NCBI GenBank assembly: GCA_034439715.1
Contig: JAWXAY010000086.1
Coordinates: forward strand, 1 to 26,805
DNA from: Pseudomonadota bacterium
GTDB lineage: Bacteria > Bdellovibrionota > Bdellovibrionia > Bdellovibrionales > SG-bin7
Length of the DNA stretch: 26,805 bases
Reading direction: 5' to 3'
Part shown: piece by piece, positions 1 to 26,805 of the stretch
Layout: each line of letters starts with the position of its first letter
Numbering within the stretch: the stretch's first letter is position 1
Notes under the pieces: generated by a model
The model's input: the letters and a program-made list of their open reading frames with translations, nothing else
Database searches by the model: none
Told to the model about the DNA's origin: nothing
Translations under genes and position numbers: made by a program

Positions 1-503
1 CCCTGCGACAGTAGGGCGCCCTGTTGCAAATTCCTAAGAGTTTTAACAAGAAAAAAATAACGCGAGCTTTGTTCGACACCGAGAGAATTCAAAGCTTGAA
101 CTACAATAGGGAGGGTATTACTGCCCTCAGTGGGAGTCACCTGAATCTGCAATAATTGTCCCAACGCAGCCTTTCCTAAAAAAATAGTAATTCCATGCAA
201 GGACTTTAACAAAAATGCAGCACGAGATTTTTTCTCCTCGGGATTACCACTATTCACCCAAGGGTTGGCGGCAATACTGTCTAAGAACATGAGACTCACT
301 GAGGCTGAACTACCGCCCGATTGAATTTGTGGAAGACCCATTTTTTCAACGAGATTGGCAAGCGCGCCCCAATGTGCCGGCTGCGCTTCACCGTTTCCCC
401 GGAGCGCCAAACAATAGGGCTCGGCATTGAGCTTTAAAGAAATCACAAATAATGTCACCAGAGTGACAATAAACCCTCTCGTAATCCTAATAGATTGACC
501 CAT
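1..503 (-). CDS. Secreted patatin-like lipid hydrolase (partial; runs off the left edge; not in the ORF track)
   Basis: Hand translation from ATG at 503 (GGAGGA SD at 511-516) is open to the window edge: MGQSIRITRGFIVTLVTLFVISLKLNA-EPYCLALRGNGEAQPAHWGALANLVEKMGLPQIQSGGSSAS... It has a signal peptide, a patatin-like oxyanion loop (LALRGNG..AHWGAL) and a GGSSA nucleophile elbow. Confidence 0.6.
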   Translation of the reverse strand, partial: MGQSIRITRGFIVTLVTLFVISLKLNAEPYCLALRGNGEAQPAHWGALANLVEKMGLPQIQSGGSSASVSLMFLDSIAANPWVNSGNPEEKKSRAAFLLKSLHGITIFLGKAALGQLLQIQVTPTEGSNTLPIVVQALNSLGVEQSSRYFFLVKTLRNLQQGALLSQ

Positions 504-587
504 AAATGTGTCCTCCGCGTTTTAATTCAAACTCAGAAGACAGACTGCAATTAGAGGACCATGATACGCAGGCGGGTACAGACTTCT

Positions 588-2516
588 CTAAAGTTGAACA
601 TCCCTGCCAACGATGGGTGGAAATCCATTATAGGCGGGCAGAGCCTTCCAGTCCAATTTTGTGTGGGACACTTGGATGCCCAAGGCCTTTAGGTACTTTC
701 CGAGAGCAATCAGTGGAAATGTCGGCGCATAGAGTGAATACTGCATGGTTGTTAATCCCGGATGTCCTGTTGCTGTCACTGATTGATCGACCCAACGACC
801 ACGTTTTTTGAAATTCTCTGTGAGCCATTTAGCCGCTCGCTGGGCGACTTCCGTGTTGGCCAAGCCACATTCTACCAAAGTAATTAACACCCACGCGGTG
901 TGAGAGGGCGTGCTTTCTCCGCATCCCGCAAGATGAGCTTTAACATACGAAGCTGGCGTTTCACCAAAGCCACCATCAGAATTTTGTTTCGAGGTCATCC
1001 AACGAATAGCCCTTTGAATATACGGCGATCTCGCATCTTCGCCTGAAGCCAATAGCCCTTGCACGGCAACGGACGTGCCGAATAAATAGTTCTGAGCCCA
1101 ACGGCCCTTCCAGCCACCAAAATCTGCTTGATTCTTTTTAAGGTACAAAATCGCCTTTTGTGCAATGGGACTGTTATATTTATTATAGCCGCCAAAAGCC
1201 ATGGCCTCTAAGACATGTCCGGCACAATCGTTTGATGAATAATCGAATAGCGATTCTCGGTCTTTATAATTTCGCAAGAAAAAATTAAGCAAAAAATTAT
1301 TGCGATTGTTTTGATTAAATGCACCCCAGCCACCATCATCATTTTGTCTTTCCATAAGCCATCGTAATGAACGAAGAGCATTTTCACGGTAACGGCCACC
1401 GACTTTAAACCACAAGTCAGTTGCTGAGCAGGTATCATCGACATCGGGTTCGTTTATAAAACCCATGCCAAAGGGCATTCCACCGTTGGGCGCTTGTTCG
1501 TTCACTATAAAATCTAAGGAATCACTGAGCTCACTCGCCGTAAAACCAGTTTCTAAGAGTGCTGTTGAAGTTAATATTGTGTCCCAGTTCGTGCCATCAC
1601 AAGTAATGCCGGTGTAGGCTCCATTACTGGGATTTAAGTAAAGAGTTTTTAAAAAGCTTAGGCCTAATGAAACAGCGTTTTCAATTTTTGCTTTGTGACG
1701 AGAGGAATTTTCAGAAAAATGGGACATCGCTAAGAGTGAAAACACAGTCGACGTGGTATATCCGCCCCAACAGCCCACCGGATTTTGTAAGCGTACAATT
1801 TTATTTATAAGCCAGCCATCGAAAAATTTGTTTGGCTTTTTGCTTTCATTGGGAACTGGTTGGGGGTTTGGTTTTAATTCGTCCAACGAAAACGCGGAAC
1901 CCAAGTCTTTGCTCATGCGGAGACTTTGCATGTAGGCAAAGGGCATCATGTGAGGCCGTGACCACTGAGAAAAACGTTTATAGTTCATAGGCACGAAATC
2001 CATAAATGTGATGTAGGGAGTGGCTGGCACTTGGTCCCACGATACAATTCTAAAAAGTGCTAACAAAACGATTGTAAAAATCTCGGCGTTATCAAGACCC
2101 CCTTTATTGTGGATAAAGGTGCGGGCCCTTTTCATGGGCTCAGAATGTGGAGCTACGCCCAATACTTTAAGTGTCCAATAGGTAATGATTGAAACATTGA
2201 GCTCACCTTCGATAAAATTCGCATCTTTAAGTTGGACCCAACCACCATCTGACAGTTGACGACTTAAAAGCAGTTCTTTTAAATAATCTTTGTCAATTCC
2301 AGAGTCTTTAATATTCATCCACTCGCACGCCAAAAAATACTGGCAAACGAAAAATGGGCCAAGGTATGCTGGAAACTTCCAGAAGCCGCCTTCACGTCGA
2401 AGCTTGAGGAGATTCTCTTGCCCTAAATGAATTGTCTGAAGAATGGTATTTTGCGCTTCATCAGAAAGCACTTTATCTTTTTGAACTATTGTTTTGTTGT
2501 CCGTTTCTAAATTCAT
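588..2516 (-). CDS. Class II triterpene (squalene) cyclase, squalene-tetrahymanol-cyclase-like
   Basis: 642 aa. QW repeats (RQLSDGGW, RQNDDGGW, QADFGGW, KQNSDGGFGE), catalytic PDVDDT (DxDD), WDT, RWAQNY, STPSHTAW and a C-terminal Y-x-x-Y...FPLIAL. Cyclase family is firm; the STC subfamily call is less so. Confidence 0.93.
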   Translation of the reverse strand: MNLETDNKTIVQKDKVLSDEAQNTILQTIHLGQENLLKLRREGGFWKFPAYLGPFFVCQYFLACEWMNIKDSGIDKDYLKELLLSRQLSDGGWVQLKDANFIEGELNVSIITYWTLKVLGVAPHSEPMKRARTFIHNKGGLDNAEIFTIVLLALFRIVSWDQVPATPYITFMDFVPMNYKRFSQWSRPHMMPFAYMQSLRMSKDLGSAFSLDELKPNPQPVPNESKKPNKFFDGWLINKIVRLQNPVGCWGGYTTSTVFSLLAMSHFSENSSRHKAKIENAVSLGLSFLKTLYLNPSNGAYTGITCDGTNWDTILTSTALLETGFTASELSDSLDFIVNEQAPNGGMPFGMGFINEPDVDDTCSATDLWFKVGGRYRENALRSLRWLMERQNDDGGWGAFNQNNRNNFLLNFFLRNYKDRESLFDYSSNDCAGHVLEAMAFGGYNKYNSPIAQKAILYLKKNQADFGGWKGRWAQNYLFGTSVAVQGLLASGEDARSPYIQRAIRWMTSKQNSDGGFGETPASYVKAHLAGCGESTPSHTAWVLITLVECGLANTEVAQRAAKWLTENFKKRGRWVDQSVTATGHPGLTTMQYSLYAPTFPLIALGKYLKALGIQVSHTKLDWKALPAYNGFPPIVGRDVQL

Positions 2517-3838
2517 TGGGTATCTCTCTGAAATACTGGCCGGCCAAGTACTGTTGTGAGGCCTTTTCGACTAATGCCCCAAAGATCAAAAAGTTCTGCC
2601 AGGCCGGGTTTGTCTTTGTCTATTCCCGCAAATAATCGCATGACTCGATTAGGTAACTCAGGCGCTAGCTTCCAAGTGTTAGTGACGTGCCGCGTGGTCG
2701 TTTTAAACAGAGGAGCCCGAGCAAAAAACAAGTAATAGAGACCCAAATTAACTATATCGAGTCTCTCTTGAATGGCACGAGTTTTTTCGGCATAGGCCTT
2801 CTGGGAATCTTGAGTTGATTTGGCAAGCGAGGTCGAAAAATCAAACTCATCTATGAGGTAATCGACGTGCTCCATGCCAGCACTAATTCCTTGGCCGGCA
2901 TAGGGCGTGGTCGTCGCTACGGCATCGCCCGCCAGCAAAAAGTTTCCTCCAAAAGAAGGTCCGAACCACATCTGATAAGCAGGGCAACCTAAAATCGGCG
3001 CCTCTTCATCCAACTCTCCTAATTTTTCATGAGGTCTTACATCATTTATTATTTTCTTAATACTTTTTGCCCATTGATCTTTGCCTACGCCCGGTCGATC
3101 AAGCGAACTATAATAGAGCCGCTGGCCGATACCGGGGAGTTCAAATGCAAAAAGAGTTCCTTCGCCGTAACTGCGAAACACTTGATAGCAGCCTTTTACG
3201 GGAGATTTTGTTGCGATCTCGGCACCAATAATATGTTCAGGAGTGGCGCCTAATAAAATTCGGCGATTTTTTGGGGCCTCTGGTCCTTTCATCCAATTTC
3301 TGACTTGCGAAGTGCGGCCATCACAACCAATGACCCATTTGGGTCTGACAAGAGCCGTGCCCCGCTCAGGGTGCCTCAATTCAAATTCTGGGCGGATTAA
3401 AAAATCTCGCTCATTATGATTGAGTGGTACAAGATTCGCACCGAGCCAAAAATCCTCGCCGAGGGTCTCGTGCGCTTTTGCTCGTAATTCGTTGACTAAG
3501 GTGTCGTGGGTAAAAGTTTTGGCAGAATGTGAAGCGGGATATTCCATCATAATATCAGAAATAACTTCATTAGAATTTTTATCTAAGTCGCGAAACCTCA
3601 AATTATGGATTGAATCAAATGACGGCTTAGTAAAAATAGAACCGAGTCCTAATTTCTGGAGAGTGGCAACGGGTTGAGGCTGCATGTACTCGCCCTTAAA
3701 AACCCGCCTTACCTTAGCTGACCTCTCGACAAGTAGCACTTCGAGCCCTTTTTTCTTGAGGCCGATGGCAAGGGGACCGCCGATGACTCCAGCGCCCACT
3801 ACGACAACGTCAGGACACAGTATTTTGGTATAAGCCAT
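2513..3838 (-). CDS. FAD-dependent monooxygenase, squalene epoxidase-like (group A flavoprotein)
   Basis: 441 aa. GAGVIG Rossmann motif, ER...GEYMQP (squalene epoxidase has GEFLQP), CDGRTS (DG motif), LLAGDA...PYAGQG (GD motif) and C-terminal IVNLGLYYLF. ATGA overlap (2513-2516) with the cyclase start. Confidence 0.75.
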   Translation of the reverse strand: MAYTKILCPDVVVVGAGVIGGPLAIGLKKKGLEVLLVERSAKVRRVFKGEYMQPQPVATLQKLGLGSIFTKPSFDSIHNLRFRDLDKNSNEVISDIMMEYPASHSAKTFTHDTLVNELRAKAHETLGEDFWLGANLVPLNHNERDFLIRPEFELRHPERGTALVRPKWVIGCDGRTSQVRNWMKGPEAPKNRRILLGATPEHIIGAEIATKSPVKGCYQVFRSYGEGTLFAFELPGIGQRLYYSSLDRPGVGKDQWAKSIKKIINDVRPHEKLGELDEEAPILGCPAYQMWFGPSFGGNFLLAGDAVATTTPYAGQGISAGMEHVDYLIDEFDFSTSLAKSTQDSQKAYAEKTRAIQERLDIVNLGLYYLFFARAPLFKTTTRHVTNTWKLAPELPNRVMRLFAGIDKDKPGLAELFDLWGISRKGLTTVLGRPVFQRDTQ

Positions 3839-3872
3839 TTGTTATTCCCCCGCCCCCGAAATTAGAGACCTC

Positions 3873-3901
3873 TGTATACTAAAAATAACTCACGGCGACA
3901 A
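3873..3901 (-). promoter_or_regulatory. Possible sigma70-type promoter for the monooxygenase-cyclase operon
   Basis: Minus strand reads TTGTCG-N17-TATACA, 35 nt upstream of the start codon. The -10 element lacks the final T. Confidence 0.3.
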
Positions 3902-3925
3902 TCGCTGAATTTTCATGGGAAATTT

Positions 3926-4702
3926 TTATAAAATTAGGCCCGTAAGGGTTTGCCATTCCCTAGGAGATAATAGATCTGAGCCAATTAGCAACACGGGGAC
4001 TTCATTAATATCATAGCGATTTTTCGGTTTATTGACTTCAGACGGTACCCAGCCCCTGGCCTTCGTTGTCTCTATCCATTGCTTTCTCAAATGCAGTGAG
4101 TTGCATATGAGAATGCACTCGTCTTTCTTTCGTTTTTTTCCTATGTGATTTTTTTCATACTCATAATGACTGACCACCCACGTGTTTCCCTGATTAACCT
4201 TTTTAATCTCTTGGGAGCCAATATTAACTGAGTATTTGTACTTCTTTTTTCCGGGTTCACGAAAGCTAAAGATCATATCTAAATTATTTTGGTTAAATTC
4301 TTCTTCAAGTTTTTCGAGTTCATAAACCTCCAGCTCTACCATTATCACTCCTGCGCCTTTAAATAGTTTTCGGCAAAATTCGCCTGCGATTAAGCCTAAA
4401 CCGTCTAAAGTTCCGATTCGCAAATGAGTGAGCATGCGATCTTCTTGCAAATGAATAATATCGAGTTCGAGTTTTCGCTCGGCGCTGGCATAAAGCTGGG
4501 CTAACTGAAAGGCGACGCTCATCCATCCTGACTTTCTTTTAGCTGTACGGTCCAAAATCACAATAGAAAGCTCATCCTCTACTTTCTTAACAATTCTCGA
4601 AAGTTGGGGCTGACTCATTCCAATGTTTTGGGCGGCAGAAGATAGGGTCGGAAAGTGAACCGCCCGACTAATCACACTAAGCTCCCAATGAATTTCTACC
4701 AT
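3926..4702 (-). CDS. LysR-family transcriptional regulator (short, divergent effector domain)
   Basis: N-terminal HTH TLSSAAQNIGMSQPQLSRIVKKVEDEL...LDRT, plus LRIGT. 258 aa; divergent from 4835..5299. Confidence 0.85.
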   Translation of the reverse strand: MVEIHWELSVISRAVHFPTLSSAAQNIGMSQPQLSRIVKKVEDELSIVILDRTAKRKSGWMSVAFQLAQLYASAERKLELDIIHLQEDRMLTHLRIGTLDGLGLIAGEFCRKLFKGAGVIMVELEVYELEKLEEEFNQNNLDMIFSFREPGKKKYKYSVNIGSQEIKKVNQGNTWVVSHYEYEKNHIGKKRKKDECILICNSLHLRKQWIETTKARGWVPSEVNKPKNRYDINEVPVLLIGSDLLSPREWQTLTGLIL

Positions 4703-4725
4703 TTCATATATGTATCAAATGAATA
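4703..4725. promoter_or_regulatory. Putative LysR binding site (T-N11-A dyads)
   Basis: TTCAT-N11-ATGAA (4703-4723) and an overlapping TAT-N7-ATA (4713-4725) directly upstream of the LysR start. The region is AT-rich, so a chance match is possible. Confidence 0.4.
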
Positions 4726-4834
4726 ATAATATATCAATTATGTATTGTATTTATACTTTAAATTCCTTTAGAAGCTATCTCATGAACGCTGGCTGAATCA
4801 GCGTCAATTAAACAAACCCCTTAAGGAGGACCCT

Positions 4835-5299
4835 ATGAAACTATTAATTACTTTATTAACCGCTCTTACTGCCTCACAAGCAATGGCCGATGGATTTACC
4901 TGTAAAACCTATGGTGATGATCTCACTATAAAAGTTTACAACAAAACTCAGCCATCTGAAGGAACACGAAATGCCGCTGTGATGGTCATTTCAGATTCTA
5001 ATATCTCTTACGGTCGCAGAACAATCGCTAAGTTTTCTGCTGAAGGCACTCTTGATAACTCAGGCGCCTCATACACTGCAGGTGTTGATCTTCGCAGAAT
5101 TGATAGTGATCGAAAAGGTGAAAACATTTTAGGCACAAAGCTTGGAAATGTTGATTCTATCAGCCTCGACGTCGATTTCAAATACAATGAGCCCGTTGCT
5201 CATGGAACAGTATTGCTTGGTCGCGTAACTATCGAAAAACGTAACGGCGATTCCCTTTCTGAGAAAATGGATTGTGTTAGATATTTAAAGTCTGAGTAA
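4835..5299 (+). CDS. Secreted hypothetical protein
   Basis: AAGGAGG SD; signal peptide MKLLITLLTALTASQAMA; two Cys near the termini of the mature chain; followed by a terminator. Confidence 0.85.
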   Translation: MKLLITLLTALTASQAMADGFTCKTYGDDLTIKVYNKTQPSEGTRNAAVMVISDSNISYGRRTIAKFSAEGTLDNSGASYTAGVDLRRIDSDRKGENILGTKLGNVDSISLDVDFKYNEPVAHGTVLLGRVTIEKRNGDSLSEKMDCVRYLKSE

Positions 5300-5325
5300 T
5301 CTCGTAAGTTTATTATAGGATAGGT

Positions 5326-5357
5326 AAAGCCAACCCCATAAGGGTTGGCTTTTTTTT
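5326..5357 (+). terminator. Rho-independent terminator
   Basis: AAAGCCAACCC-CATAA-GGGTTGGCTTT followed by a T run, 26 nt after the stop of 4835..5299. Confidence 0.9.
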
Positions 5358-5384
5358 GCGCAATTTAAAATAAAATAAATAAAA

Positions 5385-5424
5385 TTGACCATCGATATAT
5401 AAACATATATATATACGTTTATAT
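5385..5424 (+). promoter_or_regulatory. ArsR/SmtB operator overlapping a sigma70-like promoter
   Basis: TTGACC (5385-5390)-N17-TATATA (5408-5413). A 28-bp palindrome with one mismatch, ATATAAACATATATATATACGTTTATAT (5397-5424), covers the -10 element and the start codon. Confidence 0.65.
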
Positions 5425-5770
5425 GTTATCAAGCACATCTAAAGAGTATCAGGGCGTTCTTAAAAAAATCGCGAGTTTAAGAAAGTCCCCACAAGTTTTT
5501 TCTCTTTTGGCAGAGACCTTTCAGGCACTAGGTGATTACTCTCGGGTACAAATTTTGTGGGTTTTAACAAAAGGTGAACTCATGGTTGGGGATATCGCAG
5601 TCATGCTTTCTCTCAGCCAGCCAGTCGTTAGTCACCATTTACGAATGCTAAGAAATCTAAAGCTGGTACGCGCTAGACGACAAGGGCGCTCGGCCTATTA
5701 TTCATTGGATGATATTCACATCGAGCGACTACTTAATGAGGGCATTAAACATGTCGAAGAACTTATTTAG
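5423..5770 (+). CDS. ArsR/SmtB metalloregulator with alpha5-type metal site
   Basis: FQALGDYSRVQIL, SQPVVSHHLRMLR HTH and YYSLDDIHI...HVEE (D-x-H...H-x-x-E, SmtB/CzrA-like). Confidence 0.9.
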   Translation: MLSSTSKEYQGVLKKIASLRKSPQVFSLLAETFQALGDYSRVQILWVLTKGELMVGDIAVMLSLSQPVVSHHLRMLRNLKLVRARRQGRSAYYSLDDIHIERLLNEGIKHVEELI

Positions 5771-7532
5771 TTGGATACTTTTACTTTTTTTGAGTCTTGT
5801 TTTGGGGTCTCAAGCATCGGCGACTGCTAGTTCAGATAGTGAACAGGGGCGACTGATCGTACATATTCTAGACTATATCGCTAAGGATTACGGGGGAGCG
5901 GTTCAAGATAAAAAAATCTTAAATCAGTTTGAATATGATGAGCAAATAGAATTTGTGAAAGCGGCTAAAGAAAGCGTGCTGGCTCTTAAGATAGCGCCGA
6001 ATTTGAAAAAGGAAGTTCTGGATAGAGTAACGAGTCTCGCTCTCAAGATAGAAAACTTAGAGGACGAAAAAAGCGTGTCAACCCTCGCCTTTGACACCAA
6101 GGCACTGGCTGTTAAAATTTTCGCGCTACCCATCATTCCAGCAAGTGCCCCTGATCTTGCCAATGGCGCGCGTATATTTGCGGAGAAATGTGCTTCTTGC
6201 CACGGGGCAAGTGGCGATGGCAGCGGGGCAGCCGGCGCTGGGCTTATCCCCAAGCCCTCAAATTTTTTAGATGAAAATACCATGGAGTTCGCAACTCCCT
6301 TTTCGGCATTCAATAGCATCAGATTAGGAATCACTGGCACAGGAATGCAAGGCTTTAAAGATTTAAGCGATCAAAATGTATGGGACCTTTCGTACTATGT
6401 CGTATCTGTCCGATTCGCTGGAGCGGATTCCAGTTACAAATGGTTGGCGATGGCCACATGGTATTTATCTCAAGCTGAAAGTTACTATCAGTTAGGGGAT
6501 GCTCATTCAGCAAAGGCGATGGCAATTAAGGCCTATTTAGAGGGAATTGAGCCTGTAGAACCCAAAATTAAAGCAACTGATCCAAATCTTGTAGCTGAAA
6601 TTGAAGACGCCATGAACCAAGTGCGTGGCAGCATCAAAAACGCTGATAGCAAAGAACTCGTATCGAAAAAAACCTTGCTTGCCAAAGAGGTGATAGTAAA
6701 AATTCAGAAATCTTTTTCAGATCAAGAACTGACACCGGGAATGGCCTTTGCCTCTTCACTCGCAATCCTAGTGCGCGAGGGGTTTGAAGCTGTACTTATC
6801 GTTCTTGCATTATTATCCATTTTGCAAGCCGTGGGAGCTAAAAGGGCCTACATATGGGTGCATCTCGGTTGGGGTGCGGCATTAGTCTGTGGTCTTGGCC
6901 TTTGGTGGTTAACGGGGACCATTATAGATTTGGGCGGGGTGGGGCGTGAGAGTATGGAGGCCATTGCCTCTCTACTCGCAGTAGTTATTTTGCTGTACGT
7001 TGGTTTTTGGTTGCACAGTCAGACCGAAATTCATCGCTGGAAGGCCTTTATTCATAAGCGAACAAAAACCATTATGGAGCAGAAAAATCTTATCGGCATC
7101 GCACTAATTTCTTTTTTAGGTGTATTTAGAGAAGCCTTTGAAACGGTTTTATTTCTTCGCGCTCTTTGGCTTGAAGGCAACGAAAGTGCACGAGCCTCTA
7201 TAGTTGGCGGTGTAGCAACAGCTTTTGTGGTGGTGCTAGGACTCTCCTGGATTTTATTTAAGATGAGCCGAAAATTACCCATTAAAAAACTTTTTTTGGT
7301 CACCTCAAGCGTGATCGCGGTTTTGTCTGTGGCACTGGCTGGAAAATGCCTTCATGCCTTTCAAGAAACTGGCATGGTTTCGGTAACGGTTCTGCCATTT
7401 TCTTTTAGGTTCGAGATTTTGGGAATTTTTCCGACTTATGAAACAATGGCAGGACAGCTTTTGGTCGCGCTTCTGATTGTTGTCCTTTGGCTCTTGGGAA
7501 ATCGGGTTCCAGACCCAATTAAAGTAAAATAA
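5751..7532 (+). CDS. Cytochrome c / FTR1 iron-lead permease fusion (PbrT/EfeU-like)
   Basis: Start moved to ATG 5751 (signal peptide MSKNLFSWILLLFLSLVLGSQASA). HILDYIAKDYGGAV N-terminal motif, CASCH heme motif, REGFE and REAFE FTR1 motifs, multiple TM helices. Confidence 0.9.
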   Translation: MSKNLFSWILLLFLSLVLGSQASATASSDSEQGRLIVHILDYIAKDYGGAVQDKKILNQFEYDEQIEFVKAAKESVLALKIAPNLKKEVLDRVTSLALKIENLEDEKSVSTLAFDTKALAVKIFALPIIPASAPDLANGARIFAEKCASCHGASGDGSGAAGAGLIPKPSNFLDENTMEFATPFSAFNSIRLGITGTGMQGFKDLSDQNVWDLSYYVVSVRFAGADSSYKWLAMATWYLSQAESYYQLGDAHSAKAMAIKAYLEGIEPVEPKIKATDPNLVAEIEDAMNQVRGSIKNADSKELVSKKTLLAKEVIVKIQKSFSDQELTPGMAFASSLAILVREGFEAVLIVLALLSILQAVGAKRAYIWVHLGWGAALVCGLGLWWLTGTIIDLGGVGRESMEAIASLLAVVILLYVGFWLHSQTEIHRWKAFIHKRTKTIMEQKNLIGIALISFLGVFREAFETVLFLRALWLEGNESARASIVGGVATAFVVVLGLSWILFKMSRKLPIKKLFLVTSSVIAVLSVALAGKCLHAFQETGMVSVTVLPFSFRFEILGIFPTYETMAGQLLVALLIVVLWLLGNRVPDPIKVK

Positions 7533-7546
7533 CTCTAACAATTTCT

Positions 7547-9727
7547 TTAGGCTGCTTCGTGGGATTTTTTTATTTCAGTTAAAACTTGAACGAGTGAGAC
7601 GACTTCAAGTCGGAGGCGTTTAGAAATTTGCGCACATGTCTCGAAGTCCTGCTTTTTAGCGGAACGCTCGATTTCAAGCGCCATGCGAATAACAGAAGTC
7701 GCAATAAACGTCGAAGCGCGTTGCTTGATTATCTGAGCTGTTTGTTCCACTAGATCACTCTCTTTATCCAAAATATGCCCATCAAGTTTATCAAGCGTTG
7801 TATCTGACTCTTGGTTGAATGTATCGATTGAGCTATACAGGAGCTCTTTATCGCCACCGACAATTCGAAGCATTTGCACAAAATCTATGGTGAGATCGGT
7901 GCCCATTATGGGGGTGATAGCTTCATGATTCGTTACAAGTTCAGGACTACGACTTCTTTTGGGACAAGATTTGAGAGTTTTTACAAGGTCAGCAAGTCGA
8001 ATAGGTTTGCTTAGAAAATCATCCGTACCAGCGTCGTAGCATCGCCGTCGGTCTTCTTCCATTACATTTGCGGTCATTGCAATAATTCGCGGGCGATTTT
8101 GTTTTGTCCAAGTGTCACAAATAATTCTTGTGGCCTCTAAGCCAGAAAGTTCCGGCATTTGCATGTCCATGAGTACGACATCATATAATTTCTTTTTTAA
8201 AGCCTCGATAGCTTCGTATCCATTAGACGCCAAATCTGCTCGATAACCTAATTTTTTTAACAACCGCAGCATAAGGTGTTGATTGACACTGCTGTCTTCG
8301 GCAATCAGTATTTCCAATGGATTTTCTTCTTCCACTTTTGAGTAATCGTTATATAGAGGGGCTGACTGAATAAATGGGGCTGCAATCATGGCTGATTTGC
8401 TAGCAATCGTAAAGAAAAAAGTAGAACCATGGCCAAAACGACTTACAACCCAAATTTGTCCGCCCATCATTTCACTGAGTCGCTTGCTGATGGCAAGTCC
8501 CAGGCCTGAGCCGCCAAATTTTCGAGCCGTAGAGGCATCAATTTGGCTAAATGACTTAAACAATCGTTCAACGCGATTTTCTGGAATGCCAATACCTGAG
8601 TCTTCAATGGCAAACTGAATTATTGATTTTTCTCCCTGGTCTTGACCCTTTGAAACTACAACTCTGACAAAACCTTTATCCGTAAATTTAATAGAGTTAT
8701 TTATGAGATTTACCAAGATCTGTCGAAGGCGGGTAGCATCCCCATAAATTCCAAATGGTAAATTGTGGGAGAGCGAGTAACTTAATTTTAAGCCTCTCTC
8801 TTTGGCCTTAGGCTCTGAAATTATAAATGCAGACTCGAGGCATTGAGCCAGCTCAAAAGGTTGTTCCTCAAGATCTAGTTTGCCATTCTCAATTTTTGAA
8901 AAGTCCAGAATATCATTAATTGATGACAGCAGTCCTTCGGCCGAATCTCTGATAGACTCTGCCAATTTGTCGGAATCCTCATCAAGGTTATTGTCTAACA
9001 ATAATCCCGTCATGCCAATGATAACATTCATCGGGCTTCTGAGCTCGTGACTCATGTTTCCTAAAAACTGAGATTTTACTCTAGAGGCTTCAATTGCTTT
9101 TTCACGTGCAGTTTCGAGTTCAATTTTTTGTTGATTAATAAAAGCCGCCGTGCGTATTCGCGCAAGAATATCGAAGTTGATAATTCGGCCTAAAACTAAC
9201 ATGAGGAAGTAGAATATGAGAGTAAGTCCAAGGTTTGTAAAATACATTGGGCCTGCATTAAGCGCTAGTGCAACAAGCGGAGCTAATGTCATGAAGGTTA
9301 GGTTGAGGGCAAAGAATTTGTAAGTAGAAGTAAAGGTAACACAGGATTCTAGAGCTAAAAACAAGGTAGCCAGCAATGCAATGGCTCCGGGTGTACCCAG
9401 TCCATTCTCAGAAAATGTTGAGGACACAAACAATCCCCAAAGCAGGCTATTCAAAAAAACAATGCCGTAAAAAGAGAATCTCCATTTAAAGAAATTCTTT
9501 TGATTCACCCTCATAAAATAATATCCTAAAGAATATCTGGCAGTCGCCAAGAATAAGAGAGTCGCACCCCATATAAGGTGCTGATTGCTGAAGGTTCCAA
9601 ACGAAAGCGTTGCTAGGTTCAATGCCAAGAAAGCGAGAAAGAAATTAAAAGAGCCAATGCGTGAACGCCTTTGTAGTTCGCGATGAACCTGAATTTTCCA
9701 ATCAAGGTTGGCTTTGTTAAAAAACAT
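7547..9727 (-). CDS. Membrane hybrid sensor histidine kinase (TM-HisKA-HATPase-REC-degenerate Hpt)
   Basis: About 6 N-terminal TM segments, [10 protein letters not shown]-box, [25 protein letters not shown] motifs (AEDS, LMDMQMP, KP) and a helical Hpt-like tail. Confidence 0.93.
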
Positions 9728-9816
9728 CAAGTAACTGATCGGTAATTGCGGCCATATCGTGAGATAAATTAGACAAGGAAATTATATACTTAATTTAACT
9801 GGACTAGAAAATAGGT

Positions 9817-9840
9817 GAGGGCGGGTTTTCCCCCGCCCTC
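9817..9840 (-). terminator. Hairpin, probable terminator after the DUF4360-like gene
   Basis: GAGGGCGGG-TTTTCC-CCCGCCCTC, a 9-bp GC stem 20 nt past the stop at 9860. The U tract is weak. Confidence 0.6.
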
Positions 9841-9859
9841 GGCAATGATATTTGCGAAA

Positions 9860-10462
9860 CTACTGGCAACGTCTCCATTGAATGCTGAATACCAGTCCTG
9901 ACTTTACGTCGATTGTATCAACAGTGGCCATTGCGGTGTCCATGTTTCGATTAGTGCGAGCAAGAACACTCGAGTTAATTCTCAGGTTTGTGTCTGCTCC
10001 GCACGCAGACCAGACTATGGCATGGGCCTCGAGGTCATGAGTTAAGATGTAGTCGCCATCTTCTCCGCCTCTAAAAGACCTACCAAGGATAGGACCTTGA
10101 GCTCCAGCAAAAAAGTACTCAACTCTAAATTGGCCTTGTCCTCCGAAAGGAATGCTGCGAAAGCCCCTGTAGTCTACTTGAAATACCGAAATACTGTAGC
10201 CCTGCGGAATATGTACAGGCACGGCTACGTTACAAGACTTTCTGTCCAGAGACTTGCCAGTGCCGCCTCCAGCTTCGGCAACGTATTGGTCAAAGAGGAC
10301 ACTGAGACTTTTTTGGTCGGGACTGAGTGTTGTCGACACAGTTCCGCCGGGACAGCCACTTCCGCCATAGTCAGGATGCCCAATAGAAATATCATCAGCC
10401 ATAGCATTTAAGGACATGCTCACCAACATTGCTGATGTTAGTTTTAAAATATTAACTTTCAT
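9860..10462 (-). CDS. Secreted DUF4360-like protein
   Basis: Start moved to ATG 10462 (GGGGG SD, signal peptide). YGGSGCPGG, LSPD...LFDQY, RKSCN...PQGYS...DYRG, WSACG and terminal WRRC motifs. Confidence 0.85.
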   Translation of the reverse strand: MKVNILKLTSAMLVSMSLNAMADDISIGHPDYGGSGCPGGTVSTTLSPDQKSLSVLFDQYVAEAGGGTGKSLDRKSCNVAVPVHIPQGYSISVFQVDYRGFRSIPFGGQGQFRVEYFFAGAQGPILGRSFRGGEDGDYILTHDLEAHAIVWSACGADTNLRINSSVLARTNRNMDTAMATVDTIDVKSGLVFSIQWRRCQ

Positions 10463-10524
10463 CTTTCCCCCTTTTGTTTTTTTATGGGTCTCACTAATGT
10501 GACCCCCTCTGGTCATAGTTGAAT

Positions 10525-10540
10525 TGCAAAGCGAGGGCCA
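10525..10540 (-). promoter_or_regulatory. Sigma54 (-24/-12) promoter
   Basis: Minus strand TGGCCCTCGCTTTGCA gives GG-N10-GC, about 60 nt upstream of the DUF4360-like start. Confidence 0.6.
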
Positions 10541-10616
10541 AAGGTTTTAGGATTAATTTGTCACCGCCCGTGACATCAGGTTTGTATCTTTAGTAACAAA
10601 ACAGTTGTTAAAAAGC

Positions 10617-10655
10617 AAAAGGCCCTAGTTAATAATCATTTAACTAGGGCCTTTT
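10617..10655. terminator. Rho-independent terminator (bidirectional form)
   Basis: Perfect 16-bp inverted repeat AAAAGGCCCTAGTTAA / TTAACTAGGGCCTTTT just past the stop at 10677. Confidence 0.88.
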
Positions 10656-10676
10656 TGTAACTCTATTAGAAAATAT

Positions 10677-10988
10677 TTACTGTGATATTAGCTGAGGTAA
10701 GATTTGAATCTCGAAAACGTTTTTCAGTGTTTCTAGTTTTTGCTGTTCGCTCATCTGGTTCAGCCACAAAGAAAAAGCATTGGCGGCCGTACCCGTGCCT
10801 GCTAGTTTTTTTCTTTCAGTTTCACTCAGTACTATATCCATTCCGCCGCCCCCCAAGGAACCGCCATTTAATGTTGTCCCTCCGCCGAGCGTTCCGCCGC
10901 CCCCCAAATCGCCAGCATACGCGCCAGAAAAACAAAGTGCTGAAAGTACAGTGACTATTGTTAGTCTTAAAAAATTAATTATGTTCAT
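10677..10988 (-). CDS. Small secreted glycine-rich protein
   Basis: ATG 10988 with GGGAG SD; signal peptide ending AYA; mature start GDLGGGGTLGGGTTLNGGSLGGGGMD; overlaps the upstream gene by 14 nt. Confidence 0.75.
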   Translation of the reverse strand: MNIINFLRLTIVTVLSALCFSGAYAGDLGGGGTLGGGTTLNGGSLGGGGMDIVLSETERKKLAGTGTAANAFSLWLNQMSEQQKLETLKNVFEIQILPQLISQ

Positions 10989-11529
10989 TTTTTTCTCCCT
11001 GCTGGGTGGGCGGATCGATGATATCAACACCCGAAAGTGTGAAGGCATAGACTGTGTCGGCCGAACAGTTAGCGGACTCCATTAAGAAATCCTTCATTAG
11101 TGACTCCATTTTTAAAAAGTATTTTTTTGCGAGGTCTTGATTGGTGGCCACAAATCCCGTGCGGTAAAAGCAGCCAATTTTGGGATTGAGTGGATTCAAC
11201 CGGCCCATAATTTGCGTGCTGATAAGTACGTGGTCAGAAAGTACAGATTTTGGGTCAAGATCGCGGTCAGAAAAGTAAACATACTTTAAAAGTTTTTTAT
11301 AACCTGTTTTGGTGCGTCCAATAATTCCGAGGCGTTCGAGACCATCTAGGGCTTCGATAACTTCAGAAAATCTAATATTTAGTCGTTCAGCGATCCATCT
11401 AGGGGCGGCATTAAAATCCTTGGTATCAATGAGTGAGGCGACGGATCGCCAAATCCAATTCCCGATGTATTCTAATTGTAGCTCTTTATTATTGGGAAGT
11501 GTAATGACGGTGTTGGTGGCTAAATTCAT
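10975..11529 (-). CDS. DUF4423/TIGR02147 C-terminal-like winged-helix protein
   Basis: ATG 11529 in an ATGA overlap with the upstream stop. W..RSVASLIDTKDF...PRWIAERLNI...EVIEALDGLERLGII pattern and terminal VYAFTL. Confidence 0.7.
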   Translation of the reverse strand: MNLATNTVITLPNNKELQLEYIGNWIWRSVASLIDTKDFNAAPRWIAERLNIRFSEVIEALDGLERLGIIGRTKTGYKKLLKYVYFSDRDLDPKSVLSDHVLISTQIMGRLNPLNPKIGCFYRTGFVATNQDLAKKYFLKMESLMKDFLMESANCSADTVYAFTLSGVDIIDPPTQQGEKNEHN

Positions 11530-11957
11530 ATTTGGTTCTCCTCTAGCTGGATTTGGTTTTGTCTTATATAGTCTTTGATTCTTTGGCTGGCAGTGACAAT
11601 GTCTTCTTGATGAGATGTTTGCCCCCACCAGGTAATCTGCTCTAAAAGTGCTCGGCGTACGGTGTCTTTAAGATTTTTCAATACTAAATTTACATCTGAA
11701 AATAAAGGCTCTGATTTCTCAGTTTGTAGGGAATTAATGTTTAGTCCCAGTAGGTTCTTATCAAGATTTCCCACGACATCAACACCAAGCAGTTCTAGCA
11801 TCTTTACAAAATCACCCGAGCGAATTTCGGTCTTGCCGTTTAGAAAGCGGTGCACAGTTATACGCGAAATTTTACAGTAGTTCGCCAGTTCCTTTTGACT
11901 CACGCCCTTAGATTTCGCTAAAAGCGCCACTTTTTTATGTAAGTCTATTTCTGTCAT
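11526..11957 (-). CDS. XRE/Cro-type HTH transcriptional regulator
   Basis: ATG 11957 with GGGGAGGA SD; KGVSQKELANYCKISRITVHRFLNGK HTH. Confidence 0.85.
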   Translation of the reverse strand: MTEIDLHKKVALLAKSKGVSQKELANYCKISRITVHRFLNGKTEIRSGDFVKMLELLGVDVVGNLDKNLLGLNINSLQTEKSEPLFSDVNLVLKNLKDTVRRALLEQITWWGQTSHQEDIVTASQRIKDYIRQNQIQLEENQI

Positions 11958-12042
11958 GCGGTCCTCCCCTTTGACCAAATTATTGGGGGATAGAGCCAAT
12001 TGTTCACCAATCAAAGCCCCTCCACCCTGATTTAACAAAAAT

Positions 12043-12058
12043 TGCAATCGGCGTACCA
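12043..12058 (-). promoter_or_regulatory. Sigma54 (-24/-12) promoter
   Basis: Minus strand TGGTACGCCGATTGCA, one mismatch to TGGCACG-N4-TTGCW, about 85 nt upstream of the XRE start. Confidence 0.75.
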
Positions 12059-12321
12059 AGTAGGAATTAATGCAAACTAGCGCCAGAAGTAACTGGGTGA
12101 GATTGAGAGATATCGGGTGGGGTCAACTTGAACCTCGACTTGTCGACTAACTCCAACTGCCCCGCCAAGGCCGAATCGGGGGCTGATATCTTTATGCACA
12201 CTTATTGGTGGCAAAAATTTCCGACAACTCCTGCGCCAGTAACTTTTATACCAATGCCTAAACTACTTGCGGAAGATTTGTTAACAATGTTAGTGGTAGC
12301 AAAACTGGGATGGAATTTCAT

Positions 12322-13617
12322 ATGATTAGTATAATTTTTACCTTTTTATTCTCGTCGCAATTATTTGCCTATGTCGGCAGTAGTTCCTCTGAAGCTCTCC
12401 TTCGCTTTAACGCCTACATCGAAACCACTAAAGACAATAATGTTAAGGAATTGATCGAAGCCCACGTAGAACACCTGTTTGGTCCCATGGGACTTGCCAA
12501 ATATAAAGCGGCGCCAAAAGGGGAGCACTCGATTTCGAAAATTCAAAAAACTTCAATGGGAGACGGCAAATATCGAATAACCTATGCGTATTCAGGTGTC
12601 ATAGTTCTTGAGCGTGGACCGCGCACACATTATGAAGTTTTACTTCCTATAAATCTTGAGACTATATATGAAGCCGGATTAATTAAAAAACGTAATCCCT
12701 GCACTGATGAACATTATCAAGAAAAAGGGGATTTTTGGTACTTTTGGAGTCCCAGTAGAAAGGGATGTAAGCTCATTGAAGGTACAGATTACCAACGAAT
12801 TGATGCAGAAATTGAAACGCTACCCAATTCAGAGTCCACTCGGCCTGAGTATGAATTGCTGGCTGACAAAAATGGCGTGATTCACATAAGCATACTTATG
12901 GGAATGGATGAGCCCAAACTTTCTTGGGATCCCAATGAGTCAAAGGACATAAACGCTAAAAATTATAGAAAAATAAAAAAATCCCTGATTGAAGATTTCG
13001 AATTTGTTCAATTGAAATCCTGGTCCAAAGAACAAATTGAGCAGGTTTCTCCGCTCGGTTCCAAAACTCCTTTTGTTGAGGAATATGAAAAATACTATAA
13101 GCGTTCCAGTGGCCAGAACACTAAAGTAGTTGTACGCATTTTCTTTGGTGCCACAGGAATTGACGAAAAAAGTACGCCTTTTCATTATTTTCTAAAAGAC
13201 GCTATCAACAATTCAGCACTTATGATTTATGACGGTCACTCCGGTCTGGGCAGCAATTTGCATTTGCTCGATATTGAAAAAAAACACAGATTTAGATTTC
13301 AACCGCCGAAAAAACGTTATCAGATTTTCTTTTTTAATAGCTGTAGTTCATACACCTATTACAATGCCATGTTTTTCGGTCGTAAAAGAGCGCAAGGCGA
13401 TCCTAACGGTACAAAATACTTGGACCTACTGACGACGGGGCTTGAAACACCTTTTGATGGGAGTGCTGCTGCCATTCTTGAATTGATTAACTCGGTCCAC
13501 CAATGGTCATTTCGCAGTACCAAGACAGGCTACCAGGAACTGGCGCGAAGGTTATCAATGGAAAATCTCATAGGTGTTAATGGCGACGAGGATAATCCCA
13601 GTTTTGTTGAACGATAA
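12322..13617 (+). CDS. Secreted hypothetical protein with a putative caspase/gingipain-fold (clan CD) C-terminal domain
   Basis: Signal peptide MISIIFTFLFSSQLFA; LMIYDGHSG and YQIFFFNSC motifs (hydrophobic strand then His; hydrophobic strand then Cys). Alternative start at 12310. Confidence 0.7.
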   Translation: MISIIFTFLFSSQLFAYVGSSSSEALLRFNAYIETTKDNNVKELIEAHVEHLFGPMGLAKYKAAPKGEHSISKIQKTSMGDGKYRITYAYSGVIVLERGPRTHYEVLLPINLETIYEAGLIKKRNPCTDEHYQEKGDFWYFWSPSRKGCKLIEGTDYQRIDAEIETLPNSESTRPEYELLADKNGVIHISILMGMDEPKLSWDPNESKDINAKNYRKIKKSLIEDFEFVQLKSWSKEQIEQVSPLGSKTPFVEEYEKYYKRSSGQNTKVVVRIFFGATGIDEKSTPFHYFLKDAINNSALMIYDGHSGLGSNLHLLDIEKKHRFRFQPPKKRYQIFFFNSCSSYTYYNAMFFGRKRAQGDPNGTKYLDLLTTGLETPFDGSAAAILELINSVHQWSFRSTKTGYQELARRLSMENLIGVNGDEDNPSFVER

Positions 13618-13634
13618 AAACAAAGTTAATTTAC

Positions 13635-15002
13635 CTATCCGTGCCACGCTTTAGGTTGCAAAAAGGTTTGGATTCCAAGCTTACCTAAGGTGGACCCCAT
13701 GCCTGAATGCCTGCGACCGGTCCAGGGCAAATAAGGCATCACCCGGTCACAACAGTTCCAATAAACAGAACCCGAGTGCATTTCTTTGAGAATTTTATCA
13801 GCGCGTTTTTTATTTTTTGTATACACACTCGCGGTGAGGCCGAATTCAGTGTCGTTCATGAGCCCTGTGGCTTCATCATCATTTTTTACTTTCATAATTC
13901 CAATGATGGGTCCAAAGCTTTCTTCGCGCATGATTTTCATTTGATTGGTTACGTTTAGAAGCACCGTGGGTTGAAAGTAATTGCCAACACCCGCTATGCG
14001 CTGTCCGCCGCACGCTACAGTTGCTCCTTTATCAAGAGCGTCTTTAATGTGGTCCTCTAACACTTGAATCTGCTGCTTGCGAGTCAAAGGCCCGATATAG
14101 GTGTCATCATTTAGAGGATCACCTGATTTAAAGGATTTAACGGTTTGCAGAAATTCATTGACGAATTTGTCATAGACTTTTTGGTGCACGTAAATGCGTT
14201 CAACCGAACAGCAACTTTGGCCCGTGTTGTAAAAAGCGCCATCGGCCGTTGCAGCAGCCACGACTCGGACGTCAATGTCATCACAGACATAAACGGGGTC
14301 TTTACCCCCAAGCTCAAGCTGCACCTTCATAAGTTTTTTTGAGGCTGCCTGGGCTATGTTCAGGCCAGTCGGATAACTACCAGTAAAAAAAATACCGTTG
14401 AGCGGCAGATTGAGTAAATCAGAACCAACCTCTTTACCCCCAATAACGGGCACAAAAACATCACTGGATATTCCTGATTCTAGCATGAGTTTTGCGATTT
14501 CAAGTCCAGTGAGAGTCGAAAATTCACTGGGTTTGTAAAGCACGGCATTGCCTGTGAGGAGAGCCGGAATAAAAACATTTGAACCCACAAAGTAGGGAAA
14601 GTTCCACGCCGAAATATTGCCAATAACCCCTAGGGGTTCCCACGATAGTCGTTCGTTTTTACTGTATTTCGTTTCTTTGAGACACTCCTTTGTGTTCTTT
14701 AAAAAAAAATCAATTCTAGCGACCGTGCCACTTATTTCACCTCTTGATTGATTCAGCGGCTTGCCGACCTCAAGAGTTAAAGTTTTGGCTAGCTGTTCAC
14801 GATTTTTTATTAAAAGTTTTTTAAATTTCTCAATGCACTTTTTTCTTTTATCAAATGAGGTGGTTGCCCATTTTTTTTGAGAATTGTGGGCGCCTTCGAA
14901 TTTTCTTTGGAGCGAGACCGTCGTGTCTTGATTAACCTCGCGAATGAGTTCGTTGGTCGCGGGGTTAAATATTTTTAGCTTACTTTCGCCTTCGGACTTC
15001 AT
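13635..15002 (-). CDS. NAD(P)-dependent aldehyde dehydrogenase
   Basis: AWNFP, KPSE, FTGS, LELGGKDP, GQSCC and EESFGP motifs; AAGGAG SD. Confidence 0.95.
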   Translation of the reverse strand: MKSEGESKLKIFNPATNELIREVNQDTTVSLQRKFEGAHNSQKKWATTSFDKRKKCIEKFKKLLIKNREQLAKTLTLEVGKPLNQSRGEISGTVARIDFFLKNTKECLKETKYSKNERLSWEPLGVIGNISAWNFPYFVGSNVFIPALLTGNAVLYKPSEFSTLTGLEIAKLMLESGISSDVFVPVIGGKEVGSDLLNLPLNGIFFTGSYPTGLNIAQAASKKLMKVQLELGGKDPVYVCDDIDVRVVAAATADGAFYNTGQSCCSVERIYVHQKVYDKFVNEFLQTVKSFKSGDPLNDDTYIGPLTRKQQIQVLEDHIKDALDKGATVACGGQRIAGVGNYFQPTVLLNVTNQMKIMREESFGPIIGIMKVKNDDEATGLMNDTEFGLTASVYTKNKKRADKILKEMHSGSVYWNCCDRVMPYLPWTGRRHSGMGSTLGKLGIQTFLQPKAWHG

Positions 15003-15756
15003 GTAAAAACTCCTTTAATATCGGTGTTGCGTTTAACAGTGTTTTGTCTTTTTGGTTATGGAACTCGGGGTGCCACTGGACCGCAAAAACGTAAGGATTT
15101 TTTTTTATACTAGAACCATAGGGTAAATAGCGGATAGCTTCTATAATATTATCGGCGTGGGATCTTGCTTCAACCACCAAGTTTTTGCCGAGATCTTTAA
15201 TGCCCTGGTGATGTATGGAATTTACCTTTACCCGTTTTTTTCGAGGAAAAAGACGACTAAGGTGTGTGTTGTCCAAAATGTCCACCTCGTGAAAGTTTTG
15301 ATCATATATTTCCCACTTGCGGTGAACCAGAGTGTTGGGGACTTGGGAGTTGATATCTTGAAAGAGACTGCCTTTAAAAAACACGTTTATGATTTGAAGG
15401 CCCCGACATATCCCTAAGACAGGCTTATCTTGTTTGAGACATTCTTTTAGCAGTGTTAATTCATAGTGGTCTCGAATTTTATCGCCGCTCCATTCGGGAT
15501 TTAGGGGGTCTTCACCGTAAGAATGGGGAGATACATCAGAACCAGCCTGAAGCAACAGTCCGTCGATTTTTTTTACCAACTCTTTGGCGGGAAATATTTT
15601 TGTAGGCTGGGGCAACAAAAAGGGCAGGGCCTTTTGATTCATCACCCATTGAGCCATTTGTTCCTCAATATAGAGCAGCGTTTTGCCCTTAAAAATGGGA
15701 CGCTGAGGATCTGCATGAAAAAAACAAGAAGCAAATCCTATTGTAGGATTTTTCAT
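14980..15756 (-). CDS. Gamma-glutamyl-gamma-aminobutyrate hydrolase family (PuuD-like, peptidase C26)
   Basis: DGLLLQAGSDV, LGICRGLQ (Cys), VNSIHHQG and VQWHPE (His-Glu). Confidence 0.9.
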   Translation of the reverse strand: MKNPTIGFASCFFHADPQRPIFKGKTLLYIEEQMAQWVMNQKALPFLLPQPTKIFPAKELVKKIDGLLLQAGSDVSPHSYGEDPLNPEWSGDKIRDHYELTLLKECLKQDKPVLGICRGLQIINVFFKGSLFQDINSQVPNTLVHRKWEIYDQNFHEVDILDNTHLSRLFPRKKRVKVNSIHHQGIKDLGKNLVVEARSHADNIIEAIRYLPYGSSIKKNPYVFAVQWHPEFHNQKDKTLLNATPILKEFLHEVRRRK

Positions 15757-16943
15757 CCAATAGCCTGCTTTAAAATAGTCTCAAAATCTTTTTTGCTGAC
15801 GGGACGCGGGTTCGAGGGGTGACAAACATCGTGAATTGCGATTTCTACAAGTTGTGGAATTTGAGACTTAGCCACGCCGACAGTTTTTAAATGTTTAGGA
15901 ATCCCGATTTTTTTATTAAGGCTTTCAATCCATTTAATAAAGTCGGCGGCACCGGTCTTTTTGATACCCACTGCCTGAGCCATGTTTTTGAATCTGTCGG
16001 CCATGCCTTTTTGGTTAAACTTCATACAATAAGGTAACAGGATGCCATTTGCGAGGCCGTGATGCATGTCCACAACGGTCGATAGTGCATGAGCGCAAGA
16101 GTGAGTTACGCCCAAGCCTTTCTGAAAGGCCGCGGCTCCCATCATGGCGGCATTGAGCATTTGTAATCTAGATTCATAGTGTTCTTTAGATTTTTTATTT
16201 CCCTTTTTTGCAAAGGCCACACATCTGGGTAGGTGAACGCTCACGAGTCGCATGCCCTCCAGCGCAATGCCATCACAAAGTGGCTGTCCACCTTTGGCCA
16301 GATAGGCCTCGATAAGATGAGTCAGCGCATCCATACCGGTAGAAGCCGTAATGTTAGCCGGTAGGTCCATGGTCATTTCAGGATCTAGAAAAACTTTTTT
16401 AGGCATTAGGCTCGGCGCAAAAATGATTTTTTTTCTTTTTGTTTTATCGTCAGAAACAACTGCCGATCTGCCGGCTTCTGAACCTGTACCAGCGGTTGTT
16501 GGAATTGCCACGAGATGGGGGATTTCTTCGGTGATGGGTTTAGCGCCATCGACATCTTCGTAATCAAATAAATCGCCAGGGTTGTTAATGATAACGGCAA
16601 TAGCTTTAGCTACGTCGAGTGCCGCTCCGCCGCCAAAAGCGATAATGCTATCGGCTTGGTGTTGTTGAAACTTAGTTTTACCATTAACGACTTGAGATTT
16701 TACGGGATTACCCGAAAAATCAGTGAAACTACCGGGTGTGAGACCCGCATCCTTTAATAGATTCACCAAGTTTGAAAAAATGGGTAATGTTGAAATTCCC
16801 TTGTCAGTTACAATCAGTGGTCGAGAAAGATGATTTTCTTCGAGGTGCGAGGGCAAAAGTTTTACGGCACCTATTCCAGCCATGATGGTTGTCGGGTAAT
16901 TATATTTTACTACTTGGTTTAATATTTTTTTTGGGGCAGACAT
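15753..16943 (-). CDS. Iron-containing alcohol dehydrogenase
   Basis: GGGAALD, PTTAGTGSE, GMDALTH, HSCAH and HHG motifs; AAGGAG SD. Confidence 0.95.
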   Translation of the reverse strand: MSAPKKILNQVVKYNYPTTIMAGIGAVKLLPSHLEENHLSRPLIVTDKGISTLPIFSNLVNLLKDAGLTPGSFTDFSGNPVKSQVVNGKTKFQQHQADSIIAFGGGAALDVAKAIAVIINNPGDLFDYEDVDGAKPITEEIPHLVAIPTTAGTGSEAGRSAVVSDDKTKRKKIIFAPSLMPKKVFLDPEMTMDLPANITASTGMDALTHLIEAYLAKGGQPLCDGIALEGMRLVSVHLPRCVAFAKKGNKKSKEHYESRLQMLNAAMMGAAAFQKGLGVTHSCAHALSTVVDMHHGLANGILLPYCMKFNQKGMADRFKNMAQAVGIKKTGAADFIKWIESLNKKIGIPKHLKTVGVAKSQIPQLVEIAIHDVCHPSNPRPVSKKDFETILKQAIG

Positions 16944-16955
16944 TGAAGAACTCCT

Positions 16956-18214
16956 TTATACTATTTTAAGTGAATCAATCATGGCCTTTATGCCATGAGT
17001 TTGAAATAATTTTTTGGCCTTCTGCCCGGGATTTTCCTCGGCCTTTAATCGCTCAAAGAGTGGTTTCAATAATTCCTCTTCTTTAAAACCACGAGCCGCA
17101 AGTCCTTTGTAGGCGAGAGATAGAATTTCAAGCAAAAACCCTGGCACTGGCCGTTTGGCGCCAAGTCCAAAACGTACGGATTCCTTATGATAATCGTTTA
17201 GCAGTGGCCAAGCCTGATTTCCAAATTGTTGGTTGAGATAGGACTGTATTTCTTTTTCGCCTTCAATGAGGCCCAACGAAAGCGCCGCAACGCTCATGTG
17301 TTCAGACCAAGGCTGCTGACAGGCTGGGCGAATTTCGACTGTGGAGTGGGCCGAGCGCGCACGGGCGCTATTCCATAGATAATGGTCATGCATCAAAAAA
17401 GATTCAAGGTCTGGACCATTTTCTTTGATGACTTCTGTAAAGGGAACGTTGACGGCATAATAGGATTTATTTTTTAGTAAAAGACATGTTTTTGAGAGAG
17501 TCTTTCGATAAAGTCATTTATGTCATCGTAGGGGCGCTCGATCATACCGTGGCGCTGCTCTTCCGGAAATATATCTTTTTTTAAGCCCTCTCGGTGGCAA
17601 ATAAAGTCTTGGTTGTCCCCACACACCGAGGAGTTACCGCAGAGAGCGATTATCACAGGAGCCATTAGGATTCCGAAGTTAGTAAACTTAATAATCTCAT
17701 CTTTAGTAATGTCTATTTGCGCTTGGTCACTTGAAGTCACACAAAACCACAGCCAACTAGGTCCCATAATATCGAAAAGTAATTTATAGCGTTGCTTGGG
17801 TGACATTAGTTGAGGAGTGGCTCGTGTAATGGGTTGTATGCCAAATCCCAAGACGTGATATTTTTTATCTCTACAAATTTTCAATAGGGGCTGCATAGCT
17901 TTCTCGTGCATGTCTTTCAATTCAAAAAGTGTATGGGCGGGCCCGGTAATGACTTCAATTGTGCCGAGTCCCACTTCTGACGAATAGCTAGCAGCTTTAC
18001 TCTCAAGGCCTACAAGCATTTTCTCGTTAGGGAGATTATCATAAAGAGCCTTAAAATTTCCGGTGGCTCTCAATGGTTCAAACAATTCAAAAATATTCGC
18101 GGCGGTACCATCGTCTTTGACAACGGTGTATTCGGCCTCACGCCCTATCATGCGTGGACCTCTTAAGTGTTCACGAAACCTTGCCTGAAATTGATTTCCC
18201 AAGGTGCCACTCAT
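16956..18214 (-). pseudogene. Glutamate--cysteine ligase family (GCS2/GshA-like) gamma-glutamyl ligase, split by a 1-nt frameshift (real or sequencing error)
   Basis: The 5' ORF has IGREAE, SSEVGLGTIE, PKQRY, TSSDQAQID and ALCGNS. The 3' ORF has HDHYLWNSAR...TVEIRPACQQP. Adding one base between 17477 and 17513 joins them into a single 419-aa frame. Confidence 0.75.
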
Positions 18215-18954
18215 AGGTTCCTCACGATTTTTACAAGGTCACTATGATGCTGACAGATGGCTGAGGCCTTAGTATTTTTACTCGCGCGATCAATGATCCC
18301 CGTGTATAAAATAGACTTCATGCCCATATTGTTAGGTCCCGTCACATCGTTACTTTCGCGATCGCCGATATGGGCGATTTCGCCATAATTAAATCCTAAA
18401 TCCTTTTGGGCCAACTCAAAAACTTTTCTGCTCGGTTTCGAGACTCCAGCTTCGTCAGAAAAAACAAAAACAGAAAAGTATTCTTGGAGATTATATTTTT
18501 TTAGAATTTGCCTTAAGCCAGTGCCCGGGGTGTGAATAGCATCAGAAATTATGGCGAGATCCATGGTCTTGGATAATTTTTTAAGTGCGTCTTCAATTCC
18601 AGGTGCGAGTAGAGGCATGATTTCAACTTCCATCAACTCTATTTCGTGAACCGTATTTTCAAATCCTGGCGTGGATTTAATGCCAAGGCTCTCGTAGGCA
18701 TACCCCAACCTTTCACTAACGGTAGGGGTAAAGTGTTCGTTCTTCCAATGATGATTAAACTTTTCGTTGGCCAGGGCAAAGGCTTCAGCAATTTTTTCTT
18801 CGGAAATATTTTTATGATGCTGTTTTATTTCTGTACTCAATAGCTTTAGACGAGCCAGTGGTTTAGACGGCAATCCCATTTTTTTTCTGACTTCTTCGTC
18901 AGAGTCGTCGATAACAATTGTGTCCCAGAGGTCAAAGGTTATTGCACGGATCAT
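18211..18954 (-). CDS. HAD-superfamily hydrolase
   Basis: ITFDLWDT motif I, IISD, SKP and HIGDRESND; ATGA overlaps on both sides. Confidence 0.9.
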   Translation of the reverse strand: MIRAITFDLWDTIVIDDSDEEVRKKMGLPSKPLARLKLLSTEIKQHHKNISEEKIAEAFALANEKFNHHWKNEHFTPTVSERLGYAYESLGIKSTPGFENTVHEIELMEVEIMPLLAPGIEDALKKLSKTMDLAIISDAIHTPGTGLRQILKKYNLQEYFSVFVFSDEAGVSKPSRKVFELAQKDLGFNYGEIAHIGDRESNDVTGPNNMGMKSILYTGIIDRASKNTKASAICQHHSDLVKIVRNL

Positions 18955-19481
18955 GATACAAGCTCCGAAGGCCGCAAGAATTTCAAATAGTGTTTAAGTT
19001 CATTGATGCTTTCTTGGATGTCGTCAAGTGCGCGGTGAGCATTTTTCTTTTCATAAGAGATATTATACTTTTCTTTAAAAATTATTTTCCAAGAAGAAAC
19101 ATCAAGCATGCGGTAGTGTAGCCGAGACGAAAATTTTTTAAAATGCCTGTTGATAAACAGGCGATCTTGGGCGATGGAGTTACCCGCAATTATGGCACGC
19201 TCGTTACTAAAATGTTTATCGAGCAGGTGGCAAAGCTCATCTTCAACCCTTTCGGGGTCAGTACCCTTAGGAACTTGGTCTATGAGGCCCGATTCTTTGT
19301 GATGTTTTTTATTCCAGTCGTCCATGCCTTCAAGATATTTTTTTGGCTGCTTAATTACGGCATGGAAGGTATCTAGAGCCGTAAATTCCATATCCGTAAC
19401 GACTACTGCGCATTCGATTATAACTTCTTTCTCAACGTCGAGCCCGGACATTTCGAGGTCTACCCAAAGTAATTTTGCCAT
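18951..19481 (-). CDS. orn: Oligoribonuclease
   Basis: LLWVDLEMSGLD, GNSIAQDR, HYRMLDVSS and HRALDDIQESI (DEDDh). Confidence 0.96.
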   Translation of the reverse strand: MAKLLWVDLEMSGLDVEKEVIIECAVVVTDMEFTALDTFHAVIKQPKKYLEGMDDWNKKHHKESGLIDQVPKGTDPERVEDELCHLLDKHFSNERAIIAGNSIAQDRLFINRHFKKFSSRLHYRMLDVSSWKIIFKEKYNISYEKKNAHRALDDIQESINELKHYLKFLRPSELVS

Positions 19482-19523
19482 GGCATGATTATAAGGGACA
19501 AGGAGGGCGCCAGCAATAAATTG

Positions 19524-19766
19524 TTAGTTTATTACGACGATTAATACGCCTTCGTTAGATTTACCATTTTTGTCTTTTTCGTAATGCCAAGGGTAGCCAC
19601 CCTGTTTTAAATATGTAATGACAGAGCTTTTAACTTTGCCGGTACCTTTGCCGGTCATGATACGAACCTTCTTGAGCCCTTTTTGTTGCGAGGCATAGAT
19701 AAAGTTATCAACTTTACCTGTCACCTCGTCGGTAGTAAGCCCATGAAGATCTAACAGATCATTCAT
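19524..19766 (-). CDS. Stand-alone Smr domain protein
   Basis: LDLHG...IMTGKG...NEGVLIV; 80 aa. Confidence 0.9.
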   Translation of the reverse strand: MNDLLDLHGLTTDEVTGKVDNFIYASQQKGLKKVRIMTGKGTGKVKSSVITYLKQGGYPWHYEKDKNGKSNEGVLIVVIN

Positions 19767-19772
19767 AGTACG

Positions 19773-20489
19773 TTAAAAGTGCATGACATAGCCGAGAAGC
19801 GCTTGAAAGCCTGACATAGTGACGAACATGTCCCGTCCATCCATCTCGACCTCTTGGCCAACGGTCGCTTGGCTAATGCCGATAGGCGCACCGCCTGGCG
19901 TCCCCGAAACTTTATCTGCGAGCACGCGATCAAAAGAAAGCTGGCGCACGTTGCCTTCGAGCGACATGCAATGAAAATCTGTAAAGCAAATTTCGATGCC
20001 GAGACCAACGAGATAACCCAAATCATTGCCGCTAAATTCGATATCAAAAGTGTCTTCTTGAATGTGTCCGTTAGCGTGCCCGAAACCAATTCCTATCTGA
20101 AAAAAAAGTTTTAAAATATCGCTTTCAAGAGGAAAAAATCTAAAAATTGGAAAGATAGTAAATCCGGTGACTCCGTATTCAAATTTGGCGCCCGAGTTGT
20201 CGGTGCCTTCTTCGGTGTGAAACATGTAGGTGGGGCGAAGGAGCATTTCGTAAATCGTTCCGCTAAAGCGATAGCCCGCGCTTGCTGCAAACTCAAATGC
20301 AGTACCGAGGTCACCGGTAGATATTCCGCCTTCACGGGTATTAGCTCGGTTTTTTAATGTGTCCATGTCTTTTTGATTGGTAGTGAGCATGCCACCATGA
20401 ACTCCAATCTCAAAACCTCCCCCGCCGCCACGGGCCTGAGCGAAGTTTAAAAAAGCACTGACTGCAAAAATTGAAATTAATATTTTCAT
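19773..20489 (-). CDS. Outer-membrane beta-barrel protein
   Basis: Start moved to ATG 20489 (GAGGA SD); signal peptide ending AQA; alternating beta-strand pattern; C-terminal GYVMHF. Confidence 0.75.
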   Translation of the reverse strand: MKILISIFAVSAFLNFAQARGGGGGFEIGVHGGMLTTNQKDMDTLKNRANTREGGISTGDLGTAFEFAASAGYRFSGTIYEMLLRPTYMFHTEEGTDNSGAKFEYGVTGFTIFPIFRFFPLESDILKLFFQIGIGFGHANGHIQEDTFDIEFSGNDLGYLVGLGIEICFTDFHCMSLEGNVRQLSFDRVLADKVSGTPGGAPIGISQATVGQEVEMDGRDMFVTMSGFQALLGYVMHF

Positions 20490-20582
20490 AGCTATATCCT
20501 CTTGTCGTTGAGCCATTATTTTGGTCTGAGACCAGGTAATAGACAAGAGAGATCAATCGTCTAAAAAAATCTAGCCAAAGGT

Positions 20583-21158
20583 TCAGAGGCTGAGGATATA
20601 ACTGACAGAGAGGGTAAAGGTGGAAACATCAAAGGGCAAAGTTCCAAAGCCATCATTATAGGGGATGTCGAACTTTCCAGTGCTGGTCTCAAGTTGGGTG
20701 TAATTATGTAAAGTGTAGTCGAGGCTCATATTGAACTTTGACATCATAGGAATGCCAACTCCAATTCGCGCAGCCATTCCCGTGAATGTCTGATCACGAG
20801 TCGGGATATCTAACTGATCGAGCGGGTAGAGCCCTGCCCAAGTCCGGCAAACGCTAAAATTGCCCGCGAAATAGGCGCCAATTTGCGTTTGAGAGGCGCC
20901 ATAAATTACTTGTGGATTGTCCTGATATTCTTGAGCGAGGTGGCCGTATAAACTTTCTAGCCCAAGCTCAAAACGGGGACTTAAGGGAATACCTGCGCGA
21001 AGTGAGACGGCCGGTCCTGTTAGGCTCGCTTTTCCTGCGAGAGGGCCTTGATCAATCTTTCCTGCTTGATAGGAAACCGAGGGCTCCAATATAAAATTGG
21101 CCTCACCAAACGGACTAAAAACAATCATTAAAAAAAGACCGATAAAAAATATTTGCAT
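20583..21158 (-). CDS. Small outer-membrane beta-barrel protein
   Basis: Signal peptide, FILEPSVSY first strand, amphipathic strands and terminal LSVSY. Confidence 0.65.
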   Translation of the reverse strand: MQIFFIGLFLMIVFSPFGEANFILEPSVSYQAGKIDQGPLAGKASLTGPAVSLRAGIPLSPRFELGLESLYGHLAQEYQDNPQVIYGASQTQIGAYFAGNFSVCRTWAGLYPLDQLDIPTRDQTFTGMAARIGVGIPMMSKFNMSLDYTLHNYTQLETSTGKFDIPYNDGFGTLPFDVSTFTLSVSYILSL

Positions 21159-21231
21159 TGATGCCAACAAATAATGCTAAGACCGGTAGTTTGTCATTGA
21201 AAAAGAAGTAATTCTTAAATAAAGATAGGAT

Positions 21232-21753
21232 ATGAACAATAGTTTTTTAAAGATTTTGGGTTTAATCGTGCTGGCAGTAGCTAGTCGATTCTTACCCCAC
21301 CCACCAAATTTTTCGCCTGTAGCAGCGATTTCCCTCTTAGGCGGCGCTTACATTCTCAACCGAAAAATCGCTTTGGCACTACCGATTATAGTTTTACTTT
21401 TAAGTGACTTAATATTGGGATTTTACCCAGGTATGCTGTTTAACTACTTAGGTATGGTGTTAATAGTGTTTTTAGGCCAAAAACTTGGTGAAAATATTTC
21501 ATTAAACCGGGTGGGTGGGTACACAGTTACCGGCTCCACTTTGTTTTTTGTCGCAAGCAATTTTGGTGTTTGGTTTTCGCAAACTATTTACCCTTTCAAT
21601 TTTTCGGGTCTTATCAGCTGTTATGTCAATGCTATTCCCTTTTTCGGTTATACGCTGCTCGGTGATTTAAGTTATGGTATGGTGTTGTTTAGTTTAGCGC
21701 AAGTGCTGAAAGCAAAGCGTGTACCTAGTCCTTCTTCAGTAGTAGGGTTTTGA
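21232..21753 (+). CDS. DUF6580-like membrane protein (putative ECF-type vitamin-binding component)
   Basis: SRFLPHPPNFSPVAA, LSDLILG, FFVASNFGVW and CYVNAIPFF motifs; 5-6 TM segments. Confidence 0.8.
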   Translation: MNNSFLKILGLIVLAVASRFLPHPPNFSPVAAISLLGGAYILNRKIALALPIIVLLLSDLILGFYPGMLFNYLGMVLIVFLGQKLGENISLNRVGGYTVTGSTLFFVASNFGVWFSQTIYPFNFSGLISCYVNAIPFFGYTLLGDLSYGMVLFSLAQVLKAKRVPSPSSVVGF

Positions 21754-22018
21754 TACTTTCAAGATCTGAAGTCTGAATTTTCGTTAGCCATTTTTGCTCA
21801 GGATAAATAACCACTGCAATTCCTTCCTCACAATGACTTAAACATCCCGATTTTGAGACTTTGATGTTCTGAGCACGAATGCTGTCGGACTTGACCCACT
21901 CTTTAAGTTTTTTGCGAAGTTCTTCGGATCCTTTTTGGGCGCAACACTCACGACCATCTTCGCGAGTGTTGGTACAGACAAAAATATGTTTTTCAAATTT
22001 TATAGGTTTTTGTTCCAT
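21725..22018 (-). CDS. Thioredoxin-like [2Fe-2S] ferredoxin
   Basis: HIFVCTN...CC..KGS, KSGCLSHCEEG and VIYP motifs. Start is ATG 22018 or GTG 22021, overlapping the upstream stop. Confidence 0.88.
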   Translation of the reverse strand: MEQKPIKFEKHIFVCTNTREDGRECCAQKGSEELRKKLKEWVKSDSIRAQNIKVSKSGCLSHCEEGIAVVIYPEQKWLTKIQTSDLESIKTLLLKKD

Positions 22019-22917
22019 CACAGATACGGCTTTGCAAATTCGATTTTAGTGACGTGCTCACCCATGCACTGATCATCTTTGCACACATTCGATACCCGGC
22101 AATTGGCGCCTTCTTTGGTGATGTAATCAGTCTCGCCGCGAACAAGGATTCCTTCGACGGCTCCTGTCTCTGAATTAAATACCGCAGAACCTGAGTTTCC
22201 GCCATAGGTATCGAGATTTGCCACAAAGTAAGCCACTGGGCTGGGGTCACGAACTTGCGCTCCGCCAGAAACTTTAGTGGGAAGGCCCGAGGGATGCCCG
22301 ATTACTAATACAGAGTCACCCTTTTGAATTTGACCATCGCCTCTCAAAGCAAGTGGTGAGAAATTATTAACCTCACGATCTAATTCAACCACGGCAAAGT
22401 CGGCACCATAATCGGCAAAGGATTCTGTGCGAACTACTTTTTTGCAAGCGTAGACATAATCTCGAGGCAAGACACTTGGCAGTTTGCCATCTTCTTTAAC
22501 GGCGAAACCAAATACAAATTTTGTTTTGTTGCAGTTCGAGTCGCTAATACAGTGACCCGCAGTCACTATTTTATTAGGAGCCACTAGAAATCCCGAACAA
22601 AAGGCCGCTGAGTCTTGTTGTCGGTAGGGCTCACTTTCACAAAGATTATAACGAGAACCAAAGTTAGAGCCAAGAATTCGGACCTCATCATTATTTAAAA
22701 CCTCAATAGTTTCGGAACGCATGAGTGCGACAGTGGAGGAGGCTAATGCCAATAGATTAGCGTCTTCAACTTGGTAGAGATCCTTTCGATCATCACTTCC
22801 GTAGATCACGTTGCTTTTAACCAGCGGTTTATGAATTTTATCTGAACTACTTTGAGTATTATTTTCACAACCGAGCAGAATAAACGATATAACCAACACT
22901 ATTATTATGCGATTCAC
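22018..22917 (-). CDS. Trypsin-like (S1) serine protease lipoprotein
   Basis: GTG start with AGGAGG SD; LLGC lipobox; VIYG, TAGHC, DFA and GGNSGS catalytic triad motifs. Confidence 0.92.
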   Translation of the reverse strand: MNRIIIVLVISFILLGCENNTQSSSDKIHKPLVKSNVIYGSDDRKDLYQVEDANLLALASSTVALMRSETIEVLNNDEVRILGSNFGSRYNLCESEPYRQQDSAAFCSGFLVAPNKIVTAGHCISDSNCNKTKFVFGFAVKEDGKLPSVLPRDYVYACKKVVRTESFADYGADFAVVELDREVNNFSPLALRGDGQIQKGDSVLVIGHPSGLPTKVSGGAQVRDPSPVAYFVANLDTYGGNSGSAVFNSETGAVEGILVRGETDYITKEGANCRVSNVCKDDQCMGEHVTKIEFAKPYL

Positions 22918-23006
22918 GATGGACCTCCTAAAGTCTAGTAAACTTCAGTTCGGAGTCCTAAGCCAAAAGACGAGTCTAGTTTTCTACACGAAGGGTGAGT
23001 TTTTTT

Positions 23007-23021
23007 ATCTCAATTTGAGAT
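23007..23021. promoter_or_regulatory. Intergenic palindrome, candidate operator
   Basis: ATCTCAA-T-TTGAGAT between divergent genes, followed by a degenerate copy (TATCAATCTGAGAT). Confidence 0.4.
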
Positions 23022-23072
23022 TTTATCAATCTGAGATCAGCTAAAACTAAAAGTGGATTTTCGTCGAGTTTT

Positions 23073-23080
23073 GCCGATAA
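23073..23080 (+). promoter_or_regulatory. Sigma28 (FliA)-type -10 element
   Basis: Exact GCCGATAA 11 nt upstream of ATG 23092. No convincing TAAA -35 at canonical spacing. Confidence 0.4.
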
Positions 23081-23091
23081 GTATTTAGTAA

Positions 23092-23685
23092 ATGTCTATG
23101 AAGCAAAAACATTTTAAAATTATAAGCCTCTTATTGCTGACCATGGCTATCATGGTTAAATATCAGAATTGCGCGCCTGCAAAGTCACTGAATTCTCAAA
23201 ATAACTTTGTGCCATCAGATCAGGTCAGCGTGATCGACAATATCCATAAGGGTACGGTTCTCTCGTTCGTCGATCAAGAGGTTCAAGTCTCCAGTCTATT
23301 TTTATCGACGTACCTTATGGGCCAGTGCGATCCTGATCAGAACGGTGCTATTATGAGTTGGAATATATCAAGACAGCTCTCGGGAGAGAATGAGGGCTCA
23401 GGAACGGCGAAATGTGTTGGTGGAGTATTCTCGGTACCTGTTGATATTGAGGCCATGGAATGCGAATCGGTTTATCAACTAAGGGCAGAATTCGGTTTTG
23501 ATAAAGGAGCAGAAACAGAGCTCAAAAAACGTTGCCCACGTGAAATTCAAAACCTAGTGGATCAGCGCATGGCCCAACTTGGTGCCTTCTGTTTCATTGA
23601 GCATAATGAAGAAAACACTTGCTTCAAATCTTGTTATCAAGAAGGAAAGCTCTTTTTAGAGGAACGCATTTCTTGTCCTAATTAA
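23092..23685 (+). CDS. Cys-rich putative lipoprotein (YQNC signal motif)
   Basis: Basic N-terminus, hydrophobic stretch, YQNC, then eight further Cys; converges on pyrC with an 8-nt overlap. Confidence 0.75.
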   Translation: MSMKQKHFKIISLLLLTMAIMVKYQNCAPAKSLNSQNNFVPSDQVSVIDNIHKGTVLSFVDQEVQVSSLFLSTYLMGQCDPDQNGAIMSWNISRQLSGENEGSGTAKCVGGVFSVPVDIEAMECESVYQLRAEFGFDKGAETELKKRCPREIQNLVDQRMAQLGAFCFIEHNEENTCFKSCYQEGKLFLEERISCPN

Positions 23686-25021
23686 ATCGGCAGGGTTGTC
23701 CGGCTGGATTCCCAATAACTTTATCATCTTGCATTGCCACATGGCCATTGACGATTGTCATTCGCGGCCAGCCTGTGACTTTCTTGCCATGAAAAGGAGT
23801 CCAACCACATTTACTTGCAATCCAATCATTGGAAATAACCCGCTGAGCTTTGAGATCAATGAGAGTAAGGTCAGCATCAAAGCCCTCAGCAATCGAGCCT
23901 TTATTTTGTATTCCGAATAAGCGGGCTGGATTTATTGAAGTGATTCCAACTAATTTTTCAAGTGATAACTTTCCCTCGTTGACATGATTTAGCATGATGG
24001 GGAGGAGTGTTTGAACACCCGGCATTCCCGACGGAGTGTTGGGGTAGCCCTTCAATTTTTCTTCGCGCGTGTGAGGCGCATGATCTGAACCCAATACATC
24101 AATAACATTATCGCCAAGCGCTTGCCACAACCCTAAGAAATGTTTTCGATCTCGAATGGGCGGGTTCATTTGTGCAAACGTGTCCAGCGCATCATAACAT
24201 TCGGGAGCATAAAGAGTTAAATGTTGGGGGGTGCATTCTACACTAGCGTACGTTTTATGTTTGCTTAAGAATTCCATTTCTTGGCTTGTGGTGACGTGAA
24301 GAATATGAACGTGGCGCTTGTGCTTCTCAGCAAATCCCACGATCTTTTTCGTTGCTATGAGTGCGGTTTCCTCATCTCTCCAAACCGGGTGCATATGAAC
24401 TTTTGGAGTTAGTCCAAGGAGTGCCTTTCTTTCTATGAGTCGGTCGTCATCTTCACAATGAATACTCATTCTACGCTGGCTTGAAGAAACAATCTTCTCG
24501 ATGGCGTCGTCATCCTTTACCAAGAGTTCACCGGTGGACGTACCCATAAATAGTTTAATCCCACAACATCCCGGCAGTTTCTCTAAATCCTTTAAAGTTG
24601 AAATATTTTGAGAAGTGGCGCCAACAAAAAAGGCATAATTAACCCAAGCTCTGTCTCTGGCCAGGTCAAGTTTACGTTTAAATTCAGCCTCATTTGTAGT
24701 AGGTGGGCTGGTGTTTGGCATTTCAAACACAGTTGTTACGCCACCAAGAACGGCCGCCTTAGTGCCGGTAAAGATATCTTCTTTGTGCTCGTTTCCGGGT
24801 TCACGAAAATGCACTTGAGTGTCGATAACGCCGGGAATGACATAGAGACCTCGGGCATCGATCACAGTCTTGGCTCGAGAAGAGTCAATCTGTCCGATTT
24901 TAGAAATCTTGTTGTGAACAATACCAATGTCGGTTTCTTGGAAAGAAACTTTGTCCGGACCTGGTTGGGCAGCTACCTGGCCTGATTTTATGACAAGATC
25001 AAAATAAGGAGTCTGGGGCAT
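23678..25021 (-). CDS. pyrC: Dihydroorotase (long, amidohydrolase type)
   Basis: PGVIDTQVHFREPG, EMPNT, KLFMGTST, HCED, ECTPQHL, MNPPIR, GSDHAPH and NPAR motifs. Confidence 0.88.
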   Translation of the reverse strand: MPQTPYFDLVIKSGQVAAQPGPDKVSFQETDIGIVHNKISKIGQIDSSRAKTVIDARGLYVIPGVIDTQVHFREPGNEHKEDIFTGTKAAVLGGVTTVFEMPNTSPPTTNEAEFKRKLDLARDRAWVNYAFFVGATSQNISTLKDLEKLPGCCGIKLFMGTSTGELLVKDDDAIEKIVSSSQRRMSIHCEDDDRLIERKALLGLTPKVHMHPVWRDEETALIATKKIVGFAEKHKRHVHILHVTTSQEMEFLSKHKTYASVECTPQHLTLYAPECYDALDTFAQMNPPIRDRKHFLGLWQALGDNVIDVLGSDHAPHTREEKLKGYPNTPSGMPGVQTLLPIMLNHVNEGKLSLEKLVGITSINPARLFGIQNKGSIAEGFDADLTLIDLKAQRVISNDWIASKCGWTPFHGKKVTGWPRMTIVNGHVAMQDDKVIGNPAGQPCRFN

Positions 25022-25126
25022 TTGTAGATTCTAACATAGGGCTAGTCGAGATGGCCATATTTTTTTTGGGCCAGAAATGCCACCAAGGCCTTAATAATCC
25101 TAACATCACTGACGATAAGTTTTTGG

Positions 25127-25150
25127 ATAGAGACAAAAATAGAGACAAAA
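25127..25150 (+). repeat. 12-bp tandem direct repeat
   Basis: ATAGAGACAAAA x2, ending 5 nt upstream of ATG 25156. Confidence 0.7.
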
Positions 25151-25155
25151 AATTG

Positions 25156-26268
25156 ATGGGTACAGAAGTCTTCTTAAAATTCTTTGTTGGTCATCTAGAG
25201 ACTATGATTTTAGCATCTGCCTTTGTGGTGGTATTGCTGATCATTGCTCTTGTCTTATTGGGACTGCGAGAATCCGGACCTGAGGCAGTTTCTGCTACTG
25301 GAAACTCTTCTGACCTTGAGGGACTGATGAGAAAAATGCTGGATTCTGCCCAGTTCCCTAAGATACCAATGTCGCCCATTCTGCCTATTACTGATGACGA
25401 GGCCCTAAGCGCAAAAACGCCAGTTAAATCCACTGTAATTCGTGAGGTTGATAATTCTGCCATTGAAGGAATGAGAGCCGAGCTTCAAACAGCAAAAAAC
25501 ACGATGACAGAAAAAGAAACTTTGATCGCCAAGCTAAAATCTTCTCTTGAGTTAGCGCAATCGGATCAAAGCAAAAAGAATGCACCTGCGCAAAAGATGC
25601 AGGAAAAGATAAAAGAACTTGAGGCCAAGCTAGCCGAGTATGAAATTATCGAAGATGATATTGCGGATTTGACAATGTACAAAGAAGAAAATACTCAACT
25701 CAAAAATCAAATTAAAGAGTTAATGAAAAATGGCGGTAGTTCTCAAACGCCTTCAGGTGCGCCTCTGGCACCCGCAGCCGCTGTTGAAGTTGGAATTAGT
25801 GAAGATGTCCTAAAAGAGTTCAAGCAGGCCGTAGATGAACAAAAAGGTTTGGTGGCCCCGCCTGAGGCCGAAGTGGTGGCGCCGGCAGTAATATCCAAAA
25901 TTGCGCCTGCAACAACAAGTGGAATTGATGATGATTTGATGTCCGAGTTTGCGGCAGCCCTTGCAGACCAAAAACCTCCAACAAAAAAAATATCCGAGGT
26001 GGCTGGTCCAATTCCCACTTCGATTCCAGTTGAAACGGAAGGGCCAGTGACCCAAGACATTATGGAAGAGTTTATGAATGTGGCGGAACCCGAAGTTGAG
26101 CCATCCGTACTCACTGAAAAGCCAGATACTGATAAAATGGAAGCCGAACTTCAGTCGTTCGAAGGTTCAACGCAGGACGGGCAAGCTAACCTAGACGACA
26201 TTGATACCGACAAAATGCTTTCTGAAGCAAGTGAGCTTGACAAGGACTCTGCTAATCAGAAAAGCTAG
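25156..26268 (+). CDS. Single-TM coiled-coil protein with acidic low-complexity tail
   Basis: Likely start MGTEVF (5' extension to 25051 is possible). TM ILASAFVVVLLIIALVLLGL, coiled coil through LEAKLAEYEIIEDDIADL..YKEEN, and an acidic Pro/Ala-rich C-terminus. Confidence 0.8.
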   Translation: MGTEVFLKFFVGHLETMILASAFVVVLLIIALVLLGLRESGPEAVSATGNSSDLEGLMRKMLDSAQFPKIPMSPILPITDDEALSAKTPVKSTVIREVDNSAIEGMRAELQTAKNTMTEKETLIAKLKSSLELAQSDQSKKNAPAQKMQEKIKELEAKLAEYEIIEDDIADLTMYKEENTQLKNQIKELMKNGGSSQTPSGAPLAPAAAVEVGISEDVLKEFKQAVDEQKGLVAPPEAEVVAPAVISKIAPATTSGIDDDLMSEFAAALADQKPPTKKISEVAGPIPTSIPVETEGPVTQDIMEEFMNVAEPEVEPSVLTEKPDTDKMEAELQSFEGSTQDGQANLDDIDTDKMLSEASELDKDSANQKS

Positions 26269-26274
26269 TAGGTG

Positions 26275-26805
26275 ATGACACCAATTGCCATTTTAATTTC
26301 ACTCATTTTTTTATCTCAAAATACATTTTCGGCAATTCATTCAGATGTGGCTGCTAATAATTCGGCAATAGAAGTATTAAAAATGCCGGCTGCAGTTAGA
26401 GCGGAGTCGATTAAAACATTGGGTGCTGCGGGTTATAAAAACCTTCGTGAAATTGCCTTTGACTCTAGTTACGGCATGAAGTTTCAATGGCGAGCACTGT
26501 CTGCACTCTCTCTTTTGGGACGAGACAAGTCCCTGCCGGAGTTAGAGACAGCACTTAGTCATAAGGATTGGTATTTGCGAAATGCAGGCCTAGTCATATT
26601 AAAGGAAGTAAAACCCTTACGTGCCTTGTTCTGGGCTAAAAAACTAATGAAAGACTCGTCCTTAATTGTAAGAACGGCTGCAGTGGAAGTTATTCGGTCT
26701 TTAAAGGATCGTGCTAGTGCCTCGCTCCTGTGGTCGGAACTTTATGAGAAAGAAAATTATCGAGGTCAGCAGAGCCTTTGGATTCGCCGCCACATTGTTG
26801 AGACG
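26275..26805 (+). CDS. Secreted HEAT-repeat protein (partial; runs off the right edge; not in the ORF track)
   Basis: Hand translation MTPIAILISLIFLSQNTFSA... is open to the end. HEAT-like units LPELETALSHKDWYLRNAG and LMKDSSLIVRTAAVEVI. Confidence 0.8.
   Translation, partial: MTPIAILISLIFLSQNTFSAIHSDVAANNSAIEVLKMPAAVRAESIKTLGAAGYKNLREIAFDSSYGMKFQWRALSALSLLGRDKSLPELETALSHKDWYLRNAGLVILKEVKPLRALFWAKKLMKDSSLIVRTAAVEVIRSLKDRASASLLWSELYEKENYRGQQSLWIRRHIVET

What the first reader, a model, noticed from the sequence alone, without database searches (positions are those of the whole stretch)
588..3838. Coupled squalene-epoxidase-like monooxygenase + STC-like DxDD cyclase: candidate new bacterial triterpenoid pathway
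Seen: an FAD monooxygenase whose stop overlaps the start (ATGA, 2513-2516) of a triterpene cyclase with a DVDD motif. Established: bacterial squalene epoxidases pair with oxidosqualene cyclases (DCTAE motif) to make sterols or arborinols. DxDD cyclases (SHC, STC) use squalene directly without O2, but they can accept oxidosqualene in vitro and give 3-hydroxy products. Inference: this operon makes an O2-dependent, non-sterol 3-oxygenated triterpenoid (e.g. a gammacerane-diol or 3-hydroxyhopanoid), or the flavoenzyme tailors the cyclic product. This pairing sits between the hopanoid and sterol pathways and matters for sterol evolution and biomarker interpretation.
Basis: partly seen in the sequence, partly recalled or inferred. 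Interest (0 to 1): 0.92.

Follow-up and report, generated by a model that had tools for sequence, protein, structure and literature searches.

The report
Epoxidase-like flavoenzyme coupled to tetrahymanol-type cyclase
A rare flavin monooxygenase, which in related bacteria sits beside cyclases of the oxidosqualene type, is here fused into one operon with a tetrahymanol-type squalene cyclase, so this bacterium probably makes an oxygen-dependent, non-sterol 3-hydroxy triterpenoid that nobody has yet looked for.

Summary
On the minus strand, a 441-aa FAD monooxygenase (MO, 2513-3838) ends in an ATGA overlap with a 642-aa class II triterpene cyclase (cycA, 588-2516). cycA carries DVDD.

cycA belongs to a well-supported clade that also holds the eukaryotic squalene-tetrahymanol cyclases (STC), and it shares their diagnostic His.

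By sequence the MO is not a canonical squalene epoxidase: it has no Pfam SE hit, and its fold ties with other group A monooxygenases. It belongs to a rare, sharply bounded family found almost only in Bdellovibrionota. Its context is telling:
- In 9 of 12 genome loci a cyclase lies within 6 kb.
- In 7 of these the cyclase has the single-Asp VTDCTA motif of oxidosqualene cyclases, sometimes with a squalene synthase, a GT21 glycosyltransferase and an RND/LolA-like transporter.
- Five such genomes hold no canonical SE.

So the family is best read as a squalene epoxidase. In the window's own family (4 genomes) every cyclase motif read was DxDD, and none was the DCTA type. The MO is still conserved beside a LysR-cyclase unit.

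Best reading (about 0.5): squalene is epoxidised to oxidosqualene, which is cyclised to a 3-oxygenated gammacerane-type lipid. Partial precedents exist, so this is a new variant of a known kind. No biochemistry has been done.

The parts
2513..3838 (-). FAD-dependent monooxygenase (MO, P0001, 441 aa). Member of a rare Bdellovibrionota-centred family and the putative squalene 2,3-epoxidase.
   Evidence: FAD_binding_3 scores 66.9 bits and PF08491 gives no hit. The family is monophyletic (SH-aLRT 100). The AF2 model has pLDDT 90.6.
3779..3796 (-). Codons for the GAGVIG dinucleotide-binding motif (MO residues 15-20).
   Evidence: Read. G15 and G20 are invariant and G17 nearly invariant in the family alignment A1.
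2513..2516 (-). ATGA overlap: the MO's TGA stop and the cyclase's ATG start share 4 nt.
   Evidence: The same arrangement occurs in L045. An alternative GTG start at cyclase codon 16 is not excluded.
588..2516 (-). Class II triterpene cyclase cycA (P0002, 642 aa) of the squalene-tetrahymanol cyclase clade.
   Evidence: TIGR04277 scores 363.7 bits (cut-off 500) and is the best model. cycA sits in a clade of 32 sequences with eukaryotic STCs (SH-aLRT 100).
1434..1445 (-). Codons for DVDD (cycA residues 358-361), the protonating DxDD motif.
   Evidence: GAT GTC GAT GAT read. It aligns with the DVDD of SHC 1gsz and with other DxDD cyclases.
762..764 (-). Codon for His585 in ATGHPG, at the position of Phe in the GTGFPG of SHC. 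This is the STC-type signature.
   Evidence: The legend of additional file 1 of PMC3317845 states that STCs have His where most SHC and OSC have Phe.
3926..4702 (-). LysR-type regulator (258 aa), 88 nt upstream of the MO. It is conserved directly upstream of the cyclase in the three sister genomes.
   Evidence: HTH_1 scores 27.8 bits. It is 54%, 50% and 47% identical to the genes just upstream of the cyclase in L012, L011 and L143.
3..503 (-). 5' part of a 567-aa gene of no known family, 85 nt downstream of cycA, with a hydrophobic N-terminus. It may belong to the same operon.
   Evidence: The full gene is L045:4232-5935, and neither Pfam nor NCBIfam gives a hit. It is followed by a 354-aa SAM methyltransferase-like gene that overlaps it by 19 nt.
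4835..7532 (+). Conserved neighbour block: a 154-aa unknown gene, an ArsR regulator and an FTR1 iron permease-cytochrome c fusion. It is context only and not part of the pathway.
   Evidence: In L011 and L012 the matching block (152 aa, ArsR, FTR1/cytochrome c) lies between the MO and LysR-cyclase. The window's own ArsR and FTR1 labels rest on size, order and that match; these ORFs were not scanned here.

Best explanation
The two genes form an oxygen-dependent triterpenoid module. A divergent squalene synthase encoded elsewhere in the genome supplies squalene. The flavoenzyme uses FAD, a reductant and O2 to epoxidise a terminal double bond of squalene, giving 2,3-oxidosqualene. The co-translated STC-clade cyclase protonates the epoxide with its DxDD acid, folds the chain all-chair into five six-membered rings and quenches the final cation with water. 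The product would be a gammacerane-3,21-diol-type or similar 3-hydroxy pentacyclic lipid for the envelope. Shown here: the gene structure, the family memberships, the conserved linkage of the MO family with cyclases, and the absence of a DCTA-type motif wherever a cyclase motif could be read in this lineage (one cyclase fragment unread). Inferred: the MO's substrate (from context and flavin chemistry), the cyclase's use of oxidosqualene (from the known promiscuity of SHC and STC), and the product. Historically, the epoxidase seems to have been partnered first with a single-Asp (VTDCTA) SHC-like cyclase. In this family that cyclase was not found, and the epoxidase is kept next to the LysR-STC-type cyclase unit.
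For: (1) The MO family is linked to triterpenoid genes. Of 12 genome loci with a full-length family member (L011-L022), 9 hold a cyclase within 6 kb. L013 and L014 are cut by contig ends, and L021 has none. Neighbours include a squalene synthase and GT21 (L016, L015, L046) and an MMPL/RND protein with a sterol-sensing-like domain plus a LolA-like protein (L048).
(2) In 7 of those 9 loci the cyclase has PVTDCTA in place of PDxDDT. This is the single-Asp arrangement of oxidosqualene cyclases. Five of those genomes hold no canonical SE: their only PF08491 hits score 28 bits or less and, in four of them, coincide with the MO itself (one further 17.6-bit hit in G064 lies elsewhere). True SE scores 74-345 bits. 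The MO is therefore the only flavoprotein candidate for making the epoxide there.
(3) Flavin C4a-hydroperoxide chemistry (established knowledge) epoxidises alkenes and hydroxylates activated aromatics, not saturated polycycles. Squalene is the available alkene.
(4) The best PDB sequence hit is human squalene epoxidase (6c6n, E 5e-9). SQLE also gives the top Foldseek hit and the longest structural alignment (400-402 residues). 24 of 31 family members give weak SE hits.
(5) In the window's family, all 4 genomes keep an intact MO at 50-54% identity together with a LysR-STC-type cyclase unit. Every cyclase motif read in these genomes is DxDD; the motif of the cut cycC-like fragment in G001 (L128) was not recovered. 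No P-x-x-DCTA motif occurs in any frame of the own genome.
(6) The own genome has a squalene synthase-like gene 38% identical over its full length to the one in the L016 cluster.
(7) SHC-clade DxDD cyclases that accept oxidosqualene, some of them exclusively, have been shown by expression (PMC12324236, section 7 and Table 1).
Against: The MO itself has no PF08491 hit, and every NCBIfam score is far below its cut-off. VIA-align ranks p-hydroxybenzoate hydroxylase (Z 37.0) level with SQLE (Z 35.3). The tree does not join the family to true SE (support 44). The SE-proper C-terminal extension is missing. The GE-x-x-QP loop shared with SE also occurs in non-SE neighbours.
In the phylum sample, 6 of 8 other genomes with a full-length STC-clade cyclase have no MO, so such cyclases normally work without it, presumably on squalene. 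G279 has the closest cycA relative (55% identity) unlinked to its MO, which sits beside a DCTA cyclase instead.
The ATGA coupling is seen only in this organism. In L011 and L012 three genes separate the MO from LysR-cyclase. Two family loci with long flanks (L021, L048) show no cyclase within 6-7 kb. The own genome lacks clear orthologues of the GT21 and the 471-aa partner. No expression or lipid data exist.
Confidence: 0.5

Rival explanations
1. The MO is a squalene epoxidase, but cycA's physiological substrate is plain squalene, giving tetrahymanol. The two enzymes then share a precursor and an operon without forming a linear pathway. Oxidosqualene is used by another of the three cyclases, or the cell makes a mixture of tetrahymanol and 3-hydroxy products depending on oxygen.
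For: STC-clade cyclases occur without the MO in 6 of 8 other genomes of the phylum sample. G279 keeps its cycA-like cyclase unlinked to the MO. The own genome has two further DxDD cyclases, cycB and cycC. cycA keeps the complete DxDD needed for squalene.
Against: The 4-nt overlap puts the MO and cycA on one message in fixed stoichiometry. SHC and STC-type enzymes accept oxidosqualene (PMC12324236), so any epoxide made would be cyclised by cycA anyway.
Confidence: 0.2
2. The MO works in the same pathway but after cyclisation. It would epoxidise or hydroxylate a double bond left in the cyclic product (for example a gammacerene- or hopene-type olefin), or make a second epoxide, rather than initiating the pathway.
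For: The linkage with cyclases is conserved. The sequence is not that of a canonical SE. An SDR and a 3-beta-HSD/epimerase-like gene sit beside the MO or cyclase in L018 and L021, which suggests further tailoring.
Against: The VTDCTA cyclases beside the MO would then lack any source of epoxide substrate, because no canonical SE is found in five of those genomes. A water-quenched gammacerane product has no alkene for a flavin monooxygenase to attack (established chemistry).
Confidence: 0.15
3. The MO has nothing to do with triterpenoids. It would be a quinone or aromatic hydroxylase of the UbiH/PHBH kind, and its position next to the cyclase is incidental.
For: Generic FAD_binding_3 and UbiH-like hits. 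PHBH gives the highest VIA Z score. Source names for relatives read '2-polyprenyl-6-methoxyphenol hydroxylase-like'.
Against: The family lies beside cyclases in three separate lineages and beside a squalene synthase in L016 and L046. All 7 carriers among 401 genomes have a cyclase. The family forms a distinct clade, with scores dropping sharply outside it.
Confidence: 0.07
4. The MO is a geranylgeranyl-reductase-like flavoenzyme that saturates double bonds of squalene or a related polyprenyl chain.
For: TIGR02032 (GG-red-SF) matches residues 10-323 at 55.7 bits. Relatives score 62-65 bits.
Against: All scores are far below the cut-off of 158.8. The loop after the first beta-alpha-beta unit reads KGEYMQP, as in SQLE (GEFLQP), rather than the Cys-containing loop of the reductases (recalled, not tested). 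A reductase would not explain the DCTA-type partner cyclases.
Confidence: 0.05

Closest known systems
Bacterial squalene monooxygenase (SQMO) + oxidosqualene cyclase (OSC) gene pairs of sterol-producing bacteria (PMC7306690, Fig. 5 legend and text passages seen)
   Same: A flavin monooxygenase gene sits beside a class II triterpene cyclase gene. The step needs oxygen, and a squalene synthase is in the genome.
   Different: Here the cyclase has DxDD and belongs to the STC clade, not the OSC clade (TIGR03463 scores 145.5 bits against a cut-off of 851). The monooxygenase is not a PF08491 SE protein.
Eukaryotic squalene-tetrahymanol cyclase (STC; Paratrimastix, Stygiella, Barthelona sequences P0064-P0066; PMC3317845)
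   Same: 32-33% identity over more than 90% of the length. Same well-supported clade. DxDD, and His in GTGHPG.
   Different: Eukaryotic STC works on squalene without oxygen and is not paired with an epoxidase. The window's cyclase scores below the TIGR04277 cut-off (363.7 against 500) and is bacterial.
SHC-clade cyclases with DxDD that were active only on oxidosqualene and made hopanols (PMC12324236 / PMC12414744; section 7 and part of Table 1 read)
   Same: A cyclase that is SHC-type by descent and keeps the DxDD motif uses an epoxidised substrate. This is a functional precedent for the proposed step.
   Different: Those enzymes lie in the SHC crown, not the STC clade. They came from metagenomes, and the passages read report no partner epoxidase. 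Whether they relate to the clades seen here was not tested.
[quoted passage not shown] 5 legend; supplement passages)
   Same: An SQMO-type gene lies next to a non-OSC, SHC-related cyclase.
   Different: Those SHC-like cyclases are described as not conserving the catalytic residues, whereas cycA keeps DxDD. Whether that SQMO group is the same family as P0001 could not be tested because no named sequences were at hand. One family member (L021) comes from a Myxococcota MAG.
Human squalene epoxidase SQLE (PDB 6c6n)
   Same: Best PDB sequence hit (E 5e-9 over residues 9-137). Top Foldseek hit (TM 0.77) and longest structural alignment (400-402 residues, to residue 433-435). Shares the GE-x-x-QP loop.
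   Different: Only 18% identity. Z is tied with PHBH-type hydroxylases. The Tyr that aligns in SQLE is Leu80 here. That this Tyr is the functionally important Tyr195 is recalled, not checked.

Membership tests
Squalene epoxidase / SQMO (Pfam SE, PF08491) | Match to the SE domain model above its gathering score | tested here: not met
   P0001 gives no PF08491 hit at E<=0.1. A search of the whole own genome finds only a 10.9-bit hit elsewhere. 24 of 31 family members give weak hits (best E 1.6e-8), against 74-345 bits for true SE.
Squalene epoxidase / SQMO (Pfam SE, PF08491) | Group A flavoprotein monooxygenase core: GxGxxG, DG (GCDGxxS) and GD (GDA...P...G) motifs | tested here: met
   GAGVIG at 15-20, GCDGRTS at 171-177 and GDAVATTTPYAGQG at 304-317. 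These are invariant or nearly invariant in A1 and A2. The motifs are shared by the whole superfamily, so they do not discriminate.
Squalene epoxidase / SQMO (Pfam SE, PF08491) | Branches with characterised SE in a phylogeny | tested here: inconclusive
   Quick LG+G4 tree of 67 rows. The family is monophyletic (100), but its link to the SE-positive clade is unresolved (44).
Squalene epoxidase / SQMO (Pfam SE, PF08491) | Gene sits beside a cyclase that needs an epoxide (single-Asp DCTA-type motif) | tested here: inconclusive
   Met for 7 relatives (L015-L020, L022) but not for the window's own gene, whose partner has DVDD.
Squalene epoxidase / SQMO (Pfam SE, PF08491) | Converts squalene to 2,3-oxidosqualene | not testable with these tools
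   Needs expression and GC-MS.
Squalene-tetrahymanol cyclase (STC; NCBIfam TIGR04277) | Score above the curated cut-off of the model | tested here: not met
   363.7 bits against a cut-off of 500. It is nonetheless the best-scoring model, ahead of SHC at 295.7. L011 and L012 cyclases score 453.8 and 433.4.
Squalene-tetrahymanol cyclase (STC; NCBIfam TIGR04277) | Same clade as experimentally linked eukaryotic STCs | tested here: met
   A clade of 32 rows (SH-aLRT 100, stem 1.35) holds cycA, cycB, other bacterial sequences and the three eukaryotic STC rows (quick search, midpoint root, no OSC outgroup).
Squalene-tetrahymanol cyclase (STC; NCBIfam TIGR04277) | His at the position where most SHC and OSC have Phe (the F of GTGFPG in A. 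acidocaldarius SHC) | tested here: met
   cycA has ATGHPG. His is also present in L011, L012, P0039, P0043, P0052, P0061 and P0064-P0066. The four SHC rows and the fungal row have Phe, and cycB has Ile. The criterion comes from the legend in PMC3317845.
Squalene-tetrahymanol cyclase (STC; NCBIfam TIGR04277) | Produces tetrahymanol from squalene | not testable with these tools
   Needs expression.
Squalene-hopene cyclase (NCBIfam TIGR01507) | Score above cut-off; DxDD motif | tested here: not met
   295.7 bits against a cut-off of 431.1. DxDD is present. The tree places cycA outside the SHC group.
Oxidosqualene cyclase (NCBIfam TIGR03463; VxDCTAE) | Score above cut-off; single catalytic Asp in a DCTA(E) motif | tested here: not met
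   145.5 bits against a cut-off of 851. The motif is DVDDTC. No P-x-x-DCTA motif occurs anywhere in the own genome.

The most novel reading that the evidence does not exclude
A lineage of Bdellovibrionota has re-wired sterol-type chemistry onto a tetrahymanol-type enzyme. A non-canonical squalene epoxidase, originally partnered with an SHC-derived cyclase that independently carries the OSC-like VTDCTA acid, now feeds a DxDD cyclase of the STC clade and gives an O2-dependent gammacerane-3,21-diol-type lipid. The same bacterial STC clade, rich in predatory bacteria, would be the long-sought source of the eukaryotic tetrahymanol synthase. Gammacerane-type biomarkers could then come from aerobic bacteria, and epoxide use by triterpene cyclases would have been gained or swapped several times.
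Probability: 0.35. Interest if true: 0.85.

Novelty: new variant of a known kind. Interest (0 to 1): 0.72.

Why it matters
Triterpenoid cyclases and squalene epoxidation are used to date oxygen, eukaryotes and bacterial groups in the rock record.

A bacterial operon that joins an epoxidase to a DxDD, tetrahymanol-type cyclase would show that substrate choice (alkene or epoxide) is not fixed by cyclase lineage. It would add an aerobic bacterial source of gammacerane-type skeletons. It also offers a testable intermediate between the hopanoid/tetrahymanol pathway and the sterol pathway.

Two side results also bear on the origin of sterol-type chemistry and on the unknown bacterial donor of eukaryotic STC that PMC3317845 asked for:
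- a non-canonical epoxidase family paired with SHC-like cyclases that carry VTDCTA;
- eukaryotic STCs falling in a mainly bacterial clade.

Tried and rejected
- Sequence and fold alone could not name the MO. Pfam and NCBIfam give only generic or sub-threshold hits. Foldseek puts SQLE first, but VIA-align ties it with PHBH. The ESM Atlas lists generic FAD monooxygenases, with SE-bearing clusters among them.
- The profile search of 1.84 billion representatives shows a sharply bounded family. Its nearest outsiders are a mix of generic FAD_binding_3 proteins and true SE, and the tree leaves the link to SE unresolved.
- The metagenome scan added only five true family loci. Two are the same organism, and L046 and L047 are short.
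- L021 and L048 have long flanks but no cyclase.
- The two unknown ORFs and the MFS gene beside cycB have no counterparts in the related loci.
- The own genome has no clear orthologue of the GT21 or the 471-aa partner of the L016 cluster.
- The SQS_PSY hit on contig C5 is a carotenoid crtB in a crtY-GGPPS-crtI-crtB cluster, not a squalene synthase.
- The promoter and terminator scan gave nothing above the shuffles.
- No RNA holder was listed by the look-up of sequencing runs.
- The search of earlier findings returned nothing for this genome.
- Complex prediction was not run, because no physical binding is claimed.
These are P0003 (83% identity), P0004 (73%), and P0028 and P0042, whose longest contigs have the same length of 146,243.
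- Literature searches found no paper in the held library that links tetrahymanol or STC with Bdellovibrio-type bacteria. PMC7306690 mentions Bdellovibrio only for Sqs.


Full report
**Observation**

The window is one whole contig (C86) of a 3.26-Mb, 95.7%-complete genome. On the minus strand, ORF 2513..3838 (441 aa, P0001, 'MO') is followed by ORF 588..2516 (642 aa, P0002, 'cycA'). Bases 2513-2516 read TCAT, which is ATGA on the coding strand, so stop and start overlap.
- The MO has GAGVIG at residues 15-20 and hits Pfam FAD_binding_3 (66.9 bits).
- cycA hits SQHop_cyclase_N and SQHop_cyclase_C (154.4 and 232.8 bits).
- DVDD lies at cycA residues 358-361 (window 1434-1445) and aligns with the DVDD of the solved A. 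acidocaldarius squalene-hopene cyclase.
- Two metagenome contigs (L044, L045) carry LysR-MO-cycA at 100% protein identity with the same overlap.
- Caveat: a GTG at cycA codon 16 is a possible alternative start. It would leave a gap of about 41 nt instead of an overlap.

**The cyclase**

NCBIfam ranks TIGR04277 (tetrahymanol synthase, the eukaryote-type STC) first at 363.7 bits (cut-off 500). SHC follows at 295.7 (cut-off 431.1) and OSC at 145.5 (cut-off 851).

In the 5.8-billion-protein search, the nearest relatives are unnamed or MAG proteins labelled Bacteriovoracia, Bdellovibrio, Pseudobdellovibrionaceae and Phycisphaerae (35-54% identity). Next come eukaryotic STCs of Barthelona, Paratrimastix and Stygiella (32-33%, 324-336 bits). 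Only after these come ordinary SHCs (252 bits or less).

A quick IQ-TREE (62 rows, LG+C20, midpoint root, no OSC outgroup) gives a clade of 32 rows with SH-aLRT 100 and a stem of 1.35. The clade holds cycA, the genome's second cyclase cycB, the bacterial relatives and the three eukaryotic STCs. The order inside it is unresolved.

cycA has His in ATGHPG where SHC has the Phe of GTGFPG. PMC3317845 (legend of additional file 1) names this His as the feature that sets STCs apart from most SHC and OSC. So cycA works like an STC and belongs to its clade, though it falls below the curated model cut-off.

**The flavoenzyme by itself**

P0001 gives no PF08491 (SE) hit, and every NCBIfam match is far below its cut-off.
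- The best PDB sequence hit is human squalene epoxidase, but only over residues 9-137 (E 5e-9).
- An AlphaFold model built on 31 family sequences is confident (pLDDT 90.6).
- Foldseek ranks SQLE first (TM 0.77). VIA-align gives PHBH Z 37.0 (375 residues) and SQLE Z 35.3 (402 residues, reaching residue 435), which is a tie.
- The family is rare and sharply bounded. There are 31 clusters at 39% identity or more in the word-indexed search. A profile search of 1.84 billion representatives gives 42 hits at E<=1e-30, and the score then falls from 174 bits or more to 150 and below.
- The nearest outsiders are a mix of generic FAD_binding_3 proteins and true SE (74-345 bits on PF08491).
- In a tree the family is monophyletic (100), but its tie to true SE is unresolved (44).

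By sequence, then, it is a distinct family of group A flavoprotein monooxygenases near SE, not a member of SE.

**The flavoenzyme in context**

This is the decisive part. The scan of one genome per species found 12 loci with a full-length family member (L011-L022). By record title, ten are Bdellovibrionota, one (L019) is titled Pseudomonadota and one (L021) 'Deltaproteobacteria', mapped by NCBI's ranks to Myxococcota.
- A cyclase-family gene lies within 6 kb in 9 of the 12. L013 and L014 are cut by contig ends, and L021 has none.
- In 7 of them (L015-L020, L022) the cyclase reads PVTDCTA where SHC and STC read PDxDDT. That is the single-Asp arrangement of oxidosqualene cyclases.
- These seven cyclases nevertheless score best on the SHC model (up to 424 bits, against 266 on the OSC model) and on the SHC structure (299 bits, against 159 for lanosterol synthase).
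- L016 reads squalene synthase - GT21 glycosyltransferase - cyclase - unknown - MO. L015 and L046 also have GT21, and L046 a squalene synthase. L048 has an MMPL/RND protein with a sterol-sensing-like domain and a LolA-like protein next to the MO.
- Five genomes with the VTDCTA cyclase hold no canonical SE. Their only PF08491 hits score 28 bits or less; in four genomes they lie on the MO itself, and one further 17.6-bit hit in G064 lies elsewhere.

A single-Asp cyclase is expected to need an epoxide (established for OSC; PMC12324236). The MO is therefore the only flavoprotein candidate to make it. Flavin hydroperoxide chemistry also suits an alkene such as squalene and not a saturated polycycle (established knowledge).

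**The window's own lineage**

Among 61 relatives, the MO is found only in the window's own family: 3 of 3 other genomes, against 0 of 57 genomes from 12 other families of the order. In a sample of 401 genomes of the phylum it occurs in 7, from three lineages, and all 7 have a cyclase.

The four genomes of the family keep an intact MO at 50-54% identity and a LysR-STC-type cyclase unit. The cyclases found in them are STC-type (DVDD or DIDD) or a divergent cycC-type (DLDD). The motif of the cut cycC-like fragment in G001 (L128) was not recovered. The own genome has no P-x-x-DCTA motif in any frame.

In L011 and L012 the MO is 3.6-3.7 kb from the cyclase, separated by an FTR1/cytochrome c - ArsR - 152-aa block. 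In the window that same block lies on the other side of LysR, at 4835-7532. So the neighbourhood is conserved, but the tight coupling is specific to this organism.

In the MO tree, the family's MOs form a derived clade (100) nested among MOs whose partner is a VTDCTA cyclase (supports 84-96). This suggests a switch of partner. G279, the genome of L016, has both an MO beside a VTDCTA cyclase and, unlinked, the closest relative of cycA (55% identity).

A squalene synthase-like gene on contig C93 is 38% identical over its full length to the one in the L016 cluster.

**Reading**

The best-supported mechanism is epoxidation of squalene by the MO, followed by cyclisation of oxidosqualene by the STC-type cyclase to a 3-oxygenated gammacerane-type lipid.
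- That SHC and STC enzymes accept oxidosqualene is documented. Some DxDD cyclases of the SHC clade accepted only oxidosqualene when expressed (PMC12324236, section 7 and Table 1).
- That Tetrahymena cyclase turns oxidosqualene into gammacerane-3,21-diols is recalled from older literature and was not checked here.

Against this reading:
- The MO is not a canonical SE.
- 6 of 8 other genomes with a full-length STC-clade cyclase lack the MO, so such cyclases normally act on squalene.
- No expression or lipid data exist.

I give the linear pathway 0.5, a shared-precursor or mixed-product version 0.2, post-cyclisation tailoring 0.15, and unrelated or reductase functions about 0.1 together.

**Comparison with what is known**

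- PMC7306690 describes bacterial SQMO-OSC pairs. Its Fig. 5 legend notes SQMO genes of Plesiocystis and Enhygromyxa contiguous to 'SHC-like' cyclases that do not keep the catalytic residues.
- PMC12324236 reports oxidosqualene-only cyclases in the SHC crown.
- PMC3317845 states that the bacterial donors of STC were unknown.
- None of the eight literature searches found a paper in the held library that links STC or tetrahymanol to Bdellovibrio-type bacteria, or that describes an epoxidase coupled to an STC-clade cyclase. Subscription journals are not covered.

The finding is therefore a new variant of a known kind: real, conserved in its lineage, mechanistically plausible and untested.

**Verdict**

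Interest 0.72.

Noticed in passing
L015:2754-4673, L016:2484-4382, L017:3977-5905, L018:3887-5983, L019:1100-3124, L020 about 2558-3600, L022:3888-6224: A distinct clade of cyclases (SH-aLRT 100) scores best as SHC (up to 424 bits on TIGR01507, 299 bits on PDB 1gsz) but carries the OSC-type PVTDCTA motif instead of DxDD. Each lies beside a member of the MO family, in genomes without a canonical squalene epoxidase. They may be an independent, SHC-derived line of oxidosqualene cyclases.
   Followed up: partly
proteins P0064-P0066 versus P0039-P0063, cycA and cycB (tree): The eukaryotic squalene-tetrahymanol cyclases fall inside a mainly bacterial clade (Bdellovibrionota, Phycisphaerae). The clade shares the STC-type His. 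It is a candidate for the bacterial donor lineage that PMC3317845 said was unknown. Only a quick tree was built, with three eukaryotic rows and no OSC outgroup.
   Followed up: partly
G000:C43:2041-3960 (-) with neighbours 785-2044, 3964-5115 and 5112-6299: A second STC-clade cyclase (cycB, 639 aa, 34.5% identical to cycA) has DCDD, Ile instead of the STC His, and a signal-peptide-like N-terminus. It sits in a same-strand run with two ORFs of no known family (383 and 395 aa) and an MFS transporter.
   Followed up: partly
G000:C94:77778-79769 (+): A third, very divergent cyclase (cycC, 663 aa, DLDD, end branch 5.5 in the tree) has counterparts at 35-41% identity in two sister genomes. Its function is unknown.
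   Followed up: partly
L045:4232-8863 (continuation beyond window position 1): Downstream of cycA on the same strand lie a 567-aa protein of no known family, a 354-aa HemK/PrmC-like SAM methyltransferase that overlaps it by 19 nt, a DUF2608 protein and a LysR substrate-domain protein. Whether the methyltransferase acts on the triterpenoid is open.
   Followed up: partly
cycA versus L011/L012/L143 cyclases and G279:C2:26713-28566: cycA is closer (55% identity) to the unlinked cyclase of a genome from another family of the phylum than to the LysR-linked cyclases of its own family (44-45%). The MO and LysR, by contrast, are 47-54% identical within the family. The tree leaves the order unresolved, so in-situ replacement of the cyclase is possible.
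   Followed up: no
window 4835-7532 and L011:7349-10084, L012:1919-4392: A block of a 152-154-aa unknown gene, an ArsR regulator and an FTR1 iron permease fused to a cytochrome c domain is conserved next to the MO/LysR/cyclase genes. It has a different position and orientation in the window than in the sister genomes, so a local rearrangement brought the MO next to the cyclase.
   Followed up: partly
G000:C5:1384-5924: A carotenoid cluster crtY - polyprenyl diphosphate synthase - crtI - crtB. The genome therefore makes cyclic carotenoids as well as triterpenoids.
   Followed up: yes
window 16956-17396 and 17474-18214 (-): Two adjacent same-strand ORFs (146 and 246 aa), 77 nt apart, look by eye like two pieces of one gene. 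This was seen in the translations and not tested.
   Followed up: no
L021:7322-8266 and L018:3028-3945: A 3-beta-HSD/epimerase-like gene lies directly after the MO in L021, and an SDR lies beside the cyclase in L018. These hint at oxidation at C-3 of a 3-hydroxy product in some carriers.
   Followed up: no

What the first reader, a model, noticed from the sequence alone, without database searches (positions are those of the whole stretch)
588..2516. Bacterial cyclase carrying squalene-tetrahymanol cyclase signatures
Seen motifs, compared with my recollection of Tetrahymena STC (from memory, needs alignment): WKFPAYLG vs WYYPPYLG; SQWSRPHM vs AQWVYPHL; GGYTTST vs GAYTIST; AYTGITCDGTNWDTIL vs AYHGSLDDGRWWDTIL; ATGHPGL..QY vs GTGHRGL..QY. 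The typical SHC motifs SPVWDT and GTGFP are absent. Established: STC is described from ciliates and low-oxygen eukaryotes, while characterised bacteria make tetrahymanol with SHC plus Ths. A bacterial STC-clade gene would bear on the origin of STC and on sources of gammacerane.
Basis: partly seen in the sequence, partly recalled or inferred. Interest (0 to 1): 0.85.

Follow-up and report, generated by a model that had tools for sequence, protein, structure and literature searches.

The report
Bacterial tetrahymanol-type cyclase with epoxidase partner
A predatory-type bacterium carries an intact triterpene cyclase that belongs with the tetrahymanol cyclases of anaerobic protists, not with bacterial hopene cyclases, and it is fused in one operon with a squalene-epoxidase relative, which bears on where the eukaryotic enzyme came from and on which microbes leave gammacerane fossils.

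Summary
Confirmed. Window 588-2516 (-) is an intact 642-aa class II triterpene cyclase.

In ML trees it sits in a 100/100-supported clade holding all named eukaryotic squalene-tetrahymanol cyclases (STC) plus about 100 bacterial sequences (Bdellovibrionota, Phycisphaerae), apart from hopene cyclases (SHC). Forcing it into SHC is rejected (p-AU 0.0007). It shares the STC active-site signature, including His for SHC Phe601.

It lies outside the eukaryotic crown. Whether eukaryotes nest inside the bacterial radiation is unresolved (p-AU 0.19).

New here: its start overlaps (ATGA) the stop of a flavin monooxygenase. That enzyme's family profile hits human squalene monooxygenase best. In five other Bdellovibrionota genomes the family sits beside cyclases with the sterol-type DCTA acid. 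I therefore expect a gammacerane-type alcohol, probably made from 2,3-oxidosqualene. The product is untested.

This exact protein is already a row in the supplementary alignment of a 2025 MBE cyclase phylogeny. The passages I read do not discuss it, and it is not among the 14 enzymes that paper tested. The scan found a similar bacterial STC relative before, in another genome (e1-6529260).

The parts
588..2516 (-). STC-clade class II triterpene cyclase, 642 aa (P0001)
   Evidence: Pfam SQHop_cyclase_N and _C. TIGR04277 is the best NCBIfam model. AF2 model pLDDT 90.2; best fold match AaSHC 2sqc, TM 0.81/0.84. Trees.
1431..1445 (-). Catalytic acid motif D358-V-D360-D361-T362 (DxDD; AaSHC D374/D376/D377)
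   Evidence: Alignment to 1gsz. These Asp are kept in 23-24 of 24 eukaryotic-clade, 95-97 of 97 bacterial STC-like and 325-327 of 327 SHC rows.
738..773 (-). ATGHPGLTTMQY: His585 in place of SHC Phe601, Thr589 for Phe605, Met591 for Leu607, with Tyr593 and Tyr596 kept
   Evidence: Takishita 2012 (PMC3317845, legend of additional file 1, read) names this His as the STC character.
1746..1766 (-). GGYTTST: Tyr253-Thr254-Thr255 in place of SHC Ile261-Gln262-Pro263
2513..3838 (-). Group-A flavin monooxygenase, 441 aa (P0374), squalene-epoxidase relative
   Evidence: Pfam FAD_binding_3. Best PDB hit is human squalene monooxygenase 6c6n: E 5e-9 alone, E 1.4e-31 with the family profile. 24 of 34 family members match Pfam SE. 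Neighbour of DCTA-type cyclases in 5 genomes.
2513..2516 (-). ATGA overlap: monooxygenase stop and cyclase start share 4 bases (translational coupling)
   Evidence: Sequence read.
3926..4702 (-). LysR-type HTH regulator, 258 aa, same strand, 87 nt upstream of the monooxygenase
   Evidence: Pfam HTH_1. Its homologue (261 bits) sits directly upstream of the STC-like cyclase in the related genome G283.

Best explanation
The ORF encodes a functional class II (protonation-type) triterpene cyclase. It belongs to a mainly Bdellovibrionota and Phycisphaerae lineage that, together with eukaryotic squalene-tetrahymanol cyclases, forms one clade distinct from squalene-hopene cyclases.

It is the distal gene of a LysR - flavin monooxygenase - cyclase unit. 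The monooxygenase is a squalene-epoxidase homologue and is translationally coupled to the cyclase.

Proposed mechanism:
1. Squalene is made by the genome's divergent Sqs-type synthase.
2. The monooxygenase epoxidises squalene to 2,3-oxidosqualene, using O2 and NAD(P)H.
3. Asp360 of the DVDDT motif protonates the epoxide, or squalene itself.
4. The STC-type cavity (Gln59, Tyr253-Thr-Thr, His585, Thr589, Met591) guides an all-chair cascade to a six-membered E ring.
5. Water quenches the cation, giving a gammacerane-type alcohol: tetrahymanol from squalene, or its 3-hydroxy form from oxidosqualene.

Shown: gene integrity, clade membership, signature residues, the overlap, and the partner family's link to squalene epoxidase and to cyclases. 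Inferred: substrate, product and physiological role.
For: Clade:
- In the FastTree of 457 cyclases, a clade of 125 (support 0.966, stem 0.42) holds the query and all 8 named eukaryotic sequences.
- In the IQ-TREE LG+G4 tree of 58 rows, the STC-type clade of 41 has 100/100. The eukaryotic subclade of 10 has 100/99. The query's 7-row clade has 98/90.
- Holding the query trio with 10 SHCs costs 196.9 lnL, p-AU 0.0007.
- On HMMs, TIGR04277 beats TIGR01507 by 68 bits for the query. True SHCs are 426-732 bits the other way.

Active site:
- D374, D376, D377, H451, W169, W312, W489, Y609 and Y612 equivalents are all kept.
- Substitutions shared with STC: E45Q, I261Y, Q262T, F601H, L607M, and F605 non-aromatic.

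Partner:
- The ATGA overlap.
- The family profile's top PDB hit is squalene monooxygenase, 112.9 bits against 82.8 for the next.
- 24 of 34 members match Pfam SE.
- 7 of 401 phylum genomes carry the family. In 5 of them it is adjacent to a cyclase reading VTDCTA, and in G236 it sits in a cluster with an SQS_PSY gene and lipid-export genes.
- G283, of the same family and 97% complete, has the monooxygenase (50% identity) and only one cyclase, the STC-like one.
- Four further monooxygenase homologues share their longest-contig length with STC-like cyclases of the query's clade: 7719, 12320, 59311 and 146243 bp.

Substrate supply: a 343-aa Sqs-type gene on contig C93 beside a LolA-like gene.

Precedent: DxDD cyclases accept oxidosqualene, and some work on it alone (PMC12414744, section 7).
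Against: - No product or activity data exist for any bacterial member of the clade.
- The query scores 363.7 on TIGR04277, below its cut-off of 500 and below named non-ciliate STCs (426-467).
- The query departs from the STC consensus at Phe605 (Thr, against Leu/Ile/Val) and Phe437 (Arg, against Ser). The last ring could therefore differ.
- The query's own monooxygenase does not match Pfam SE even at E 10.
- In the fetched neighbourhoods of the nine other STC-like cyclases examined, the monooxygenase is not adjacent. The pairing is lineage-specific.
- The contig-length matches show co-location at most, not adjacency.
- The Sqs-type gene scores only 79.5 bits against a cut-off of 286.75.
- Tyr495 to Phe in the query's clade cannot be read as weakened acidity, because Tetrahymena has Met there.
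Confidence: 0.55

Rival explanations
1. It is a plain oxygen-independent squalene-tetrahymanol cyclase. It turns squalene directly into tetrahymanol as in ciliates. The neighbouring monooxygenase then acts on something else, or hydroxylates the finished triterpenoid.
For: STC-clade placement and the STC signature residues, with an intact DxDD acid suited to protonating an alkene. Most bacterial STC-like cyclases examined lack an adjacent monooxygenase. G181 and G365 pair the monooxygenase with a DCTA-type cyclase instead, and keep an STC-like cyclase elsewhere.
Against: The 4-base start/stop overlap with the epoxidase homologue. G283 has that homologue and no other cyclase to serve. The family's consistent pairing with cyclases points to substrate supply, not tailoring.
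Confidence: 0.25
2. It is an STC-clade enzyme by descent but makes another skeleton. This could be a hopanoid-like, tetracyclic or partly cyclised product, or it could use another polyprenoid substrate. Clade membership would then not predict gammacerane.
For: Unusual residues at the ring D/E positions: Thr589 for Phe605, Arg420 for Phe437, and ATG for GTG before His585. Ring number and substrate are described as labile traits in this superfamily (PMC12414744, passages read). The query shares only 32-33% identity with named STCs.
Against: The residues that distinguish STC from SHC across 121 sequences are mostly kept, including Gln59, Tyr253, Thr254, His585 and Met591. Length and fold are those of a full two-domain triterpene cyclase.
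Confidence: 0.15
3. The gene is not native to a bacterium. It would be eukaryotic contamination of the bin, or a recent eukaryote-to-bacterium transfer.
For: Monophyly of the bacterial sequences, as sister to the eukaryotic clade, is not rejected (p-AU 0.187). Direction of transfer therefore cannot be read from the tree alone.
Against: The window is densely packed with bacterial genes: LysR, ArsR, a hybrid histidine kinase and an OMP beta-barrel. Start and stop overlap in operon style. The region is syntenic with G283 of the same family. The MAG is 95.7% complete with 0.93% contamination. The same DNA is found in several metagenome assemblies. Bacterial STC-like representatives (97) far outnumber the eukaryotic-clade ones (24) and include the deepest branches when rooted on SHC.
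Confidence: 0.03

Closest known systems
Eukaryotic squalene-tetrahymanol cyclase (STC, EC 4.2.1.123; Tetrahymena THC1; Paratrimastix and Stygiella STCs; NCBIfam TIGR04277)
   Same: Same 100/100-supported clade. Same signature residues: Gln for Glu45, Tyr-Thr for Ile261-Gln262, His for Phe601, Met for Leu607, plus the PxYLG, QWxxPH and GxYTxST motifs. DxDD acid and two-domain fold.
   Different: Bacterial host. 32-33% identity to named STCs. Lies outside the eukaryotic crown clade. Reads HP, not the HR common in the eukaryotic clade, after GTG. Thr at Phe605 and Arg at Phe437. Below the TIGR04277 cut-off. Operon partner is a squalene-epoxidase homologue, whereas Takishita 2012 reports that Tetrahymena and Paramecium have no squalene-epoxidation gene (PMC3317845, passage read).
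Squalene-hopene cyclase (A. acidocaldarius SHC, PDB 1gsz/2sqc; TIGR01507)
   Same: Best solved structure by sequence (254 bits) and by fold (TM 0.81/0.84, 27% identity). Same catalytic Asp/His/Tyr/Trp set.
   Different: 295.7 bits against a cut-off of 431. Separate clade, and the AU test rejects joining it. Lacks SPVWDT, GTGFP, Gln262-Pro263 and Phe601/Phe605.
DCTA-type (OSC-like) cyclase plus flavin monooxygenase clusters of other Bdellovibrionota (G236, G181, G365, G073, G359)
   Same: The same monooxygenase family, at 37-40% identity, is the neighbour. This suggests an epoxidase-cyclase pair working on squalene.
   Different: Those cyclases read VTDCTA, score only 60-132 bits against the query, and fall on the other side of the tree. 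The query keeps DVDDT.
Bacterial SHC + Ths route to tetrahymanol (Banta et al. 2015; seen only as a citation in PMC8364164 and PMC13198582, otherwise recalled)
   Same: It would be another bacterial way to a gammacerane skeleton.
   Different: That route uses an ordinary SHC followed by a separate synthase. Here a single STC-type cyclase is expected to form the six-membered E ring. I did not search this genome for Ths.

Membership tests
Class II triterpene cyclase superfamily (SHC/OSC; Pfam PF13249 + PF13243) | Both the N- and C-terminal cyclase domains score above the gathering thresholds | tested here: met
   154.4 and 232.8 bits against cut-offs of about 26.
Class II triterpene cyclase superfamily (SHC/OSC; Pfam PF13249 + PF13243) | Acidic DxDD (or DCTA) motif, QW repeats and the double alpha-barrel fold | tested here: met
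   DVDDT at aa 358-362. Four QxxxGxW repeats plus two degenerate ones. AF2 model matches 2sqc at TM 0.81/0.84.
Squalene-tetrahymanol cyclase (STC; TIGR04277) | Score above NCBIfam's curated cut-off (500 bits) | tested here: not met
   363.7 bits. The model is centred on ciliates: Tetrahymena scores 1303.7, while the named Paratrimastix, Stygiella and Barthelona proteins score 467, 426 and 443 and also fail.
Squalene-tetrahymanol cyclase (STC; TIGR04277) | Monophyly with characterised or named eukaryotic STCs, to the exclusion of SHC | tested here: met
   Clade support 100/100, 0.966 and SH-aLRT 100 with the Bacilli second-type cyclases added. AU p 0.0007 against an SHC placement. The query is outside the eukaryotic crown, which has 100/99.
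Squalene-tetrahymanol cyclase (STC; TIGR04277) | His at the position of SHC Phe601, the STC character named by Takishita et al. 2012 | tested here: met
   His585. Paper legend read.
Squalene-tetrahymanol cyclase (STC; TIGR04277) | Converts squalene to tetrahymanol | not testable with these tools
   Needs an enzyme assay or lipid analysis.
Squalene-hopene cyclase (TIGR01507) | Score above the cut-off (431.1) and the SHC cavity residues Gln262-Pro263, Phe601 and Phe605 | tested here: not met
   295.7 bits. The query has Thr254-Thr255, His585 and Thr589.
Oxidosqualene cyclase (TIGR03463) | Score above the cut-off (851) and the DCTAE acid motif | tested here: not met
   145.5 bits. The motif is DVDDT.
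Squalene monooxygenase / epoxidase (Pfam PF08491 SE; human SQLE 6c6n), for the neighbour at 2513-3838 | Match to the SE domain and to a solved squalene monooxygenase | tested here: inconclusive
   The query itself has no SE match at E up to 10, and matches 6c6n at E 5e-9 over the FAD part only. Its family has 24 of 34 members matching SE. The family profile matches 6c6n at E 1.4e-31 over positions 6-377 of 446, as top hit.

The most novel reading that the evidence does not exclude
Two linked claims. First, the Bdellovibrionota and Phycisphaerae STC-like cyclases are the living bacterial kin, and the donor pool, of the eukaryotic tetrahymanol cyclase. Second, in this lineage the enzyme is wired to a squalene epoxidase, giving an oxygen-dependent bacterial route to 3-oxygenated gammacerane triterpenoids. 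That would be an unrecognised bacterial source of gammacerane. It would also be a hint that the 'anaerobic' eukaryotic STC descends from enzymes that handled both squalene and oxidosqualene.
Probability: 0.3. Interest if true: 0.85.

Novelty: new variant of a known kind. Interest (0 to 1): 0.68.

Why it matters
Tetrahymanol is the accepted sterol substitute of anaerobic eukaryotes. Its fossil, gammacerane, is read as a marker of stratified waters.

Takishita et al. 2012 could not identify the bacterial donor of STC and found no STC gene in the metagenomic datasets then public (PMC3317845). Later trees placed STC only loosely, near Firmicute SHCs (PMC7306690).

A well-supported bacterial radiation sharing the STC active site gives that question concrete candidates, and bacterial genes that can be expressed. 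If these bacteria make gammacerane-type lipids, biomarker sources widen beyond ciliates and the SHC+Ths bacteria. Among them are predatory Bdellovibrionota living in microbial mats.

The epoxidase coupling would also give a natural test of how easily DxDD cyclases switch between squalene and oxidosqualene. The 2025 MBE study raises that point as open.

Tried and rejected
- **Site-heterogeneous tree.** The LG+C20 PMSF tree of 90 rows did not finish on one CPU. I fell back to LG+G4 with 58 rows. The first MAFFT --auto run of 457 rows timed out and was redone with FFT-NS-2.
- **Canonical OSC outgroup.** I searched TIGR03463 in five Planctomycetota and Myxococcota genomes. Only SHC-level scores (259 bits or less) came back. 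No named eukaryotic or bacterial sterol OSC is in my trees. The DCTA-type cyclases of Bdellovibrionota stand in for them.
- **Named SqhC.** None could be fetched. Six unnamed second-type cyclases of class Bacilli were used as SqhC-type candidates.
- **GTDB contig scan.** The scan with the STC alignment used a pattern common to all SHCs. It returned 2 STC-like loci among the 80 kept.
- **Metagenome scan with the monooxygenase.** It found only three 100%-identical copies of this same organism's contig. Adjacency in relatives therefore could not be read directly.
- **Cluster look-up.** It gave no accession numbers to prove adjacency.
- **Expression.** No RNA holder was listed among 11 runs.
- **Tyr495 to Phe.** I considered it a sign of weaker acidity and dropped the idea, because Tetrahymena has Met there.
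- **Literature.** No paper in the library pairs tetrahymanol with Bdellovibrionota or Bacteriovorax. Only Santana-Molina 2020 holds both STC and Bdellovibrio, and there Bdellovibrio is mentioned for Sqs. Further searches found no description of a bacterial STC clade.
Full report
**What is there**

Window 588-2516 (-) is an uninterrupted 642-aa ORF. It has both squalene-hopene-cyclase Pfam domains. It carries a DVDDT acid motif that aligns with D374-D377 of the A. acidocaldarius enzyme, and four canonical QW repeats. The AlphaFold model is confident (pLDDT 90.2, pTM 0.91). Its best fold match is SHC 2sqc, at TM 0.81/0.84 and 27% identity.

**Which family**

NCBIfam's best model is TIGR04277, 'tetrahymanol synthase', at 363.7 bits in one stretch covering 44-610. 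Hopene cyclase scores 295.7 and OSC 145.5. None reaches its cut-off.

Calibration:
- Tetrahymena scores 1303.7 on TIGR04277.
- The named Paratrimastix, Stygiella and Barthelona proteins score 467, 426 and 443, so they fail the 500 cut-off too.
- True SHCs score 620-988 on TIGR01507 and 195-256 on TIGR04277.

In the homology search, 25 proteins (P0002-P0026, 357-784 bits) came first, mostly from MAGs. The named ones are Bacteriovoracia, Phycisphaerae, Bdellovibrio sp. and Pseudobdellovibrionaceae. Next came three named eukaryotic proteins at 324-336 bits. After a gap came SHCs at 252 bits or less.

With the Paratrimastix STC as query, bacterial proteins such as 'Bdellovibrionota bacterium FG-1' (40% identity) rank among, and above, other eukaryotic STCs.

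**Trees**

*FastTree.* I aligned 457 sequences: all fetched proteins of 520-820 aa, plus locus ORFs of 520-1100 aa that hit the query, with identical rows removed.
- Rooted on three 'SHC-like' proteins, a clade of 125 (support 0.966, stem 0.42) contains the query and all 8 named eukaryotic sequences. It excludes 327 SHC-type rows.
- Inside it, the eukaryotic sequences form one subclade of 24 (0.999).
- The query sits in a 27-row clade (0.991) with Bacteriovoracia and Phycisphaerae MAG proteins.

*IQ-TREE.* A careful LG+G4 run used 58 rows that I chose after seeing that tree. It includes three DCTA-type cyclases.

| Group | Rows | UFBoot/SH-aLRT |
|---|---|---|
| STC-type clade | 41 | 100/100 |
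| Eukaryotic subclade | 10 | 100/99 |
| Query's clade | 7 | 98/90 |

The backbone inside the STC-type clade is unresolved, and the bootstrap had not fully settled.

*Tests and additions.*
- Holding the query trio with the ten SHCs costs 196.9 log-likelihood units, p-AU 0.0007.
- Adding six second-type cyclases from class Bacilli, which are SqhC-type candidates and unnamed, leaves them on the SHC side (98) and the STC-type clade at 100.
- Quick trees put the eukaryotic clade next to the query's clade at SH-aLRT 88-92.
- Monophyly of all 31 bacterial rows is not rejected (delta lnL 16.6, p-AU 0.187).

The gene is therefore a bacterial member of the STC-type clade. Whether eukaryotes arose from within that radiation remains open.

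**Active site**

Using the printed alignment to 1gsz for numbering, the catalytic set is kept: D374, D376, D377, H451, W169, W312, W489, Y609 and Y612.

Positions that separate STC-type from SHC-type rows:

| SHC position | Query | Eukaryotic clade | Bacterial STC-like | SHC |
|---|---|---|---|---|
| E45 | Gln | 16/24 Gln | 72/97 Gln | Glu/Asp 302/327 |
| I261 | Tyr | 24/24 Tyr | 87/97 Tyr | not counted here |
| Q262 | Thr | 24/24 Thr/Ser | 77/97 Thr | not counted here |
| F601 | His | 22/24 His | 85/97 His | Phe 312/327 |
| L607 | Met | 19/24 Met | 77/97 Met | not counted here |
| F605 | Thr | aliphatic | aliphatic | not counted here |

Takishita et al. 2012 single out the His at the Phe601 position as the STC character (legend read). 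The query is unusual in having Thr at Phe605 and Arg at Phe437.

**Bacterial origin**

- The window lies in a 3.26-Mb bin of 111 contigs, 95.7% complete and 0.93% contaminated.
- A genome titled 'Bdellovibrionota bacterium FG-1' is the 'same phylum' genome G377, since L006 and L089 give the same ORF.
- Window genes include LysR, ArsR, a hybrid histidine kinase, DUF4360, an FTR1-cytochrome c fusion and an OMP barrel.
- G283, the only other genome of the same family in the sample, has cyclase - LysR - small ORF - FTR1/cytochrome c in the same order.

In the phylum sample, 34 of 401 genomes have any cyclase match at E 1e-20 or better. STC-like ones occur in 11: G000, G236, G283, G377, G263, G205, G373, G299 and G228, plus G181 and G365, which were found in pieces.

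**The partner gene**

The stop of ORF 2513-3838 (-) overlaps the cyclase start as ATGA. The protein is a group-A flavin monooxygenase.

Evidence linking it to squalene epoxidase:
- Alone, it hits human squalene monooxygenase 6c6n best, at E 5e-9.
- A profile of 34 family members hits 6c6n at E 1.4e-31 over positions 6-377 of 446. The next structure is 30 bits lower.
- 24 of 34 members match Pfam SE, though the query itself does not.

Evidence linking it to cyclases:
- In the phylum, 7 of 401 genomes carry the family: G000, G283, G236, G181, G365, G073 and G359.
- In five of these it lies beside a cyclase whose acid motif reads VTDCTA, the sterol-cyclase type.
- In G236 the cluster also has an SQS_PSY gene, a glycosyltransferase and ABC/FtsX/LolA-like export genes.
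- G283 has the monooxygenase (50% identity) but only one cyclase, the STC-like one.
- Four more homologues share their longest-contig length with STC-like cyclases of the query's clade. This is suggestive of co-location, not proof.

I read the family as squalene epoxidases that feed cyclases. In this genome the cyclase fed is the STC-type one.

**Other pathway parts in the genome**

- Two further cyclases. One, on C43, is a 639-aa STC-superclade paralogue with DCDDT and GTGIP. The other, on C94, is a 663-aa distant 'SHC-like' protein.
- The strong SQS_PSY hit is CrtB in a crt operon.
- A 343-aa protein on C93 weakly matches squalene synthase (79.5 bits) and sits beside a LolA-like gene.

**Literature**

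- Takishita 2012 could not find the bacterial donor.
- Santana-Molina 2020 places STC near Firmicute SHCs.
- The 2025 MBE study describes STCs as 'from microbial eukaryotes' in its text. None of its 14 tested metagenomic enzymes is this one (section 7).
- That study's supplementary alignment contains this very protein as an MGnify entry. It also contains the C43 paralogue. Both lie in a block with the named STCs and several bacterial proteins.

So the sequence is in a published data set, but I found no discussion or assay of it in the passages I read. I read only one part of that supplement, not the whole text of the paper.

**Verdict**

The observation and its reading hold. The added finding is the epoxidase coupling. 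It makes a 3-oxygenated gammacerane-type product the most likely outcome, but only an assay can settle that.

Noticed in passing
G000 contig C43 (L126:2041-3960, -), outside the window: A second STC-superclade cyclase in the same genome: 639 aa, DCDDT, with GTGIP instead of GTGHP. It sits in a same-strand run of unknown 395 aa, unknown 383 aa (with a DDFSD..ED stretch), the cyclase and an MFS transporter. An identical-looking protein is in the MBE 2025 supplementary alignment.
   Followed up: partly
G000 contig C94 (L003:448-2439, +): A third, very distant cyclase homologue: 663 aa, DLDDT, only 61.5 bits to the query. It resembles the 'SHC-like' group of unknown function.
   Followed up: partly
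L145:4173-17106 (G236), L147, L148, L149, L150: Other Bdellovibrionota carry cyclases with the sterol-type VTDCTA motif next to the same monooxygenase family. In G236 the cluster reads SQS_PSY, GT2, cyclase, unknown, monooxygenase, unknown, then ABC/FtsX/LolA-like genes. This looks like an uncharacterised oxidosqualene pathway with its own lipid export.
   Followed up: partly
Protein P0145 (metagenome, 608 aa), in the query's 27-row clade: A natural DADCT variant, with the second Asp of the DD pair replaced by Cys as in oxidosqualene cyclases. It also reads GTAQP in place of GTGHP. This is inside the STC-like clade.
   Followed up: no
Proteins P0272 and P0277 (Brachionus calyciflorus and B. 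plicatilis records): Rotifer genome records hold STC-clade proteins that pass the TIGR04277 cut-off (571 and 586 bits) and group near Tetrahymena. They could be ciliate contamination or transfer into rotifers.
   Followed up: no
window 588-680 (aa 613-642 of the cyclase): A low-confidence C-terminal tail ending ..PPIVGRDVQL. It is shared with the Bacteriovoracia homologues (..PPVVTKEMQL) and absent from the other cyclases aligned.
   Followed up: no
window 5709-7532 (+) and 7547-10516 (-): An FTR1 iron permease fused to a cytochrome c domain, next to a hybrid histidine kinase and a DUF4360 protein. The same genes flank the cyclase and the monooxygenase in the related genome G283.
   Followed up: partly
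window 3-503 (-): An ORF starting 85 nt downstream of the cyclase on the same strand runs off the window. It has no Pfam match. It may belong to the same transcript.
   Followed up: no
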